DNA from: Somniosus microcephalus
Lineage: Eukaryota
Reading direction: 5' to 3'
Assembly: GCA_052327205.1 (NCBI GenBank)
Contig: CM126204.1
Span: forward strand, 227,974,001-228,038,000
DNA: 64,000 nt
Shown here: piece by piece, positions 1 through 64,000 of the stretch
Layout of the letters: every line of letters starts with the position of its first letter
Numbering within the stretch: the first letter of the stretch is position 1
Made by a program: the position numbers and the translations under genes
The notes under the pieces: generated by a model
Seen by the model: the letters and a program-made list of their open reading frames with translations, nothing else
Told to the model about the DNA's origin: nothing
The model's database searches: none

Positions 1-2530
1 TTTTTTTTTTTTTTTTTTTTTTAAATTGTGACATGGGACCTTACAGATTGCTCAGCCTTGTCTGATGAAAGGAATATCTTTTTACTTTGGCAGGTTTGGA
101 GTCCATACTCTTCTTGTGACTTGTGTAAATGCAAGGTTTCCAAACAGTAATCGATAACTAAATATCAGAGTTCTTCCAGAGTAAATAAGATATACTAAAC
201 ATTTATGACCATCTACAATTTCCTGTGTGTGGTTCTCTCTCCTTCCCGTCTATCTATCATCAGGTCTGTGGTCTCTTCCCTGATGTAGCTCTGTCAGTCC
301 CAGTTTTCCTGGTCCCTCCTTAAGTTCCTGTTTTTCTTGGTCTCTTGGTCTGGGAACAGTAATGCAGAGGCCTGGACTCATGATCCAGAGACGCAAGTTC
401 AAATCCCACCACGGCAGCTGGGGAATTTAAATTCAGTTACTTAAATAAATCTGGAATAAAAAGGTAGCATCAGTAATGGTGACCATGATACTATCAGATT
501 GTCGTAAAAACCTATCTGGTTCACTAATGTCCTTTAGGGAAGGAAATCTGCAGTCATTACTGGTCTGGCCTATATGTGGCTGCAGACCCACAGCAATGCG
601 GTTCACTGCCCTCTGAAATGGACAAGCCACTCAGTTGCACACAATCGCTAATTGAAAAACAATAATAAGAATAAAACCGGACAGACCACCCGGCATCGGC
701 TTCGGACACGACAACAGCTCACCCAGCCCAGTCGACCCTGTTCATTAACATCTGGGACCTGTGCCAAAACTGAGAGAGCTGTCCCACAGACTAGTCAAGC
801 AACAGCTTGGACACAGTCATACACACAGAATCATAACTTTCAGCCAATATCCCAGATTCCTCCATCACCATCCCTGGTTATGTCCCACCGGCAGGACAGG
901 CCCACCAGGGGTGGCGGCACAGTGGTATACAGTCAGGAGGGAGTGGCCCTGGGAGTCCTCAACATTGACTCCGGACCCCAAATCTCATGGCTTCAGGTCA
1001 AGCATGGGCAAGGAAACCTCCTGCTGATTACCACCTACCACCCTCCCTCAACTGATGAATCAGTACTCCTCCATGCTGAACACCACTTGGAAGAAGCACT
1101 GACAGTAGCAAGGACACAGAATATAATCTGGGTGGGGGACTTCAATGTCCATCACCAACAGTGGCTCAGTAGCACCACAACTGACTGAGCTGGCCGAGTC
1201 CTGAAGGACATAGTGGCCAGACTGGGCCTGCGGTAGGTGGACCTACACGAAGGAAAAACCGATTTCACTTTGTCCTCACCAATCTACCTGTCGTAGATGC
1301 ATATGTCCACAAGAGCATTGGTAGCAGTGATCACTGCACAGTCATTGTGGAGACGAAGTCTCATCTTCACAATGACGATCCACTCCATCGTGCTGTATGG
1401 TAATACCACGGTGTTAAATGAGATAGACCTGCAGCTTAAAACTGGGCATCCATGAGGCACTGTGGGCCAGCAGTAGCAGCAGATTGTATGCCACCATAAT
1501 CTGTAACCTCATGGCCCGGCATATCCCTCACTCTACCATTACCATCAAGCCAGGGGACCGACCCTGGTTCAATAAGGAGTGCAGAAGAGCATGCCAGGAA
1601 CAGCACCAGGCATACCTAAAGATGAGGTGCCAACCTGGTGAAGCTGCATCACAGGACTACATGCATGCTAAAAAGCAGATGCAGCATGCTATAGACAGAA
1701 TTAAGTGAACCCACAATCAACAGATCAGATCAAACCTCTGCAGTCCTGCCACATCCAATCGCGAATGGTGGTCGACCATTAAACAACTAACAGGAGAAGG
1801 AGGCTCTATGAATATCCCCATCCTCAATGATGGCAGAGCCCAGCACGCGAGTGCAAAAGACAAGGCTGAAGCTTTTGCAACCATCTTCAGTCAGAAGTGC
1901 AGAGTGCATGATGTACATCGGCCTCCTCCCGAGGTCCCCACCATCACAGAAGCCAGTCTTCAGCCAATTCGATTCACTCCACGTGATATCAAGAAACGGC
2001 TGAACGCACTGGATACAGCAAAGACTATGGGCCCCAACAACATCCTGGCTGATATGCTGAAGACTTGTGCTCCAGAACTAGCCGTGCCACTAGCCAAGCT
2101 GTTCCAGAACAGCTACAACACTGGCATCTATCCAACAATGTGGAAAACTGCCCAGGTATGTTCGATCCACAAAAAGGACAAATCCAATCGTCCAATTACC
2201 GCCCCATCAGTCTACTCACAATCATCAGCAAAGTGATGGAAGGTGTCGTCAACAGTGCTATCAAGCGGCATTTACTCACCAATAACCTGCTCACCGATGT
2301 TCAGTTTGGGTTCCACCATGACCACTCGGCTCCAGACCTCATTACAGCCTTGGTCCAAACATGGACAAAAGAGCTGAATTCCAGAGGTGAGGTGAGAGTG
2401 ACTGCCCTTGACATCAAGACAACATTTGGCCGACTGCGGCAACAAGGAGCCCTAGTAAAATTACAGTTAATGGGAATCGGGGAAAACTCTCCACTGGATG
2501 GAGTCCTACCTAGCACAAAGGAAGATGGTT

Positions 2531-3678
2531 TCCAAATTTGCAGACGACACAAAGCTGGGTGGGCGTGTGTGCTGTGAGGAGGATGCCGAGAAACTCCAGG
2601 ATGATTTGGACAGGTTGGGTGATTGGGCAGAAGCATGGCAGATGCAATATAACGTGGATAAATGTGAGGTTATCCACTTTGGTAGCAAAAACAGGAAGGC
2701 AGATTATTATCTGAATGGCAATAGATTGGGGGAAGGGGAAGTGCAACGAGACCTGGGTGTCCTTGTGCACCAATCGCTGAAGGTAAGCATGCAGGTGCAG
2801 CAGGCGGTTAAGAAGGCAAATGGTATGTTGACCTTCGTAGCGAGAGGGTTTGAGTACAGAAACAAGGATGTCTTACTACAGGTGTACAGGGCCTTGGTGA
2901 GACCACATCTTGAGTATTGTGTGCAGTTTTGGTCGCGTTATCGGAGGAAGGATGTTCTTGCCATGGAAGGAGTTCAGCGAAGATTCACCAGGCTGATACC
3001 TGGGATGGCAGGAATGACGTATGAGGAGAGACTGGATCGATTGGGCTTGTACTCGCTGGAGTTTAGAAGAATGAGAGGGGATCTCATCGAAATTTATAAA
3101 ATTCTAACAGGACTAGACAGACTAGATGCTGGAAGGATGTTCCCGATGGTCGGGGAGTCCAGAACCAGGGGTCACAGTCTAAGGATAAGGGGTAGGCCAT
3201 TTAGGACAGAAATGAGGAGGAATTTCTTCACCCAGAGAGTGGTGAACCTGTGGAATTCTATACCACAGAAGGCAGTAGAGGCCAATTCATTAAATATATT
3301 CAAGAAGGAGTTGGATATATTTCTCAAGGCTAAAGGGATCAAGGGGTATGGGGAGAAAGCAGGGACCGGGTACTGAATTTGGATGATCAGCCATGATCGC
3401 ATTGATGTGCGGGTTAGGTTGATTGGCTATGATAAAAATTGACCCTTAGTGTTAGGGGGGATTAAATACGTGGGGTTACAGGGATAGGGTGGGATATGTG
3501 TTGATGTAGGGGTTACAGGGATCGGGTGGGATATGTGTCGGTGCAGGCTCGATGGGCCGAAATGGCCTTTATCTGTACTGTGAGGTTTCTGTGATTTCTG
3601 TGAATGGCGGAGCAGGCTCGAGGGGCCGAATGGCCTACTCCTGCTCCTATCTTCTATGTTCTATGTTTCTATGTTTCT
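2531..3678 (+). mobile_element. 5'-truncated CR1 LINE nested in the LINE above
   Basis: KFADDTK...[11 protein letters not shown]...GYGEKAG; (TTCTATG)n-type tail; ATGGTT duplicated at 2525-2530 and 3679-3684; host ORF resumes after it. Confidence 0.92.
3403..3600 (+). mobile_element. 5'-truncated CR1-tailed SINE (HE1/V-SINE-like) inserted in the CR1 3' UTR
   Basis: Interrupts the CR1 tail sequence (gatcgcattga...tgaatggcgg), has its own CR1-like tail (gatgggccgaaatggcct...ttctgtgatttctg) and an internal ~35-bp tandem duplication. Confidence 0.6.
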
Positions 3679-5952
3679 ATGGTTGTGGTGGTTGGAGGTC
3701 AATCATCACAGCCCCAGGATATCGCTGCAGGAGTTCCTCAGGGCAGTGTCTTAGGCCCAACCATCTTCATCTGCTTCATGAATGACCTTCCCTCCACCAT
3801 CAGGTCAGAAGTGGGGATGTTCTCTGTGGGCCCGCCTGCTCGTCACGCATCCGGCGCAAGCCCACCTCTGACCCCATGTGGACGCTTCTGCTATTCCCTC
3901 GCTCATAAGTACCAGCTTGTCAGGAATGGCTGTCATCAAGTCAGGCCATGGCCAAAAGCAGTTTTGAAATTTAAGTCCTCCCAAAAGCCACAAAATGTGC
4001 TAAGCCTGAAAGCACCAGCTTTTGGGCCCAGCATGATTTACAATCAGCTCTTTGACCTGGGCCCCGTGTAAATGTCTGCCACGTCCAACTTCTGCAGCTC
4101 AGTGCTCACTACTTTTTTCCAGGCCCAAAGCCAACTATCCCATATGCCCCTATGTTTAATCTCACATAAGGAGAGAGAAATAAGAAGAGACACCAAAGGA
4201 GGGTTTATTTTTGTCCTTAATCGTCAAGCGTGGTCCTTGCATGTCAGCATGCTTTCCCACCTCCCCTTGTGGGGAAAGTACTACTCACTTACTTCATGGC
4301 TAAACGCCATCATTGGATCTTGCAGGCATGTACGCATGAGCTGAGCTCAGCTCTGGGTAATGTCTGAATTTCCTCTCCTCTCTGGAACACAAACTGAAAG
4401 ATAACACAATGCACTGCAAACAATTTTGGAGTGAGAGAACAAATCACCCCCTCTCTGCCCCTCCCCACCCCCCTCAGGATCTATACACATGAGACCAGTC
4501 ATCAAAATGCATCAGTGAAAAGATGGCTGGTGTGGGAAATGAAATGTTGCACTGCAAACTCAGCTCTGACAGCACCAACACATAGAGGCTGCAGTCACCA
4601 CTTAGAGAGCTGTGGGGAGAAAAAAAAAGCCTTTTGGGCTCAGCAAGACTGCTTCTAACCTACCATGGACTTGAGCCCATCCCTTTAATCTCCTGAAGAG
4701 AAACTCTGGCTGACATCGCTACTGCTCACCCCCAACGTAATAAGTAAAAATCAGAGTCCATACTGGGAACTCCCCAGTTGGGAAAGTTACAAAAATGTCT
4801 TAGTTTTAAAATCCCTACTGTCAGAGCACAGTTTCGAATAGTGCCATGTTGGCAAATTATTTTATTAAAGCTTTGCTTCAAATGTGACACAGATGGTCTG
4901 TGAAACAAATTGGACACTGCTGCTTATCTCTCTCGCCCTCTCTCTTCAGTTCTGAGAAACTGAACCAGAACAATGTATGCACTAGAATACTACCAAAGCG
5001 CTGAGTTGATAGGCCGAGTAACTGGTTTACCATGACACATCTTCCAACATTTGCTTGATGGAAAAGCACAAGGGCAACTTTGTGCGTGTTCATTCAGAGG
5101 AAAAATGCCTCAATAAAGCTGAGCAGAAACAATCTCAAAACTTATAGTGCCTAACTCAAAGCTGAGGCCATCGAGTCCGTACATGTATATATTATCGAAT
5201 TATTTGAAAGCAATTTTCTTTGAATATCTAGACCTATCACTCGAAGAACACACAAAGACATGACAGTGTTGAACAAGTGAACTCTTGTTTAAGTTTTGTA
5301 TCTGTTCAACTTCCAATTATTGTCCAATCTCACCTCTCTGAAGCTGCCAATAAAAATTATACTTCGTGCCACTTAAAATCTATTTTCTTGATGGTGTTTC
5401 TAGTTGCTGGCCTGACATGTCATTATACAGGCCTAACAATGCACTCTGCCTCTTGCACTTGGTTCCCATGTGTATGTAGCCTGCACCGCATTATTTTCCT
5501 AATTGCTACATGCCGTTTGTTTTTAAACTCTGCTTTGAATTCAAGAGTGACTGTCGACACAATGAACTGGACAGGAGAGCAATGGCCACAAATTGGGGAA
5601 AACCTCAGTATAACGGCACACCCAAGTCATGAGCAAATACCACAGCTAAACGTCCAAACTATTAACTAGTTGAGTGTCAAGGATTCTCTGCTACCACATG
5701 TACGAAATTCACTGAAGGAGTGTATCTGACTGCACATTCATGAGTCCGTGCACTCTACAGTTTAAGACCATTTCCTGCATGCCTTCACTGAAATCTTAGC
5801 CTATTCTCCTCCATGGAGACTGCAAATTATTACCTCATGTCATTAGTTTACACCAAGAAGATTGGCCGTGGCACTGCTTGCAGTCAGTAGGACAATATGC
5901 TGTTTCTAACAGCAGGAGCATTACATAATGAAACACATAATGACTATCACGG

Positions 5953-6051
5953 AATAACAACAGAAAATGCTGGAAAAACTCAGCAGGCCAGGCAACATCC
6001 GTGGAGAGAAATTAGAGTCAATGTTTCGGGTCAAAACCCTTTATCAAGACT
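5953..6051 (-). mobile_element. Penelope-like element terminal fragment with degenerate hammerhead motif
   Basis: Near identical to 54235-54335; hammerhead core mutated to TTGATAA. Confidence 0.7.
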
Positions 6052-6435
6052 ATCACGGGGATTGTTTAGGTAATGATAACCCTTTGCTAATTTACAAGCT
6101 GACAATCTAAAGCATCAGGAGACCAGTCAACAGCTCCTTCCCGATTGCTGTTTCAGAGGCAAACGTCCCTCAATCTCACCAGTTAGCTTCCACGTGGTCT
6201 CGAAAGATGTAAGAGGTACAAAGGAACTGCCTTGAAGGAAGCCAAAGTGGAGCTGCCTTTAATCTGACCTTTTAAGGTCACCAAAGGAAAATGGAGCTGA
6301 GACGAACTTTAACCTCTGCCTGTTCAAATGTTGCCTGTGAGGAAGTGGTCTAAATAGACTCAAAAAGGTGGGCAATTTATGATAAAATAAAATTGGGATG
6401 CGCATGACCAAACCATGAACATACTTACCAAAAGG

Positions 6436-6727
6436 TGTCAGCCTTGGCTTAAGTGGGTAGCACTGTTGCCTCTCACTCAGAGGATCTTGGGTTCAAGCTC
6501 TAATCCAAAGACTAGAGCACATAATCTAGGCTGACACTCCACTGCAGTACTGAGGGAGCACTACACTGTCAGGGGTGCAGTCTTTCAAATGAGACGTTAA
6601 ACCGAGGCCCCGTCTGCCCTTTCCGGTGGATGTAAAAGACACCATGGCAGTATTTGAAGAGGAGCCAGGGAGTTCTCCCCAGTGTGCTGGCCAATATTTA
6701 TCCTTTAATCAACATCACTAAAACAGG
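6436..6727 (+). mobile_element. tRNA-derived Deu-domain SINE (SacSINE1/AmnSINE-like)
   Basis: A/B-box-like head (tggcttaagtggg, ggttcaagct) followed by Deu-like core (tgagacgttaaaccgaggccccgtctgccc...ggatgtaaaaga). Confidence 0.7.
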
Positions 6728-6844
6728 TCACCCGACAGAAAGCAATGAACAAACAGCACAGCGGGTTCCAATGCTTTTCATGATCGAGTTGAAGTCAGAT
6801 GTTCTGGCGTTTTATTTCACAGGCAACAGCAATTTTTTTTAATT

Positions 6845-7857
6845 TTTTTATTCGCTTATGGGATGTGGGCGTCGCTAACAAGGCCAGCATTTATTGCCCA
6901 TCCCTAGTTGCTCTTGAGAAAGTGGTGGTGAGCCGCCTTCTTGAACCGCTGCAGTCCATGTGACGAAGGTACTCCCACAGTGCTTTTAGGTAGGGAGTTT
7001 CAGGATTTTGACCCAGTGACGATGAAGGATCGGTGATATACTTGTAAGTCAGGATGGTGTGTGACTTGGAGGTGGTGGTGTTCCCATGCGCCTGCTGCCC
7101 TTGTCCTTCTAGGTGGAAGAGGTCGTGAGTTTGGGAGGTGCTACCCAAGAAGCCTTGGTGAGTTGCTGCAGTGCATCTTGTAGATGGTACACACTGCAGC
7201 CACGGTACGCCGGTGGTGGAGGGAGTGAATGTTTAAGGTGGTGGAAGGGGTGCCAATCAAGCGGGCTGCTTTGTCCTGGATGGTGTCGAGCTTCTTGAGT
7301 GTTGTTGGAGCTGCACTCATCCAGGCAAGTGGAGAGTATTCCATCACACTTCTGACTTGTGCCTTGTAGATGGTGGAAAGGCTTTGGGGAGTCAGGAGGC
7401 GAGACACTCGCCGCAGAATACCCAGCCTCTGACCTGCTGTTGTTGCGACAGTATTTCTGTGGCTGGTCCAGTTAAGGTTCTGGTCAATGGTGACCCCGAA
7501 GAGGTTAATGGTGGGGGATTCGGTGATGGTAATGCCGTTGAATGTCAAGGGGAGGTGGTTAGACTCTCGCTTGTTGGAGATAGTCATTGCCTGGAACTTC
7601 TGTGGTGCAAATGTTACATGCCACTTATCAGCCCAAGCCTGAACGTCATCCAGGTCTTCTTGCATGCGGGCATGGACTGCTTCATTATCTGAAGAGTTGT
7701 GAATGGCGCTGAACACTGTGCAGTCATCAGCGAACATCCTTATTTCTGACCTTATGTTGGTGGGAAGGTCATTGATGAAGCAGCTGAAGATTGTTGGGCC
7801 TAGGACACTGCCCTGAGGAACTCCTGCAGCGATGTCCTGGGGCTGAGATGATTGACC
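6845..7857 (-). mobile_element. 5'-truncated copy 3 of the single-ORF LINE
   Basis: ORF 7141-7902 has [10 protein letters not shown] and FADD; 3' tail gacgcccacatcccataagcgaataaaa matches the tail at ~14357-14388. Confidence 0.92.
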
Positions 7858-8780
7858 AAATGCAGTATGAACAATGATTATAACTGGATTACAAAGTTCC
7901 AACCTAGAAACTGAGAGGATGTTTATGACCTGTTATCATTTTCAATGTCCTACAAGTAGGTTTTTTTTTTAAAAACTCAATTTCATGTTTTCAATACTTA
8001 ACGTTCAGTGGTAGTATTCGAAAATATTGTTCCAAACTTGAAAATTACAGTTCAGGAAGGAAAACAAGTAAGGGCCGATGCTCCATTACTGAGGGTCACA
8101 CGTTTTAAAATGTTATGTTCTGAATGAATATTCAGACCAGCTCCTTAAGGGTTGTAATAAATAGTTGCTGAGATTGCACCTCTGTAAATATTTTTTTTAA
8201 CCTTAAACCAAGCAAATGGGATACAGGTTACAAATGGGATTAAAATCTTAGAGAAAGGTGACAGCCACTTCACGTAAAACACACAGGAGGCATGAGAGAA
8301 GTTTCCATGTTTAAATAATGCAATGAAAGAAACCATATAAGCAAGATAACTATTTCACAACAGGAATAACGGAGAATCTACAGAACCAAAGAAAACCATT
8401 CGGTCCACTTGGTCGGCCTCAGAGTTCAAAAATCAGAATATACCGATCACTACTTCTATCCCTCAATCAACTATCCTCACCTAATTTCTGTCCAACTCCC
8501 TCCTAAAATTAATCATGTTAGCAGCCTTCAATGTTTCAATCGCTTCCTTATCAGTAATTACAGTTGTCCTTAAAATTTCTCCCTCCTTTCCTCAAAAACA
8601 ACCAAAACTTCCAGGAGAGAGTCAGCATAAGCTTCCATGAACACAGATGCAAAGAAATGGTTCAGGATATGCACTACTTTTCAGTTGCTCAATACCACAT
8701 CCCCATCAGTGCTCTTCAGAGACACTGCTTCATTGGCAGTCTCTCGCTTGTGGGATAAATTCCACATCTAAGTTTGCAAA

Positions 8781-11700
8781 TGGGAACGGTAGCGTAGTGT
8801 TAATGTCACTGGGCTAGTAGTCCAGAGGCCTGGACTAATGATCCAGAGACACGAGTTCAAATCCCACCACGGCAGCTGGGGAATTTAAATTCAGTTAATT
8901 AAATAAATCTGGAATAAAAAGCTAGTATCAGTAATGGTAACCATGAAAATTGATGTAAAAACCCATCTGGTTCACTAATGTCCTTTAGGGAAGGAAATCT
9001 GTCGTCCTTACCTAGTCTGGCCTATGTGACCCCAGACACACAGCAATGTGGTTGACTCTTAACTGCCCTCTGAAATGGCCTAGCAAGCCACTCGGTTGCA
9101 ACAAACCGCTACGAAACACAATAATAAGAATAAAACCAGACGGACCACCCAGCATCGACCTCGGCACCGGCAACGGACATGGCAACGGCACACCCAGCCC
9201 AGTTAAGTCCAAAATTGAGAGAGCTGTCCCACAGACTAGTCAAGCACAGTCATACGCACAGAATCATATCTTTCAGCCAAGGTCCCAAACTCCTCCATCA
9301 CCATCCCTGGGTATGTTTGTCCCACCGGCAGGACAGGCCCACCAGGGGTGGTGGCACAGTGGTATACAGTCGGGAAGGAGTGGCCCTGGGAGTCCTCAAC
9401 ATTGACTCCGGACCCCACGAAGTCTCATGGCTTCAGGTCAAGCAAGGAAACCTCCTGCTGATTACCACCTACCGCCCTCCCTCAGCTGATGAATCAGTAC
9501 TCCTCCATGTTAAACACCACTTGGAAGAAGCACTGAGGGTAGCAAGTGCACAGAATGTACTCTGGGTGGGGGACGTCAATGTCCATCACCAAGAGTGGCT
9601 CGGTAGCACCACTACTGACCGAGCTGGCCGAGTATTGAAGGACATAGCTGCCAGTCTGGGCCTGCGACAGGTGGTGAGAGAACCAACGAGGGAAAAACCT
9701 ACTTGACCTCATCCTCACCAATCTACCTGTCGCAGATGCATCTGTCCATGACAGTATTGGTAGCAGTGACCACTGCACAGTCATTGCGGAGACGAAGTCC
9801 CGTCTTCACACTAAGGACACCCACCATCGTGTTGTGTGGCACTACCACTGTGCTAAATGGGATAGATTCAGAACAGGTCTAGCAGCTCAAAACTGGGTAT
9901 CCATGAGGCGGTGTGAGCCATCAGCAGCATCAGGATTGTATTCCACCACAATCTGTAAACTCATGGCACGACATATCCTTCACTCTACCATTACCATCAA
10001 GCCAGGGGACCAACCCTGGTTCAATAAGGAGTGTAGAAGAGCATGCCAGGAGCAGCACCAGGCGTACCTAAAAATGAGGTGCCAACTTGGGGAATTTGCA
10101 ATACAGGACTACATGCATGCTAAAAAGCAGAAGCAGCATGCTATAGACAGGGCTATGCGATCCCACAATCAACGGATTAGATCAAAGTCCTGCCACATCC
10201 AGTCGTGAATGGTGGTGGACCATTAAACAACTAATGGGAGGAGGAGGCTCCATGAATATCCCCATCCTCAATGATGGTGGAGCCCGGCACATGAGTGCAA
10301 AAGACAAAGCTAAAGCGTTTGAACCATCTTCAGCCAGAGTGCCGAGTGGATGATCCATATCGGCCTACTCCCGAGTTCCCCACCATCACAGAAGCCAGTC
10401 TTCAGCCAATATGATTCACTCCACGTGATATCAAGAAATGGCTCAGCGCACTGGATACAGCAAAGGCTATGGGCCCGGACAACATCCCGGCTATCGTGCT
10501 GAAGACTTGTGCTCCAGAACTAGCCGCGCCTCTAGCCAAACTGTTCCAGTGCAGCTACAACACTGGCATCTATCTGACATGTGGAAAACTGCCCAGGTAT
10601 GCCCTGTCCACAAAAAGCAGGACAAATCCAATCCAGCCAATTACCGCCCCATCAGTCTACTCTCAATCATCAGCAAAGTGATGGAAGGGGTCATCGACAG
10701 TGCTATCAAGCAGCACTTACTCATCAATGACATGCTCACTGATGCCCAGGTTGGGTTCTGCCAAGACCACTCGGCTCCCGGCCTCATTACAGCCTTGGTC
10801 CAAACATGGACAAAAGAGCTGAATTCCAGAGGTGAGGTGAGAGTGACTGCCCTTGACATCAAGGCAGCATTTGTCCGAGTGTGGTATCAAGGAGCCCTAG
10901 TAAAATGGAAATCAATGGGAATCGGGGGGAAAACTCTCCACTGGCTGGAGTCGTACCGAACACAAAGGAAGATGGATGTGGTGGTTGGTGGTCAACCATC
11001 ACAACCCCAGGACATCGCTGCAGGAGTTCCTCAGGGCAGTGTCCTAGGCCCAACCATCTTCAGCTGCTTCATCAATGACCTTCCCTCCAACATAAGGTCA
11101 GAAATGGGGATGTTCGCTGATGACTGCAGAGTGTTCTGTGCCATTCGCAACTCCTCAGATAATGAAGCAGTCCATGCCCGCATGCAACAAGACCTAGACG
11201 ACGTTCAGGCTTGGGCTAAGTGGCAGGTAACATTTGCGCCACACAGGTGCCAGGCAATGACTATCTCCAACAAGCAAGAGTCTAAACACCGCCCCTTGAC
11301 ATTCAATGGCATTACCATCACCGAATCCCCCACCATCAACATCCTGGGGGGTCACCACTGACCAGAAACTGAACTGGACCAGCCACATAAACACTGTGGC
11401 AACAACAGCAGCACAGAGGCTAGGTATTCTGTGGCGAGTATCTCACCTCCCGACTCCCCAAAGACTTTCTACCATCTACAAGGCACAAGTAAGGAGTGTG
11501 ATGGAATACTCTCCACTTGTCTGGATGAGTGCAGCTCCAACAAGACTCAAGAAGCTTGACACCATACAGGACAAAGCAGCCCGCTTGATTGGCACCCCAT
11601 CTACCACCTTAAAACATTCACTCTACATATTGACTGGGCAAATCAAATTACCACTAATGGTGTGGAGGACGAATTCTTGGAATGCATGCGAGATGGTTTC

Positions 11701-14390
11701 CTGGATCAGTATGTGGAGGAACCAACCAGGGAACTGGCTATTCTGGATCTGGTACTGTGTAATGAAAAAGGGTTAATCAATAATCTTGTGGTAAAGGGGC
11801 CTTTAGGGACAAGTGACCAAAATATGACTGAATTTTACATTAAGTTTGAGAGTGATGTAGTCCAATCTGAAACTAAGGTCTTCAATCGAAACAAAGGAAA
11901 CTACAAGGATATGAGGGACAAGTTGGCCATGGTAGATTGGGAGACTACACTAAAAGTTATGAAGGTGGACATACAATGGTTAACATTCAAGGAAATAATG
12001 CATAATTTGCAACAAACATATATTCCTCTAGGGCATAAAAACCCTTAAGGAAAAGTGATCCAACCATGGCTAACAAAGGAAATTAAAGCTAGTATTAAGT
12101 CAAAGGAGGAAGCTTATAAAGTTGCCAGAAAAGCAGTCAGCCTGAGGATTGGGATCTTTTTAAAAATCAGCAAAGGGGGAGCAAGAAATTGATAAAGGGA
12201 AAATGGAATATGAGCACAAACTAGTGAAAAATATAAAAACAGATTGTAAAAGCTTCTATAGGTATGTGAAAAAGAAAAGACTGGCGAAGGTAAATGTCGG
12301 TCCTTTACAGTCAGAGATGGGAGAATTTATAATGGGGAATGAGGAAATGGCGGAGAAATTAAATAAATACTTTGCTTCTGTCTTCACGGAGGAAGACACA
12401 AAAACCTCCCAGAAATACGAGAAAACCAAGGGTGTGGCGAGAACCAGGAACTTAAGGAAATTATTATTAGTAAAACAATAGTACTAGCAAAATTAATGGG
12501 ACTAAAAGTCGATAAATCTCAAGGACCGGATGACCTACATCCTAGGGTTTTGAAAGAGGTGGCCATTGGGATAGCGGACGCATTGGTTGTCATCTTCCAA
12601 AATTCTATAGATTCTGGAACGGTTCCTGCAGATTGGAGGATAGCAAATGTAAACCCGCTATTTAAGAAAGGAGGGAGAGAGAAAACGGGGAACTACAGAC
12701 CTGTTAGCCTCACATCAGTAGTTGGGAAAATGCTGGAATCTATTATAAAGGATGCAATAACTGGGCACTTAGAAACTAATAGTAAGATTGGGCAGAGTCA
12801 ACATGAATTTATGAAAGGGAAATCCTGTTTAACAAACCTATTGGAGTTCTTCGAGGATGTAACTAGTGGAGTAGACAAAGGAGAACCTGTAGATGTGGTG
12901 TATTTGGATTTTCGGAAGGCCTTTGATAAGGTCCCACACAAGAGGTTGGCGAACAAAATTAGGGCACATGGAAATGGGGGTAATATACTAGCATGGATTG
13001 AGAATTGGTTAACAGACAGAAAACAAAGAGTAGGGATAAACGGGTCTTATTCAGGATGGCAGGCTGTGACTAGTGGGGTACCGCAAGAATCAGTGCTTGG
13101 GCCCCAGCTAGCCACAATCTATATCAATGATTTGGATGAGGGGACTAAATGTAACATTTCCAAATTTGCTGATGATACAAAGCTAGGTGACAGCGTCAGT
13201 TGTGAAGAGGATGTGAAGGGGTTTCAAGGGGATCTCGACAGGCTCACTGAGTGGGCGAGAACATGGCAGATGGAATATAATGTGGATAAATGTGGAGTTA
13301 TCCACTTTGGCAGAAAAAACAGAAAGGCAGAGTATTTCCTAAATGGTGAAAGATTGGGGAATGCAGATGCTCAAAGGGACCTGGGTGTCCTTGTACATGA
13401 GTCACTGAAGTTGAATGTGCAGATGCAGCAAGCCATTAGGAAGGCAAATGGTATGCTGGCCTCCATTACAAGAGGATTTGAGTATATAGGGCCTTGGTGA
13501 GACCACACCTGGAGTACTGTGTACAATTTTGGTGGTCTTACCATAGAGGGAGTGCAACAAAGGTTCACGAGATTGATTCCTGGGATGGCAGGACTGTCGT
13601 ATGAGAAGAGATTGAGTAAACTAGGCCTGTATTCTCTTGAATTCAGAAGAATGAGAGGGGATCTCATTGAAGCATACAAAATTATTACAGGGCTTCATAG
13701 GGTGGATGCTGGGAGAATGTTTCCCTTGGCTGGGGAGTCTAGAACCAGGGGCCACAGCCTCAGGATAAAGGGTAGGCCATTCAGGACTGAGATGAGAAGA
13801 AATGTCTTCACACAGAGGGTGGTGAATCTTTGTAATTCTCTACCCCATGGGGCTGTGGAGGCTCAGTCATTGGGTATATTCAAAACAGAAGTCGATAGAT
13901 TTCTGACTGGTAAGGGCATCAAGGGATATGGCGATAGGGCCGGTGAATGGAGTTGAGGCAAAATGGCCTACTCCTGCTCCTATTTCTTATGTTCTCCCTC
14001 CACCACCGGCGTACCGTGGCTGCAGTGTGTACCAACTACAAGATGCACTGTAACAACTCGCCAAGGCTTCTTCAGCAGCACCTCCCAAACCCGCGACCTC
14101 TTCCACCTAGAAGGACAAGGGCAGCAGGCGCATGGGAATACCACCACCTGCAAGTTCCCCTCCAAGTCACACACCATCCTGACTTAGAAGTATCTCGCCG
14201 ATCCTTCATCGTCGCTGGGTCAAAATCCTGGAAGTCCCTACCTAGCAGCACTGTGGGAGTACCTTCACAACACCGACTACAGCGGTTCAAGAAGGCAGCT
14301 CACCACCATCTTCTCGAGGGCAATTAGGGATGGGCAATAAATGCTGGCCTTGCCAGCGACGCCCACATCCCACGAACGAATAAAATAAAA
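8781..14390 (+). mobile_element. Full-length degraded copy 2 of the single-ORF LINE with tRNA-like 5' head, interrupted by a CR1
   Basis: A box tagcgtagtgtt and B box gagttcaaatccc at the 5' end; EN and RT in shifted frames 9179-11620; C-terminus resumes at ~13994; tail ending gaataaaataaaa. Confidence 0.9.
11624..13993 (+). mobile_element. 5'-truncated CR1 LINE nested in LINE copy 2
   Basis: ORFs 11662-13956 ([27 protein letters not shown]); tail ctcctgctcctatttcttatgtt; host sequence cattcactc|cctccacc is split. Confidence 0.92.
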
Positions 14391-14699
14391 AGAGTATTTA
14401 CTTTAACTTTAAATGACAGCACTGCCTTTTCATACCTGGAATGGGCATACTTGGATGATTGGGATAGCACAATAGTTTCACAATCAAAGATCCAGCAATA
14501 TTTGGGCAACTTATCACTTTTAATAAAGTCAGTTATTCTCCACATCAGGTCACAGATGTCAGGGAAAGACAACAATGCCCCAATTTCCATTCCCAAACAA
14601 CTTCATGAGGTTAAATGGGGTTTTCTTTCACTGCAACATGACTGGTGCTGTGTCTAACAGCAGCTAAACATCACTTCACATCCAGATGTCCAGTTTATA

Positions 14700-15030
14700 A
14701 AATAACAGAAAACGCTGGAAAAACTCAGCAGGCCAGGCAGCATCCGTGGAGAGAGAAACAGAGTCAACTCTTCATCAGAACTGGAAAAAGCTGGAGATGT
14801 AACAGATATTAAGCAGGTGCAGAGACGGGGGGGGGGGGGGGAAGAATTGATGGAACATACTGTACTTTTGTAAGAGGCAGGAAAGATAAAATGTTGCAAA
14901 TGGGAATGGCAAAAATCATACAGCATGAAAAATGGGGGCAGGGGTTATAGTTTGAAATTGTTGAACTCAATGTTGAGTCCAGAAGTCTGTAAAGTGCCTA
15001 ATTGAAAGACGAGGTGCTGTTCCTCGAGCA
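14700..15030 (-). mobile_element. Penelope-like element fragment
   Basis: EEQHLVFQLGTLQTSGLNIEFNNF (GIY-YIG C-terminus) plus the terminal segment shared with 54235-54300. Confidence 0.8.
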
Positions 15031-15439
15031 TAAAACCTGGTTCAGATATCACAACCTGCTCATGGAACAGGGACTTTATGAAAACTGTACAATGGATGTA
15101 AATTAACCTTTTAATAGTTAAAGGATGCCCCTTATACCACAAAAAAAATCTAACAGCAAAAGCCTGTATTCCAATTATTCACAGTAGGACGACCAAGACC
15201 GCAGACTGGAGAGAGATGTGGAATTAAATTCGAAGTAAACTCGCCATACTTCAACACTGATTAGGGCATGCTTTCATTTGTTCCAAAGTGATGAATGAAA
15301 GCCAATTCTACAAAGTGAAATAAAATGTACTATGTAACAAACTAGTTTAAATTCAAATATAAAAACAGAAAAAGAAACAGTTGCTGTTTCAAGTGTGATT
15401 CATCAGAACTCAACCAACCAACGGACTGCTGAATTATAT

Positions 15440-15915
15440 AGCCAAACCAAACACAAGACAGAAGAGGTCATCTTTAAACTGTGCAGTTCTCTGGTCAGAT
15501 GTCTGAGTTTTGATACTGAGACATAATGAAGTGCCTGAACATAGTGCAGAGGAGGGCTCGGAGAGTGATTTCTGGTGTCAGGGAACTGAGTTATAAGAGG
15601 AGGTTGCAGAAACTTTGGTTTTCAAGCTTCTGTTTAAGTGCTTAAGATGGATAGAAAAGGTAATTCCAAAACACGACTTCAATCTCAATTTTCAAAGAGG
15701 ACGCGGGGGCACAAGTCCAAACTAGTGAAATACAAAATTAGGACTGATGTGAACAAGTTCTTGTTTACACAAAAAGTAATCAATATGTGAGACAGACTTC
15801 CAAGTATATTAGTGGAAGCAAAAACTTGGAATCATTTCAGAAAATGCTGCATGTGGTGATGGGGAGGCTGGAGATTCTTTCTGGATGGACAAAACAAGAT
15901 GGCCAAAAGCCAGTC
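15440..15915 (+). mobile_element. Highly degraded CR1 3' fragment
   Basis: Residual similarity to the CR1 ORF2 C-terminus (gtgcagaggagggc, gggggcacaagtccaaact, ttcttgtttacacaaaaagt). Confidence 0.55.
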
Positions 15916-17244
15916 CTCGCCCATATCTACCCTGTGACAGGCTCCCAGATTATGAAGGGCGACATTGGAAATATGAGCCTCGCTCTTTCAGGATGCATTT
16001 ACACTACAAGCGTAGCCGTATGAAGAGTGGTTTTGACTGCAGACCGACATTAAACTTGCGTCATGCAAATTGGGCATTAACGCGCCAACCAGCTCCAAAG
16101 TGAAGTCCGCCATGCGGGCCTGTGACTCTGGATTCAGGTTGCATTGACATAATAACTGCAAAGAGAAGCCGCTTCACATCAACACTACAGATCTCGTATA
16201 AATGCATCTGCTGACACAGTATTTTATTTCAGATGGCATAATCATTTTTTTATTTCAATTTAAATTAAAATAACTCAGTACTTCAGGTTGCTAAATGAAA
16301 AAATAAACTTTCAAAATCGGAACACTGAAACTTCCAGAACACAAAAAAAATGCATTAAAAACACGACTGCATTGCCATGGGAACATCACATATCACAACT
16401 GATGAATGTGCCACAGCTGATTAAATCACTTGAGTCAGGCAGAGTTCATGATTAAAAGCTATCCTTGGAGAATGACATTTATGTCCTTCACTTTCATTGC
16501 TGTTCCCCTCATTTCCTTCTCTTCCATTTGTCCCCTCTTTCCTACCAGTCTCTCCCCACCTCCTTCACATTGCCTCAAGCATTCGCCCCTCCTCCTTAAC
16601 TCCCCCTTCCCCCCACCTCCTCCATCCTATTTGCCCTTACTTTCCTCTCAAAATCCCTTTGATTCTCATTTTTTTCTCTTTTTACCCCTCTCTCATATGT
16701 TTTAGCCAAGTGTAAGCAGGGAGAGGCAGTAACCTCTAGACTCCAACAACCTCCAGGCGGCAGCACCATGTCTCACTGGGGATTTGAGCAGACGTCTCGA
16801 AGCAGCAGGCTAATATGAAGTGAATTACCATCGCGTGGGGAAGATTAATGACTGAAATCACAGAGTTCATAGCTTGGGAAAAAAATGCATGAATTTCAGT
16901 CAATAAACAAACAACCAGCAGTGGCCAAGTTTTGTGCTTTCATCAGCCACATGGAGTCTAATGTATCACACAGCCATGTCCAGGGAGCAAATCAACATTC
17001 CATGAATTTGCCTTTATCTCAAGCTGCAGATCATAACAGATCTTCATGTTTTATTCAGCAACGAGGCAATAATGCCAAGAACAGTCCTTTGCAAATCTCC
17101 AGGCTCACTAAATTCAAACAGGACAAACCTCAGTTCATAAAAAATATAAAACGGCAATCTAAGTTGACTGCCTGACACTACAGCGATGGTTCACAGGCCC
17201 ACGGCTTGCACACTGGAGTAGTCGGCTCACTTCCATCTTCCAGC

Positions 17245-17550
17245 AGTGAGGATCTTTCCACTTGTGGGGGAGACCAGAACAAGAGGTCATAAATATATAA
17301 TAAATCCAACAGGGAATTCTTTACCCAGAGAGTGGTGAGAATGTGGAACTTGCTGCCACAAGAAGTAGTTGAGGCAAATAGCACAGACGCTTTTAAGGGG
17401 AAGCTAGATAAGTGAGTGAGAAAGGAATAGGAGGTTATGCTGGTAGGGTTAGATGAAGTAGGGTGGGAGGAGGCTCGTGTGGAGCATAAACAGCGGCATA
17501 GGCCAGTTGGGCCGAATGGCCTGTTTCTGTGCTGTAAATTCTATGTAATC
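17245..17550 (+). mobile_element. CR1 3' end fragment
   Basis: ttctttacccagagagtggtgagaatgtggaac; tail gggccgaatggcctgtttctgtgctgtaaattctatg. Confidence 0.8.
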
Positions 17551-17686
17551 TGCAGTCCCATACTCAACCATACATGCCTCACCAAGAAATGACAACAGCT
17601 ACAGAAAGTGGTGGTAGGCACATCCTTGAGCAAAGAAAACAACCTTACAAATATCTCCCAAGAGCACAAAAGAAAGAAAAACTTAC

Positions 17687-17913
17687 ATCTGAGTTCTTGT
17701 TGCTGCCGCCAGCAGGTGCAGGTGTTGGGATGACAGTTTTTGTAACGGGAGGTTTTCCATTCATCGTGCTACTGTTGGTAGGTGGAAGTACTCTCACTGG
17801 GACTGTGCCGATGCGGCTGGTTCCACCAGCAATGTTTATAACTGGATGGGAATTAACAAGACCTTGGGGCTGCAGCTGTACCACTGTGGGCTGAGGAACC
17901 ACAATAGGCTGAC
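17687..17913 (-). CDS. ATF6: ATF6 coding exon (equivalent to human exon 7, immediately before bZIP)
   Basis: tttcctgccttag|GT...GAT|gtaagt; GQPIVVPQPTVVQLQ...NGKPPVTKTV...NSD vs human GQTVLLSQPTVVQLQ...NGKLSVTKPV...GSD; phase 1 to 0. Confidence 0.93.
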
Positions 17914-19915
17914 CTAAGGCAGGAAACAAGGCAGGCAAGCATCACTGAACAAGCACAATTTTGTGACGCAGCAACTGTACCCTCAACTCCATCGCTTTGC
18001 ACATTGAGGCGTTCTATAAAAGGTATAATTAATCGGGACACTTCTGTAGTTATGTTCATCTAAATTAACGAAAAACCCAAGCCCATCACAACATTGTTAA
18101 TTTAAAAAAAACTGATCCAATAAAATAAATCTCACTTGAAAGCGTATTTCAGTTCAAGGCCATGCATTTGAGATTGTAAGCAACGGCTGAATTAATGCAT
18201 CCAAAATACCCAAGCTGGGCTCCCAATCCAAAACAAAAAACGAGCTACAAACCAATGTACCCAAGATTTACTCACATCAAAGACACATCTTTAAGTATGG
18301 AGTATGTTGCTTAATGTTTTGTGCACATTATTGTGACCTCCAAGATTGTGTAATACAGTCAGATATATTTTATCTCCTTAGGAAGCATTATCCCAATTTG
18401 CAAATTGCAGTAGTCAAAACTGTGAAAAGGCCCTACGTTTATTGAAGAAAAACCAATAAAAGAGTGCATACTTATTCCCCACCATCCTTTGAAAAAATCC
18501 CTCAATTCCTGAATCATTTGTTGCAAAATACAGGATATATGAAGCTGAAAACTAAGGTTTTCAGTTACTTGGGAAAAAAAAAATCCAGATTCTGCGTCAG
18601 TCACGAACACTGGAGAGCTTCACACCTCCCTTCAAAGTAGGTGAACATTTGCTGTGACAGTAGCATTCATGCTATGTAGCAATGTTTTGAAGAGAATCAA
18701 GTATTCAAGCATTAAGATGTCCACAGCATATTAGTTCCAGAATGGGAATTATATATTGGGTTTTAAAAGGGAAAAGAAGCATAGCTCAGTTTGACAATAA
18801 TCATCTTTCTGCACTGTAAATTTACTCTGGACTACATTCAAATTCCCTGCCCTCAGCACAGGTGCGGGCACAGGCTTTGACAAGCTTGAGGCAATGTCTC
18901 TGACGCGGGGGGAAAAAGCCTTGGAAATGTTAATGTTCCTGATAAATCCTTCCCATCTAAGAGAGCCTAATGGGTAGCCAAGCTGCTATTATTACCACTA
19001 AACTACTTCTTCAGAAGATAGTCTTTTTAAGATGGTCATTCCATGACTTTTGCGCTCAATGAATTTGCATTTACGACACCTTTTCAAATGCCATTCGGGT
19101 TCAAGGCCTCTTCTTGACTTGATGCTTCTCATTGAAGAGATTTGCATCAGATCTCAAACTGGGATAATTTGGCCATGTCTTCATGCTTTTTCTTCCATCA
19201 AATTCTTGTCGGGGGGCAGCCGTGATCAATGTAACTGAAAATCCTGAGTTGCACAATTTTGCGTATGTTGCCAAGTTTAGCAATTCAATCGACCATCTGT
19301 TTCTTGGCAACGCCATGTTCACCACCTTTGGGCATGGAGTCTGCTCACAGAGCTCCAATAATGCTGATCTTGTCATTAGGAAGACTGCATGTGTAGCAAG
19401 GGAGAATCCTCTCGTCTTCCTTTCCTCTACAAGCAATTAACACATAGCTTAAAGGAAGGGATAGATTCCAATTGCTTCTGTACTGGAATATAACATGTTT
19501 AAGGGGATGATTTCAACAATAAACGTTAAAACAGGGCAGTGATCCTTCCACTTCAAAACTCATGAGAATTTCTTGATTTGTTTGCATTTTCGAGTAGCCA
19601 TGGGCCTTGTAGCCAAGGAATAGGGAAGGGTCTCTATGGAAACCATTTTCCTGATTTGAGCAAGGTATAAAGATTTCAGCAATAGTAAGGTCTCTGAGTG
19701 AATCAGGTACAGCAGACTGCATCTGACCAATCTGAAGATTAACTCACAAGCAAACTTTACTCTTGATTCTCCTTCCTACCCCATCCCCTCCTCCACTCAA
19801 GCATCTAGGAGTGGGCCTCTTAACTCAATAAAAATTCAAGTGCTGGATTGACAATTGACAGCTTAACACAAATCAACATACTTCATGAATTGATACAAAG
19901 GTGTTGTGATGTCTT

Positions 19916-20415
19916 NNNNNNNNNNNNNNNNNNNNNNNNNNNNNNNNNNNNNNNNNNNNNNNNNNNNNNNNNNNNNNNNNNNNNNNNNNNNNNNNNNNNN
20001 NNNNNNNNNNNNNNNNNNNNNNNNNNNNNNNNNNNNNNNNNNNNNNNNNNNNNNNNNNNNNNNNNNNNNNNNNNNNNNNNNNNNNNNNNNNNNNNNNNNN
20101 NNNNNNNNNNNNNNNNNNNNNNNNNNNNNNNNNNNNNNNNNNNNNNNNNNNNNNNNNNNNNNNNNNNNNNNNNNNNNNNNNNNNNNNNNNNNNNNNNNNN
20201 NNNNNNNNNNNNNNNNNNNNNNNNNNNNNNNNNNNNNNNNNNNNNNNNNNNNNNNNNNNNNNNNNNNNNNNNNNNNNNNNNNNNNNNNNNNNNNNNNNNN
20301 NNNNNNNNNNNNNNNNNNNNNNNNNNNNNNNNNNNNNNNNNNNNNNNNNNNNNNNNNNNNNNNNNNNNNNNNNNNNNNNNNNNNNNNNNNNNNNNNNNNN
20401 NNNNNNNNNNNNNNN
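19916..20415. other. Assembly gap (500 N)
   Basis: Run of N. Confidence 1.
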
Positions 20416-20865
20416 CAGTCTCTCTCTCCCCCGCTCTCTTTCCCCCAGTCTCTCTCTCCCCCGCTCTCTTTCCCCCAGTCTCTCTCTCCCCCGCTCTCTT
20501 TCCCCCAGTCTCTCTCTCCCCCGCTCTCTTTCCCCAGTCTCTCTCTCCCCCGCTCTCTTTCCCCCAGTCTCTCTCTCCCCCACAGCCTCTCTCTCTCCCC
20601 CCCAGCCTCTCTCTCTCTCTCTCGCTTTCCCCCAGTCTCTCTCTCTCTCTCTCCCCCAGTCTCTCTCTCTCTTTCCCCCAGTCTCTCTCTCTTTCCCCCA
20701 GTCTCTCTCTCTCTTTCCCCCAGTCTCTCTCTCTCTCTTTCCCCCAGTCTCTCTCTCTCTCTTTCCCCCAGCCTCTCTCTCTCTTTCCCCCAGTCGCTCG
20801 CTCTCTCTCTTCCAACAACAACATGCCCTCAAAAAACCCTCGGCACCGCCGGGCACTTCAGCTAG
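20416..20865 (+). mobile_element. Helitron 3' end carrying a CT-rich minisatellite; 5' part lost in the gap
   Basis: Units of cagtctctctctcccccgctctctttcccc (~30 bp, then shorter variants); hairpin CTCGGC-acc-GCCGGG (20839-20853) 8 nt before CTAG (20862-20865), followed by T. Confidence 0.7.
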
Positions 20866-21570
20866 TACACAATAAATGGTAGGATACGGAGAAGTATAGA
20901 GAAACAGAGGGACCTGTGAGTGCATGTCCACAGATCCCTGAAGATAGCAGGATAGGTAGATACGGTGGTTAAAAAGGGATACAGGACACTTTCCTTTATT
21001 AGCCGAGGCATAAAATAGAAGAGCAGGGAGATTATCCTTGAACTGTATAAAACACTAGTTAGGCCACAGCTAGAGTACTGTGTACAGTTCTGGTCACCAC
21101 ATTACAGGTAAGATGTGATTAAGAGAGGGTACAAAGGAGATTTATGAGGATGTTGCCAGGACTGGAGAATTTTAGCTACGAGGAAAGATTGGATAGGCTG
21201 GGGTTGTTTTCTTTGGAACAGAGGAGGCCGAGGTCTATAAGATTATGAGTGGATAAGAAGGAGCTATTTCCCTTAGCAGAGAGGTCAATAACCAGGGGGC
21301 ATAGATTTAAAGTAATTGGTAGAAGGATTTGAGGGGAGTGGAGGAGAACGTTTTTCACCCAGAGGGATGTGGGGGTCTGGAACTCACTGCCTGAAAGGGT
21401 GGAGAGACAGAAACCCTCATCACAGTTAAAATGTACTTGGATATGCACTTGTAGTGCCATAACCTGCAAGGCTATGGACCAGTGGGATTAGGCTGGATAG
21501 CTATTTTTCGGCCGGCACAGACACAATGGCCAAATGGCCTCCTTCTGTGCTGTAAATTTCTATGATTCAG
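20866..21570 (+). mobile_element. Degraded CR1 3' fragment
   Basis: aggccacagctagagtactgtgtacagttctgg ([11 protein letters not shown]); CR1 tail at ~21530-21570. Confidence 0.85.
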
Positions 21571-22294
21571 TGGAAGTGGGTGAGTGGAGCCCACATATGC
21601 TGCTTCACAAAAATTACGTCTAATCAGCGCTCAAGTGCTAAAGCTGCAGATGTCTGTTTCAGCACCACCAGGCAAGTTCAAGTTATGGTAATCAACAATT
21701 AGGACCAAAATTGTGCGCTAAAACCGGACTTTCAAACAGACGTGTCTTATTAGCACAGCACCCTTTCACCAAAATAACTCCAAGTATCTCGAGTGCATTT
21801 GTTTTTATGCAATTCCTGCTGTGGAGTTTAAAAAGAAATCTGTACAGTCGTGATTTTATTTCTTAGTTCTTGCTACTGCTCTCCAAACCAAATACTAAAC
21901 CCAACTGATGTAAACATGTTCATAATATCTACCATATTGAGCACCTAATTAGTGCAAGATTTTTGATGGTGTAAATGGAAATGTCATCTCAGACTAGATA
22001 CCATTTCCAAAGATTGGGTTTACTTCAATTTCCTTCATCTCTCTTAATTGAAGTAAAGTTCTTCAATTAAATTGAATATTTTTAGCAGCTTAACTCATCA
22101 GGACACTGCATTCAAGGTACCATTTGATTACATCGCTTTGCAAATTACTGCATCACTCCTTACTGAAATAACCAACATTTAGCCAGACAAGATGATGGGA
22201 TTCAATCACTGAACCAAGCTGGAACTGACATTCCAAACACCTTTGCACTCAGCATTTAAACACTGAATGACAGGCTCCTCAACCTGCTGTCATC

Positions 22295-22860
22295 TCTCCT
22301 CTCAAAAAAAAACCTTCGACCCCCTCCATCCTTGCAAACTACAGCCCCATCTCCAACCACCACCCCTGCCACAGAACTGAAACTGCTCTTATCAAAATCT
22401 CAAATAACATCCTATGTGACTGTGACAATAGTAAACTATCCCTCCTTGTCCTTCTCCACCTGTCTGCAGCCTTTGACACGGTTGACCACACCATCTCCCT
22501 CCAACGCCTCTCCACCGTCGTCCAATGGTTGGGACTGTCCTCGCCTGGTCAGATTCTTATCTAAACAGTCGTAGCCAGAGAATCACCTGCAATGGCTCCT
22601 GCACCTTTACCTCTGGAATCCCCCAAGGATCTATCCTTGGACCCCTCCCATTTCTCATCTACATGCCGCCCATTGGCAATATCATCCAAAAGCACAGCAT
22701 CAGTTTCCACATGTATGCTGACAACATCCAGCTCTACCTCACCACCACCTCTCTCGACCCCTCCACTGTCTCTAAAATGGTCAGACTGGTTGCCCGACAT
22801 CCAGTCCTGGATGAGCAGAAATTTCCTTCAGCTAAATATTGGGAAGACCGAAGTCATTGG
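22295..22860 (+). mobile_element. L2 LINE RT fragment
   Basis: GIPQGSILGP...SFHMYADNIQLY; WMSRNFLQLNIGKTE. Confidence 0.85.
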
Positions 22861-22976
22861 CCCTGAATTTTCGATCAAAGACCACGGTCTGCAGAAAGGT
22901 GAATACATCAAGTTAAAGCTGTTCAGAGATACGTCTTCAGTAATCTTGGTTGCCCCCTCAGTGCCTGCCTCATTTG

Positions 22977-23200
22977 TGTATTGTTTTGTATTGTGGGTTC
23001 AATGACGACACATTCATGAAAGAGAATGTCTTTTACTCTAAAGTTTGTTCAACTATGTTAACAGCATTACAGGAGACACAATGTTAGAGATCCATCTTAA
23101 ACGAAACTAAAACTAAACTCTCTCTCTCACATGCCCTCTGCTGGTCAGGCATAAATAATCAAACAGGCAAATACCATCACTATTTGCTGATATCATTACA
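22977..23200 (-). repeat. Gypsy 3' LTR (224 bp)
   Basis: Direct repeat of 27454-27676 with only a handful of differences; adjacent PPT. Confidence 0.95.
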
Positions 23201-23533
23201 TCTCCCTTTCTTAAAACAAAAGTATTTTACTTTGATCTAACATGTTTTCTTTGTATTACTCTGCATTTTAACTGTAACACTTAATGAACTTACATTATCA
23301 TTATCATGATCAAGGTTTTTTAACCTTGTTTTGTGTGTTCACATGAAATATGTAAATACACTAGAACTTGAAGAAAGAATAAGATAACATTACTTCCTTC
23401 TATAACAATAGTCCTTAAACTTGCTCAATGAGTCTCTCAGGAGGCTTCACGTGTCTTGAGGATTTTCTGATTGATTGTCCTTGAATCTGAGTTGTTGCCT
23501 CAGATGATGGTTTCTCAGCTGTGTGATCAGGTA

Positions 23534-26473
23534 TCAGTATCTTTGACCTGCTGTGTGATCAGGTTGTTCAACAGTATCAGTCTTTTGACTTGCTGTGGCT
23601 GGTCCCATGAGAAGATCCCGACGATTTCTTCGCAGAACAGCACCCTCATCTGTCTGAATGGTGTATGATCTTGGTTGGACTTCACTCAGGACAGTTCCCT
23701 TCTGAGTCCATATGTTTGTTTTGTCTTTGATCCTTACTTGGTCACCAGTGTGGAGTTCAGGTAGGTTTTGTGTTCCTCTGTCATAGTCGTACTTTTGCTT
23801 TTCTTTCTGTTGTTCTTTGAACTTCCTCACTTTCTCCCCCTCTTTTGTTTTCAGGAGGTTCTCCGGGATGGGTAGGTTTGACCTTAGCAGACGTCCCATC
23901 AGGAGTTGGGCTGGTGACATACCACACTCGAGCGGCGTTGTGCGGTATACAAGCATGCTCTGGTAGAAGTCAGTTCCACTGTCTTTTGCCTTGTACATCA
24001 GTCTTTTCACTGTTTGGACCGATTTTTCCACTAGTCCATTAGACTGTGGAAAGTGAGGACTTGACGTTGTGTGGACAAAGTCCCACTCTTTGGCAAAGTG
24101 TCGGAAACTTGCATTGTAAAACTGGGGTCCGTTGTCTGTGAAGACCTCGCTTGCCACGCCATGTCTGGAGAATATGGCTTTCATACATGGTATCACAGCA
24201 TCTGCAGTGGTGGTGTACAGTCTACAAACCTCTGGATACAGGGAGTAATAGTCTGTGACTACAAGATAGTCCTTCCCTTGACATACGAATAGGTCAGCAC
24301 CTACCTTCTGGTAAGGTCTGTCTGGCGCTGGGTGTGGTTTTAGTGGTTCTACCGGATTGCTTGCTCGATATTTCAGGCATATTGTGCAGTTTGACACCTC
24401 ATTTGTCACATCTTGGTTGATTCGTGGCCAGTACATCACCTCTCGTGCTCTTTTCTTACACTTTTCGATTCCCAGATGTCCTCCAGGGATCCTTTTCAGC
24501 ATCTCTTTTCTCAGACTCTTTGGGATAACTATTTTACTTCCTTTGTAGATGATGTTTTCGACCACTGATAGTTCCGCCCTGCAGTTCCAGTACTCTGCCA
24601 TGTCAGGTGAGCAGTCTTGCTTCATGTTGGGCCATCCATCCAAGATGCTTTTCCTCAGTCGTCTCATTGTTTCATCTTTGTTTGTCTCAGTCTTTATGAG
24701 CTCCATTTTTGCATCTGCTATGGGCAGTGCACTTGTGATCATGTCCACGTAGGCGTTCATTTTTTCATCCATTTTGGTGTTTGCGGGCTCTCTTGGGTCA
24801 ACAGCTCTGGACAACGTGTCTGCTGTATACATCAGCTTACCCGGTGTGTACGCAACATTCAGTGTATAGCGTTGCAGCCTGATCATCATTCTTTGTATTC
24901 TAAGCGGACACCCATTTAGTGGCTTTTGGAACAATGCAATCAAGGGCTTATGGTCAGTCTCTACACCGATTGCTTGTCCTGACACAAACTGGTGAAATCT
25001 TTCACAGGCGTGTGTGATGCTGAGCAGCTCCTTTTCTATTTGAGCATATCGCGTCTCCGCGTCTGTCATTGAGCGCGATGCATATGCAATAGGTTGCCAG
25101 TAGTCATATTTTTGCAGAAGAACAGCACCGAGCCCACTCTGTGATGCATCTGATGATATCTTGATGGGTCTCGCTGGGTCATAAAACCTCAGAACTGGTT
25201 CCTCTGTGAGCAGTTTCTTTAGATCGCTCCATGACTTCTCATGTTCATGATTCCATTCCCATTCTATATTCTTTTCAGTTAGTCGTCTCAGTGGCGCCAT
25301 CTTTTCTGAGAGGTTGGATATGAATTTACCCATGTAGTTGATCATTCCATTAAACCTCTGCACGTCCTTTTTGCATTGTGGCTTTGGCATATTCTCAATG
25401 GCGGACACCTTTCTGGGATCTGGTCTGATGCCCTCACTGCTAAGGGTATCTCCCACGAATGTCAGTTCTGTCACCCCGAGCTGGCATTTCTCTCTATTCA
25501 GCTTCAGGTTTGTTTTCCTTGTTGCTTCCAGCACTTTCTTCAGTCTCTCGTCATGCTCAGTTCTCGTGGTTCCCCATACTATGATGTCATCCATTGATGT
25601 ATCAACTCCCTCCAGGTGCTCATAGATCATATGGATAGTTTTGTGATACACTTCAGGAGCTGAGGCAATGCCAAATGGTAACCTTAGGAATCTGTATCTG
25701 CCAAATGGACTGTTGAACGTGCACAGTCTTGAACTTGCCTCGTCCAGTTTCATCTGCCAAAATCCTGATGATGCATCTAACTTGCTGAAATACTTTGCAT
25801 TTGCAAACTGTGACATGATTTCCTCACGTGTAGGAAGCTTGAAGTGCTCTCTCTTTATTGCTCTGTTTAGATCCCTTGGATCCAGGCAAATTCTGAGCTT
25901 TCCATTCTTTTTGTCCACAACGACGAGGGAACTCACCCACTCAGTTGGCTCATCTATCTTCTGAATCACGTTCAGGCTTTCCATCCTGTCCAACTCTGCC
26001 TTCAGTTGCTTTTGAAGAGCAAACGGAACTTTTCTGCATGGATGTATGACCGTTGGCATACTTTTATCTACTCTGATCGTGTGTTCTCCTGGAAGGCAGC
26101 CTAGACCCTGAAATAGGTCGTTGTACTCTTTCATGAGTTCATCATTGACTGTCTCTCCTTCGCTTTCCACAACAAGGACTCTCTTTACCAGGTTCAGTCT
26201 CTCACAGGCTATTAAGCCTAGTATGGCCTGCACATCCTTTGGCACCACGATTAATGCTAGCATGTGCTCTCTGTCCTTGTGTGTCACTTTGACAATGCAT
26301 TTTCCTTTCACTGGTATATCAGTACCTGAGTATCCTGGCACTTTCACTTTTATTCCATGTATCTTTGGTCTGGGTCTAATTTTCTTAAAATCAGTCTCTG
26401 ATATCACATTAACTTGTGCTCCAGTATCCAATTTAAATGGAATGTGTATGTCATTCACTTTTAGTGTCAACAT
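23534..26473 (-). CDS. pol: Gypsy pol polyprotein (protease, RT, RNase H, integrase), 979 aa uninterrupted
   Basis: LDTGA, LPFG...SMDDII, DAS...YAQIEKE...TDHKPL, TDNGPQF...SNGLVE. Confidence 0.92.
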   Translation of the reverse strand: MLTLKVNDIHIPFKLDTGAQVNVISETDFKKIRPRPKIHGIKVKVPGYSGTDIPVKGKCIVKVTHKDREHMLALIVVPKDVQAILGLIACERLNLVKRVLVVESEGETVNDELMKEYNDLFQGLGCLPGEHTIRVDKSMPTVIHPCRKVPFALQKQLKAELDRMESLNVIQKIDEPTEWVSSLVVVDKKNGKLRICLDPRDLNRAIKREHFKLPTREEIMSQFANAKYFSKLDASSGFWQMKLDEASSRLCTFNSPFGRYRFLRLPFGIASAPEVYHKTIHMIYEHLEGVDTSMDDIIVWGTTRTEHDERLKKVLEATRKTNLKLNREKCQLGVTELTFVGDTLSSEGIRPDPRKVSAIENMPKPQCKKDVQRFNGMINYMGKFISNLSEKMAPLRRLTEKNIEWEWNHEHEKSWSDLKKLLTEEPVLRFYDPARPIKISSDASQSGLGAVLLQKYDYWQPIAYASRSMTDAETRYAQIEKELLSITHACERFHQFVSGQAIGVETDHKPLIALFQKPLNGCPLRIQRMMIRLQRYTLNVAYTPGKLMYTADTLSRAVDPREPANTKMDEKMNAYVDMITSALPIADAKMELIKTETNKDETMRRLRKSILDGWPNMKQDCSPDMAEYWNCRAELSVVENIIYKGSKIVIPKSLRKEMLKRIPGGHLGIEKCKKRAREVMYWPRINQDVTNEVSNCTICLKYRASNPVEPLKPHPAPDRPYQKVGADLFVCQGKDYLVVTDYYSLYPEVCRLYTTTADAVIPCMKAIFSRHGVASEVFTDNGPQFYNASFRHFAKEWDFVHTTSSPHFPQSNGLVEKSVQTVKRLMYKAKDSGTDFYQSMLVYRTTPLECGMSPAQLLMGRLLRSNLPIPENLLKTKEGEKVRKFKEQQKEKQKYDYDRGTQNLPELHTGDQVRIKDKTNIWTQKGTVLSEVQPRSYTIQTDEGAVLRRNRRDLLMGPATASQKTDTVEQPDHTAGQRY

Positions 26474-27328
26474 CCAGTCTCTTTTTTCTTTTCAGACACA
26501 ACATCCACATAGAACTCCTCTATCTCGCTTTCATCTACTGCATGGACCTTGCTTTGTTGCGCTTGGTTCTTACAGCAACGGGCATAATGGTTGTTTTTGT
26601 TGCAACTATTGCATGTTTTACCATATGCTGGACACTTTCTTGGCGGATGCTGTGCACCGCATCGACTACATGACTTTCGATTGCCCCTTTCATTTTTGTT
26701 CGCTGGCCACGCCTCTTTTTTCACATTGGCGCTTTTTGTTGAACGGTTTGTGTCCGTTCTTACTCACTGCATCCACGTTGCAGCTAGTCACTGAACAGCT
26801 CCTTTGCCTGCGACTTCACAGTCTCTGTAGCCCTACACAGTGCTATGGGCTTTTCCCAGGTCTAGATCTTGCTCTCTTAGCAGTCTTTCCCTTAGACCAT
26901 TATCTGGAATACCACACACCAGTCTGTCTTTTATCAGCGAGTCTGTCAGTCCCCCAAATTCACACGTTTTGCTTCTGTTTCTCAGTTCAGTCACATACTG
27001 ATCAATAGTCTCTCCCGTTTTCTGTACACGTGAAAAATCTGTGCCTCTCAAACGTCACGTTACGTTTAGGTATGCAGTAGGCCTCAAACTGTTCCATTAT
27101 TTTATCCAGCTTCATTTTGTCTCCATCAGCAGCGAATGTGAAGTTATTATACACCTCCAGCGCTTCATCACCCACGACATGTAATAACACTGACGCTTTC
27201 ATTTTATCACTTTTCTCGTCAGCTCCGATTGCCGCTAAATACAACTCCAAACGTTGTTTGAATCTCCTCCAATTTTCAGCCACATTACCTGTCAACTGAA
27301 GCTTCGCCGGTGGGTGTAAACCTTCCAT
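26467..27328 (-). pseudogene. gag: Gypsy gag, frameshifted
   Basis: NWRRFKQRLELY...FERHRF in three frames; zinc knuckles CSRCGAQH...C and CNSCNKNNHYARCC. Confidence 0.85.
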
Positions 27329-27439
27329 TTTTCACTTCGTTAGCTATTCTCCAATGGTAAGTAACGATGTTCTCTTTTGGCTTGCTAATATGTGGAGAGC
27401 TGATTTAACTTCAGATTTTTCCTCTTCGTCTCTTTCAAT

Positions 27440-27453
27440 CACTTCTGACACCA
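27440..27453 (-). promoter_or_regulatory. Primer binding site complementary to the tRNA-Leu 3' end
   Basis: Plus strand cacttctgacacca matches my recollection of the vertebrate tRNA-Leu(CAA) 3' end plus CCA. Confidence 0.8.
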
Positions 27454-27676
27454 TGTATTGCTTTCTATGTGGGTTCAATGACGACACATTCATGAAAGAG
27501 AATGTCTTTTACTCTAAAGTTTGTTCAACTATGTTAACAGCATTACAGGAGACACCATGTTAGAGATCCATCGAAAACGAAACTAAAACTAAACTCTCTC
27601 TCTCACATGCCCTCTGCTGGTCAGGCATAAATAATCAAACAGGCAAATACCATCACTATTTGCTGATATCATTACA
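27454..27676 (-). repeat. Gypsy 5' LTR (223 bp)
   Basis: Direct repeat of 22977-23200; followed by the PBS. Confidence 0.95.
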
Positions 27677-27924
27677 ATTTGTTGCTATGTTTTACATTGT
27701 GTTTGAACTACCCCTATGTCCATGTCGTCTGCAGGGTCCCTAGACAGAGTTCGGTCAGGAAATCTCTGCAACAGCCTTCAAGGCGTGATTGTGGCCATTT
27801 TGTAGATAAGTCTGTGTCAGGAAGACGACATATTGCTGATATATACAGTAATTAACACAAAGGACACCATAAAGATAGATCCACAATCACAGCAATTTAA
27901 TATTTTAAAGTACAAAGTACTCAC

Positions 27925-28107
27925 CAGCAGGAGCTGGGCGGATTCTAATTGGCTGCTGTTTTAGGACAGACAACACAGTTTGAACTGGTTGGATTATAAT
28001 GGTTTTCCCAGTTAAGCCCGGACTAGGCTGTGAGACAGGTAAAGCTGGAAGGAGAATAGGCTTTGGTTGGATAGGCTTCTGTTTCGATACATTTGAAGTG
28101 ACATTCA
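27925..28107 (-). CDS. ATF6: ATF6 coding exon (equivalent to human exon 6)
   Basis: tcctctgttgcag|TG...CTG|gtgagt; KQKPIQPKPILLPA...KTIIIQPVQTVLSVLKQQPIRIRPAPA vs human KPSIQPKPLLLPA...[27 protein letters not shown]; phase 1 to 1. Confidence 0.93.
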
Positions 28108-30519
28108 CTGCAACAGAGGAACAAATGTGTTTCTAATTACTGTACAAATTAACACAAAAATACAGTTATTAAAACTATAAAAAGATTTTACAAGTACAGA
28201 GCTAAAGCAGAACTCCAGCAAGTTAACTATAAAACACGCAGAACTCTGATTCATGGGCAAATACAAGGCGAAAATTCAATTTAATCTCTCTTTACGAATG
28301 TTAACTATTTCACCTCTATCATAATTTACAGAAAACACAGCATGAAAAACATGCCGAATGGGAAACAGAATCAAGTTTTAAAAATATATTTATAAAATAT
28401 TTTATATGCACACATACATAAATATAATTAATCAAATTGTCCATCAAGAACTAAAATTGAATCCAGACATTTGCAGAGTCAATTTTGTAAAATCCTGCAC
28501 ATCATCTAGCAACAGCGAAATTGAGGCCATGTGTGGGACACTGCAGTGCCGAGCACATGCAGCTGCCAAACATATTCCTCAGCTTTAAAAATCTTTGCCC
28601 TTTATACGTTCAATGTCTTTTCGCTCCAAACCACAGACATATTTTCCCAATTTCTTAAAATCAATACAATCATTGCTGTCCTATTGGTTCGTATATTGGG
28701 AGTGGAACATTTAAGAAAATATATTGTTAGTTACATCTGTGAATTCATACTGTACAGGGTTAGATGTAACCAGTCAGCAAGAAAATTTATCGGCATTTCA
28801 ACAAGTGACTGTTCTAGCCTAGACTGTAGAAACATCTTGCGCAGCCACAGCAGGTGAATTAAGATTGTTTCTAATATCCATTATTGCTAAAATGGCAGCA
28901 GTGTAAAGGTATATTCACCAAAAAATGAAAATTTGAGCAAAACATTTTTTAAGAACATGCAAGATAGAGCCTGCCATTGGTTGGTTGTATATTGTGCCTT
29001 CAGTTTAATTAATTGCACTTAATCCCAACAAAAACAAACGGGAAGAGGAAATCCATATTATGCACAACGACATGGCTAACCCTTTCGTAATTGCAGTTTT
29101 CTATTCTTTATTGCAGCCTTTTGAATATATGCTGGTCGGGCCCCTCCTTTGCCCTGTCGACACGCTTTCTCTCAGTGACATGATCTTGTAGCCTGTAACC
29201 AGGCTCCATATGCGTGCTCTAATCGCCATCACTGCCACAACTTTATTCGTACAGTTACACAACACATCTATATATATAAAGCGGCTCTCCTGTCTGTCTG
29301 TCCCGATGTCTGTCTGTCTGTCTGTCCGTGTTCTATACGTTTGAAAGTTAGAGTGTACCGACGCGCGCGTCGCCTCAAAAGAAAGCTTGCGATTCCGGAC
29401 CGGTCATAGGCGTATTTACGTTTCGGCCGCACAAAAATCCCGCCCGCGGTATCCGAAAAACGTTCAGCGTTCCGCTCATTAGCATCTCATTAGCGACCGT
29501 GTGACGTCGAGGTCGACCAATCGGACGGCGGGTTCCTGGCGCGTGCCGTCCGACAGTTGAGTGTCGAGTGACTCGACGATTGACCAATCCTAAGCTTCGG
29601 TGACCTGACCGGTCGACCAATCGGTGCGTGTGTGGGCGGGCCTTATCCTTCTGAACCGAGGTGAGTGGCCGCCATCTTGATTTTTCACGATTTTTTCCCC
29701 CACACTTTCTGTGTGTTAGGGAACTAAGGTAAATATTTGAATTATGTGTTAGGGAATTAATTAACAATTTATTTGAGTTTTATATTGTGTTTAGCAACCC
29801 CCCCCCCCCCCCCTCCTCCTCACCCTCGCGCAGGGGACACTCGGGGCTGCTTTCCAGGCCCGAAGCTTAAAAAATTTCTCTCTCTCCTTCTCCTCTTCCC
29901 TCTCTCTCTCTTTCTCCTCTTCCCTCTCTCTCCTTCTCCTCTCCCCTCTCTCTCTCTTTCTCCTCTTCCCTCTCTCTCCTTCTCCTCTTCCCTCTCTCTC
30001 TTTCTCCTCTTCCCTCTCTCTACTTCCCCCTCTCAGGTTTGTCGGGGCCGGAGCGTGGACGGGCCGGCCGAAGTGAGCCGCTCGCTAACGGCCGCCATCC
30101 CGCGGGGTTTCCCTGCCTATTCCCCGCAGGCCGCCTCGCGCCGCTGGCACTGACCGCGCATGCGGGGGGGGGGCGGGGCGGGGCTCGGCTCGGCTCGGCG
30201 GCTGGTGCTTGGAGAGCGGGGCTCTCGGCGGGGGGTGGGGGGCAGGGCTCGGAGAACGGGGCGAGGCGGCTGGTGCGGGGGAAGAGGCCCGGCGCACGCC
30301 TGACACGTAAGGAGGATCTTCGTTCACGTTGGGCGGGTTCCTCGGGTGCTGACCCCTGGCGGTGTGGGGCCGGAGCCCGGCTCTTACCTTGCCCCGGAGA
30401 GCGGGCGGATGGCGGGGCCTGGAGTAACAAATCGGCCGCAGCGGCAGCTGAGCTCCGGTGAGCGGCGGCGGGCCGCAGCGGCAGCTGAGCTCGGGTAAGT
30501 CGGGCCGGACCAAAGGCGA

Positions 30520-31990
30520 GGGGGGGAGGGAAGAGAGGGTGGGTGGGGGGGGGGAGGGAAGAGAGGGTGGGTCGGGGGGGGAGGGAAGAGAGGGTGGGGA
30601 GGGGAGGGAAGAGAGGGTGGGTCGGGGGGGGGAGGGAAGGAAGAGAGAGTGGGGGGAGGGAAGAGCGAGTGGGGGGAGGGAAGAGCGAGAGAGAGGGTGG
30701 GGGGGGAGGGAAGAGAGAGAGGGGTGGGGGGGGAGGGAAGAGAGAGAGAGGGTGGGAGGGGGGAGGGAAGAGAGAGAGGGTGGGGGGGAGGGAAGGAGAG
30801 AGAGGGTGGGGGGAGGGGAGGAGAGACTGGGGGAGGAGAGAGACGGGGGAGAGAGAGAGAGAGATGGGAGAAGGGAGAGAGAGACTGGGGAGAGAGAGAG
30901 ACTGGGAGATCGAGAGAGAGGAGCGACGGGAGCGCGACCGGGGGGGGGAGCGAGGGAGCGCGACCGGGGGGGGAGGGAGCGAGGGAGCTGCGACCGGGGG
31001 GGGGAGCGAGGGAGCGCGACCGGGGGGGGGGAGCGAGGGAGCGCGACCGGGGGGGGGGAGCGAGGGAGCGCGACCGGGGGGGGGAGCGAGGGAGCGCGAC
31101 CGGGGGGGGGGAGCGAGGGAGCGCGACCGGGGGGGGGAGCGAGGGGAGCGCGACCGGGGGGGGGAGCGCAGGGAGCGCGACCGGGGGGGGAGCGAGACGA
31201 CGAGGGAGCAGCGACCGGGGGGGGAGCGAGGGAGACGCGAGCGCGACCGGTGGGGGAGCGAGGGAGCGCGACCGGGGGGGGAGCGAGGGAGCGCGACCGG
31301 GGGGGGAGCGAGGGAGAGCGCGACCGGGGGGGGGAGCGAGGGAGCGCGACCGGGGGGGGGAGCGAGGGAGCGCGACCGGGTGGGGGAGCGAGGGAGCGCG
31401 ACCGGGGGGGGGAGCGAGGGAGGGGAGCAGGGAGCGCGACCGGGGGGGGAGCGAGGGAGCGCGACCGGGGGGGGAGCGAGGGAGCGCGACCGGGGGGGAA
31501 GAGAGAGCGCGACCGGGGGGAAGAGAGCGCGCGACCGGGGGGAAGAGAGAGCGCGACCGGGGGGAAGAGAGAGCGCGACCGGGGGGAAGAGAGAGCGCGA
31601 CCGGGGGGAAGAGAGAGCGCGACCGGGGGGGAGAGAGAGCGCGACCGGGGGGAGAGAGAGCGCGACCGGGGGGAAGAGAGAGCGCGACTGGGGGGAAGAG
31701 AGAGCGCGACTGGGGGGAGGGGAGGGCGCGACTGGGGGGAGGGAGGGAAGGGAGGGCGGGGAAGGGAGGGCGGGGAAGGGAGGGCGGGGGAGGGGAGGGC
31801 GGGAGGGGGGAGGGCGGGAGGGGAGGGCGGGGGGGGGGAGGGCGGGGGGGGGAGGGCGGGGGGGGGAGGGCGGGGGGGGAGGCGGGGGGGGGAGGGAGGG
31901 GGAGGAGGAGAGGGAAGAAGGGGCAGGGGGAGGGAGGGGAGGAGGGGAAGGGAGGAGGGCAGGAGGAGAGAGGAGAGGGGAAGGGGGAGA
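30520..31990 (+). repeat. G-rich minisatellite block
   Basis: Successive units GGGAAGAGAGGGTGGGG, GAGCGAGGGAGCGCGACCG(n) (~25 bp), GAAGAGAGAGCGCGACCG(n) (~23 bp), GGAGGGCG(n). Confidence 0.95.
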
Positions 31991-32240
31991 GTCCACGAGC
32001 CCCCTGATCCCCGTCCCCCCAAACTCCCGAGCCCCCTGATCCCCACCCCCCGAACTCCAGAGGTTGGCCCCCCGAGACTCGCACCCCCACCCCCACCCCC
32101 GAGGCTCGCCCACCACCCACCCCCACCCCCGAGGCTCGCCCACCACCCAACCACCCCCGAAGCTCGCCCCCCCCACCAACCAAGCACCGAACTCCGGAGG
32201 CGCGATCTTCCGAGCACCGGCCTCCTGAGCTGGCTTCAAC

Positions 32241-32538
32241 ATTGCGGCTGTGCGAGACGGCCGGAGGGCCCGGTTGCCAGGGTAACCGTGACGCTGACCA
32301 AGCCCCGCCCCCCGGCCGAGCCAGAGAGACGCCGCGTCTCAGCTGCTCTGCTGCTGCGCGCGGCCTCCCCCCCGGGGGTCGCGGCCCCCCCCCCTCCCCC
32401 CGAGGTGAAGACCGCCGATTGCGGCTGTGCGAGACGGACCGGCGGGCCCGGTTGCCAGGGTAACGCTTGACGCTCAGCAAGCCCCGCCCCCCGGCCGAGC
32501 CAGAGAGAGACGCCGCGTCTCAGCTCCTGCTGCGCGCG
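32241..32538. promoter_or_regulatory. Two ~120-bp direct repeats, each with an RFX X-box, TGACG half-site and GC box
   Basis: GTTGCCAGGGTAAC at 32273-32286 and 32451-32464, each followed by TGACG and CCCCGCCCC. Confidence 0.6.
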
Positions 32539-33384
32539 CACCCTAGCGGCGCTGGGCTGAGGCTCGGCCCTCCAGCCTTCGAGTGGGGCCGGGAGGTGCC
32601 TAGCTCGGGCGTGGGTGCGGAGGAGACGCCGAGGCTTCTAGGCTACCTGGAAAAACGGGGAAAGGTAGGAAAATTAATGAGATTAGATAAGTTAATTACT
32701 TTCTAAATCATTTTTTTTAAAACAATATGTGTTTTAAAAGCAACGTTTTTTTTTAAGACGCGGAAAGCGGGAAAAAGGAAAAGTTTGGAATCAAGATGGC
32801 GGCGACTCACCTCGGTTCAGAACGATAAGGCCCGGCCACACACGCACCGATTGGCCCGGCGGCACACGCCAGCAACCCGGCTTACAATTGGTCGAGCTCG
32901 AGGTCACTCTGTCGCGAATGAGCGGATAATGAGATGCTAATGAGGCGGAATGTTGAAGTCTTTTGGGATACCGCAGGCGCGATTTTAGCCCGGCTGAAAC
33001 GTAAATACGCTTAAAACCGTCTCGGAAGCGTAAGCTTTCTTTGGAGGTAACGCGCGCGTAGGTACGCCCTGTAACTTTCGAGCGCATACCCGACAGACGC
33101 ACACGCGATGACAGACAGACAGACAGAATGACAGAAAGAAGTACCGATTTATATATATAGAGAGAGATAGAGATAGAGAAGATATAGATAGATAACCAAA
33201 CTAACTGGTGCTCAGTAAAACTGCCATCGATTCTATTTGGAGCCCTTGAAAATAATTTTTTTTGCTTATTTCCATCGATAAACTAGGCTATTTTTCTAGG
33301 TTGGTGGATCCCAAGGTGCTCGAACACTAATTCTGACAGCATCATACCTGATGAGGTCACTAGTGCAATATGTAGCTGCCGCCA

Positions 33385-33880
33385 CCTGCCTTTAACGTAG
33401 TAAAATATCCCAAGGTGCTTCACAGGAGCGTTATCAAACAAAATTTGGCACCAAGCCACGTAAAGAAATATTAGAACAGATGATCAAAAGCTTGGTCCGA
33501 GAGGTAGGTTTTAAAGGATCGTCTTAAAAGGAGAGAAAGAGATAGAGAGGCAGAGAGGTTTAGGGAGGGAATTGCAGAGTTTAAGGCCATGGCAGCTGAA
33601 GGCACAGCCACCAATGAGGGGGTGATGGAAATCGGGGGGATACGCATGAGGCCAGAATTAGAGGAGCACAGATATCTCGGTGGGTTGTAAGGATGGAGGA
33701 GGTTACAGAGAAAGAGGGAAGGATGAGGTCATGGAGGAATTTGAAAACAAGGACAAAATTTTTTTAAATCGAGGCGTTGCTGGACTGGAAACCTATGTAG
33801 ATCAGCAAGCACAAGAGTGACAGGTGAACGGGACTTTGTGCAAGTTCAGATAGGATGCGGGCAACAGAGGTTTGATAAGC
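33385..33880 (-). mobile_element. L2 LINE 3' fragment
   Basis: Homologous to 37290-37760 (cccaaggtgcttcacaggag, aaaagcttggtc). Confidence 0.8.
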
Positions 33881-33914
33881 TCAAACAGTGAAAGGAAATA
33901 GAGAGCAGTGAAGA

Positions 33915-34970
33915 ACAGTTGTTCATCGGACTGGAGGAAAGAACACATTGGAGTTTCCTAGTGGTCAGTACTAGGACCACTGCTTTTCTTGATATATATT
34001 AATGACTTAGACTTGTGTATAGGGCACAATTTCAAAATTTGCAGGTGACACAAAACTTGAAAGTATCGTGAACAGTGAGGAGGATAGTGATAGACATCAA
34101 GAAGACAAAGACAAAGGTGGAATGGACGGACACATGGCAGATGAAATTTAATGCAGAAAAGTGCAAAGTGATACATTTTGGTAGGAAGAACGAGGAGAGG
34201 CAATATAAACTAAAGGGTACTATCCTAAAGGAGGTGCATGAACAGAGAGACCTGGGGGTATATGTGCACAAATCGTTGAAGGTGGCAGGGCAGGTTGAGA
34301 AAGCGGTTAAAAAGGCTTACGGGATCCTGGGCTTCATAAATAGAGGCAGAATACAAAAGCAAGGTAGTTATCATGAACAATTATAAAACACTGGTTCAGC
34401 CTCAACTGGAGTATTGTGTCCAATTCTGGGCACTGCATTTTAGGAAGGATGTGAAGGCCTTAGAGAGGGTGCAGAAAAGATTTACAAGAATGGTTCCAGG
34501 GATGAGGGACTTCAGTTACGTGGATAGACTGGAGAAGCTGGGGTTGTTCTCCTTAGAGCAGAGAAGGTTGAGAGGAGATTTGATAGCGGTGTTCAAAATC
34601 ATGAGGGGTCGAGACAGAGTAGATGGAGAGACACTGTTCCCATTGGCAGAAGGGTCGAGAACCAGAGGACACATATTTAAGGTGATTGGCAGAAGAACCA
34701 AAGGAGACATGAGGAAAAACTTTTTTTTTTTTTTTTTTTTAAAACGCAGCGAGTGGTTAGGATCAGGAATACACTGCCTGAAAGGGTGGTGGAGGCAGAT
34801 TCAATCGTGGCTTTCAAAAGGGAATTTGAAAAGTACCTGAAGGCGAAATATTTGCAGGGCTATGGAGAAAGGACGGGGCAGTGGGACTAGCTGAAGTGCT
34901 CTTGCAGAGAGCCAGCACAGGCTTGACGGGCCAAATGGCCTTCTTCTGTGCTGTAACCACTCCATGATTC
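33915..34970 (+). mobile_element. CR1 3' fragment
   Basis: [27 protein letters not shown]; tail ccttcttctgtgctgtaaccactccatgattct. Confidence 0.9.
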
Positions 34971-34971
34971 T

Positions 34972-35326
34972 AAATAAATCTGGAATAAAAAAAGCTAGCA
35001 TCAGTAATGGTGACCATGTAACTACCGGATTGTTGTAAAAACTCATCTGGTTCACTAATGGCCTTTAGAGAAGGAAATCTATCGTCCTCAGCCGGATTGG
35101 CCTATATGTGACTCCAGACCCACAGTGTTTGACCCTTAACTGCCCTCTGAAATGGCCTAGTAAGCCACTAACAAGCTATGACAAAGTCACTGCAGGAGTA
35201 TCTTCACCACACGGACTGCGGTAGTTCAAGGCGGCAGCTCACCACCACCTTAAGAGCAATTAGGGATAGGCAATAATTGCTGGCCTTGCCAGTGACGCCT
35301 ACATCCCAGGAATGAATAAAAAAATA
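34972..35326 (+). mobile_element. Non-autonomous derivative of the tRNA-headed LINE (5' UTR joined to 3' tail)
   Basis: 34972-35170 matches 8900-9090; 35190-35326 matches 14250-14388. Confidence 0.85.
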
Positions 35327-35329
35327 AAG

Positions 35330-35925
35330 TAATTTAGGGGAGAGTTTTCCCAGGGGGAGACACAGAAGGAAGTAGGGCTGGGAGTGGATCTGAGTAGAGA
35401 GTGATACAAGGAAGTGATCAGAGATGGCCTTGTCTGTGATTGACACGATGGGAGTAGCAGCCACGTGAGATGGCAAAGTCAAGGGGGTGGGCGTGAAGAT
35501 AGGTATGGGGATTTGATATGGAGGGGGAAATTAGGGGAGGACAGGAGGGCAGTGGACTCAGGAGTGGGAGAGCATGATGACTTGAGATGAAGGTTGAAAT
35601 CACAGAGGATGAGAAGTCGGTTGGTACAGAGGCCGAGGGAGGAAAGCAGTGAAAATATCTCGGTACGAAACTTGGCATGGTACTTGGGTGGGTAGTGAAG
35701 AACGAGGATTTTAAATGTGAGGGGAGAGGAGTGGAGCAAGGCGAGATGTTTAAAGGAGGAGAAGGTGCCAGAGGGGTAGGGGGATAGCCCAAGGTGTGAT
35801 TTGGTGACAAGAGCCACAGCACCACCACCACGGCAGTCTGGGCAAGGAAAGTGGTGCAAGGTATAGCCAGGAGGGGAGACTTTATTAAGGTGGAAGGTGT
35901 CATCACCCGTCAGCCAGGTTTCCAA
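35330..35925 (-). mobile_element. L2 LINE endonuclease fragment
   Basis: ETWL...GGGAVAL...CDFNLH...LDFAISRG...SDHFLV. Confidence 0.85.
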
Positions 35926-35962
35926 TCATCCACATCAGAAAGGAGGCCTAAACTGCGCAGTA

Positions 35963-36406
35963 CAGGTAGACTATCCTTTATCCGAAAACCTCGGGACCAG
36001 CCGAGTTTCGGATAAAGGAGAATTTCGGATTTCGGAAGGTGGGTCGGCGGGGGTCCGCGGGGGGGTCGGCGGGGGGTCGTGCGCATGACTTACGCTGGCG
36101 CTCAGCCTAAGTCAGTCGGGGTCGGCGGGGGTCGGGGCCGGCGCCGGCGCGCCGGCGGGGTCCGCGGGGGGGGGGGGGGTCGGCGGTTGTCGGGGTCGGC
36201 GGTTGTCGGGGCCGGCGGGGGGGTCGGCGGTTGTCGGGGCTGGCGGTTGTCGGGGCTGGCGGGTCGTGCGCACGACTTACCCTTTATCCGAACTTCCGAA
36301 ACCGGAACCCTCTTCGTTCGTACGCACGACTTACGCTGAACGAGAAAACCTTCGGTTTTTAGAGGGTTTCGGTTTTCAGAAGTCCGGATAAAGGGTAGTC
36401 TACCTG
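35963..36406. mobile_element. Tc1/mariner (Tigger/pogo-like) MITE, 444 bp
   Basis: TIRs CAGGTAGACTATCCTTTATCCG / CGGATAAAGGGTAGTCTACCTG; TA duplication on both sides; subterminal repeats of CCTTTATCCGAA. Confidence 0.92.
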
Positions 36407-37258
36407 TATATAGTTTTACTTTTACATAGGATATAGTTGATCCCGACGATGATGCCTCTTGGTAAAACTGGTGTGTCGTCTGTCTCCTTGCCATGTGCCA
36501 GTGTCTTACTGAGTGAGCAGCAGATTATAAAAATTCATCTTTCTCTGAATGCATTTGCTGTCCATGATGCATTAACTAAAGACACCAAATCAGTGCACTA
36601 TTTTTCTTCCTATGCTAAGAGCGGCATGGGCTGCAGGAGAATAGGGGCCTAAATGTGTGTGTATATGCAGGAATGGGGCCAGGATTCTAAGGGAAATTGA
36701 AGAATTAATTCCAGTTCAGAGCTGGTAGGAAACAAAGATTCTTTAAATGGGCTTAAACTGAGGAGCTTGGTGGGGATATGGTCCCTCGCATGATTCTTGG
36801 CAGGGTAAGAAGAGGACCATAAAAGCAGTGTCTGTGAAATGTTCAAATAACTGGAACGTAATTAGTTTACTTCGTTAGGGTTTTGCTTGTATTTTGAGGT
36901 CGAGTGACATTAGAAATTAACTGCTAAAAATTAAAACAGGCAAACATCTTTTTTTCCCGTTAAAATCGGCAATAAAAACTGACTTTAAAGAGGTTCTTAA
37001 ATATATTCAGCAAGTCTGATCTCTGCTGCCCCTTTTACACTAGTCTAAGAATTATTAGATCCTTTTTTCATACATTTTGATTTCATCGGAGAGCAGTAAA
37101 CTGCCTGAACTAATTACAGCAGACAGCACAAAGCAGCTGAATTACTGACGGCAATTATGCCCGAGCTAATTCCATCAGGCAAGGTTAATTCTGTTGGACT
37201 CGGAGTTTGTCACCAACTCCATAGCTCTCACAAATTGAACAAATCTAGCAAGTGTAGA

Positions 37259-38075
37259 GAACAACAACAACGACAACTTGTATTTACATAGCGCCTTTAA
37301 AAGGTAGTAAAAAATCCCAAGGCGTTTCACAGGAGTATTTTAAAACAAAAAATGTGACACCGATCCACAGAAGGAGAAATTAGGGCAGATGACCAAAAGC
37401 TTGGTCAAAGTGGTAGGTTTTAAGGAGTGTCTTAAAGGAGGAAAGAGATGTAGCGAGGTGGCGAGGTTTAGGCAGGGAATTCCAGAGCTTAGGACCGAGG
37501 CAACAGAAGGCACGGCCACCAAAGGTTGAGCGATTATAATCATGGATGCTCAAGAGGGCAGAATTGGAGGAGTTGGGAGGCTGAGGAAGATTACAGAGAT
37601 AGGGAGGGGCGAGGCCATGGAGAGATTTGAAAACAAGGATGAGAATTCTAAAATTGAGGCGCTGCTTAACTGGGAGCCAATGTAGGTCAGCGAGCACAGG
37701 GGTGACGGGTGAACGGGACTTGATGAGAGTTAGGACACGGGCAGCCAAGTTTTGGATGACCTCAAGTTTACATAGGGTGGAATGTGGGAGGCCAGCCAGG
37801 AGTGCGTTGGAATAGTCAAGTCTAGAGGTAACATAGGCATGGATGAGGGTTTCAGCAGCGGATGAGCTGAGGCACGGGCAGAGACAGGCGATGTTATGGA
37901 GGAGGAAGTAGGTGGTCTTCGTTATGCTGCAGATATGTGGTCGGAAGCTCATTTCAGGGTCAAATATGACACCAAGGTTACCAACAGTGTGGTTCAGTAT
38001 CAGGCAGGTATTAGGGAGAGGGATGGAGTCAGTGGCTAGGGAATGGAGTTTGTGGCGGGGGCCGAAAACAATGGC
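37259..38075 (-). mobile_element. L2 LINE 3' end
   Basis: ETLIHAYVTSRLDYSNALLAGLP...LHWLPV...FKTLLKTYHF; (GTT)n tail. Confidence 0.92.
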
Positions 38076-38290
38076 TTATACAATATGAAATACAGGCAAC
38101 AAATAACAAAATTATCTTAATCATCTGCTTTTTTTTGAAGAGAAGAGAGACTGATCAAAACTCATCTTGAAATCATGGAATACAACATTGAGGCTAACAC
38201 ATCAATAACCATCTCGGGTCTGTCAGAGGGTGATAATCTGGGTCCTATATATTGAACAAAATGTGGGTCCCATTTGATGGGTAAAGTTCA

Positions 38291-41200
38291 ACATAGAAAC
38301 ATAGGAGCAGGAGTAGGCCATTCGGCCCCTCGAGCCTACTCGAGCCATTTAATGAGATGATGGCTGATCATCCAAATTCAGTACCCTGTCCCTGCTTTCT
38401 CCCCATATCCCTTGATCCCTTTAGCCTTAAGAAATATATCCAGCTCCTTCTTGAATACATTTAATGAATTGGCCTCAACTGCCTTCTGTGGTAGAGAAGT
38501 CCACAGGTTCACCACTCTCTGGGTGAAGAAATTCCTCCTCATCTCAGTCCTAAATGGCTTACCCCTTATCCTCAGACTGTGACTCCTGATTCTGGACTCC
38601 CCTTTCAATCGGGAACATCCTTCCTGCATCTAGTCTGTCTAGTCCTGTTAGAATTTTATAAGTTTCAATGAGATCCCCTCTCATTCTTCTAAACTCCAGC
38701 GAATATAAGCCCAATCGACCCAATCTCTCCTCATACGTCATTCCTGCCATCCCAGGTATCAGTCTGGTGAATCTTCGCTGCACTCCCTCCATGGCAAGAA
38801 CATCCTTCCTCAGCTAAGGCGACCAAAATTGCACACAATACTCAAGGTGTGGTCTCACCAAGGCCCTGTACAACTGCAGCAAGACACCTTTGCTCCTGTA
38901 CCTGAATCCTCTTACTATGAAGGCCAACATACCATTTGCCTTCTTAACCACCTGCTGAACCTGCATGCTTACCTTCAGCGACTGGTGCACAAGGACGCCC
39001 AGGTCGCGTTGCACTGCCCCTTCTCCCAATCTATTGCCGTTCAGATAATAATCTGCCTTCCTGTTTTTGCCACCAAAGTGGATAACCTCACATTTATCCA
39101 CATTAAACTACATCTGCCATGCATCTGCCCAATCACCCACCCTGTCCAAATCATACTGGAGTTTCTTGGCATCCTCCTCACAGCACACACGCCCACCCAG
39201 CTTTGTGTCATCTGCAAACTTGGAGATATTACATCTAGTTCCCTCATCCAGATCATTAATATATATTGTGAATAGCTGGGGTCCTAGCACAGATCCCTGC
39301 GGTACCCCACTAGTCACTGCCTGCCACTCGGAAAAAGACTCGTTTATTCCAACTCTTTGCTTCCCGTCTTCCAACCAGTTCTCTATCCAAGTCAGTACCT
39401 TACCCCCAATCCCATGTGCTTTAACTTTGCACGCTATTCTCTTACGCGGGACCTTATCGAAAGCCTTCTGAAAGTCCAAATACACCACATCCACTGGTTC
39501 TCCCTTATCTATTCTACCAGTTACATCCTCAAAAAATTCCAGTAGATTAGTCAAGCATGATTTACCTTTTGTAAATCCATGTTGACTTTATCCGATCCAG
39601 TCACTGTTTTTCAAGTGCTCTGCTATTACATCTTTTATAATGGACTCTAGCATTTTCCCCACGACCGATGTCAGGCTTACCAATCTATAATTCCCCGTTT
39701 TCTCTCTACCACCTTTTTTAAAGAGTAGGGTTACATTAGCTACCCTCCAATCCATGGGAATTGTGCCAGAGTCTATAGAATTTTGGAAGATGACTAGCAA
39801 TGCATCTACTATTTCTAGGGCCACTTCCTTAAGTACCCTAGGATGTAGATTATCAGGCCCGAGGGATTTATCAGCCTTCAATCCCATCAATTTCCCCAAC
39901 ACCATTTCCCTACAAATACTGATTTCATTCAGTTCCTCCCTCTCATTAGACCCTATGTTCCCCGACATCTCTGGGAGGTTATTTGTGTCCTCCTTTGTGG
40001 AGACAGAACCAAAGTATGTATTTAAATTGGTCTGCCATTTCTTTGTTGCCCATTATAAATTCCCGATTTTGATTGCAAGGGACCTACGCTTGACTTCACC
40101 AATCTTTTTCTCTTCACATATCTATAGAAGCTTTTACAGTCAGTTTTTATGGTCCCTACAAGCTTACTCTCATACTCTATTTTCCCCCTCTTAATTAATC
40201 CTTTTGTCCTCCTTTGCTGAATCCTAAACTGCTCCCAATCCTCTGGTTTGCTGCTTTTTCTGGCCAATTTATATGCCCTCTCCTTGGATCTTATGCTATC
40301 CCTAATTTCCCTCGTTAGCCACGGTTGCGCCAGCTTTTTTGTTTCATTTTTATGCCAGACAGGGATGAACAAATTCTGTAATTCATCCATGCGATCTTTA
40401 AATGTTTGCCATTGCCTATCCACCGTCAACCCTTAAAGTAACGTTCCCCAATCCATCCTAGCCAACTCGCGCCTCATACCATCGTAGTTTCCTTTATTTA
40501 AATTCCGGACCCTAGTCTGAGTCAACTACTTCACTCTCCATCTTAATTTAGAATTCTAACATATTATGATCGCTCCCCCCCAAGGGGCCTCGCACAACAA
40601 GATTGCTAATCAAGCCTTTCTCATTACATAATATCCAGTCTAAGATGGCCTGATCTCCAGTTGGTTCCTCGACATATTGGTCCAGGAAACCATCCCGTAT
40701 ACACTCTAGGAATTCCTCCTCCACAGTATTGTTACGAATTTGGTTAGCCCAATCTATATGTAGATTAAAGTCACCCATGATAACTGCTGTGCCCTTATTG
40801 CACTCATCTCTAACTTTCTGTTTAATGCCATTCCCAACCTCAGCATTACTGTTTGGGGGTCTGTATACAACTCCCACTAACGTTTTCTGCCCCTTGATAT
40901 TTCTCAGCTCTACCCATACAGATTCCACATCATCAGAGCCAATATCCTTCCTTTCTATTGTGTTAATCTCCTCTTTAACCAGCAATGCTACCCCACCTCC
41001 TTTTCATTTTTGCCTGTCCTTCCTGAATTTTGAATGCTCCTGGATGTTGAATTCCCAGCCTTGGTCACCCTGGAGCTATGTCTCCGTAATCCCAATTATA
41101 TCATATCCGTTTACATCTATTTGCGCAGCTAATTCATCCACCTTATTACGAATGCTCCTCGCATTAAGACACAAAGCCTTCAGGCTTGTTTTTTTTAACA

Positions 41201-42492
41201 CTCTTAGTCCTTTTAGAATTATTATTTACTGTAGCCCTGTTAGATTTACACATTTGATTTCTCTGCCTTCCACTTTTGCTTTTCTCCTTCCTGCCTTTTG
41301 CTTCTATCCTTGCTTCCCTTTCCTCTGTCTCCCTGCACAGGTTCCCAACCCCCTGCCATTTTAGCTTAAACCCTCCCCAACAGCACTAGCAAACACTCCC
41401 CCTAGGACATTGGTCCCGGTCCCGCCGAGGTACAAACCGTCCAGTTTGTACTGGTCCCACCTCCCCCAGAACTGGTTCCAATGTCCCAGGAATTTAAATC
41501 CCTCCCCCTTGCACCATTCCTCTAGCCACGTATTCATCCGAAATATCCTACTATTTCTACTCTGACTATCACATGGCACTGGTAGCAATCCTGAGATTAC
41601 TACCTTTGAGGTCCTATTTTTTAAATTTACCTCCGAACTCCTTATATTCAGCTTTTAGGACCTCATCCTGTTTTTTACCTATATCATTGATACCTATATG
41701 CACCACGACAGCTGGCTGTTCACCCTCCCCCTCCAGAATGCCCTGCAGCCGCCCCGAGACATCCTTGACCCTTGCACCAGAGAGGCAACATACCATCCTG
41801 GAGTCTCGTTTGCGGCCGCAGAAACGCCTATCTATTCCCCTTACAATAGAATCCACTATAGCTCTCCTGCTCTTTTTCCTCCCGTCCTGTGCAGCAGAAC
41901 CACCCATGGTGCCAGGAAGTTGACAACTGCTGCCTTCCCCCGATAAGCCATCTCCCCCAACAATATCCAAAGTGGTATATCTGTTTGAGAGAGGGATGGC
42001 CACAGGGGACCCCTGCACTACCTGCCTGCGCCTACGACTCTGCCTGGCAGTCACCCATTCCCTTCCTGCCTGTGCAGCCTTTACCTGCGGTGTGACCAAC
42101 TCCCTAAACGTGCTATCCACGATGTCCTCAGCATCGCGAATGCTCCAGTACGTATCCATTCGCAGCTCCAGCGCCGCAATACGGTCTGCCAGTAGCTGCA
42201 GCTGGATACACTTCCTGCACACATGGTTGTCAGGGACACAGGAAGTGTCCCTGATTTCCCACATAGTGCAGGAGGAGCATGCCACGGGGCCGAGCTGTGC
42301 TGCCATGACTTGCCCTTTAATTAATTCAAATTAAATTAAATCAAATCACTACCACTAATTACACTACAATTAAATTATATACTCAAGGGCCCTTGTTTAC
42401 GAGCACTCCCCACTACAGAACAGAGACCCTAGAAACTATAAACCACAAAAATTAGGTTTGGAAAAAAGCGAGAAAGAGAGAAATACTCACCA
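38291..42492 (-). mobile_element. Near full-length CR1 LINE (ORF1 zinc finger plus SGNH esterase; ORF2 EN-RT, frameshifted)
   Basis: ORF1 CSSC...CRKC, DSIVRG, VHIGIND, DGLYL; ORF2 fragments 38378-41360; CR1 tail. Confidence 0.95.
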
Positions 42493-42623
42493 AGATGAGC
42501 AATATTGGTTTCCAAGTCCCATATGGCTTTCAAATACAAGCCTGACTTCCAATGGAACTGAATGATGCCTATATCTGGGAACATTTGACAGAGGTAATGT
42601 TAAATAAAATGCAGAATTCATAC

Positions 42624-42759
42624 CTGGTACTAACTCATCAGGTTTTGCCTCAGTTGAGCTCTTGACTTTTAACTCTCGTGCTGGAGAAGAGCAGTCACTG
42701 GTCTTACTACATGGTGAGACTGGGGAAGATTGATCTGATGAAGTGAAGAGCACCTCTTC
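42624..42759 (-). CDS. ATF6: ATF6 coding exon (equivalent to human exon 5)
   Basis: ttttttaaacag|GAA...CCAG|gtatga; EEVLFTSSDQSSPVSPCSK...DELVP vs human EELDLSSSSQMSPLSLY; 136 nt, phase 0 to 1 fits neighbours. Confidence 0.85.
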
Positions 42760-42979
42760 CTGTTTAAAAAAAAAGATATTAACAAAATACTAATTGACAT
42801 TTTATGCACTTACGAGCACAGCTACCCTGATGTGCATTTTGGTAACTCTACCTTACTGATGATTTCAAAGCAATTGATTACATCTAAAGCATTTTGGGAT
42901 GTTTAAGCATCCAAGTTCTCCTTTCAATACTAAAGACACTGAATTCTTTAAGAGACTAAGAAATCCATGACGAGGGCCT

Positions 42980-43088
42980 TTCAGTTTTTAGTTCTGACAA
43001 GGGGTTACAAATGAACCGTGAACTTGTCGTCTCTTCACAGATGCTGACTGACCTGCTATATATTTCCAGTATTTTCCAATTTTACTTC
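42980..43088 (+). mobile_element. Old Penelope-like terminal fragment
   Basis: ttctgacaagggg...cacagatgctgactgacctgct...tttccagtatttt, similar to the reverse complement of 54240-54335. Confidence 0.55.
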
Positions 43089-43204
43089 TTACAACATGCT
43101 GACAGGTTTCCACATGTCACAGCCAGCTGACCAAAAGAACAGTCAAAGTACCAATGGACACAATGTTTGTCATTTGAAATTCCTTCTTTTTCTCTTCCGC
43201 TTGC

Positions 43205-44858
43205 CAGATTCTTACTTTGTCTCAGTCTTCACAGTTGAGGAAAAGGATAAAGTATTAGAGATACAGGAAAACTAAAACTAAATCAAGGGGAGGGACTTAC
43301 TAGATTTATTAGAAGTTAAAAAAATGGTAATGGAGGAAATGAGACAAAAGATAGATAAATCTCCAGGACCCGACGGTTTCAATCCCAAGTTATGAAAAGG
43401 AGGATGCTCGAGTCATGATCTTGTAAAACTCTCAATCCATTGCCCCCTTGGATTGGAAAATCGCCAATTTCACTCCATTATTTAAGAAAGGGAGGAGAGA
43501 GAAACTAGGGAATTATAGGCCCATTAGTCTAATGCCGGTTGTGACGAAGTTACTAGAATCTGTTATTAGGGACAGAGTGACTGAGCACTTGGGACAAATC
43601 TGAACTGATCAGAGAGGCAACATGGATTTATAAAGGGCAAGTCATGTCTAATTAACCTAGTTGAATTTTTTGAACAGGTAACTAAAGTGGTACATAAAGA
43701 AGTACCTATGGTTCATTTATATGGACTTCCAGAAGGCATTCGGTACCCATTCAGTAACGTTCCACACAACAAAAATGAGTGTGCATGCAATTGGAGGCAA
43801 CCTGTTGACATGCGTAGGGAATTGCTAAGGAGGTAGGAAACAGAGAGTAGGTATAATGGCTATGTACTCAAATTGGCAGGATGTGACGAGTGGTGTCCTC
43901 CAGGGATCTGTACAGGGGCCTCAGCTTTTCATTAGATATATAAATCACTTAGACGAAGGAAGAGAGAGCCATATATCCAAGTTTGCTGATGATTCTAAGT
44001 TACGTGGCACAGTAAATAGTGTAGATCAAAGCAGAAAGTTGCAAAGGGACATCAATAGATTAAATGAGCAGGCAAAATTGTGTCAGATGGAATTTAATGT
44101 GGGCAAGTGTGAGGTCATCCACTTTGGACCCAAGAAAGGTACTTGATTATTTTCTAAATGGTGAGAAGCTCCGAACTGTGGAGGAGCAGACAGATTTAGG
44201 GATCCATATACAAAAATCACTAAAAGGTAGTGAACAGGTACAAAAAAATAATCGAAGAGGCGAATGGAATGTTGGCCTTTAACTCAAGGGGGCTGGAACA
44301 CAAAAGGGTAGAAGTTATATTACGGTTATATAAAGCTCTGGGTTAGACTTCATCTGTCGTAGTGTTCAGTTTTGGGCACTGCATCTCAGGAAGGATATAT
44401 TGGCCTTGTGCAGATCCAACAGAATGATACAGCGGTTAAGAGTTAAATTATGAGGACAGGTTGTATAGACTAGATGAGTATTCCCTGGAGGATAGAATAT
44501 TAAGGGGGAATCTAATTGATGTATTTGTGATGATTAAAGGATTTGATAGGATATATAGAGATAAACTATTTCCACTGATGGGAGTCCAGAACAAGGGGGC
44601 ATATCCTTAAAATTAGAGCTAGCCTAGCCCGTTCAGGGGTGATGTCAGGAAGCACTTCTTCACACAAAGGGCAACAGGAATCTGGAACTCTCTTCCCCAA
44701 AAAGCTGTTGAGGCTAGGTCAATTGAGAATTTTAAAACTGATATTGCTCGGTTTTTGTTGGGCAAGGGTATTAAGGGTTACAGAACCAAGGCAGGTACAT
44801 GGAGTAAGATACAGATGGCTACGATCTAACTGAATGGCAGACCAGGCTCGATAGGCTA
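43205..44858 (+). mobile_element. Degraded CR1 ORF2 fragment
   Basis: SGVLQGSVQGP...KFADDSK, many stops and indels. Confidence 0.88.
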
Positions 44859-45815
44859 AACATAAGACGTAGGAGCAGGAGTAGGTCATTCAGCCCCTCG
44901 AGCTTGCTCCGCCATTCAATAAGATCATGGCCGATCTGATCTTGGCCTCAACTCCACTTCCCTGCCCACTCCCCATAACCCTCGACTCCCTTACCACTCA
45001 AATATCTGTCTATCTCCACCATAAATATATTCAATGACCCAGCCTCCACAGCTCTCTGCAGAAGGGAATTCCAAAGATTCACGACCCTCAGAGAAGAAAT
45101 TCCTCCTCATTTCGGATTTAAAAGGGTGCCTCCTTATTCTGAAATTATGCCCCCTAGTTCTAGATTCCCCCACGACGGGAAACATCCTCTCTGCATCTAC
45201 CCTGTCAAGCCCCTTCAGAATCTTATATGTTTCAATAAGATCCCCTCTCATTCTTCTAAACTTCAATGAGTATAGGCCCAACCTGCTCAAACTTTCTTCA
45301 TTAGAGAACCGCTTCATCTCCGGAATTAACCTCGTGAACCTTCTCTGAACTGCCTCTAATGCAAGTATATTCTTCCTTAAATAAGGAGACCAAAACTGTT
45401 CGCAGTACTCCAGGTGTGGTCTCACCAGCGCCCTGTACAGTTATAACAGGACTTCCCTACTTTTATACTCCATTCCCTTTGCAATAAAGGCCAACACTCC
45501 ATTTGCTTTCCTAATTACTTGCTGCACCTGCATGCTAACCTTTTGTGATTCATGTACAAGGACCCCCAGATCCCCCTGTACCTCAGCATTTAGTAATCTC
45601 TCCCCATTAAAATAATAATTTGCTTTTTTATTTTTCCTACCAAAGTGGATAACCTCGCATTTTCCCACATTAAACTCCATCTGCCAGATTTTTGCCCACT
45701 CACTTAGCCTATCTATATCCCTTTGGAGATTCTTTGCGTCCTCCACACAATTTGCTTTCCCACCTATCTTTATATCGTCAGCAAATTGGGCTACATTACA
45801 CTCGATCCCTTCATC

Positions 45816-48800
45816 GGCATCAGCAGCGGGTGGAGGCGGCGCAGCGCGGCAGAGCGACTACAAGAGGCCCCAGAGGCTCAGGTAGGCCTCCGTGCGGCAT
45901 CGGCAGCGGGTGGAGGCGGAGCAGCGCGGCAGAGCGACTACAAGAGGCCCCAGAGGCTCAGGTAGGCCTCACCAATCTCCAATCTCAGGCAAGGAGAGAG
46001 GTCAAAAGTATTCAAGGTGTGACGTCACCACAAAACAGGTAGGTGATTGGTTGGAGTATTTCTCTCGTTTTAAAACTTTAAGTCTGTGGTTTATAGTTTT
46101 TAAGGTTGCTGTGGTGTACCAAGGCCTTTCTGGTGCAGAGTGACTGTTGGTAAACCATTTAACTGGTGTAACTAGAGGGATTGATTTAATTTAAATCCAA
46201 TTAATTAAAGGGGATACTAGCATCTAAAATCGGGCAGAGGGTGTCCATAACTAACAATAAAAAATTAAATTAGTTAAATAGAATGGAGCAGGTGATGTGT
46301 TACTGTTGCGAGATGTGGGAGCCGGTGAACTCCATTGAGGCTCACGGTGATTACGTCTGTGACAAGTGTCTGCTGCTACAGGAACTCCAGCTCCGTGTTG
46401 ATGAGCTGGAGTCTGAGCTTCAGACACTGCGACACATCAGGGAGGGGGAGAAGTACCTGGACTCTGTGTATCAGGAGGTGGTCAAACCTATGAAGTTAAT
46501 TAATTCAGATGTAGCCCATGGTCAGGGACAGGACGGTGTGACTACGAGTGAGGCAGGTACGGGGATCCAGGAGGTAGAGCTGGAGGAGCCGCAGCCCTTG
46601 CTCTTGACCAACAGGTTCGAGGTTCTTACTCCCTGTGGGGACAGGAGCAGGGACTGCAGGGAGGATGAGCAACCTGGCCACAGCACCGTGGAACAGGGGG
46701 CCATTCAAGAGGGGGGAGTAAATAGAAATGTTGTAGTGGTAGGGGATAGTATTATTAGGGGGATAGATAGAGTTCTCTGCAGCCGAGAGCGAGAGTCCCG
46801 AAGGTTCTGTTGCCTACCCGGTGCCAGGGTTAAGGACATCTCCTCTGGGCTGGAAAGAAACTTGCAGTGGGAGGGGGTGGATCCAGTTGTCGTGGTCCAT
46901 GTTGGTACAAACGACGTAGATAGGACTAGGAAGCCGGTTCTGTTAAAGGAGTATGAGCAGCTAGGGGTCAAATTAAAAAACAGAACCACAAGGGTAATAA
47001 TCTCTGGATTATTACCTGAGCCACAAGCGAATTTGGCTAGGACAAATAAAATTAGAGAGTTAAATGCGTGGCTCAAAGACTGGTGTGGGAGAAATGGGTT
47101 TTGCTTCCTGGGACACTGGCACCAGTACTGGGGCAGGAGGGAGCTGTTCCGTTGGGACGGGCTTCACTTGGCCAGTGCTGGGACTAGAGTCCTGGCGGAT
47201 TATATAACTAGGGCTGTAGAGAGGGCTTTAAACTAACTAGTGGGGGGGAGGTTCCTAGAGAGCAAATAATAAATGACAACAGAGAAGGTCATAGACTTAG
47301 GTAGCAGTGGGGAAATTAAAAAACCAGAGTGTGTCAGGAAGGGACAGAAGGTATGGAGTAAAAGGTAAAGTAATAAAAAGGGCAAAAGCAGGAACTAAGT
47401 GTCACAAAACATATTTGAAAGTTCTCTATCTGAATGCACATAGCATTCGTAACAAAATAGACGAGTTAATGGCACAAATAACTACATATGGGTATGATCT
47501 TGTGGCCATTACAGAAACATGGCTGCAGGGTGACAATGCCTGGGAATTAAACATACCAGGTTATTTAACGATCAGGAAGGACAGGCAGGAAGGAAGGGGA
47601 GGTGGGGTGGCTATGTTAATAAAGGAATCACTGTAATACAGAGAAATGATATTGGGTCAAAAGATCAGGATAATGAAACAGTTTGGGTGGAGGTAAGGAA
47701 TAATAAGGGGAAAAAAACACTAGTGGGCGTAGTCTATAGGCCTCCGAACAGTGGCAACTCTGTTGGACGGAGTATCAATCAGGAAATAGTTGAGGCTTGT
47801 AATAAGGGAACATCTAGAATTATGGGGGATTTTAACTATCATATTAATTGGACAAATCAAATTGGGCAGGGCTGCCTTGAGGATGAGTTCATTGAGTGTA
47901 TGAGGGATGGGTTTCTTGAGCAGTATGTAACTGAACCGACCAGGGGGCAAGCAACCTTAGATCTGGTCCTGTGTAACGAGACAGGATTAATTAAAAATGT
48001 CCTAGTAAAGGATCCCCTTGGAATGAGTGACCATAACATGGTTGAATTCCATATTCAATTAGAGGGCGAGAAGGTTGAATCTCAAACAAGCGTGCTAAGC
48101 TTGAATAAAGGAGACTATGAAGGTATGAGAGCGGAATTGAGTAGAGTGGATTGGGAAAATAGATTAAAGGGTAAGACGATACATGATCAGTGGTGTACAT
48201 TTAAGGAGTTATTTTACAACTTCCAAAAAGTATATATTCCACTGAGAAGAAAAGGGTGTAAAAGAAAAGACAGCCATCCGTGGCTAAGTAAAGAAATTAA
48301 TGATAGTATTCGACTAAAAACAAGGGCATATAAGGTAGCCAAATCTAGTGGGAGGATAGAGGATTGGGAAAACTTTAAAAGACAGCAAAAAATAACAAAA
48401 AGATTGATTAAGAAAGGGAAGATAGATTATGAAAGTAAATTAGCAAAAAATATAAAAACAGATAGTAAGAGTTTTTACAGTTATATAAAAAGAAAAAGGG
48501 TGGCTAAAGTAAATGTTGGTCCCTTAGAGGATGAGACCGGGAAATTAATGGTGGGAAATATGGAGATGGCAAAAACACTGAATGAATATTTTGTATCAGT
48601 CTTTACAGTAGAAGACACTAAGAATATCCCAACACTGGACAGAGGGCTATAGGGGGGGAGGAGCTAAACACGATCAAAATCACTAAGGAAGTGGTACTCG
48701 GTAAAATAATGGGACTCAAGGCGGATAAATCACCTGGACCTGATGGCTTACATCCTAGGGTCTTGAGGGAAGTGGCGGTAGGGATTGTGGATGCATTGGT

Positions 48801-50439
48801 AATAATTTTCCAAAACTCCCTGGAATCAGCAAAGGTCCCGGCAGACTGGAAAACTGCTAATGTAACGCCCTTATTTAAAAAGGGCGGTAGACAGAAGGCT
48901 GGAAACTATAGACCGGTTAGCCTAACATCTGTGGTAGGTAAAATATTGGAGTCCATTATTAAGGAGACAGTAACAGGACATTTGGATAATCATAATTTAA
49001 TAGGACAAAGTCAGCATGGTTTTATGAAGGGGAAGTCATGTTTGACAAATTTGCTGGAGTTCTTTGAGGAAGTAACATATAGGGTGGATAAAGGGGAACC
49101 AGTGGACGTAGTGTATTTAGACTTCCAAAAGGCATTTGACAAGGTGCCACACAAAAGATTATTGTTTAAGATAAAAAATCACGGGATTGGGGGTAATATT
49201 CTGGCATGGATAGAGGATTGGCTATCTTACAGAAAGCAGAGAGTTGAGATAAATGGTTCATTCTCGGACTGGCAATCAGTAACTAGTGGTGTTCCACAGG
49301 GGTCAGTGCTGGGTCCCCAACTCTTTACAATCTATATTAACGATTTGGAGGAGGGGACCGAGTGCAACATATCAAAGTTTGCAGATGATACTAAGATGGG
49401 AAGGAAAGTAGTGAGTGAGGAGGACATAAAAAACCTGCAAGGGGACATAGACAGGCTAAGTAAAATTTGGCAGATGGAATACAATACTGGAAAAAGTGTG
49501 AGGTTATGCACTTTGGCAGGAAAAATCGTAGAGCAAGTTATTATCTTAATGGCAAGAAACTGGAAAGTACTGAAGTACAAAGGGATCTGGGGGTCCTGGT
49601 GCATGAAACTCAAAAGGTTAGTATGCAGGTGCAGCAAGTGATTAAGAAGGCCAATGGAATGTTGGCTTTCATTGCTAAGGGGATAGAATATAAAAATAGG
49701 GAGGTATTGCTTCAGTTGTACAAGGTATTGGTGAGACCGCACCTGGAATACTGCATACAGTTTTGGTGTCCATACTTAAGAAAAGACATACTTGCTCTCG
49801 AGTCAGTACAAAGAAGGTTCACTCGGTTAATCCCGGGGATGAGGGGATGGACATATGAGGAGAGGTTGAGTAGATTGGGACTCTACTCATTGGAGTTCAG
49901 AAGAATGAGAGGCGATCTTATTGAAACATATAAGATTGTGAAGGGGTTGGATCGGGTGGATGCGGGGAGGATGTTCCCGATGATGGGTGAAACTAGAACT
50001 AGGGGGCATAGTCTTAGAATAAGGGGCTGCTCATTCAAAACTGAGATGAGGAGGAACTACTTCACTCAGAGGGTGGTAGGTCCATGGAATATGCTGCCCC
50101 AAAAAGCTGTAGAAGCTACATCATTACATAAATTTAAAACAGAAATAGACAGTTTCCTAGAAGTAAAGGGAATAAAGGGTTATGGGGAACGGGCAGGAAT
50201 TTGGACATGAGTCTAGGTTCGGATCGGACATGGCCCTGTGGGTAGCGGAGCGGGCCCAGGGGCCATGTAGCCTGATCCTGCTCCTATTTCGTGTGTCTAA
50301 TTCTGTTAGATTCAGGAGATGGTTCAGTGATAGTAGATTGGCGGTTAGGATCAGATCAGCCATGATCTTATTGAATGGCGGAGCAGGCTCGAGGGGCCGA
50401 TTGGCCTACACCTGCTCCTATTTCTTATGTTCTTATGTT
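45816..50439 (+). mobile_element. Full-length CR1 LINE with tandem 5' UTR repeats, intact ORF1 and ORF2 with few frameshifts
   Basis: ORF1 46283-47236; ORF2 pieces 47307-50210; tail cttatgttcttatgtt. Confidence 0.95.
46283..47236 (+). CDS. CR1 ORF1 protein (Zn finger, coiled coil, SGNH esterase)
   Basis: CYCC...CDKC, GDSIIRG, VHVGTND, DGLHL; uninterrupted 317 aa. Confidence 0.88.
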   Translation: MEQVMCYCCEMWEPVNSIEAHGDYVCDKCLLLQELQLRVDELESELQTLRHIREGEKYLDSVYQEVVKPMKLINSDVAHGQGQDGVTTSEAGTGIQEVELEEPQPLLLTNRFEVLTPCGDRSRDCREDEQPGHSTVEQGAIQEGGVNRNVVVVGDSIIRGIDRVLCSRERESRRFCCLPGARVKDISSGLERNLQWEGVDPVVVVHVGTNDVDRTRKPVLLKEYEQLGVKLKNRTTRVIISGLLPEPQANLARTNKIRELNAWLKDWCGRNGFCFLGHWHQYWGRRELFRWDGLHLASAGTRVLADYITRAVERALN

Positions 50440-51485
50440 ATCCAAGTCATTAATATAAATTGTAAATAGTTGAGGCCCCAGCACCGATCCCTGCGGCACC
50501 CCACTAGTTACAGTTTGCCAACCTGAAAATGACCCATTTATCCCGACTCTCTATTTCCTGTTAGTTAGCCAATCCTCTATCCATGCTAATATATTACCCC
50601 CAACCCAGTGAGCTCTTATCTTGTGTAGTAACCTTTTATGTGGCACCTTATCGAATGCCTTCTGGATATCCAAATACACGACAGCTACTGGTTCCCCTTT
50701 ATCCACCCTGCGCGTTCCATCCTCAAAGAACTCCAGCAAATTTGTCAAACATGATTTCCCTTTCATAAAACCATGCTGACTCTGCTTGACTATATTATGA
50801 TTTTTTAAATGTCCTGCTATCACTTTCTTAATGATGGACTCCAGCATTTTCCCAATGACAGAGGTTAGGCTAACTGGTCGATAGTTCCCTGTTTTCTGTC
50901 TCCTTCCTTTCTTAAATAGGGGCGTTACATTTGCGGTTTTCCAGTCTGCTGGGACCTCTCCAGAATCCAGGGAATTTTGGTAGATTACAACCAATGCATC
51001 CACTATCTCTGCAGCCACCTCTTTAAGACTCTAGGATGCAGGTCATCGAGTCCAGGAGACTTGTCCACCTTTAGTCCCATTAGTTTGCCTCGTACTTTCT
51101 CTCTAGTAATAGTATTAAGTTCCCCCCCCCACCCCAATAACCCCTTGATTATCCATTATTGGGATGCTTTTAGTGTCTTCTACCGTGAAGAATACTCCTT
51201 TTCCTACATTCCTACTGGCCTGCCGCATATTATAGTTTTATTTCACACAACTGGCACTCGGTTTTTCTTTTCATTGCGTCATTTAAGGGATGCTGTTTAC
51301 AAGGACCGATAACGATAACACAGAGTTTGACAGTTCAGTGGTGTAACTACATAAACCGCCGTTTACAGCTAGCATGCCTGAAGACATGAAGGAAGCTTTA
51401 AAAAAGTAATGTTGTGGTTTTGGTGACTGCTCTTGGCAGCCAAAACTAATAAAGATTAGGACCAATAGTAGCAGAAATTACTTAC

Positions 51486-51565
51486 ATGCTGCAAAGTTGA
51501 ATTTGCAGGAGAAGGCACTGAACAGCTCGAAGCTGGAGACAGAGGCTCGGATTTCATCTGTGTAT
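51486..51565 (-). CDS. ATF6: ATF6 coding exon (equivalent to human exon 4)
   Basis: tctttctgtgtag|AT...CAT|gtaagt; (D)TQMKSEPLSPASSCSVPSPANSTLQH vs human [21 protein letters not shown]...STQH; phase 1 to 0. Confidence 0.9.
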
Positions 51566-51898
51566 CTACACAGAAAGACAAGCACACACATCATGCACAT
51601 TAACATATTTATAACGTTGCAAATCACTCATCCCACCCAAGTTTTCAGCTCGTGCCCGACAATACAGTGAGGGCGCTAAATTTATGAATAAATATACCTG
51701 AAAAAGGATCAACATACCAAGAGGCAGCTATTTTCTCTAATAGAGTTCTTTCAACTGAAATAAAGATCAGAAGTAACACTACATTTTAGACATGACACCA
51801 ATACTGATGGTCTTTTCTCACCAGGCAGGTTACAAATAATACATATTTAATCTCATCTACAATTAGCAGGTGTGTCAGGTAGAAAATGCATTCACTGG

Positions 51899-52012
51899 TG
51901 TCAGGCTTGGCTCAGTGGTAGTACGCTCACCTCAGAGCCAGGAGGTTGTGGAGCCCCACTCCAGCGACTGCAGCACGTAATCCAGACTGACACTTCAATG
52001 CAGCACTAAACC
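51899..52012 (+). mobile_element. tRNA-derived SINE fragment
   Basis: tggctcagtggtag A box; similar to 6436-6560. Confidence 0.6.
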
Positions 52013-52266
52013 AGGCCAATCACTCAGCAGTGCAGATAAACACAAACATTCTTACCACAGTTTTGTTCTGGACCATCACACGTCTAAGATCCAGATCTAA
52101 GGACCATCTTCGAGAGTCCACCCTCAACTTTGTCTGCCTCTGATAATCTTTTTCTCTGCTCTTTTCACACTTGGTGGTATTCTGTACAGCCTTTCACCCA
52201 GGCTTCACAGAAATAAATTAAAATATCACGTAATTCTAATCACTGTAAATGATGAGGAGCAGATAC

Positions 52267-52351
52267 CTGGAGACAAGCTGCGTGTTGGTCCCCAAGGATC
52301 ACAATCCCAAGACATGAATTCCAAACTGAAGTCAATTTCCATGTCCATATC
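52267..52351 (-). CDS. ATF6: ATF6 coding exon (equivalent to human exon 3), transactivation region with VN8-like motif
   Basis: ttccttcaatag|GAT...CCAG|gtatct; translates DMDMEIDFSLEFMSWDCDPWGPTRSLSP, resembling human DNLDFDLDLMPWESDIW; phase 0 to 1. Confidence 0.85.
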
Positions 52352-52648
52352 CTATTGAAGGAAAAACAAGCAAACTTTACTTTTGTACACAACATAATGC
52401 TGCAATTTGTCATCATGACTATGTACAAGGTTCAATTAACTCTGCATTCACTGCTTGCAAAATGGACTTCAAGATTTATAAGCACGGTAAGATATTGTAT
52501 ACACAGTGTTAAATCCATTTCATCAACAAAGATAAAATCTCACCATTAAATTAAACTCATTTGACCCAGTAGTTTTTGATTACTTTTAAATAAAGTTAGC
52601 CTTGGGACTAATCATTACAAAAACATAGCACATAAAGTATTCATGTGT

Positions 52649-53995
52649 TGTAAGGGGTTTTCCTCGAGAGGTTTCCCTGAGGTTTCTCTCTCTAGAGGCC
52701 TCTCTCTCTTGCACAGTAAAACTTTGAGTGGTTCGACCCACTCACCCCTTAGATTCTATAGTCTGGACTTAGGCGCAGGAACTGCAATGCAGAGAAGACT
52801 CTTGTAGACCAAGTTTGATGAATAAAAATGAAATTTTATTGCAAATGGAAAAATATCAAATCAAATGCAACAAAGACAAGAGTACGGTACATGGGAGGGA
52901 AAAACAAATACAAACAAATCATAACGACATTATACTAACTAAGGCAAATATAGGCATCTTATACTCTACAAAGATCATCACGAAATAAAGAAACACATGG
53001 AACATCGAGGGACAACAACTCATGTTAATTGTACCCTTAAATCCACCCCCTTATTAAACCTAACTTGATCTGATTGTGAAGGGCCAGAAACATGCTCACC
53101 AATCCCACTAGGAAGTGCAAGGTTTTGAAAACGAGGCTGCTGGGGCTGCAACGACTGTCCGATTTTAAACTGTCCTTTTTCTCCGCTCTCTTTGTGACTG
53201 TCCGAGCTTGTTGATTCAAGCTTCCTCCAAAGTCTTCTCCCAAGCTATGTCTTCCTCCTGAAGCTGCGTTCCGGGGTGCTGCGTCCTGGTCCTGTGTCTC
53301 AACTCGTCCAAGCTGTCCCTGGGGTCATTGACCCTGTCGAGTCGTGTCCCACTGCCGTGTCCTCCAAGCTGCTTGTTCAGCTTGCCTCGAGTGTCGCTTC
53401 CAACCCGGTGCTTCTGCTTGTTTCAACTGCTGAAAAGTCTCTTCAGTTATACCTTTCTTCCTGAGGCTTCACTTCCCCCCCAAAATCAGGTGAGTCTTTG
53501 TTTTAACTTTTGGTGGGCTTTGAGCACAGCGGGGCAGTTATTATATTTTAAATCATTTTAAGCGGCTGGTAACAGGCCCATCTCTGGTTTGAAATGGCTC
53601 TCATTGTTTTTTAATTTCATGCTAAATCCTGTTACCGAGCCCTTGGTGTTGTCCTCATGAATAAGTTATTGTCTCTTTCATCTGGGTCAACATTTAGATG
53701 GCCTCTGTCTCCAGCCAGATCTTGAGTGGATCTGCATCTAATCCATATGCATGCCTGTGGGTCTGGCTTTGTCCTCTCAGAAACAGCTTCCAGAACTTGC
53801 TATGGGTTCAATCCACATAGTTGTCTGAGGTTGTGCAGGAACCATTTTAAAGTGTCCCAATGAGCTGGTCACATGATATGGCAGCCATTTTGTATGCCCC
53901 TTTTTCTGGGCTTCTTTTAAAACAGTCTTTAAAATCATGGCCTCTTCTGCCCATTGATCCTTATTAATATGAAATCCAATTTTGCGAATCCTACA
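52649..53995 (-). mobile_element. Solo LTR, 1347 bp (Gypsy or class I ERV type)
   Basis: TGTAAGG...TCCTACA termini; 4-bp TSD GTGT (52645-52648, 53996-53999); orientation tentative from minus-strand AATAAA near 52835. Confidence 0.7.
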
Positions 53996-54231
53996 GTGTG
54001 TTTAGAAACACTAATGCTCTGGATGACAATATATCACAACCCACAAAGTCTTTAACAACGACCATCAAGTCTCTCCAGAGCTACTGCATACACCCACTGA
54101 GCAAGTCCTTCGAACCTCTCCCGGCCCAGGGCAGAAATCTCTTGGAGATGGAACTGTTTTTCACTCATTGGGTAATAATGTATACAACAAAAAACACCTT
54201 GTATGTAAATGCAATGCAACATAGTTAGTGG

Positions 54232-55185
54232 TGAAATAACAACAGAAAATGCTGGAAAAACTCAGCAGGCCAGGCAACATCCATGGAGGGAGAAATAGAG
54301 TCAACGTTTCAGGTCGAAACCCTTCGTCAGGACTGAAAAAACACAGGAAATGAAACAGATTAAAAGGCCAGTTTGGGGGCTGGGAGAGAACAAAAGAGAA
54401 GTGAAGAGACATTAAGAGGTATTCAAAACAAGACGAGATGGTGACAGGACTAGTGGAGACAAAAGACAGCTCTAGATTAGGTGTGAAATGTGCTGGCAGA
54501 ATGGGAGACAGCTGCCATGTGAGAGAAAAAAAGGGGGAAGGGCACAAAACAAAGGTGTGGATAAAAACTATATATAAAAATGTAATAGGGGCCGAGGTTA
54601 TGATCTGAAATTGTTGAACTCGATATTGAGTCCGGAAGGCTGTAAAGTGCCTAATCGGAAGATGAGGTGCTGTTCCTCGAGCTTACGCTGGGTTTCCGTG
54701 GAACAATGCAAGAGCCAGAGTACGGTGAGGTCTGAGTGGGAATGGGGCGGCGAATTAAAATGACAGGCGACCGGAAGCTCGGGGTCACCCGTACGGACTG
54801 AACGGAGGTGTTCCGCAAAGCGGTCACCCAATCTGGGTTTGGTCCCCCCAATGTAGAGGAGACCACATCGTGAGCAGCGAATACAGTATACTAGATTGCA
54901 AGAAGTACAAGTGAATCGCTGTTTCACCTGGAAGGGGTGTTTGGGGCCCTGGACAGTGGGAAGGGGGGAGGTATAAGGGCAGGTGTTGCATCTCGTGCAC
55001 TTGCACGGGAAGGTGCCGGGCGAAGGGGAAGGGGTGCTGGGGGTGATAGAGGAGTGGACTAGGGTGTCTCGGAGGGAGCGGTCCCTGCGGAATGCTGAAA
55101 GGGGAGGGGAGGGGAAGATGCGTTTGGTGGTGGGATCACGTTGGAGGTGGTGGAAAATGATCCGTTGAATGTGGAGGCTGGTGTC
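54232..55185 (-). mobile_element. Penelope-like element 3' portion (GIY-YIG endonuclease plus terminal region)
   Basis: NLVYCIRCSRCGLLYIGGTK...RFAEH...LGTLQPSGLN. Confidence 0.92.
54299..54334 (-). ncRNA. Minimal type I hammerhead ribozyme motif
   Basis: agtc-CTGACGA-a-gggt-ttcg-acct-GAAA-cgtt-gact: stem I agtc/gact, stem II with UUCG loop, palindromic AACGTT stem III. Confidence 0.75.
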
Positions 55186-55511
55186 TCGGGACCTCATCCA
55201 CAGTCTCTAATATTATACAGTGACACAAGGCAAGGGCTCAATTGTATTCATTTAGACAATGAAGGCACAAATTAGGAAAAGGCTTTTCAAAATAATTACT
55301 CTGTCAGAAAGGAGTTCCAGCAGGTTCTGGTATAACAAAGGGGTGCTACAATTGTGAGGCGTCAATCAGCATTTTAACAAAGTCAATCAATATGAGAAAA
55401 CATTAGCAGCTAACAAAAAAGGGTTACCCTCCAGGTATCAGTGCTGGAATTCCTACTACTTCTAATTTACATTCATGACTTGGATTCAGAAACTCGAGCA
55501 AACTAGTCAAA

Positions 55512-56420
55512 TTCACTACAAGCCCACTGACTCCCACAGCTACCTGAACTACACTTCCTCCCACCCCGCCTCCTGTAAGGACTCTATTCCATTCTCCCAG
55601 TTTCTCCATCTCCGCCGCATCTGCTCAGACGATGCCACCTTCCACACCAGTGCTTCAGACATGTCTTCCTTTTTCCTCAACCGAGGATTCCCCTCTACCG
55701 TTGTTGACACGGCCCTCGACCGGGTCCGTTCTATCTCCCGCACTTCTGCCCTCACCCCTGCCCCTCCCTCCCGGAACCATGATAAGGTTCCCCTTGTCCT
55801 CATCTTTCACCCCACCAGCCTCCATATTCAACGGATCATCCTCTGCCATTTCCGCCACCTCCAACGTGAACCCACCACCAAACGCATCTTCCCCTCACAT
55901 CCCCTTTCAGCATTCCATAGGGACCGCTCCCTCCGAGACACCCTAGTCCACTCCTCTATCACCCCCAGCACCCCTTCCCCTGGCACCTTCCTGTGCAAGC
56001 GCAGGAGATGCAATACCTGCCCATATACCTCCCCCTTCCCACTGTCCAGGGCCCCAAACACCCCTTCCAGGTGAAACAGCGATTCACTTGTACTTCTTGC
56101 AATCTAGTATACTGTATTCACTGCTCACGATGTGGTCTCCTCTACATTGGGGAGACCAAACGCAGATTGGGTGACCGCTTTGCAGAACACCTCCGTTCAG
56201 TTCATAAGGGTGACCCCGAGCTTCCGGTCGCCTGTCATTTCAATTCACCGTTCCATTCCCACTCAGACCTCACCGTCTGCGGCCTCTTGCATTGTTCCAC
56301 GGAAGCTCACCGTAAACTCGAGGAAGAGCACCTCATCTTCCGATTAGGCACTTTACAGCCTTCTGGACTCGATATTGAATTCAACAACTTCAGATCATAA
56401 CCTCGGCCCCCATTATATTT
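55512..56420 (+). mobile_element. Penelope-like element fragment (RT thumb plus GIY-YIG)
   Basis: HYKPTDSHSYLNYTSSHP...RRICS; VYCIHCSRCGLLYIGETKR. Confidence 0.92.
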
Positions 56421-57849
56421 TTAATCCAGGGGGAGGGGGATGGGGAAAAGAGATCGCGGTTGCCGAACTGAGGAGAGGAAAATAAAACTTAGAAGTTGAA
56501 TTAACATTTATGCACTGCCGAATTGAGCCGAGAAAGGAGGGGAGGGGGTGGGGAAAGAGAGAAAGCTGCTGTCGAACTGAGCTGGAAAGAAAAGAAAAAT
56601 TAAAAGTTGAATTGGTCTATCAGCTTATGAAAGTTAACATTTATGCGCAGAATGCTTCTGCACAGCTTCCGGTTTGCTGGCAGCAGTCACTCTGATGTGG
56701 AAAAGTATAGGGAGCCCGAATTCTCCAGGAATGGTGTTGAAATAGATAAAGATGAAGTTGAATACCATCGAAGGGCTTCAGTAGACTTCATTTCCAAAAT
56801 GTCCAATCACAACAAAAAAAAGTGAATGACATTGCCAAAGCAATAAAGTCCAAGTCAGATTACATGCTCAAACTGTATCGTGCTCTGGTCAGACCAGGTT
56901 TAGAGAAGTAATGGAAAAGCACAAGGAAAAATCAAATGTGAAAATAATCTAACGGAGGAGGGTTAATTTCAGTGAGTTGTAAAGGGATCTGGCCCAGGTG
57001 GATTGGAATCCAAGATTGGCAGGTGAAACAGTAAATAAGCAATGGGAGTCCATCTCCTCTTTGTGTCCATCAAAGAGGAGATAGATCGATCAGGCACAGA
57101 CTACACATTCACACAAGGGGGAAAGGAAAGGCATTCAAAACTTGAGCTCCCTGCATGTCTAAACGTATAAAAGATTAAAATCAAAACAGAAAAGGATAGC
57201 ACTGAATGGATGCAAGACATTTTGCAAGGGGAAGTGGAACAGCCAGAAGTCATGGTCCATGTTGGAACCAATGACATGGGCAAGAAAAGGGTTGAGGTCC
57301 AACCAGAGGCGGATTGGGCCGTCTAGACGTCAGGAGAATTCCCAGTGGGCCTGTGAGCCGATAGGAGCTACATGTATCAGATGAGATCGCCGACCGATTG
57401 AACACTGTTTTATCACAAAGCATCAGGGTTATTCTGGCGGTCTGGTTTTTTTGCGCATGCTTGCAGTCGGCGCCAGAAAAATCAGGTTGGAACAATAGCC
57501 CTGAATCAAGGCCAGGAGATGAATTAATGTCACATCACCGGCACCGCCCGCCTTATCCCAACAACCTTTCTTTTGTATGTAGACACGTTTGCTCACATCT
57601 TCTAAATTTAGTAAACAAAGTAAATCTCAGTTAAAACAATTCAGCACCAGCAGATTCAGGTTGTTACGCCATCCCAAGTTCCCAACCTGATTTATTTTTT
57701 AGTCCTGGCAGCAAACAGGTGTAAAAATAGCCCCATAAAGACAGGAAAATAGCTAGTGTTTTTTTTAATTAACACAAACATTAATTGTGTACCATTAGTA
57801 TTTTATTTGGTTGCGTATTCAGCTCTTGCCTGGATGCAATGGGTTACCT

Positions 57850-57942
57850 CGGTTTCTCTCTCCACTGATGCTGCCTGGCCTGCTGAGTTTTTCCAGCGTT
57901 TTCTGTTGTTATTTCGGATTTCCAGCATCCGCAGTATTTTGC
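57850..57942 (+). mobile_element. Penelope-like terminal fragment
   Basis: gatgctgcctggcctgctgagtttttccagcgttttctgtt, reverse complement of the 14705-14750 segment. Confidence 0.7.
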
Positions 57943-58561
57943 TATCGCAATTATACTTTGCTTTGCGGTGCAGTTCAGAGGACTGAGCCAGAGACTCGAG
58001 TGGCAGAAGGTTGTCTCGAGGCAGAGCAGCAGCGTGCAGTACTGTGTGGGAATGTCTTTGTATCCTTACTTAGCAGTCACGAGCTTGTTCAGGGTGCGCA
58101 CGGTTGCTAGGACATGGTTTAAACAATCCCAGACTTGACCCCCTTGCCTGTCCTGCTCGAGTTAAAGCACATGCAAAGAGGCAGACAACTTGAATATTCC
58201 CCAAATTCCCCAGACTGTTCACACTTAACAACAGAAGCCATCAGTGCATAATCATTTCAGTTGGCTCAGGTGAATGAAAGTCTAAGTTGCAAGGAAGCTT
58301 TCCGCCCGCCTCCATCCATCATTTGCAAAATGACCAGCGTTAATCATCTATTTCTGCAGGTCACAGATTAATCAGCCCTGTGGCACAGGTCACTGTTAGT
58401 GTTGTACAGTCAGATGCACACATTTTCTTTGTTTAAAAACAGAGGCCTGCATTTTGCAGCCCCTACGGGTGCATACACACCTGAAAGGGCCGCGCAAGTT
58501 CTGGGTTTTCACACACGAAGTGCATGCGCAAAAAAACGGAACTTGCAATCTGTCAAGAATC

Positions 58562-59415
58562 AGGCTACAGGACGATATAGACGGGTTGGTCAGATGGGCA
58601 GAACAGTGGCAAATAGAATTTAACCCTGAAAAGTGTGAGGTGATGCATTTTGGGAGGACTAACAGGCAAGGGAATACACAATGAATGGTAGGATCCTAGG
58701 AAGGACAGAGGATCAGAGGGACGTTGGTGTGCATGTACATAGATCCCTGAAGGCAGCAGGACAGGTAGATAAGGTGGTTAAAAAGGCATATGGGATACTT
58801 ATATTCTATGCCTCGGCTAATGAAGGCAAGAGCAGGGAGGTTATGATGGAGCTGTACAAAACTCTAGTTAGGCCACAGCTGGAATACTATGTGCAGTTCT
58901 GGTCGCCACACTATAGGAAGGATGTGATTGCATTGGAGAGGGTGCAGAGGAGATTCACCAGGATGTTACCTGGGCTGGAGCGCTTCAGCTGTGAAGAGAG
59001 ACTGGACAGTCTGGGGTTGTTTTCCTTAGAGCAGAGAAGGCTGAAGGGGGACCTGATTGAGGTGTACAAAATTATGAGGGGCATAGATAGGGTAGATAGA
59101 AAGGAACTTTTCCCCTTAGTAGAGGGGTCAATAACCAGGAGGCATAGTTTCAAGGTAAGGGGCAGGAGGTTTAGAGGAAAAACTTTTTCACCCAGAGGGT
59201 GGTTGGATTCTGGAACTCACTGCCTGAAAGGGTGGTAGAGGCAGGAACCCTCACAACATTCAAGAAGCATTTAGATGAGCACTTGAAACGCCATAGCATA
59301 CAAGGCTACGGACCAAATGCTGGAAAATGGGATTAGAATAGACCGGACTTGATGGCCGGCGTGGACACAATGGGCCGAAGGGCCTCTTTCTGTGCTGTAT
59401 AACTCGGTGACTCGA
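58562..59415 (+). mobile_element. CR1 3' fragment
   Basis: LQDDIDGLVRWAEQWQ, RPQLEYYVQFW; CR1 tail. Confidence 0.9.
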
Positions 59416-59794
59416 ATCTTCTTGACAGATCATCCGCATCCCCGGGAAATGGACATCCGCGGGCGGAGAGTTGGGCTTTTTGTCCAACTGCTGCTCAGCG
59501 AATGCCCGTGATATTCTTAAGCCTGGTAAAAGCCTGCTTTTATCAGCTTAAGAGTTTAAATGAAAATAAAAATATTTTTTTTCCCATCACTTAAACATTA
59601 AAAACACCTGTAAAATAAGGCACTTATTTTTAGTCCCTTTGAAACATTTAAATTTATTTTTCAAAAAATTACATTTTTGTTTTAAATGTTTAATTATATT
59701 GTATTTTAATTAATTTTAAATATGTAATTTTGTTATGTGTGTGTTTTTTATGTGATCCACATTCATGCTTATGGAGATTCCATTTGTACGGAAG

Positions 59795-60470
59795 TGGGCT
59801 TGAGAGGGTAGATGGAGAGAAGCCGTTTCCCCTGGCTGGAGAATCTAGAACAAGGGGGCATTGTCTCAGGATAAGGGGTCGGCTATTTTGGATTGAGATG
59901 AGGAGAAACTTCTTCACTCGGAGGGTGGTGAATCTTTGCAATTCTCTACCCCAGAGGGCTGTGGATGCTCAGTCGATGAGTATATTCAAGATTGAGATCG
60001 ATATTTGGGCACTAAGGGAATCGAGGGATATGGGGATCGGGTGGAAGTGGAGTTGAGGTTGAAGATCAGTCATGATCTTATTGAATGGCGGAGCAGACTC
60101 GAGGGGCCGTATGGCCGACTCCTGCTCCTATTTCTTATGTTCTTATGTGAAGAGAAACTGTTTCCAGTGGCAGAAGAGTCGGTAACCAGAGGACACAGAT
60201 TCAATGTCATTGCAAAAAGGACCAGAGGCGACATTAAGAAAAAAAATGTTTACGCAGCGCTTTACGATGATCTGGAATGCACTGCCTGAAAAGGGTGGTG
60301 GAAGCTGATTCAATAATAACTTTCAAAAGGCAATTGGATAAATACTTGAAAAAGGAAACATTTACAGGGCTATGGGGAAAGAGCAGCGGAGTGGGACTAA
60401 TTGGATAGCTCTTTCAAAGAGCTGGCACAGGCACAATGGCCTTGTATGCTGTATCAGTCTATGATTCTAC
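59795..60470 (+). mobile_element. Two adjacent CR1 3' end fragments
   Basis: ESRTRGH...RNFFTRRVVNL with tail at ~60147; second tail at ~60440-60468. Confidence 0.85.
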
Positions 60471-60649
60471 CTGCAGTACGGTGTCAAGTTCTGGTCACGT
60501 ATTTACAAGGGGCACAGACATTCGAGCTCGGAGGCATCCAAAGAAGAGCCATAAAACTGATCCATAGTTTGAGATGAATGAAGTATGAACAAAGGCAATT
60601 ACATTGACTCTGTGTCCTCTGGTTGCCAATGACACCAAACTTGGGGAGG

Positions 60650-63600
60650 TTTAAGCTAATTAAGGAGAGCCAACACGGATTTGTAAAAGGAAGATCGTGT
60701 TTGGCTAAGCTAATGGAATTTTTTGATGAAGTAACAGGGAGGATTGATAAAGGGAATGTAATGGATATTGTCTACATGGATTTTCGGAAGGCGTTTGACA
60801 AAGTACCACACAGAAGGCTGGTTAACAAAGTTGAGGCTCATGGAATCGGTGGGTCAGTGGCAACTTGGATAAGGAATTGGCTTAAGGACAGAAAACAGCA
60901 AGTTGTGGTAAATGGCTGTTTTTCAGACTGGAGGATGGTAGACAGTGGTGTTCCCCAAGGGTCAGTGCTGGGGCCACTGCTTCTTTTGAGATATATGACC
61001 TGGATATTGGAATAGAGTAGAATTTCCAAATTTGCCGATGACATCAAACTTGGGGGTGAGGCAAACAGTGAGGATGATATCAATCGACTGCAACAGGACA
61101 TAGAAAGGCTAGCAGAATGGGCAGACAAGTGATAGATGGAATTTAATACAGAGAAGTGTGAGGTGATGTGTTTTGGCAGAAGGAACAGGGAGAGGCAATA
61201 TACACTTAATGGCACAGTTTTAAAGAGTATGCAAGGACTGAGGGACCTGGGAGTTAATGTGCATAGGTCCCTGAAGGTGGCAGGACATATCGAGATTGTG
61301 GTTAACAAAGCATACGGGATCTTGGGCTTCATAAATAGAGGTATTGAGTACAAAAGTAAAAAGAAGTTATGCTGAATCTTTATAAAGCACTGGTTAAGAA
61401 CATAAGAAATAGGAGCAGGAGTAGGCCAATCGGCCTCTCGAGCCTGCTCCACCATTCAATAAGATCATGGCTGATCTGATCCTAACCTCAAATCTTCTAT
61501 CACTGTGCATCCACCCGAACCCATGTGATCTCCCGGGAGAGGCGAAAAAACAGATAAAGACCCAATGGCCAATTTGGGAGAAAAAAATCTGGGAAATTCC
61601 TCTCCGACCCATCTAGGCGATCGAAATTCTTCCAGGAGATCACGCTGTCCCTATATTTTCTACAGTACTTACCTTCTGTAAAGGCGATCTCCGCCCCAGC
61701 CAGGAACAGGAATAAAACCATCTCCTGAAATCTAACACAGAATTAGAACACAGTAGGAGCAGAACCAGGCTACACGGCCCCTGGGCCCACTCCACTACCC
61801 ACAGGGCCATGACCATTCCGAACCTAGACTCATGTCCAATTTCCTGCCCGCTCCCCGTAACCCTTAATTCCCTTTACTTCTAGGAAACTATCTATTTCTG
61901 TTTTAAATTTATTTAATGATGTAGCTTCCACAGCTTTCTGGGGCAGCAAATTCCACAAACCTACCACCCTCTGAGTGAAGAAGTTTCTCCTCATCTCAGT
62001 TTTGAAAGAGCAACCCCTTATTTTAAGATTATGCCCCCTAGTTCTAGTTTCACCCATCATTGGGAACATCCTCACCGCATCCACCCGATCAAGCCCCTTC
62101 ACAATCTTATATGTTTCAATAAGATCGCCTCTCATTCTTCTGAACTCCAATGAGTAGAGTCCCAATCTACCCAACCTCTCCTCATATGACCCCGGGATTA
62201 ACCGAGTGAACCTTCTTTGTACTGACTCGAGAGCAAGTATGTCTTTTCTTAAGTATGGACACCAAAACTGTATGCAGTATTCCAGGTGCGGTCTCACCAA
62301 TACCTTGTACAACTGCAGCAATACCTCCCTGTTTTTATATTCCATCCCCCTAGCAATAAAAGCCAACATTCCATTGGCCTTCTTGATCACTTGCTGCACC
62401 TGCATACTAACTTTTTGAGTTTCGTGCACCAGGACCCCCAGATCCCTTTGTACTACAGTACTTTCCAGTTTCTTGCCATTAAGATAATAACATGCTCTAT
62501 GATTTTTCCTGCCAAAGTGCATAACCTCACACTTTCCAGTATTGTATTCCATCTGCCAAATCTCTGCCCACTTACTTAGCCTGTCTATGTCCCTTTGCAG
62601 GTTTTTTATGTCCTCCTCACTCACTACTTTCCGTCCCATCTTTGTATCATCTGCAAACTTTGATATGTTACACTCGGTCCCCTCCTCCAAATCGTTAATA
62701 TAGATTGTAAAGAGTTGGGGACCCAGCACTGACCCCTGCGGAACACCACTAGTTACTGGTTGCCAATCTGAGAACGAACCATTTATCCCAACTCTCTGCT
62801 TTCTGTTAGAGAGCCAATCCTCCACCCACGCCAGAATATTACCCCCAATCCCGTGATTTTTTATCTTGAGCAATAATCTTTTGTGTGGCACCTTGTCAAA
62901 TGCCTTTTGGAAGTCTAAATACACTATGTCCACTGGTTCCCCTTTATCCACCCTGTATGTTACTTCCTCAAAAAACTCCAGCAAATTTGTCAAACATGAC
63001 TTCCCCTTCATGAAGCCATGCTGAGTTTGTCCTATTAAATTATGTTTATCCAAATGTCCCATTACTGTCTCCTTAATAATGGACTCTAACATTTTACCAA
63101 CCACAGATGTTAGGCTAACAGGTCTATAGTTTCCAGCCTTCTGCCTACTACCCTTTTTACTGGAGTATTGCGTCCAGTTCTGGTCACCACACATTAGGAA
63201 GGATGTGAAGGCCCTTGAGAGGGTGCAGAGGAGATTTACCAGAATGGTTCCGGGGATGGGGGATCTTAGTTACAAGGACAGGTTGGAGAAGCTGGATTTG
63301 TTTTCATTAGAGCAAAGGAGGTTGAGGGGTGATTTGATAGTGGTGTACAAGATTATGACGGGTTTGGATAGGCTTGATGGGGAAAGGCTGTTCCCACTAC
63401 TTGATGGTACAAGGACTAGGGGACACAGATTTAAGGTTTTGGGCAAGAGATACAGGGGGAACGTGAGGAAAAACTTTTTTGCGCAGCGAGTAGTGATGAC
63501 CTGGAACTCGCTGCCGACGGAAGTGGTGGAAGCGGACACTAATGTTTTCAAGGGGACTCTGGATAGGCACTTGAGGAAAATAAACTTGCAGGGCTACGGG

Positions 63601-63697
63601 GATAGAGCGGGGGAATGGGACTGACTGGATTGCTCTACAGAGAGCCGGCACGGACTCGATGGGCCAAATGGCCTCCTTCTGTGCCGTTGTGACTCTA
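60650..63697 (+). mobile_element. CR1 fragment split by an antisense CR1 (parts 60650-61395 and ~63159-63697)
   Basis: SQHGFVKGRSC...[10 protein letters not shown]; resumes at ctggagtattgcgtccagttctgg. Confidence 0.88.
61396..63158 (-). mobile_element. Young 5'-truncated CR1 with open RT frame and extended 3' UTR
   Basis: ORF 61830-63194 uninterrupted; closely similar to 48880-50439. Confidence 0.93.
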
Positions 63698-63879
63698 TAA
63701 AGGCTAGAGAAACCTGCATAGTGCACAGTTAATATTTAGTGGAGTGGAGTGATGTTCCCCTCCCTCAATTCCCCCCCCCTCCCACCCCACACCCGACAAT
63801 TCTAACTCCTAGGATTTTCCCCAAAGTGAAATCCTTCCCCAACTATCAATTGCAGTTTTGTACAAATTTACAGCAATAA

Positions 63880-64000
63880 CTGACAGGAAAAGACCCACTG
63901 GTCCATCCAGGCTGACACGCACAACTGTGACGTCTTGTGCATCACAATATATACACCCACCCCCACCCCACCCGAAAACCATGTAATCTGCTGGGTGAGG
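63880..64000 (-). mobile_element. 3' end of another CR1-type element, running off the window
   Basis: cacccgaaaaccatgtaatctgctgggtgagg resembles 61512-61545. Confidence 0.55.

Follow-up and report, generated by a model that had tools for sequence, protein, structure and literature searches.

The locus considered here, in which two Helitron 5' ends face each other and no 3' end is present, raises the question of whether it belongs to a mobile family whose members have two origin-type ends or is a rearrangement of single-headed elements. The window is the whole stretch of 64,000 nucleotides that was analysed (Somniosus microcephalus, GenBank assembly GCA_052327205.1, contig CM126204.1, positions 227,974,001 to 228,038,000 of the forward strand), and all coordinates below refer to it. 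As had been predicted, TCTATATATATAAA reads inward at both termini, at 29267 on the plus strand and at 33161 on the minus strand, with no third site in the window, and (CTGT)n comes next after each of them. The arms are colinear inverted homologues over about 350 bases, a point on which BLAST and global alignment concur: BLAST of the left against the right arm gives one segment of 306 columns at 75% identity (E 1.6e-53) and another of 66 nt at 95%, and the global alignment has 302 matches among 348 paired bases in 443 columns with gaps, the left arm being longer than the right by about 60 bases. The proposed end of the element at 33161 is correct as the inward-reading terminus and fails as the true right boundary, which lies 31 bases further out, after a stuttered 5' end (33162–33192, minus strand) of repeated TCT/TCTA pieces preceding the head; such stutter occurs in many sibling copies, and the host T (plus strand) stands here at 33193. 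Read from the sequence, the right A|T junction is 33192|33193 and the left one 29266|29267, and at both of them a 5' TC begins right after a host A. No target-site duplication is visible at the flanks of the composite.

The absence of a 3' end and of a coding domain from the element was also confirmed. Neither family's 3' end occurs in the window between 27,001 and 36,000, and the long frames have no Pfam match. Two stop-free frames, of 391 aa and 740 aa, run across GC-rich satellites; we set these long interior frames aside as composition artefacts. With two heads and zero 3' ends the composite does not follow the Helitron rule of one 5' end plus one 3' end.

If the two-headed arrangement were a family, its relatives should share it. 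The assembly (6.4 Gb) was searched, each genome search scoring the best 40 of 745–2677 candidates, so that a rare sister copy could escape. There were 2153 first-look candidates for the left arm and 2677 for the right one; in each case the best 39 others were taken, which are 98% identical to the left arm and 97–98% identical to the right arm, respectively. About 8.6 kb inward of the arm was fetched for each of these 39 left-arm and 39 right-arm relatives, together with relatives of the interior: 20 of the 39 listed for its left part (A2) and the 20 best additional ones of about 39 listed for its right part (B). A same-strand 3' end follows the head in 30 of the 39 left-arm (lineage A) relatives; eight have none within range (four of these with a gap), and in the remaining one an inverted head is reached only across a 500-N gap. 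In lineage B the same-strand 3' end is found behind 38 of 39 heads, once past a short same-strand head fragment, and a gap intervenes in the other case. All 20 B-interior relatives have a normal 3' end a few hundred bases beyond the module, and the 20 A2-interior relatives divide into ten with a 3' end, eight with none and two with an inverted head, both of which were resolved as non-equivalent. Overall, 88 of the 98 nearest relatives of the arms or the right interior have their own conserved CTAG 3' end, and no gapless two-headed copy exists among the 118 fetched relatives of arms and interior.

The candidates for a second two-headed copy were rejected one by one. L131 is explained by its own flank, duplicated in inverted orientation (96% identical) beyond a gap, and the heads of L180 face each other only across a gap. 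L126 is a single minus-strand copy with an inverted internal A2 piece bounded by satellites, and its neighbour locus L181, fetched as such and excluded from the relative counts, has no plus-strand head in the 10 kb upstream of L126. L133 and L130 are oriented head to head, not tail to tail, and are not equivalents of the composite. We also observed that L191 and L192 (C5:141.4 Mb and 139.9 Mb) have a common 5' flank and tandem array, which marks them as a segmental or assembly duplicate and not as independent insertions.

The lineages to which the arms belong are canonical Helitrons with a RepHel partner sharing their termini. A T comes right after the CTAG 3' end in 88 of 92 cases, the 3' flanks are AT-rich, and the 5' contexts, available for 71 of the 78 siblings, are mostly A|TC or tandem CTAG|TC. 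In both end types folding puts a 3' hairpin where one would be expected, not better than in shuffles (z of -1.39 and -0.49), and the 3'-end sequence is conserved across copies. The RepHel search yielded at least 150 scored matches of 407 candidates, all listed ones above the Pfam cut-off. Many of the matches lie in open frames of more than 1000 codons, some of them lengthened by satellite or N, and have termini in common with the non-autonomous lineages. Among ten long-frame RepHel loci that were fetched, a related head lies upstream in seven and the same 3' end type downstream in eight. In the gapless locus L215/L216 a B-type head (94%) is followed by a stretch full of satellites, into which an LTR element has inserted, then by a frame with Rep and PIF1 and by the 3' end; at L213/L214 a 90% A-type head precedes a Rep and PIF1-type frame across a 500-N gap. 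The genome thus holds a young Helitron burst.

Lineages A and B share with canonical Helitrons (Helitron1 type; Helibat1/Helraiser, HelibatN), as far as these are described in the accessible text of PMC4778049 and PMC5876387, the 5' TC after a host A, the 3' CTAG before a host T (with a palindrome that is predicted in A and B), the AT-rich 3' flank, the absence of target duplication and the RepHel partner. Unlike them, they contain G/A and C/T satellites of kilobase size that vary in length, and the composite in the window, again unlike them, has two 5' ends and zero 3' end. The parts of the composite are of an already-known kind, and the composite itself does not qualify as a Helitron, as a TIR element or as a mobile family.

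Its anatomy can be followed from left to right. The 5' head, or left terminal sequence, of lineage A (29267–29690, plus strand), which has about 98% identical copies genome-wide, consists of the TC start after the host A, (TA)n, (CTGT)n and a set of motifs: CCAAT in three places, one GC box, and one motif each of the YY1-like and splice-donor-like kinds. The interior of sub-lineage A1 follows on the same strand (29691–30164), with an AT-rich stretch, a CT-rich satellite (29878–30034) and a GC-rich module, and passes into sub-lineage A2 at a private, single-copy junction (30160–30175), both sides of which are on the plus strand. When this junction (about 30,165) was used as a query of 261 bases, all 39 other scored matches spanned just the first 123–125 of them. 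The A2 interior module (30172–30510, plus) has 96–99% identical copies, its tiles matching A2 siblings on the same strand, and is followed by the A2 G/A-rich satellite block (30511–30930, plus), in which the same-strand alignment with the A2 sibling L125 continues to about 30,930. The left half is thus a single-copy chimera of two same-strand copies, A1 and A2.

The right half reads in the opposite direction. The head of lineage B (32780–33161, minus; 97–98% identical copies) is joined to a B interior (31986–32779, minus; 94–98% identical copies) with an internal duplication (32241–32361 and 32418–32539), and then to the C/T-rich tail of lineage B (31441–31985, minus), which, being reversed, reads as G/A-rich and whose tiles match B siblings reversed; the reversed alignment to the B sibling L246 runs down to 31,631, where the tail of L246 ends. 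Interior tiles match same-strand siblings until about 30,800, whereas from about 30,950 onwards it is reversed siblings that they match, and the switch of strand polarity maps within about 30,930–31,440. This interval is filled by a private satellite array (30931–31440; period 26, 18.5 copies), which contains the strand switch, can be assigned to neither strand as a whole and occupies the expected position of both 3' ends. Its tiles have reversed sibling tails as best matches, no oriented sibling locus among those fetched contains its exact unit words, and it grades into the B tail unit; the units at 31,140–31,260 appear noisy.

These data bear directly on the two options that the original prediction had left open. 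The relatives of the arms are single-headed with normal 3' ends, the outcome that the prediction itself had named as refuting a new family, and each head belongs to its own young, high-copy lineage, which supports the alternative that two related Helitron 5' ends were fused. Membership in a mobile non-autonomous family having two origin-type ends, or in a family of TIR-type DNA transposons, would account for the colinearity of the arms across about 350 bases and for the A|TC rule at both ends, by which the composite resembles one insertion between A and T. We consider it highly improbable, however, in view of the 118 relatives lacking the arrangement, of the interior junction being single-copy and of the arms being much closer to their own lineages (97–98%) than to each other (75% by BLAST), unlike TIRs; nor is there a visible target-site duplication, and the empty allele described below does not join the flanks. 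The undescribed family envisaged in the original prediction is therefore not upheld, and the evidence does not call for a new two-5'-end family. The composite is single-copy and has not spread, as judged from the best 40 matches per search.

The same comparison changes how the CpG content of the arms is to be understood. CpG is indeed abundant in them (observed/expected 1.51 and 1.46, versus 0.50 and 0.41 in the 2-kb flanks), as had been noticed, and this contrast with the flanks stands. The accompanying puzzle, namely that CpG was kept despite divergence in place, does not: the left arm is 98.4% and the right arm 97.3% identical to its own lineage, whereas the two arms are about 85% identical over locally aligned bases. 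On these identities the arms did not diverge in place, each being 97–98% identical to its own lineage, and the puzzle largely dissolves. The A and B heads show little sign of methylation-driven decay. In the closest copies, to which this sample is biased (L061–L100 and L162–L200), differences at CpG sites are about 2.3 times as frequent as at other sites in A heads and equally frequent in B heads. The CCAAT, GC-box, YY1-like and splice-donor-like motifs in both heads, whose positions were computed, would be in keeping with a promoter rich in CpG that had come down from the autonomous parent.

Whether the composite could have entered the genome as a unit was approached through its flanks, both of which are single-copy in the assembly. 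Public contigs, examined on the left flank, show this flank continuing into the lineage A head in organisms C and D, and the left insertion is therefore real and common to them. A contig of organism A (run X1; 45 differences in about 1010 bases, i.e. about 95% identical) tracks the left flank to 29269 and then enters sequence unlike the right flank, of which one contig from one run displays 30 letters of loose end. The anticipated empty site of one insertion is thus not what was found, as this allele leaves the left flank without reaching the right one. The first 30 letters of its continuation are absent from the window and from the assembly at up to three mismatches, in a search whose sensitivity for an orthologue we estimate, by our own arithmetic from the divergence, at about 9 in 10. 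On the basis of this one contig from one run, the composite was not inserted whole at a single target site. The continuation not being in the assembly, host DNA between two insertion points is likely missing, a conclusion that depends on the same contig. On the middle join the public contigs are silent, since short-read contigs cannot span satellites.

How, then, did the two heads come to be joined? Many siblings possess a G/A-rich block and then a C/T-rich tail of related units, and a reversed neighbour therefore offers same-sense homology. We think it probable that the composite consists of neighbouring opposite-strand Helitrons joined by deletion between same-sense satellites, the join being as read from the assembly. 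A plus-strand copy (the A1/A2 chimera) and a minus-strand B copy would have inserted independently at neighbouring sites; B's C/T tail, once reversed, would then read as the same-sense G/A satellite of A2, providing direct homology; and annealing or recombination in the satellites would have removed both 3' ends with the intervening host DNA, leaving a product with two start ends and zero terminator. Satellite homology may accordingly be seen as a plausible cause of the join. Deletions in Fusarium have been ascribed to recombination between Helitron copies (PMC13342296, accessible text).

The same homology could have deceived the assembler. Two intact opposite-strand Helitrons with intervening host DNA might exist, their ends having been joined in the assembly via look-alike G/A satellites, and we regard such a collapse as possible, though distinctly less probable than a deletion in the genome. 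A 500-N scaffold gap lies downstream of the module, within the satellites or right behind them, in 15 of the 20 A2-interior siblings, which means that this class of sequence breaks this assembly, and in 10 of the 39 A-head siblings such gaps stand before the next end or head. The apparently two-headed L131 and L180 arise solely across gaps, L131 having the look of a false inverted duplication; a loss of long reads at GA-rich DNA has been reported, in the accessible part of PMC9186530; and the expected host DNA was not found in the assembly. Three features of the locus itself, however, support a real event over collapse: it has no N gap; its strand-switch array is private and merges by degrees into the tail of B; and there is a second private junction, at about 30,165, away from the long satellites.

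A real join might also have come about through transposition or repair, with B landing in or beside A, or with synthesis switching to an opposite-strand template, the 3' ends and adjacent host DNA being lost without satellite annealing. The elements do cluster, 20 of 92 3' ends being directly followed by another head; L126 has an inverted A2 piece with satellites at its borders within a single-headed copy; maize is reported to have nested Helitrons and Helitrons with multiple termini (PMC3288121); and Helraiser transposes at a low rate without its right end (PMC4778049, both in the accessible text). Simple nesting, however, predicts the outer copy's tail and native flank past the B head, neither of which is present, and we hold this route to be unlikely. 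Deletion between satellites remains our preferred reading. A broader proposition, which presupposes a real join, is that satellites of opposite polarity let neighbouring opposite-strand Helitrons recombine like direct repeats, recurrently deleting host DNA and leaving two-origin, terminator-free composites that could start from either end and take adjoining DNA with them; this is in our opinion unlikely.

Several known systems share features with the elements described here. Lepidopteran Hel-2/Lep1-like non-autonomous Helitrons, which we liken to them by description, have the 5' TC, (CTGT)n near the 5' end and the 3' hairpin with CTAG; they differ in being a few hundred bases long, and they possess subterminal inverted repeats (PMC4344730, accessible part). 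In maize, Helitrons insert near or inside other Helitrons, with several 5' ends per copy (PMC3288121), nested and multi-terminus copies also being described in PMC2267711, and the FoHeli1-associated deletions of Fusarium, ascribed to inter-copy recombination, are akin to the deletion proposed here (PMC13342296); the accessible text of the maize and Fusarium reports (PMC3288121, PMC13342296), however, does not describe opposite-strand copies joined via opposite-polarity satellites. The Helentron-associated HINE and DINE-1 are likewise rolling-circle elements with a microsatellite and internal tandem arrays (PMC7492417, accessible text). Lineages A and B, in contrast to Helentrons, end in CTAG, start after A and have no Helentron subterminal-repeat structure, and they differ from HINE/DINE-1 in that satellites are present in both polarities. 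Within titles and abstract openings, a scope that leaves most subscription papers outside, we found no two-5'-end Helitron family in searches on inverted or two-headed Helitrons, and no Helitrons of cartilaginous fish.

The composite itself is a rearranged repeat locus, of little consequence alone. It calls for caution in repeat annotation, as composites of this sort look like long-TIR transposons inserted at one A|T site, and the satellites inside non-autonomous Helitron copies coincide with many assembly gaps. If satellite-driven recombination is true, it would offer a mechanism of host DNA deletion by Helitrons whose events can be counted.

Some minor observations concern the insertion preferences of the elements and of those inserted into them. 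There is a strong TA bias in the 3' flanks, which are similar to the elements' own 5' end (L061–L100, L121–L140, L162–L200), and the empty allele of the left site in the window likewise begins with TCT and is AT-rich. The head directly following a 3' end in the clustered cases is often of a different lineage. Stuttered 5' ends, with TCT/TCTA repeats before the head, were seen as a rough pattern in about 26 of 71 siblings and might reflect starts that were aborted again and again. Insertions resembling LINEs, with tails of the (GAATT)n type, recur inside the Helitron G/A satellites (L181:5606–8670, L126:270–1270, L125:3260–3540 and L128), hinting at a target preference. In the satellites of two Helitron copies, at L121 from 1922 (oriented) and at L216, there is apparently, by eye, one and the same family of LTR retroelements.

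Follow-up and report, generated by a model that had tools for sequence, protein, structure and literature searches.

The window analyzed here is a 64,000-nt stretch of the Somniosus microcephalus genome (GCA_052327205.1, CM126204.1:227,974,001–228,038,000, forward strand); all coordinates are positions within it, and a sign before a position gives the strand. It contains a pair of inward-facing arms, first reported at 29470..32945, which are the 5′ ends of two non-autonomous Helitron1 elements: one of subfamily A, on the + strand from 29267, and one of subfamily B, on the − strand from 33161 (table 1). The arms reach past the feature as first reported, to 29267 and 33161/33192. Each starts with A/TCTATATATATAAA (slashes in motifs mark splice or insertion boundaries) plus a GTCT microsatellite, as expected of a Helitron 5′ end. 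Every motif named in the first-pass annotation was found in its place in both arms. A scan of the window for the CCAAT–donor–YY1 pattern gave exactly two hits, compared with 0.00 for 100 shuffled versions.

Table 1. Parts of the two-headed Helitron locus
Feature	Coordinates	Strand	Contents	Evidence
Subfamily A 5′ end (left terminal sequence), non-autonomous Helitron	29267..29682	+	A/TCTATATATATAAAG; GTCT microsatellite; ATTAGCAT +29478; doubled CTCATTA; CRE-like TGACGTC (29502); CCAAT +29517, +29584, +29617; GC box; GAG/GTGAGT donor, GT +29661; YY1-type CCGCCATCTTG 29669–29679	Sites, copies, 5′ junctions, RepHel cassette
Subfamily A interior	29683..30262	+	AT-rich intron-like part, then GC-rich downstream part	L031, L037, L040, and L048 match through 30255–30262
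CT-rich 22-mer array in A interior	29878–30034	+	Acceptor-like CAG ends +30036
Fragment common to single-copy CpG-rich locus L113	30331..30445	−	AAG/GTAAGA donor −30387	85% identity to L113
Doubled 37-nt GC-rich module	30434..30518	+	Period 37, 2.1 copies; ends GG/GTAAGT (donor +30495)	Also in another Helitron subfamily (L051 2339–2422, 92%)
GA-rich minisatellite of A-side element	30519..30920	+	Helitron pyrimidine tract, reversed	Continues as in relative L093 (local alignment through the GAGATGGG...GAGACTGGGG block)
Approximate A-side/B-side tract join	30921..30943	.	Position of breakpoint inferred	23-mer found once in 6.4 Gb
B 3′ pyrimidine minisatellite and C-rich tract	30920..31990	−	22-mer, locally expanded 26-mer	L053, L058, L060, and L067 match B from 33161 down to 31079–31675
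Subfamily B interior	31991..32788	−	Short intron-like part (CTAAT −32686, tract, CAG ending −32647); GC-rich part with 121-nt internal duplication (32241–32361/32418–32539)
Subfamily B 5′ end, non-autonomous Helitron	32789..33192	−	Family start TCTATATATATAAAT at 33161; TC/TA run ahead of it, reaching 33192 (A/TC); ATTAGCAT −32941; CCAAT −32891, −32854; GAG/GTGAGT donor, GT −32810; YY1-type CCGCCATCTTG −32802	Sites, copies

The two arms share 75% identity over 306 columns (29267–29548/33161–32860), rising to 95% in a 66-nt core (29617–29682/32854–32789). The motifs had been proposed to be among the best-conserved parts of the arms. Between arms this holds, with 38 of 38 motif columns identical as against 197 of the 240 others (Fisher P = 0.0014), but among family copies, which the annotation had itself named as a possible refutation, we observed no such preference. 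In the 20 best-scoring copies of each subfamily, a sample of low power, non-CpG mismatches amounted to 1/800 in motifs and 22/4220 elsewhere for A (P = 0.16), and to 3/700 and 18/3756 for B (P = 1.0); the motifs decay like neighboring DNA. CpG columns mutate about seven times faster than others, as in methylated DNA. The octamer label given to ATTAGCAT is doubtful because this sequence, although present in both arms, is missing from most other subfamilies; across 13 diverged heads the conserved unit is a doubled CTCATTA.

Both subfamilies belong to a large and young group of copies. The 30-mer spanning the donor and the YY1-type site has 8,430 exact occurrences in the genome. Among the matches listed, subfamily A has at least 39 other copies at 96–98% identity (2292 candidates) and subfamily B at least 39 at 95–97% (3019 candidates). 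One of the A matches is a second copy within L038 and was not counted separately; L118, a duplicate of L050, was excluded beforehand, and 77 other copies formed the set used to look for the next terminus. The base preceding the head is A in 65 of these 77, a tandem CTAG in four, and G or T in three, while five could not be parsed; here the 5′ TC of both arms is preceded by A. CTAG/T closes 89 of 91 tails, with a hairpin 12–13 nt before the end that folds in all four tails tried. Within 5.4 kb, the next terminus is a sense hairpin-CTAG 3′ end in 55 copies, a sense head in three, an antisense 3′ end in one, and an inverted head in one, the last across an assembly gap; 17 copies have none. All 14 close neighbors found in the 100 copies listed first for C1 have the same orientation.

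According to the definition in PMC11417382, HLE1 elements have a 5′ TC and a 3′ hairpin plus CTRR, and insert between A and T. The A/TC heads and hairpin-CTAG/T tails fit this definition, and we assign the family to Helitron1 (HLE1); as a family it combines the hairpin, CTRR, and T at the 3′ end with a Rep plus PIF1 partner sharing its ends. The sharing of ends with RepHel-coding elements recalls the non-autonomous HLE1 described in PMC11417382, and the head-to-tail tandems and minisatellite interiors are those reported for Xenopus Helitrons in PMC12001565. The minisatellite interiors and the GTCT microsatellite near the 5′ end are also reminiscent of the Helentron/HINE/DINE-1 (HLE2) elements. 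DINE-1 is known for a GTCT microsatellite near its 5′ end. However, elements of HLE2 carry short inverted repeats at their termini and insert into TT, as stated in PMC11417382, whereas the Somniosus family starts with TC after A and ends with hairpin-CTAG/T; the A/TC and CTAG/T ends are not those of a Helentron.

What the shared cassette does is suggested by the coding relatives. In RepHel-coding Helitrons, the same combination of CCAAT boxes, GC box, GAG/GTGAGT, and YY1-type site lies upstream of an acceptor that immediately precedes the RepHel ATG. Among ten RepHel loci, picked by their long ORFs from 150 scored, six have a related sense head upstream, four of these with GAG/GTGAGT and a GCCAT site; at the other four no such head was found within 10 kb. 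The family hairpin-CTAG/T end is present in eight of the ten, and CATAACAG directly precedes xATG in six. One locus (L072_L071) encodes Helitron_like_N and PIF1 (PF14214, PF05970) behind a head 89% like arm A, with a gap between head and ORF in L072; another (L074_L073) has a head 93–94% like arm B and a tail identical in type. Across the 13 heads, the last CCAAT lies 44–45 nt before the donor in nine and a CCAAT spacing of 32–33 nt recurs in eight. Given this position ahead of the RepHel ORF, the cassette likely serves as promoter and 5′-UTR splice donor of the transposase gene. No copy showed a transcript start or a splice event at the cassette, so that the case for promoter function rests on its position and conservation. 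The proposal of an inward promoter with a first intron in each arm is thus retained as a likely pol II promoter cassette with its first donor, but not as part of a convergent unit.

For the autonomous parent, we propose that transcription is driven by the CCAAT boxes, the GC box, and the YY1-type site from a start just upstream of GAG/GTGAGT, and that splicing would proceed to the acceptor before the RepHel ATG. Deletion derivatives would retain the cassette because it adjoins the 5′ end needed by Rep, and purifying selection in active parents may account for the motif conservation between subfamilies. A comparable case is HelibatN3 of Myotis bats, for which PMC4778049 reports a captured host promoter (NUBPL) with demonstrated activity. 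Like HelibatN3, the Somniosus elements are non-autonomous Helitrons that have spread a likely promoter and a splice donor, a potential exon trap, to thousands of sites; unlike it, their cassette also lies ahead of RepHel ORFs and is therefore likely the element's own promoter. At the level of the family, the genome carries a Helitron1 radiation that is young and has long RepHel ORFs, together with at least 8,430 copies of the CCAAT/GC-box/donor/YY1 cassette, likely the transposase's own promoter. Should the cassette be active, it could scatter promoters and exon traps over the whole genome, like HelibatN3 in bats. In a search of open-access literature listings, we found neither this family nor any native Helitron promoter of a vertebrate described.

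The locus itself is not a complete Helitron: in 29267–33200 neither strand contains a family tail or CTAGT. Unlike a complete HLE1 element, this rearranged remnant has a 5′ end on each side but lacks a 3′ end. The join sits at ~30920 in a GA-rich minisatellite shared by the two sides, where the reversed A-side tract replaces the terminal tail and CTAG expected of B. The 26-mer unit is specific to this locus (12 exact copies), and both flanks are single copy; neither an empty site nor an ortholog without the deletion was found. Tracts in reversed orientation are not confined to this locus: 4 of 38 A copies contain them, as do L093 and L096. From the 30-mer counts we calculate that chance would yield about 27 convergent head pairs within 10 kb; the two others seen, L148 and L101, both span 500-N gaps. 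The heads of the two subfamilies nearly always stand alone or head-to-tail. The pair was originally read as a convergent transcription unit, a reading that the separate heads and the unique join do not support. We consider, with a probability of about 0.78, that the feature consists of the 5′ ends of two young Helitron1 copies in inward-facing orientation, each with a likely transposase promoter cassette and neither followed by a 3′ end, and that a one-off deletion through their shared minisatellite likely joined them. The locus is most likely ordinary transposon debris rather than a dedicated two-way transcription unit. Within this reading, the route we somewhat favor is two insertions in opposite orientations followed by tract annealing that removed both 3′ ends. 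A and B would have inserted separately at A/T sites; the A-side element would have borne a reversed pyrimidine tract, a direct repeat of B's tract on the same strand; and annealing of the two would have deleted both 3′ ends and the intervening DNA. The product would lack a selected function and probably be silent or weakly read through.

The best surviving alternative, though improbable, is an assembly misjoin, in which two contigs, each with a homologous GA-rich Helitron tract at its end, were wrongly fused, so that the heads would not adjoin in the animal. Assembly often breaks inside these tracts, with 500-N gaps in many copies; L101 contains a 1.3-kb mirror (97%) with such a gap in it, the array at 31.1–31.5 kb is ragged, and neither the join nor the 26-mer unit recurs in the genome. 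Against this, 28500–34000 contains no N and the transition from the 26-mer array to the B-type 22-mer is gradual, as expected of local expansion. Two DNA runs show the right flank as single copy, yet no contig among those listed spans the join. Somewhat less credible still is the single insertion of a chimeric two-headed molecule, produced by a template switch in the minisatellite during rolling-circle copying. Modules are shuffled or inverted in many copies (L093, L096, L031, L114), close neighbors are nearly all same-strand tandems, and the flanks would meet as A/T; but A/T follows automatically from two normal A/TC junctions, no second copy of the two-headed unit was found, and, according to PMC4778049, Helitron1 forms its ends at a CTAG following a hairpin, with no such end present here. 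Other candidates were rejected. A TIR transposon or MITE (MuDR-like) is excluded since the arms do not travel together (one inverted head in 77 copies, across a gap) and the join is unique. A read-through unit ending at the cryptic hairpin-CTAG/T at +33363 (−5.3 kcal) is not amplified and its flank is single copy; four long or overlapping frames in 29871–33282 match no Pfam family; and 28500–34000 has no Rfam match. A plasmid collection gave no match, which is uninformative.

Very unlikely, finally, is a working convergent unit whose two overlapping spliced transcripts would yield dsRNA or small RNA and might act in trans to silence the Helitron family. Both cassettes are near-intact, only 2 of 341 and 8 of 297 columns differing from the family's commonest letter. 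CpG observed/expected is 0.7–1.4 over most of the element. With no AATAAA/ATTAAA on the + strand of the element and one on the − strand, the transcripts could overlap if both fire. But the arrangement is a one-off, its motifs are not preferentially kept among copies, and high CpG is common to these young copies, whose CpG columns evolve as in methylated DNA. In two raw RNA runs of one study, selected by species label (24% and 31% of reads used, tissue unknown), no predicted junction was listed, a weak test given that a short first exon or an unlisted row could escape detection. Depth was at most 1 around the 30036 acceptor and 0 at 30437–30518, and there were no reads on the unique flank 33189–33372. 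Family-wide, Helitron reads occur in both orientations (2876 and 6328). Maize MuDR, a cut-and-paste transposon that duplicates its target, has inward-facing promoters in near-identical TIRs, and a rearranged derivative, Mu killer, could yield dsRNA against its own family. The locus resembles MuDR in having likely inward promoters in transposon ends; however, its arms are less alike (75%) and stem from two separate copies of rolling-circle elements, and silencing RNA was not observed. Only slightly more plausible than the convergent unit is a germline variant, in which inward firing of the two intact transposase promoters would produce dsRNA against the young family, with its more than 8,000 promoter-bearing copies. 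If this were true, the locus would be a natural means of silencing vertebrate Helitrons, with the element's own promoter as its building block.

The second donors lie in modules found in other Helitrons. The module at 30275–30515 is present in other copies at 95–99% identity. The fragment with the −30387 donor is antisense to the A head and is carried antisense in many Helitrons. Of its 40 matches, only L113, which has no Helitron head match, covers query positions 1–381, the other 39 ending at or before position 249. This fragment is likely a captured host first exon with the start of its intron.

The motifs of the two-headed feature are real and their cause is most likely ordinary. Each of its two arms is the head (5′ end) of a separate subfamily of non-autonomous Helitrons, which we call A and B. 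In this 6.4-Gb genome, arm A retrieved 2292 candidates, the best 39 at 96–98%, and arm B 3019, the best 39 at 95–97%; a 30-mer covering the donor and the YY1-type site, common to both arms, has 8,430 exact copies. We followed 77 family copies with downstream sequence for 5.4 kb. Within this distance, 55 copies next reach a hairpin-CTAG end in sense, three a sense head, one an antisense 3′ end, and one an inverted head; no terminus appears in 17, several of which lie at gaps in the assembly or at long arrays. Median element length is about 1.6 kb for A and about 1.4 kb for B. An A residue precedes the head in 65 of the 77 copies, and the tails, which fold as hairpins, read CTAG/T in 89 of 91. 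Head-to-tail tandems are common, and in the first 100 copies listed for C1, all 14 neighbours at most 10 kb away share the same orientation. The family fits the definition of Helitron1 in PMC11417382. Tested as a complete element and as a TIR element, the locus of the two arms qualifies as neither. Eight kilobases upstream, at 19916-20865, a 500-N gap is followed by a CT tract and the family hairpin-CTAG/T, the 3′ end of another Helitron.

Coordinates of the arms and other elements in the window, and of locus L113
Feature	Location	Strand	Description
Arm A start	29267	+	A/TCTATATATATAAA, then GTCT microsatellite
Arm B start	33161	-	A/TCTATATATATAAA and GTCT microsatellite; a TC/TA run extends ahead of it to 33192
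L113	G000:C1 about 111,721,900-111,722,250		Single-copy, CpG-rich, strong donor
LTR retroelement pol	23534-26491	-	985-codon open frame; protease, RT, RNase H, and integrase domains
Open frame with GDSL/SGNH esterase domain	46274-47236	+	LINE-like frames follow

The first-pass annotation had read the arms as inward-firing promoters, each with its own first intron, and every site that it named (CCAAT, donors, YY1-type, acceptors) was recovered where it had been placed. The window contains the CCAAT-donor-YY1 pattern twice, whereas 100 shuffles give no instance of it. The arms are 75% identical over about 300 nt and 95% in a 66-nt core, their likeness stretches farther outward than the annotated feature, and GA-rich minisatellites occupy part of the stretch between them. 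The conservation claimed for the motifs holds between the arms, with 38/38 motif columns identical versus 197/240 others (p=0.0014). Preferential conservation among family copies was not seen in the best-scoring copies, a comparison of low power: non-CpG mismatches number 1/800 in motifs versus 22/4220 elsewhere for A, and 3/700 versus 18/3756 for B. In these copies, CpG columns outside the motifs mismatch at 3.0–3.7%. A doubled CTCATTA, read on the opposite strand (29475-29495 on −, 32925-32945 on +), is TAATGAGATGCTAATGAG, which includes a TAATGARAT-type POU/homeodomain site.

Elements encoding the Helitron transposase RepHel are numerous (150 scored among 407 candidates). Open frames are long in many of them, reaching about 1,490 codons from the ATG in L072_L071, a sign of recent Helitron activity. 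Among ten loci picked for long ORFs, a related head stands upstream in the sense orientation at six, four with GAG/GTGAGT and a GCCAT site; the family hairpin-CTAG/T closes eight, and an acceptor-like TTTTTCATAACAG lies 1 base 5′ of the RepHel ATG, after a long pyrimidine tract, in six. The head of L072_L071, which encodes Helitron_like_N and PIF1, is 89% like arm A, and that of L074_L073, behind which a retroelement is inserted, is 93–94% like arm B; in L089_L090, the donor is missing, as is the AG ahead of the ATG. CTCATTA and CCAAT are invariant in a set of 13 diverged heads. In nine of these, the last CCAAT is 44–45 nt before the donor, and eight (window 29584-29621, L072, L083, L053, L056, L063, L114, and L116) show a CCAAT-CCAAT spacing of 32–33 nt, as found in NF-Y-driven cell-cycle promoters. 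We infer that the cassette joins a putative promoter of the transposase to the first splice donor of its 5′ UTR, which would explain the conservation between the arms without function at their locus. The cassette would work like the promoter and donor of the non-autonomous HelibatN3 (PMC4778049), except that here it is likely the Helitron's own.

The non-autonomous 3′ tail (AACAACATGCCCTCGAAAAAG; AACAGCATGCCCTC in some copies) is similar to the acceptor and start of RepHel (AACAGCATGCCCTCAAGAAAA), as in L058:2340-2387 (oriented), L051, and L038 compared with L072_L071:8332-8380. This resemblance suggests that non-autonomous copies arose when everything between the ATG and the terminator was deleted, starting immediately behind the ATG. 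Both the tail and the RepHel start sequence are present in some RepHel-coding elements. An apparent inverted relic of a 5′ end (reverse of TATATATATAAAT...GTCTGTCTGT) lies just 5′ of the RepHel acceptor in L072_L071:8300-8335, L076_L075:8015-8060, and L080_L079 (oriented); inverted heads within elements may therefore be old in this family.

The second donors lie in sequence shared with other loci. The donor at −30387 sits in a piece 85% like L113, a locus in which no Helitron head matched and the only one among 40 scored matches to run beyond a sharp boundary. A host gene likely has its 5′ end at L113, and the piece is probably a captured host first exon with the start of its intron. It is antisense to the Helitron head in L114–L117 and at the locus of the two arms. 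The first part of L113 is present in hundreds of Helitron copies (614 candidates). For Xenopus Helitrons, PMC12001565 reports 5′-biased capture. The donor at +30495 lies within a doubled 37-mer that also occurs inside another subfamily (L051), and the module 30275-30515 has 95–99% matches in other Helitron copies.

Between the two heads, neither strand contains a family tail or CTAGT. The A side tracks a relative, L093, through a reversed GA tract to about 30920, and the B side tracks L053, L058, L060, and L067 into the pyrimidine array at the 3′ end, within which a 26-mer found nowhere else in the genome has expanded here. The 23-mer at the switch point is unique, and both flanks of the feature are single copy. 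Reversed tracts lie inside 4 of 38 A copies. Where an A element faces a B element, the reversed A tract and the B tract would thus be direct repeats, and their annealing would remove both tails. By arithmetic from the 30-mer copy counts, chance alone would give about 27 inward head pairs no more than 10 kb apart. Alternatively, the join is possibly an assembly misjoin: the assembly frequently shows 500-N gaps inside these tracts, and two further inward pairs were found, L148 and L101, each straddling one. A template switch during copying is another possible origin of the join. At L101:1-4633, 1.3 kb are mirrored at 97% across the 500-N gap; this mirror is a palindromic duplication or else an artefact of scaffolding. 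Near sampled heads, L098, L100, L122, L138, and L148 (oriented) carry heads back-to-back, 20–40 nt apart, apparently the result of one element inserting into another head's TA run; such divergent pairs would form outward-firing promoter pairs.

Two raw RNA runs from a single study, of unstated tissue and strandedness, were read to 24% and 31%, with reads placed at 90% likeness. Over 32545-33900, family reads map in both orientations, with peak depth over the donor core; most are 90–95% alike, and 99% is reached by 125/2876 and 118/6328. No RNA from either run falls on the unique flank 33189-33372, which two DNA runs cover. Over 30005-30518 (128 and 35 reads), depth does not exceed 1 near the acceptor and is 0 at 30437-30518. 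Among the joints and loose ends listed, the 32646^32811 junction predicted for arm B was absent over 32545-33900, and the named splice sites in 30005-30518 had no joint or loose end; this listing excludes 130 joints and 1106 loose ends for the former interval and 8 loose ends for the latter. A first exon of some 20 nt is hard to detect, so this is weak evidence, and the runs neither support nor refute a convergent unit. The arms may resemble MuDR and Mu killer. Elsewhere in the window, the frame with the esterase domain is presumably ORF1 of a CR1/L2-type LINE.
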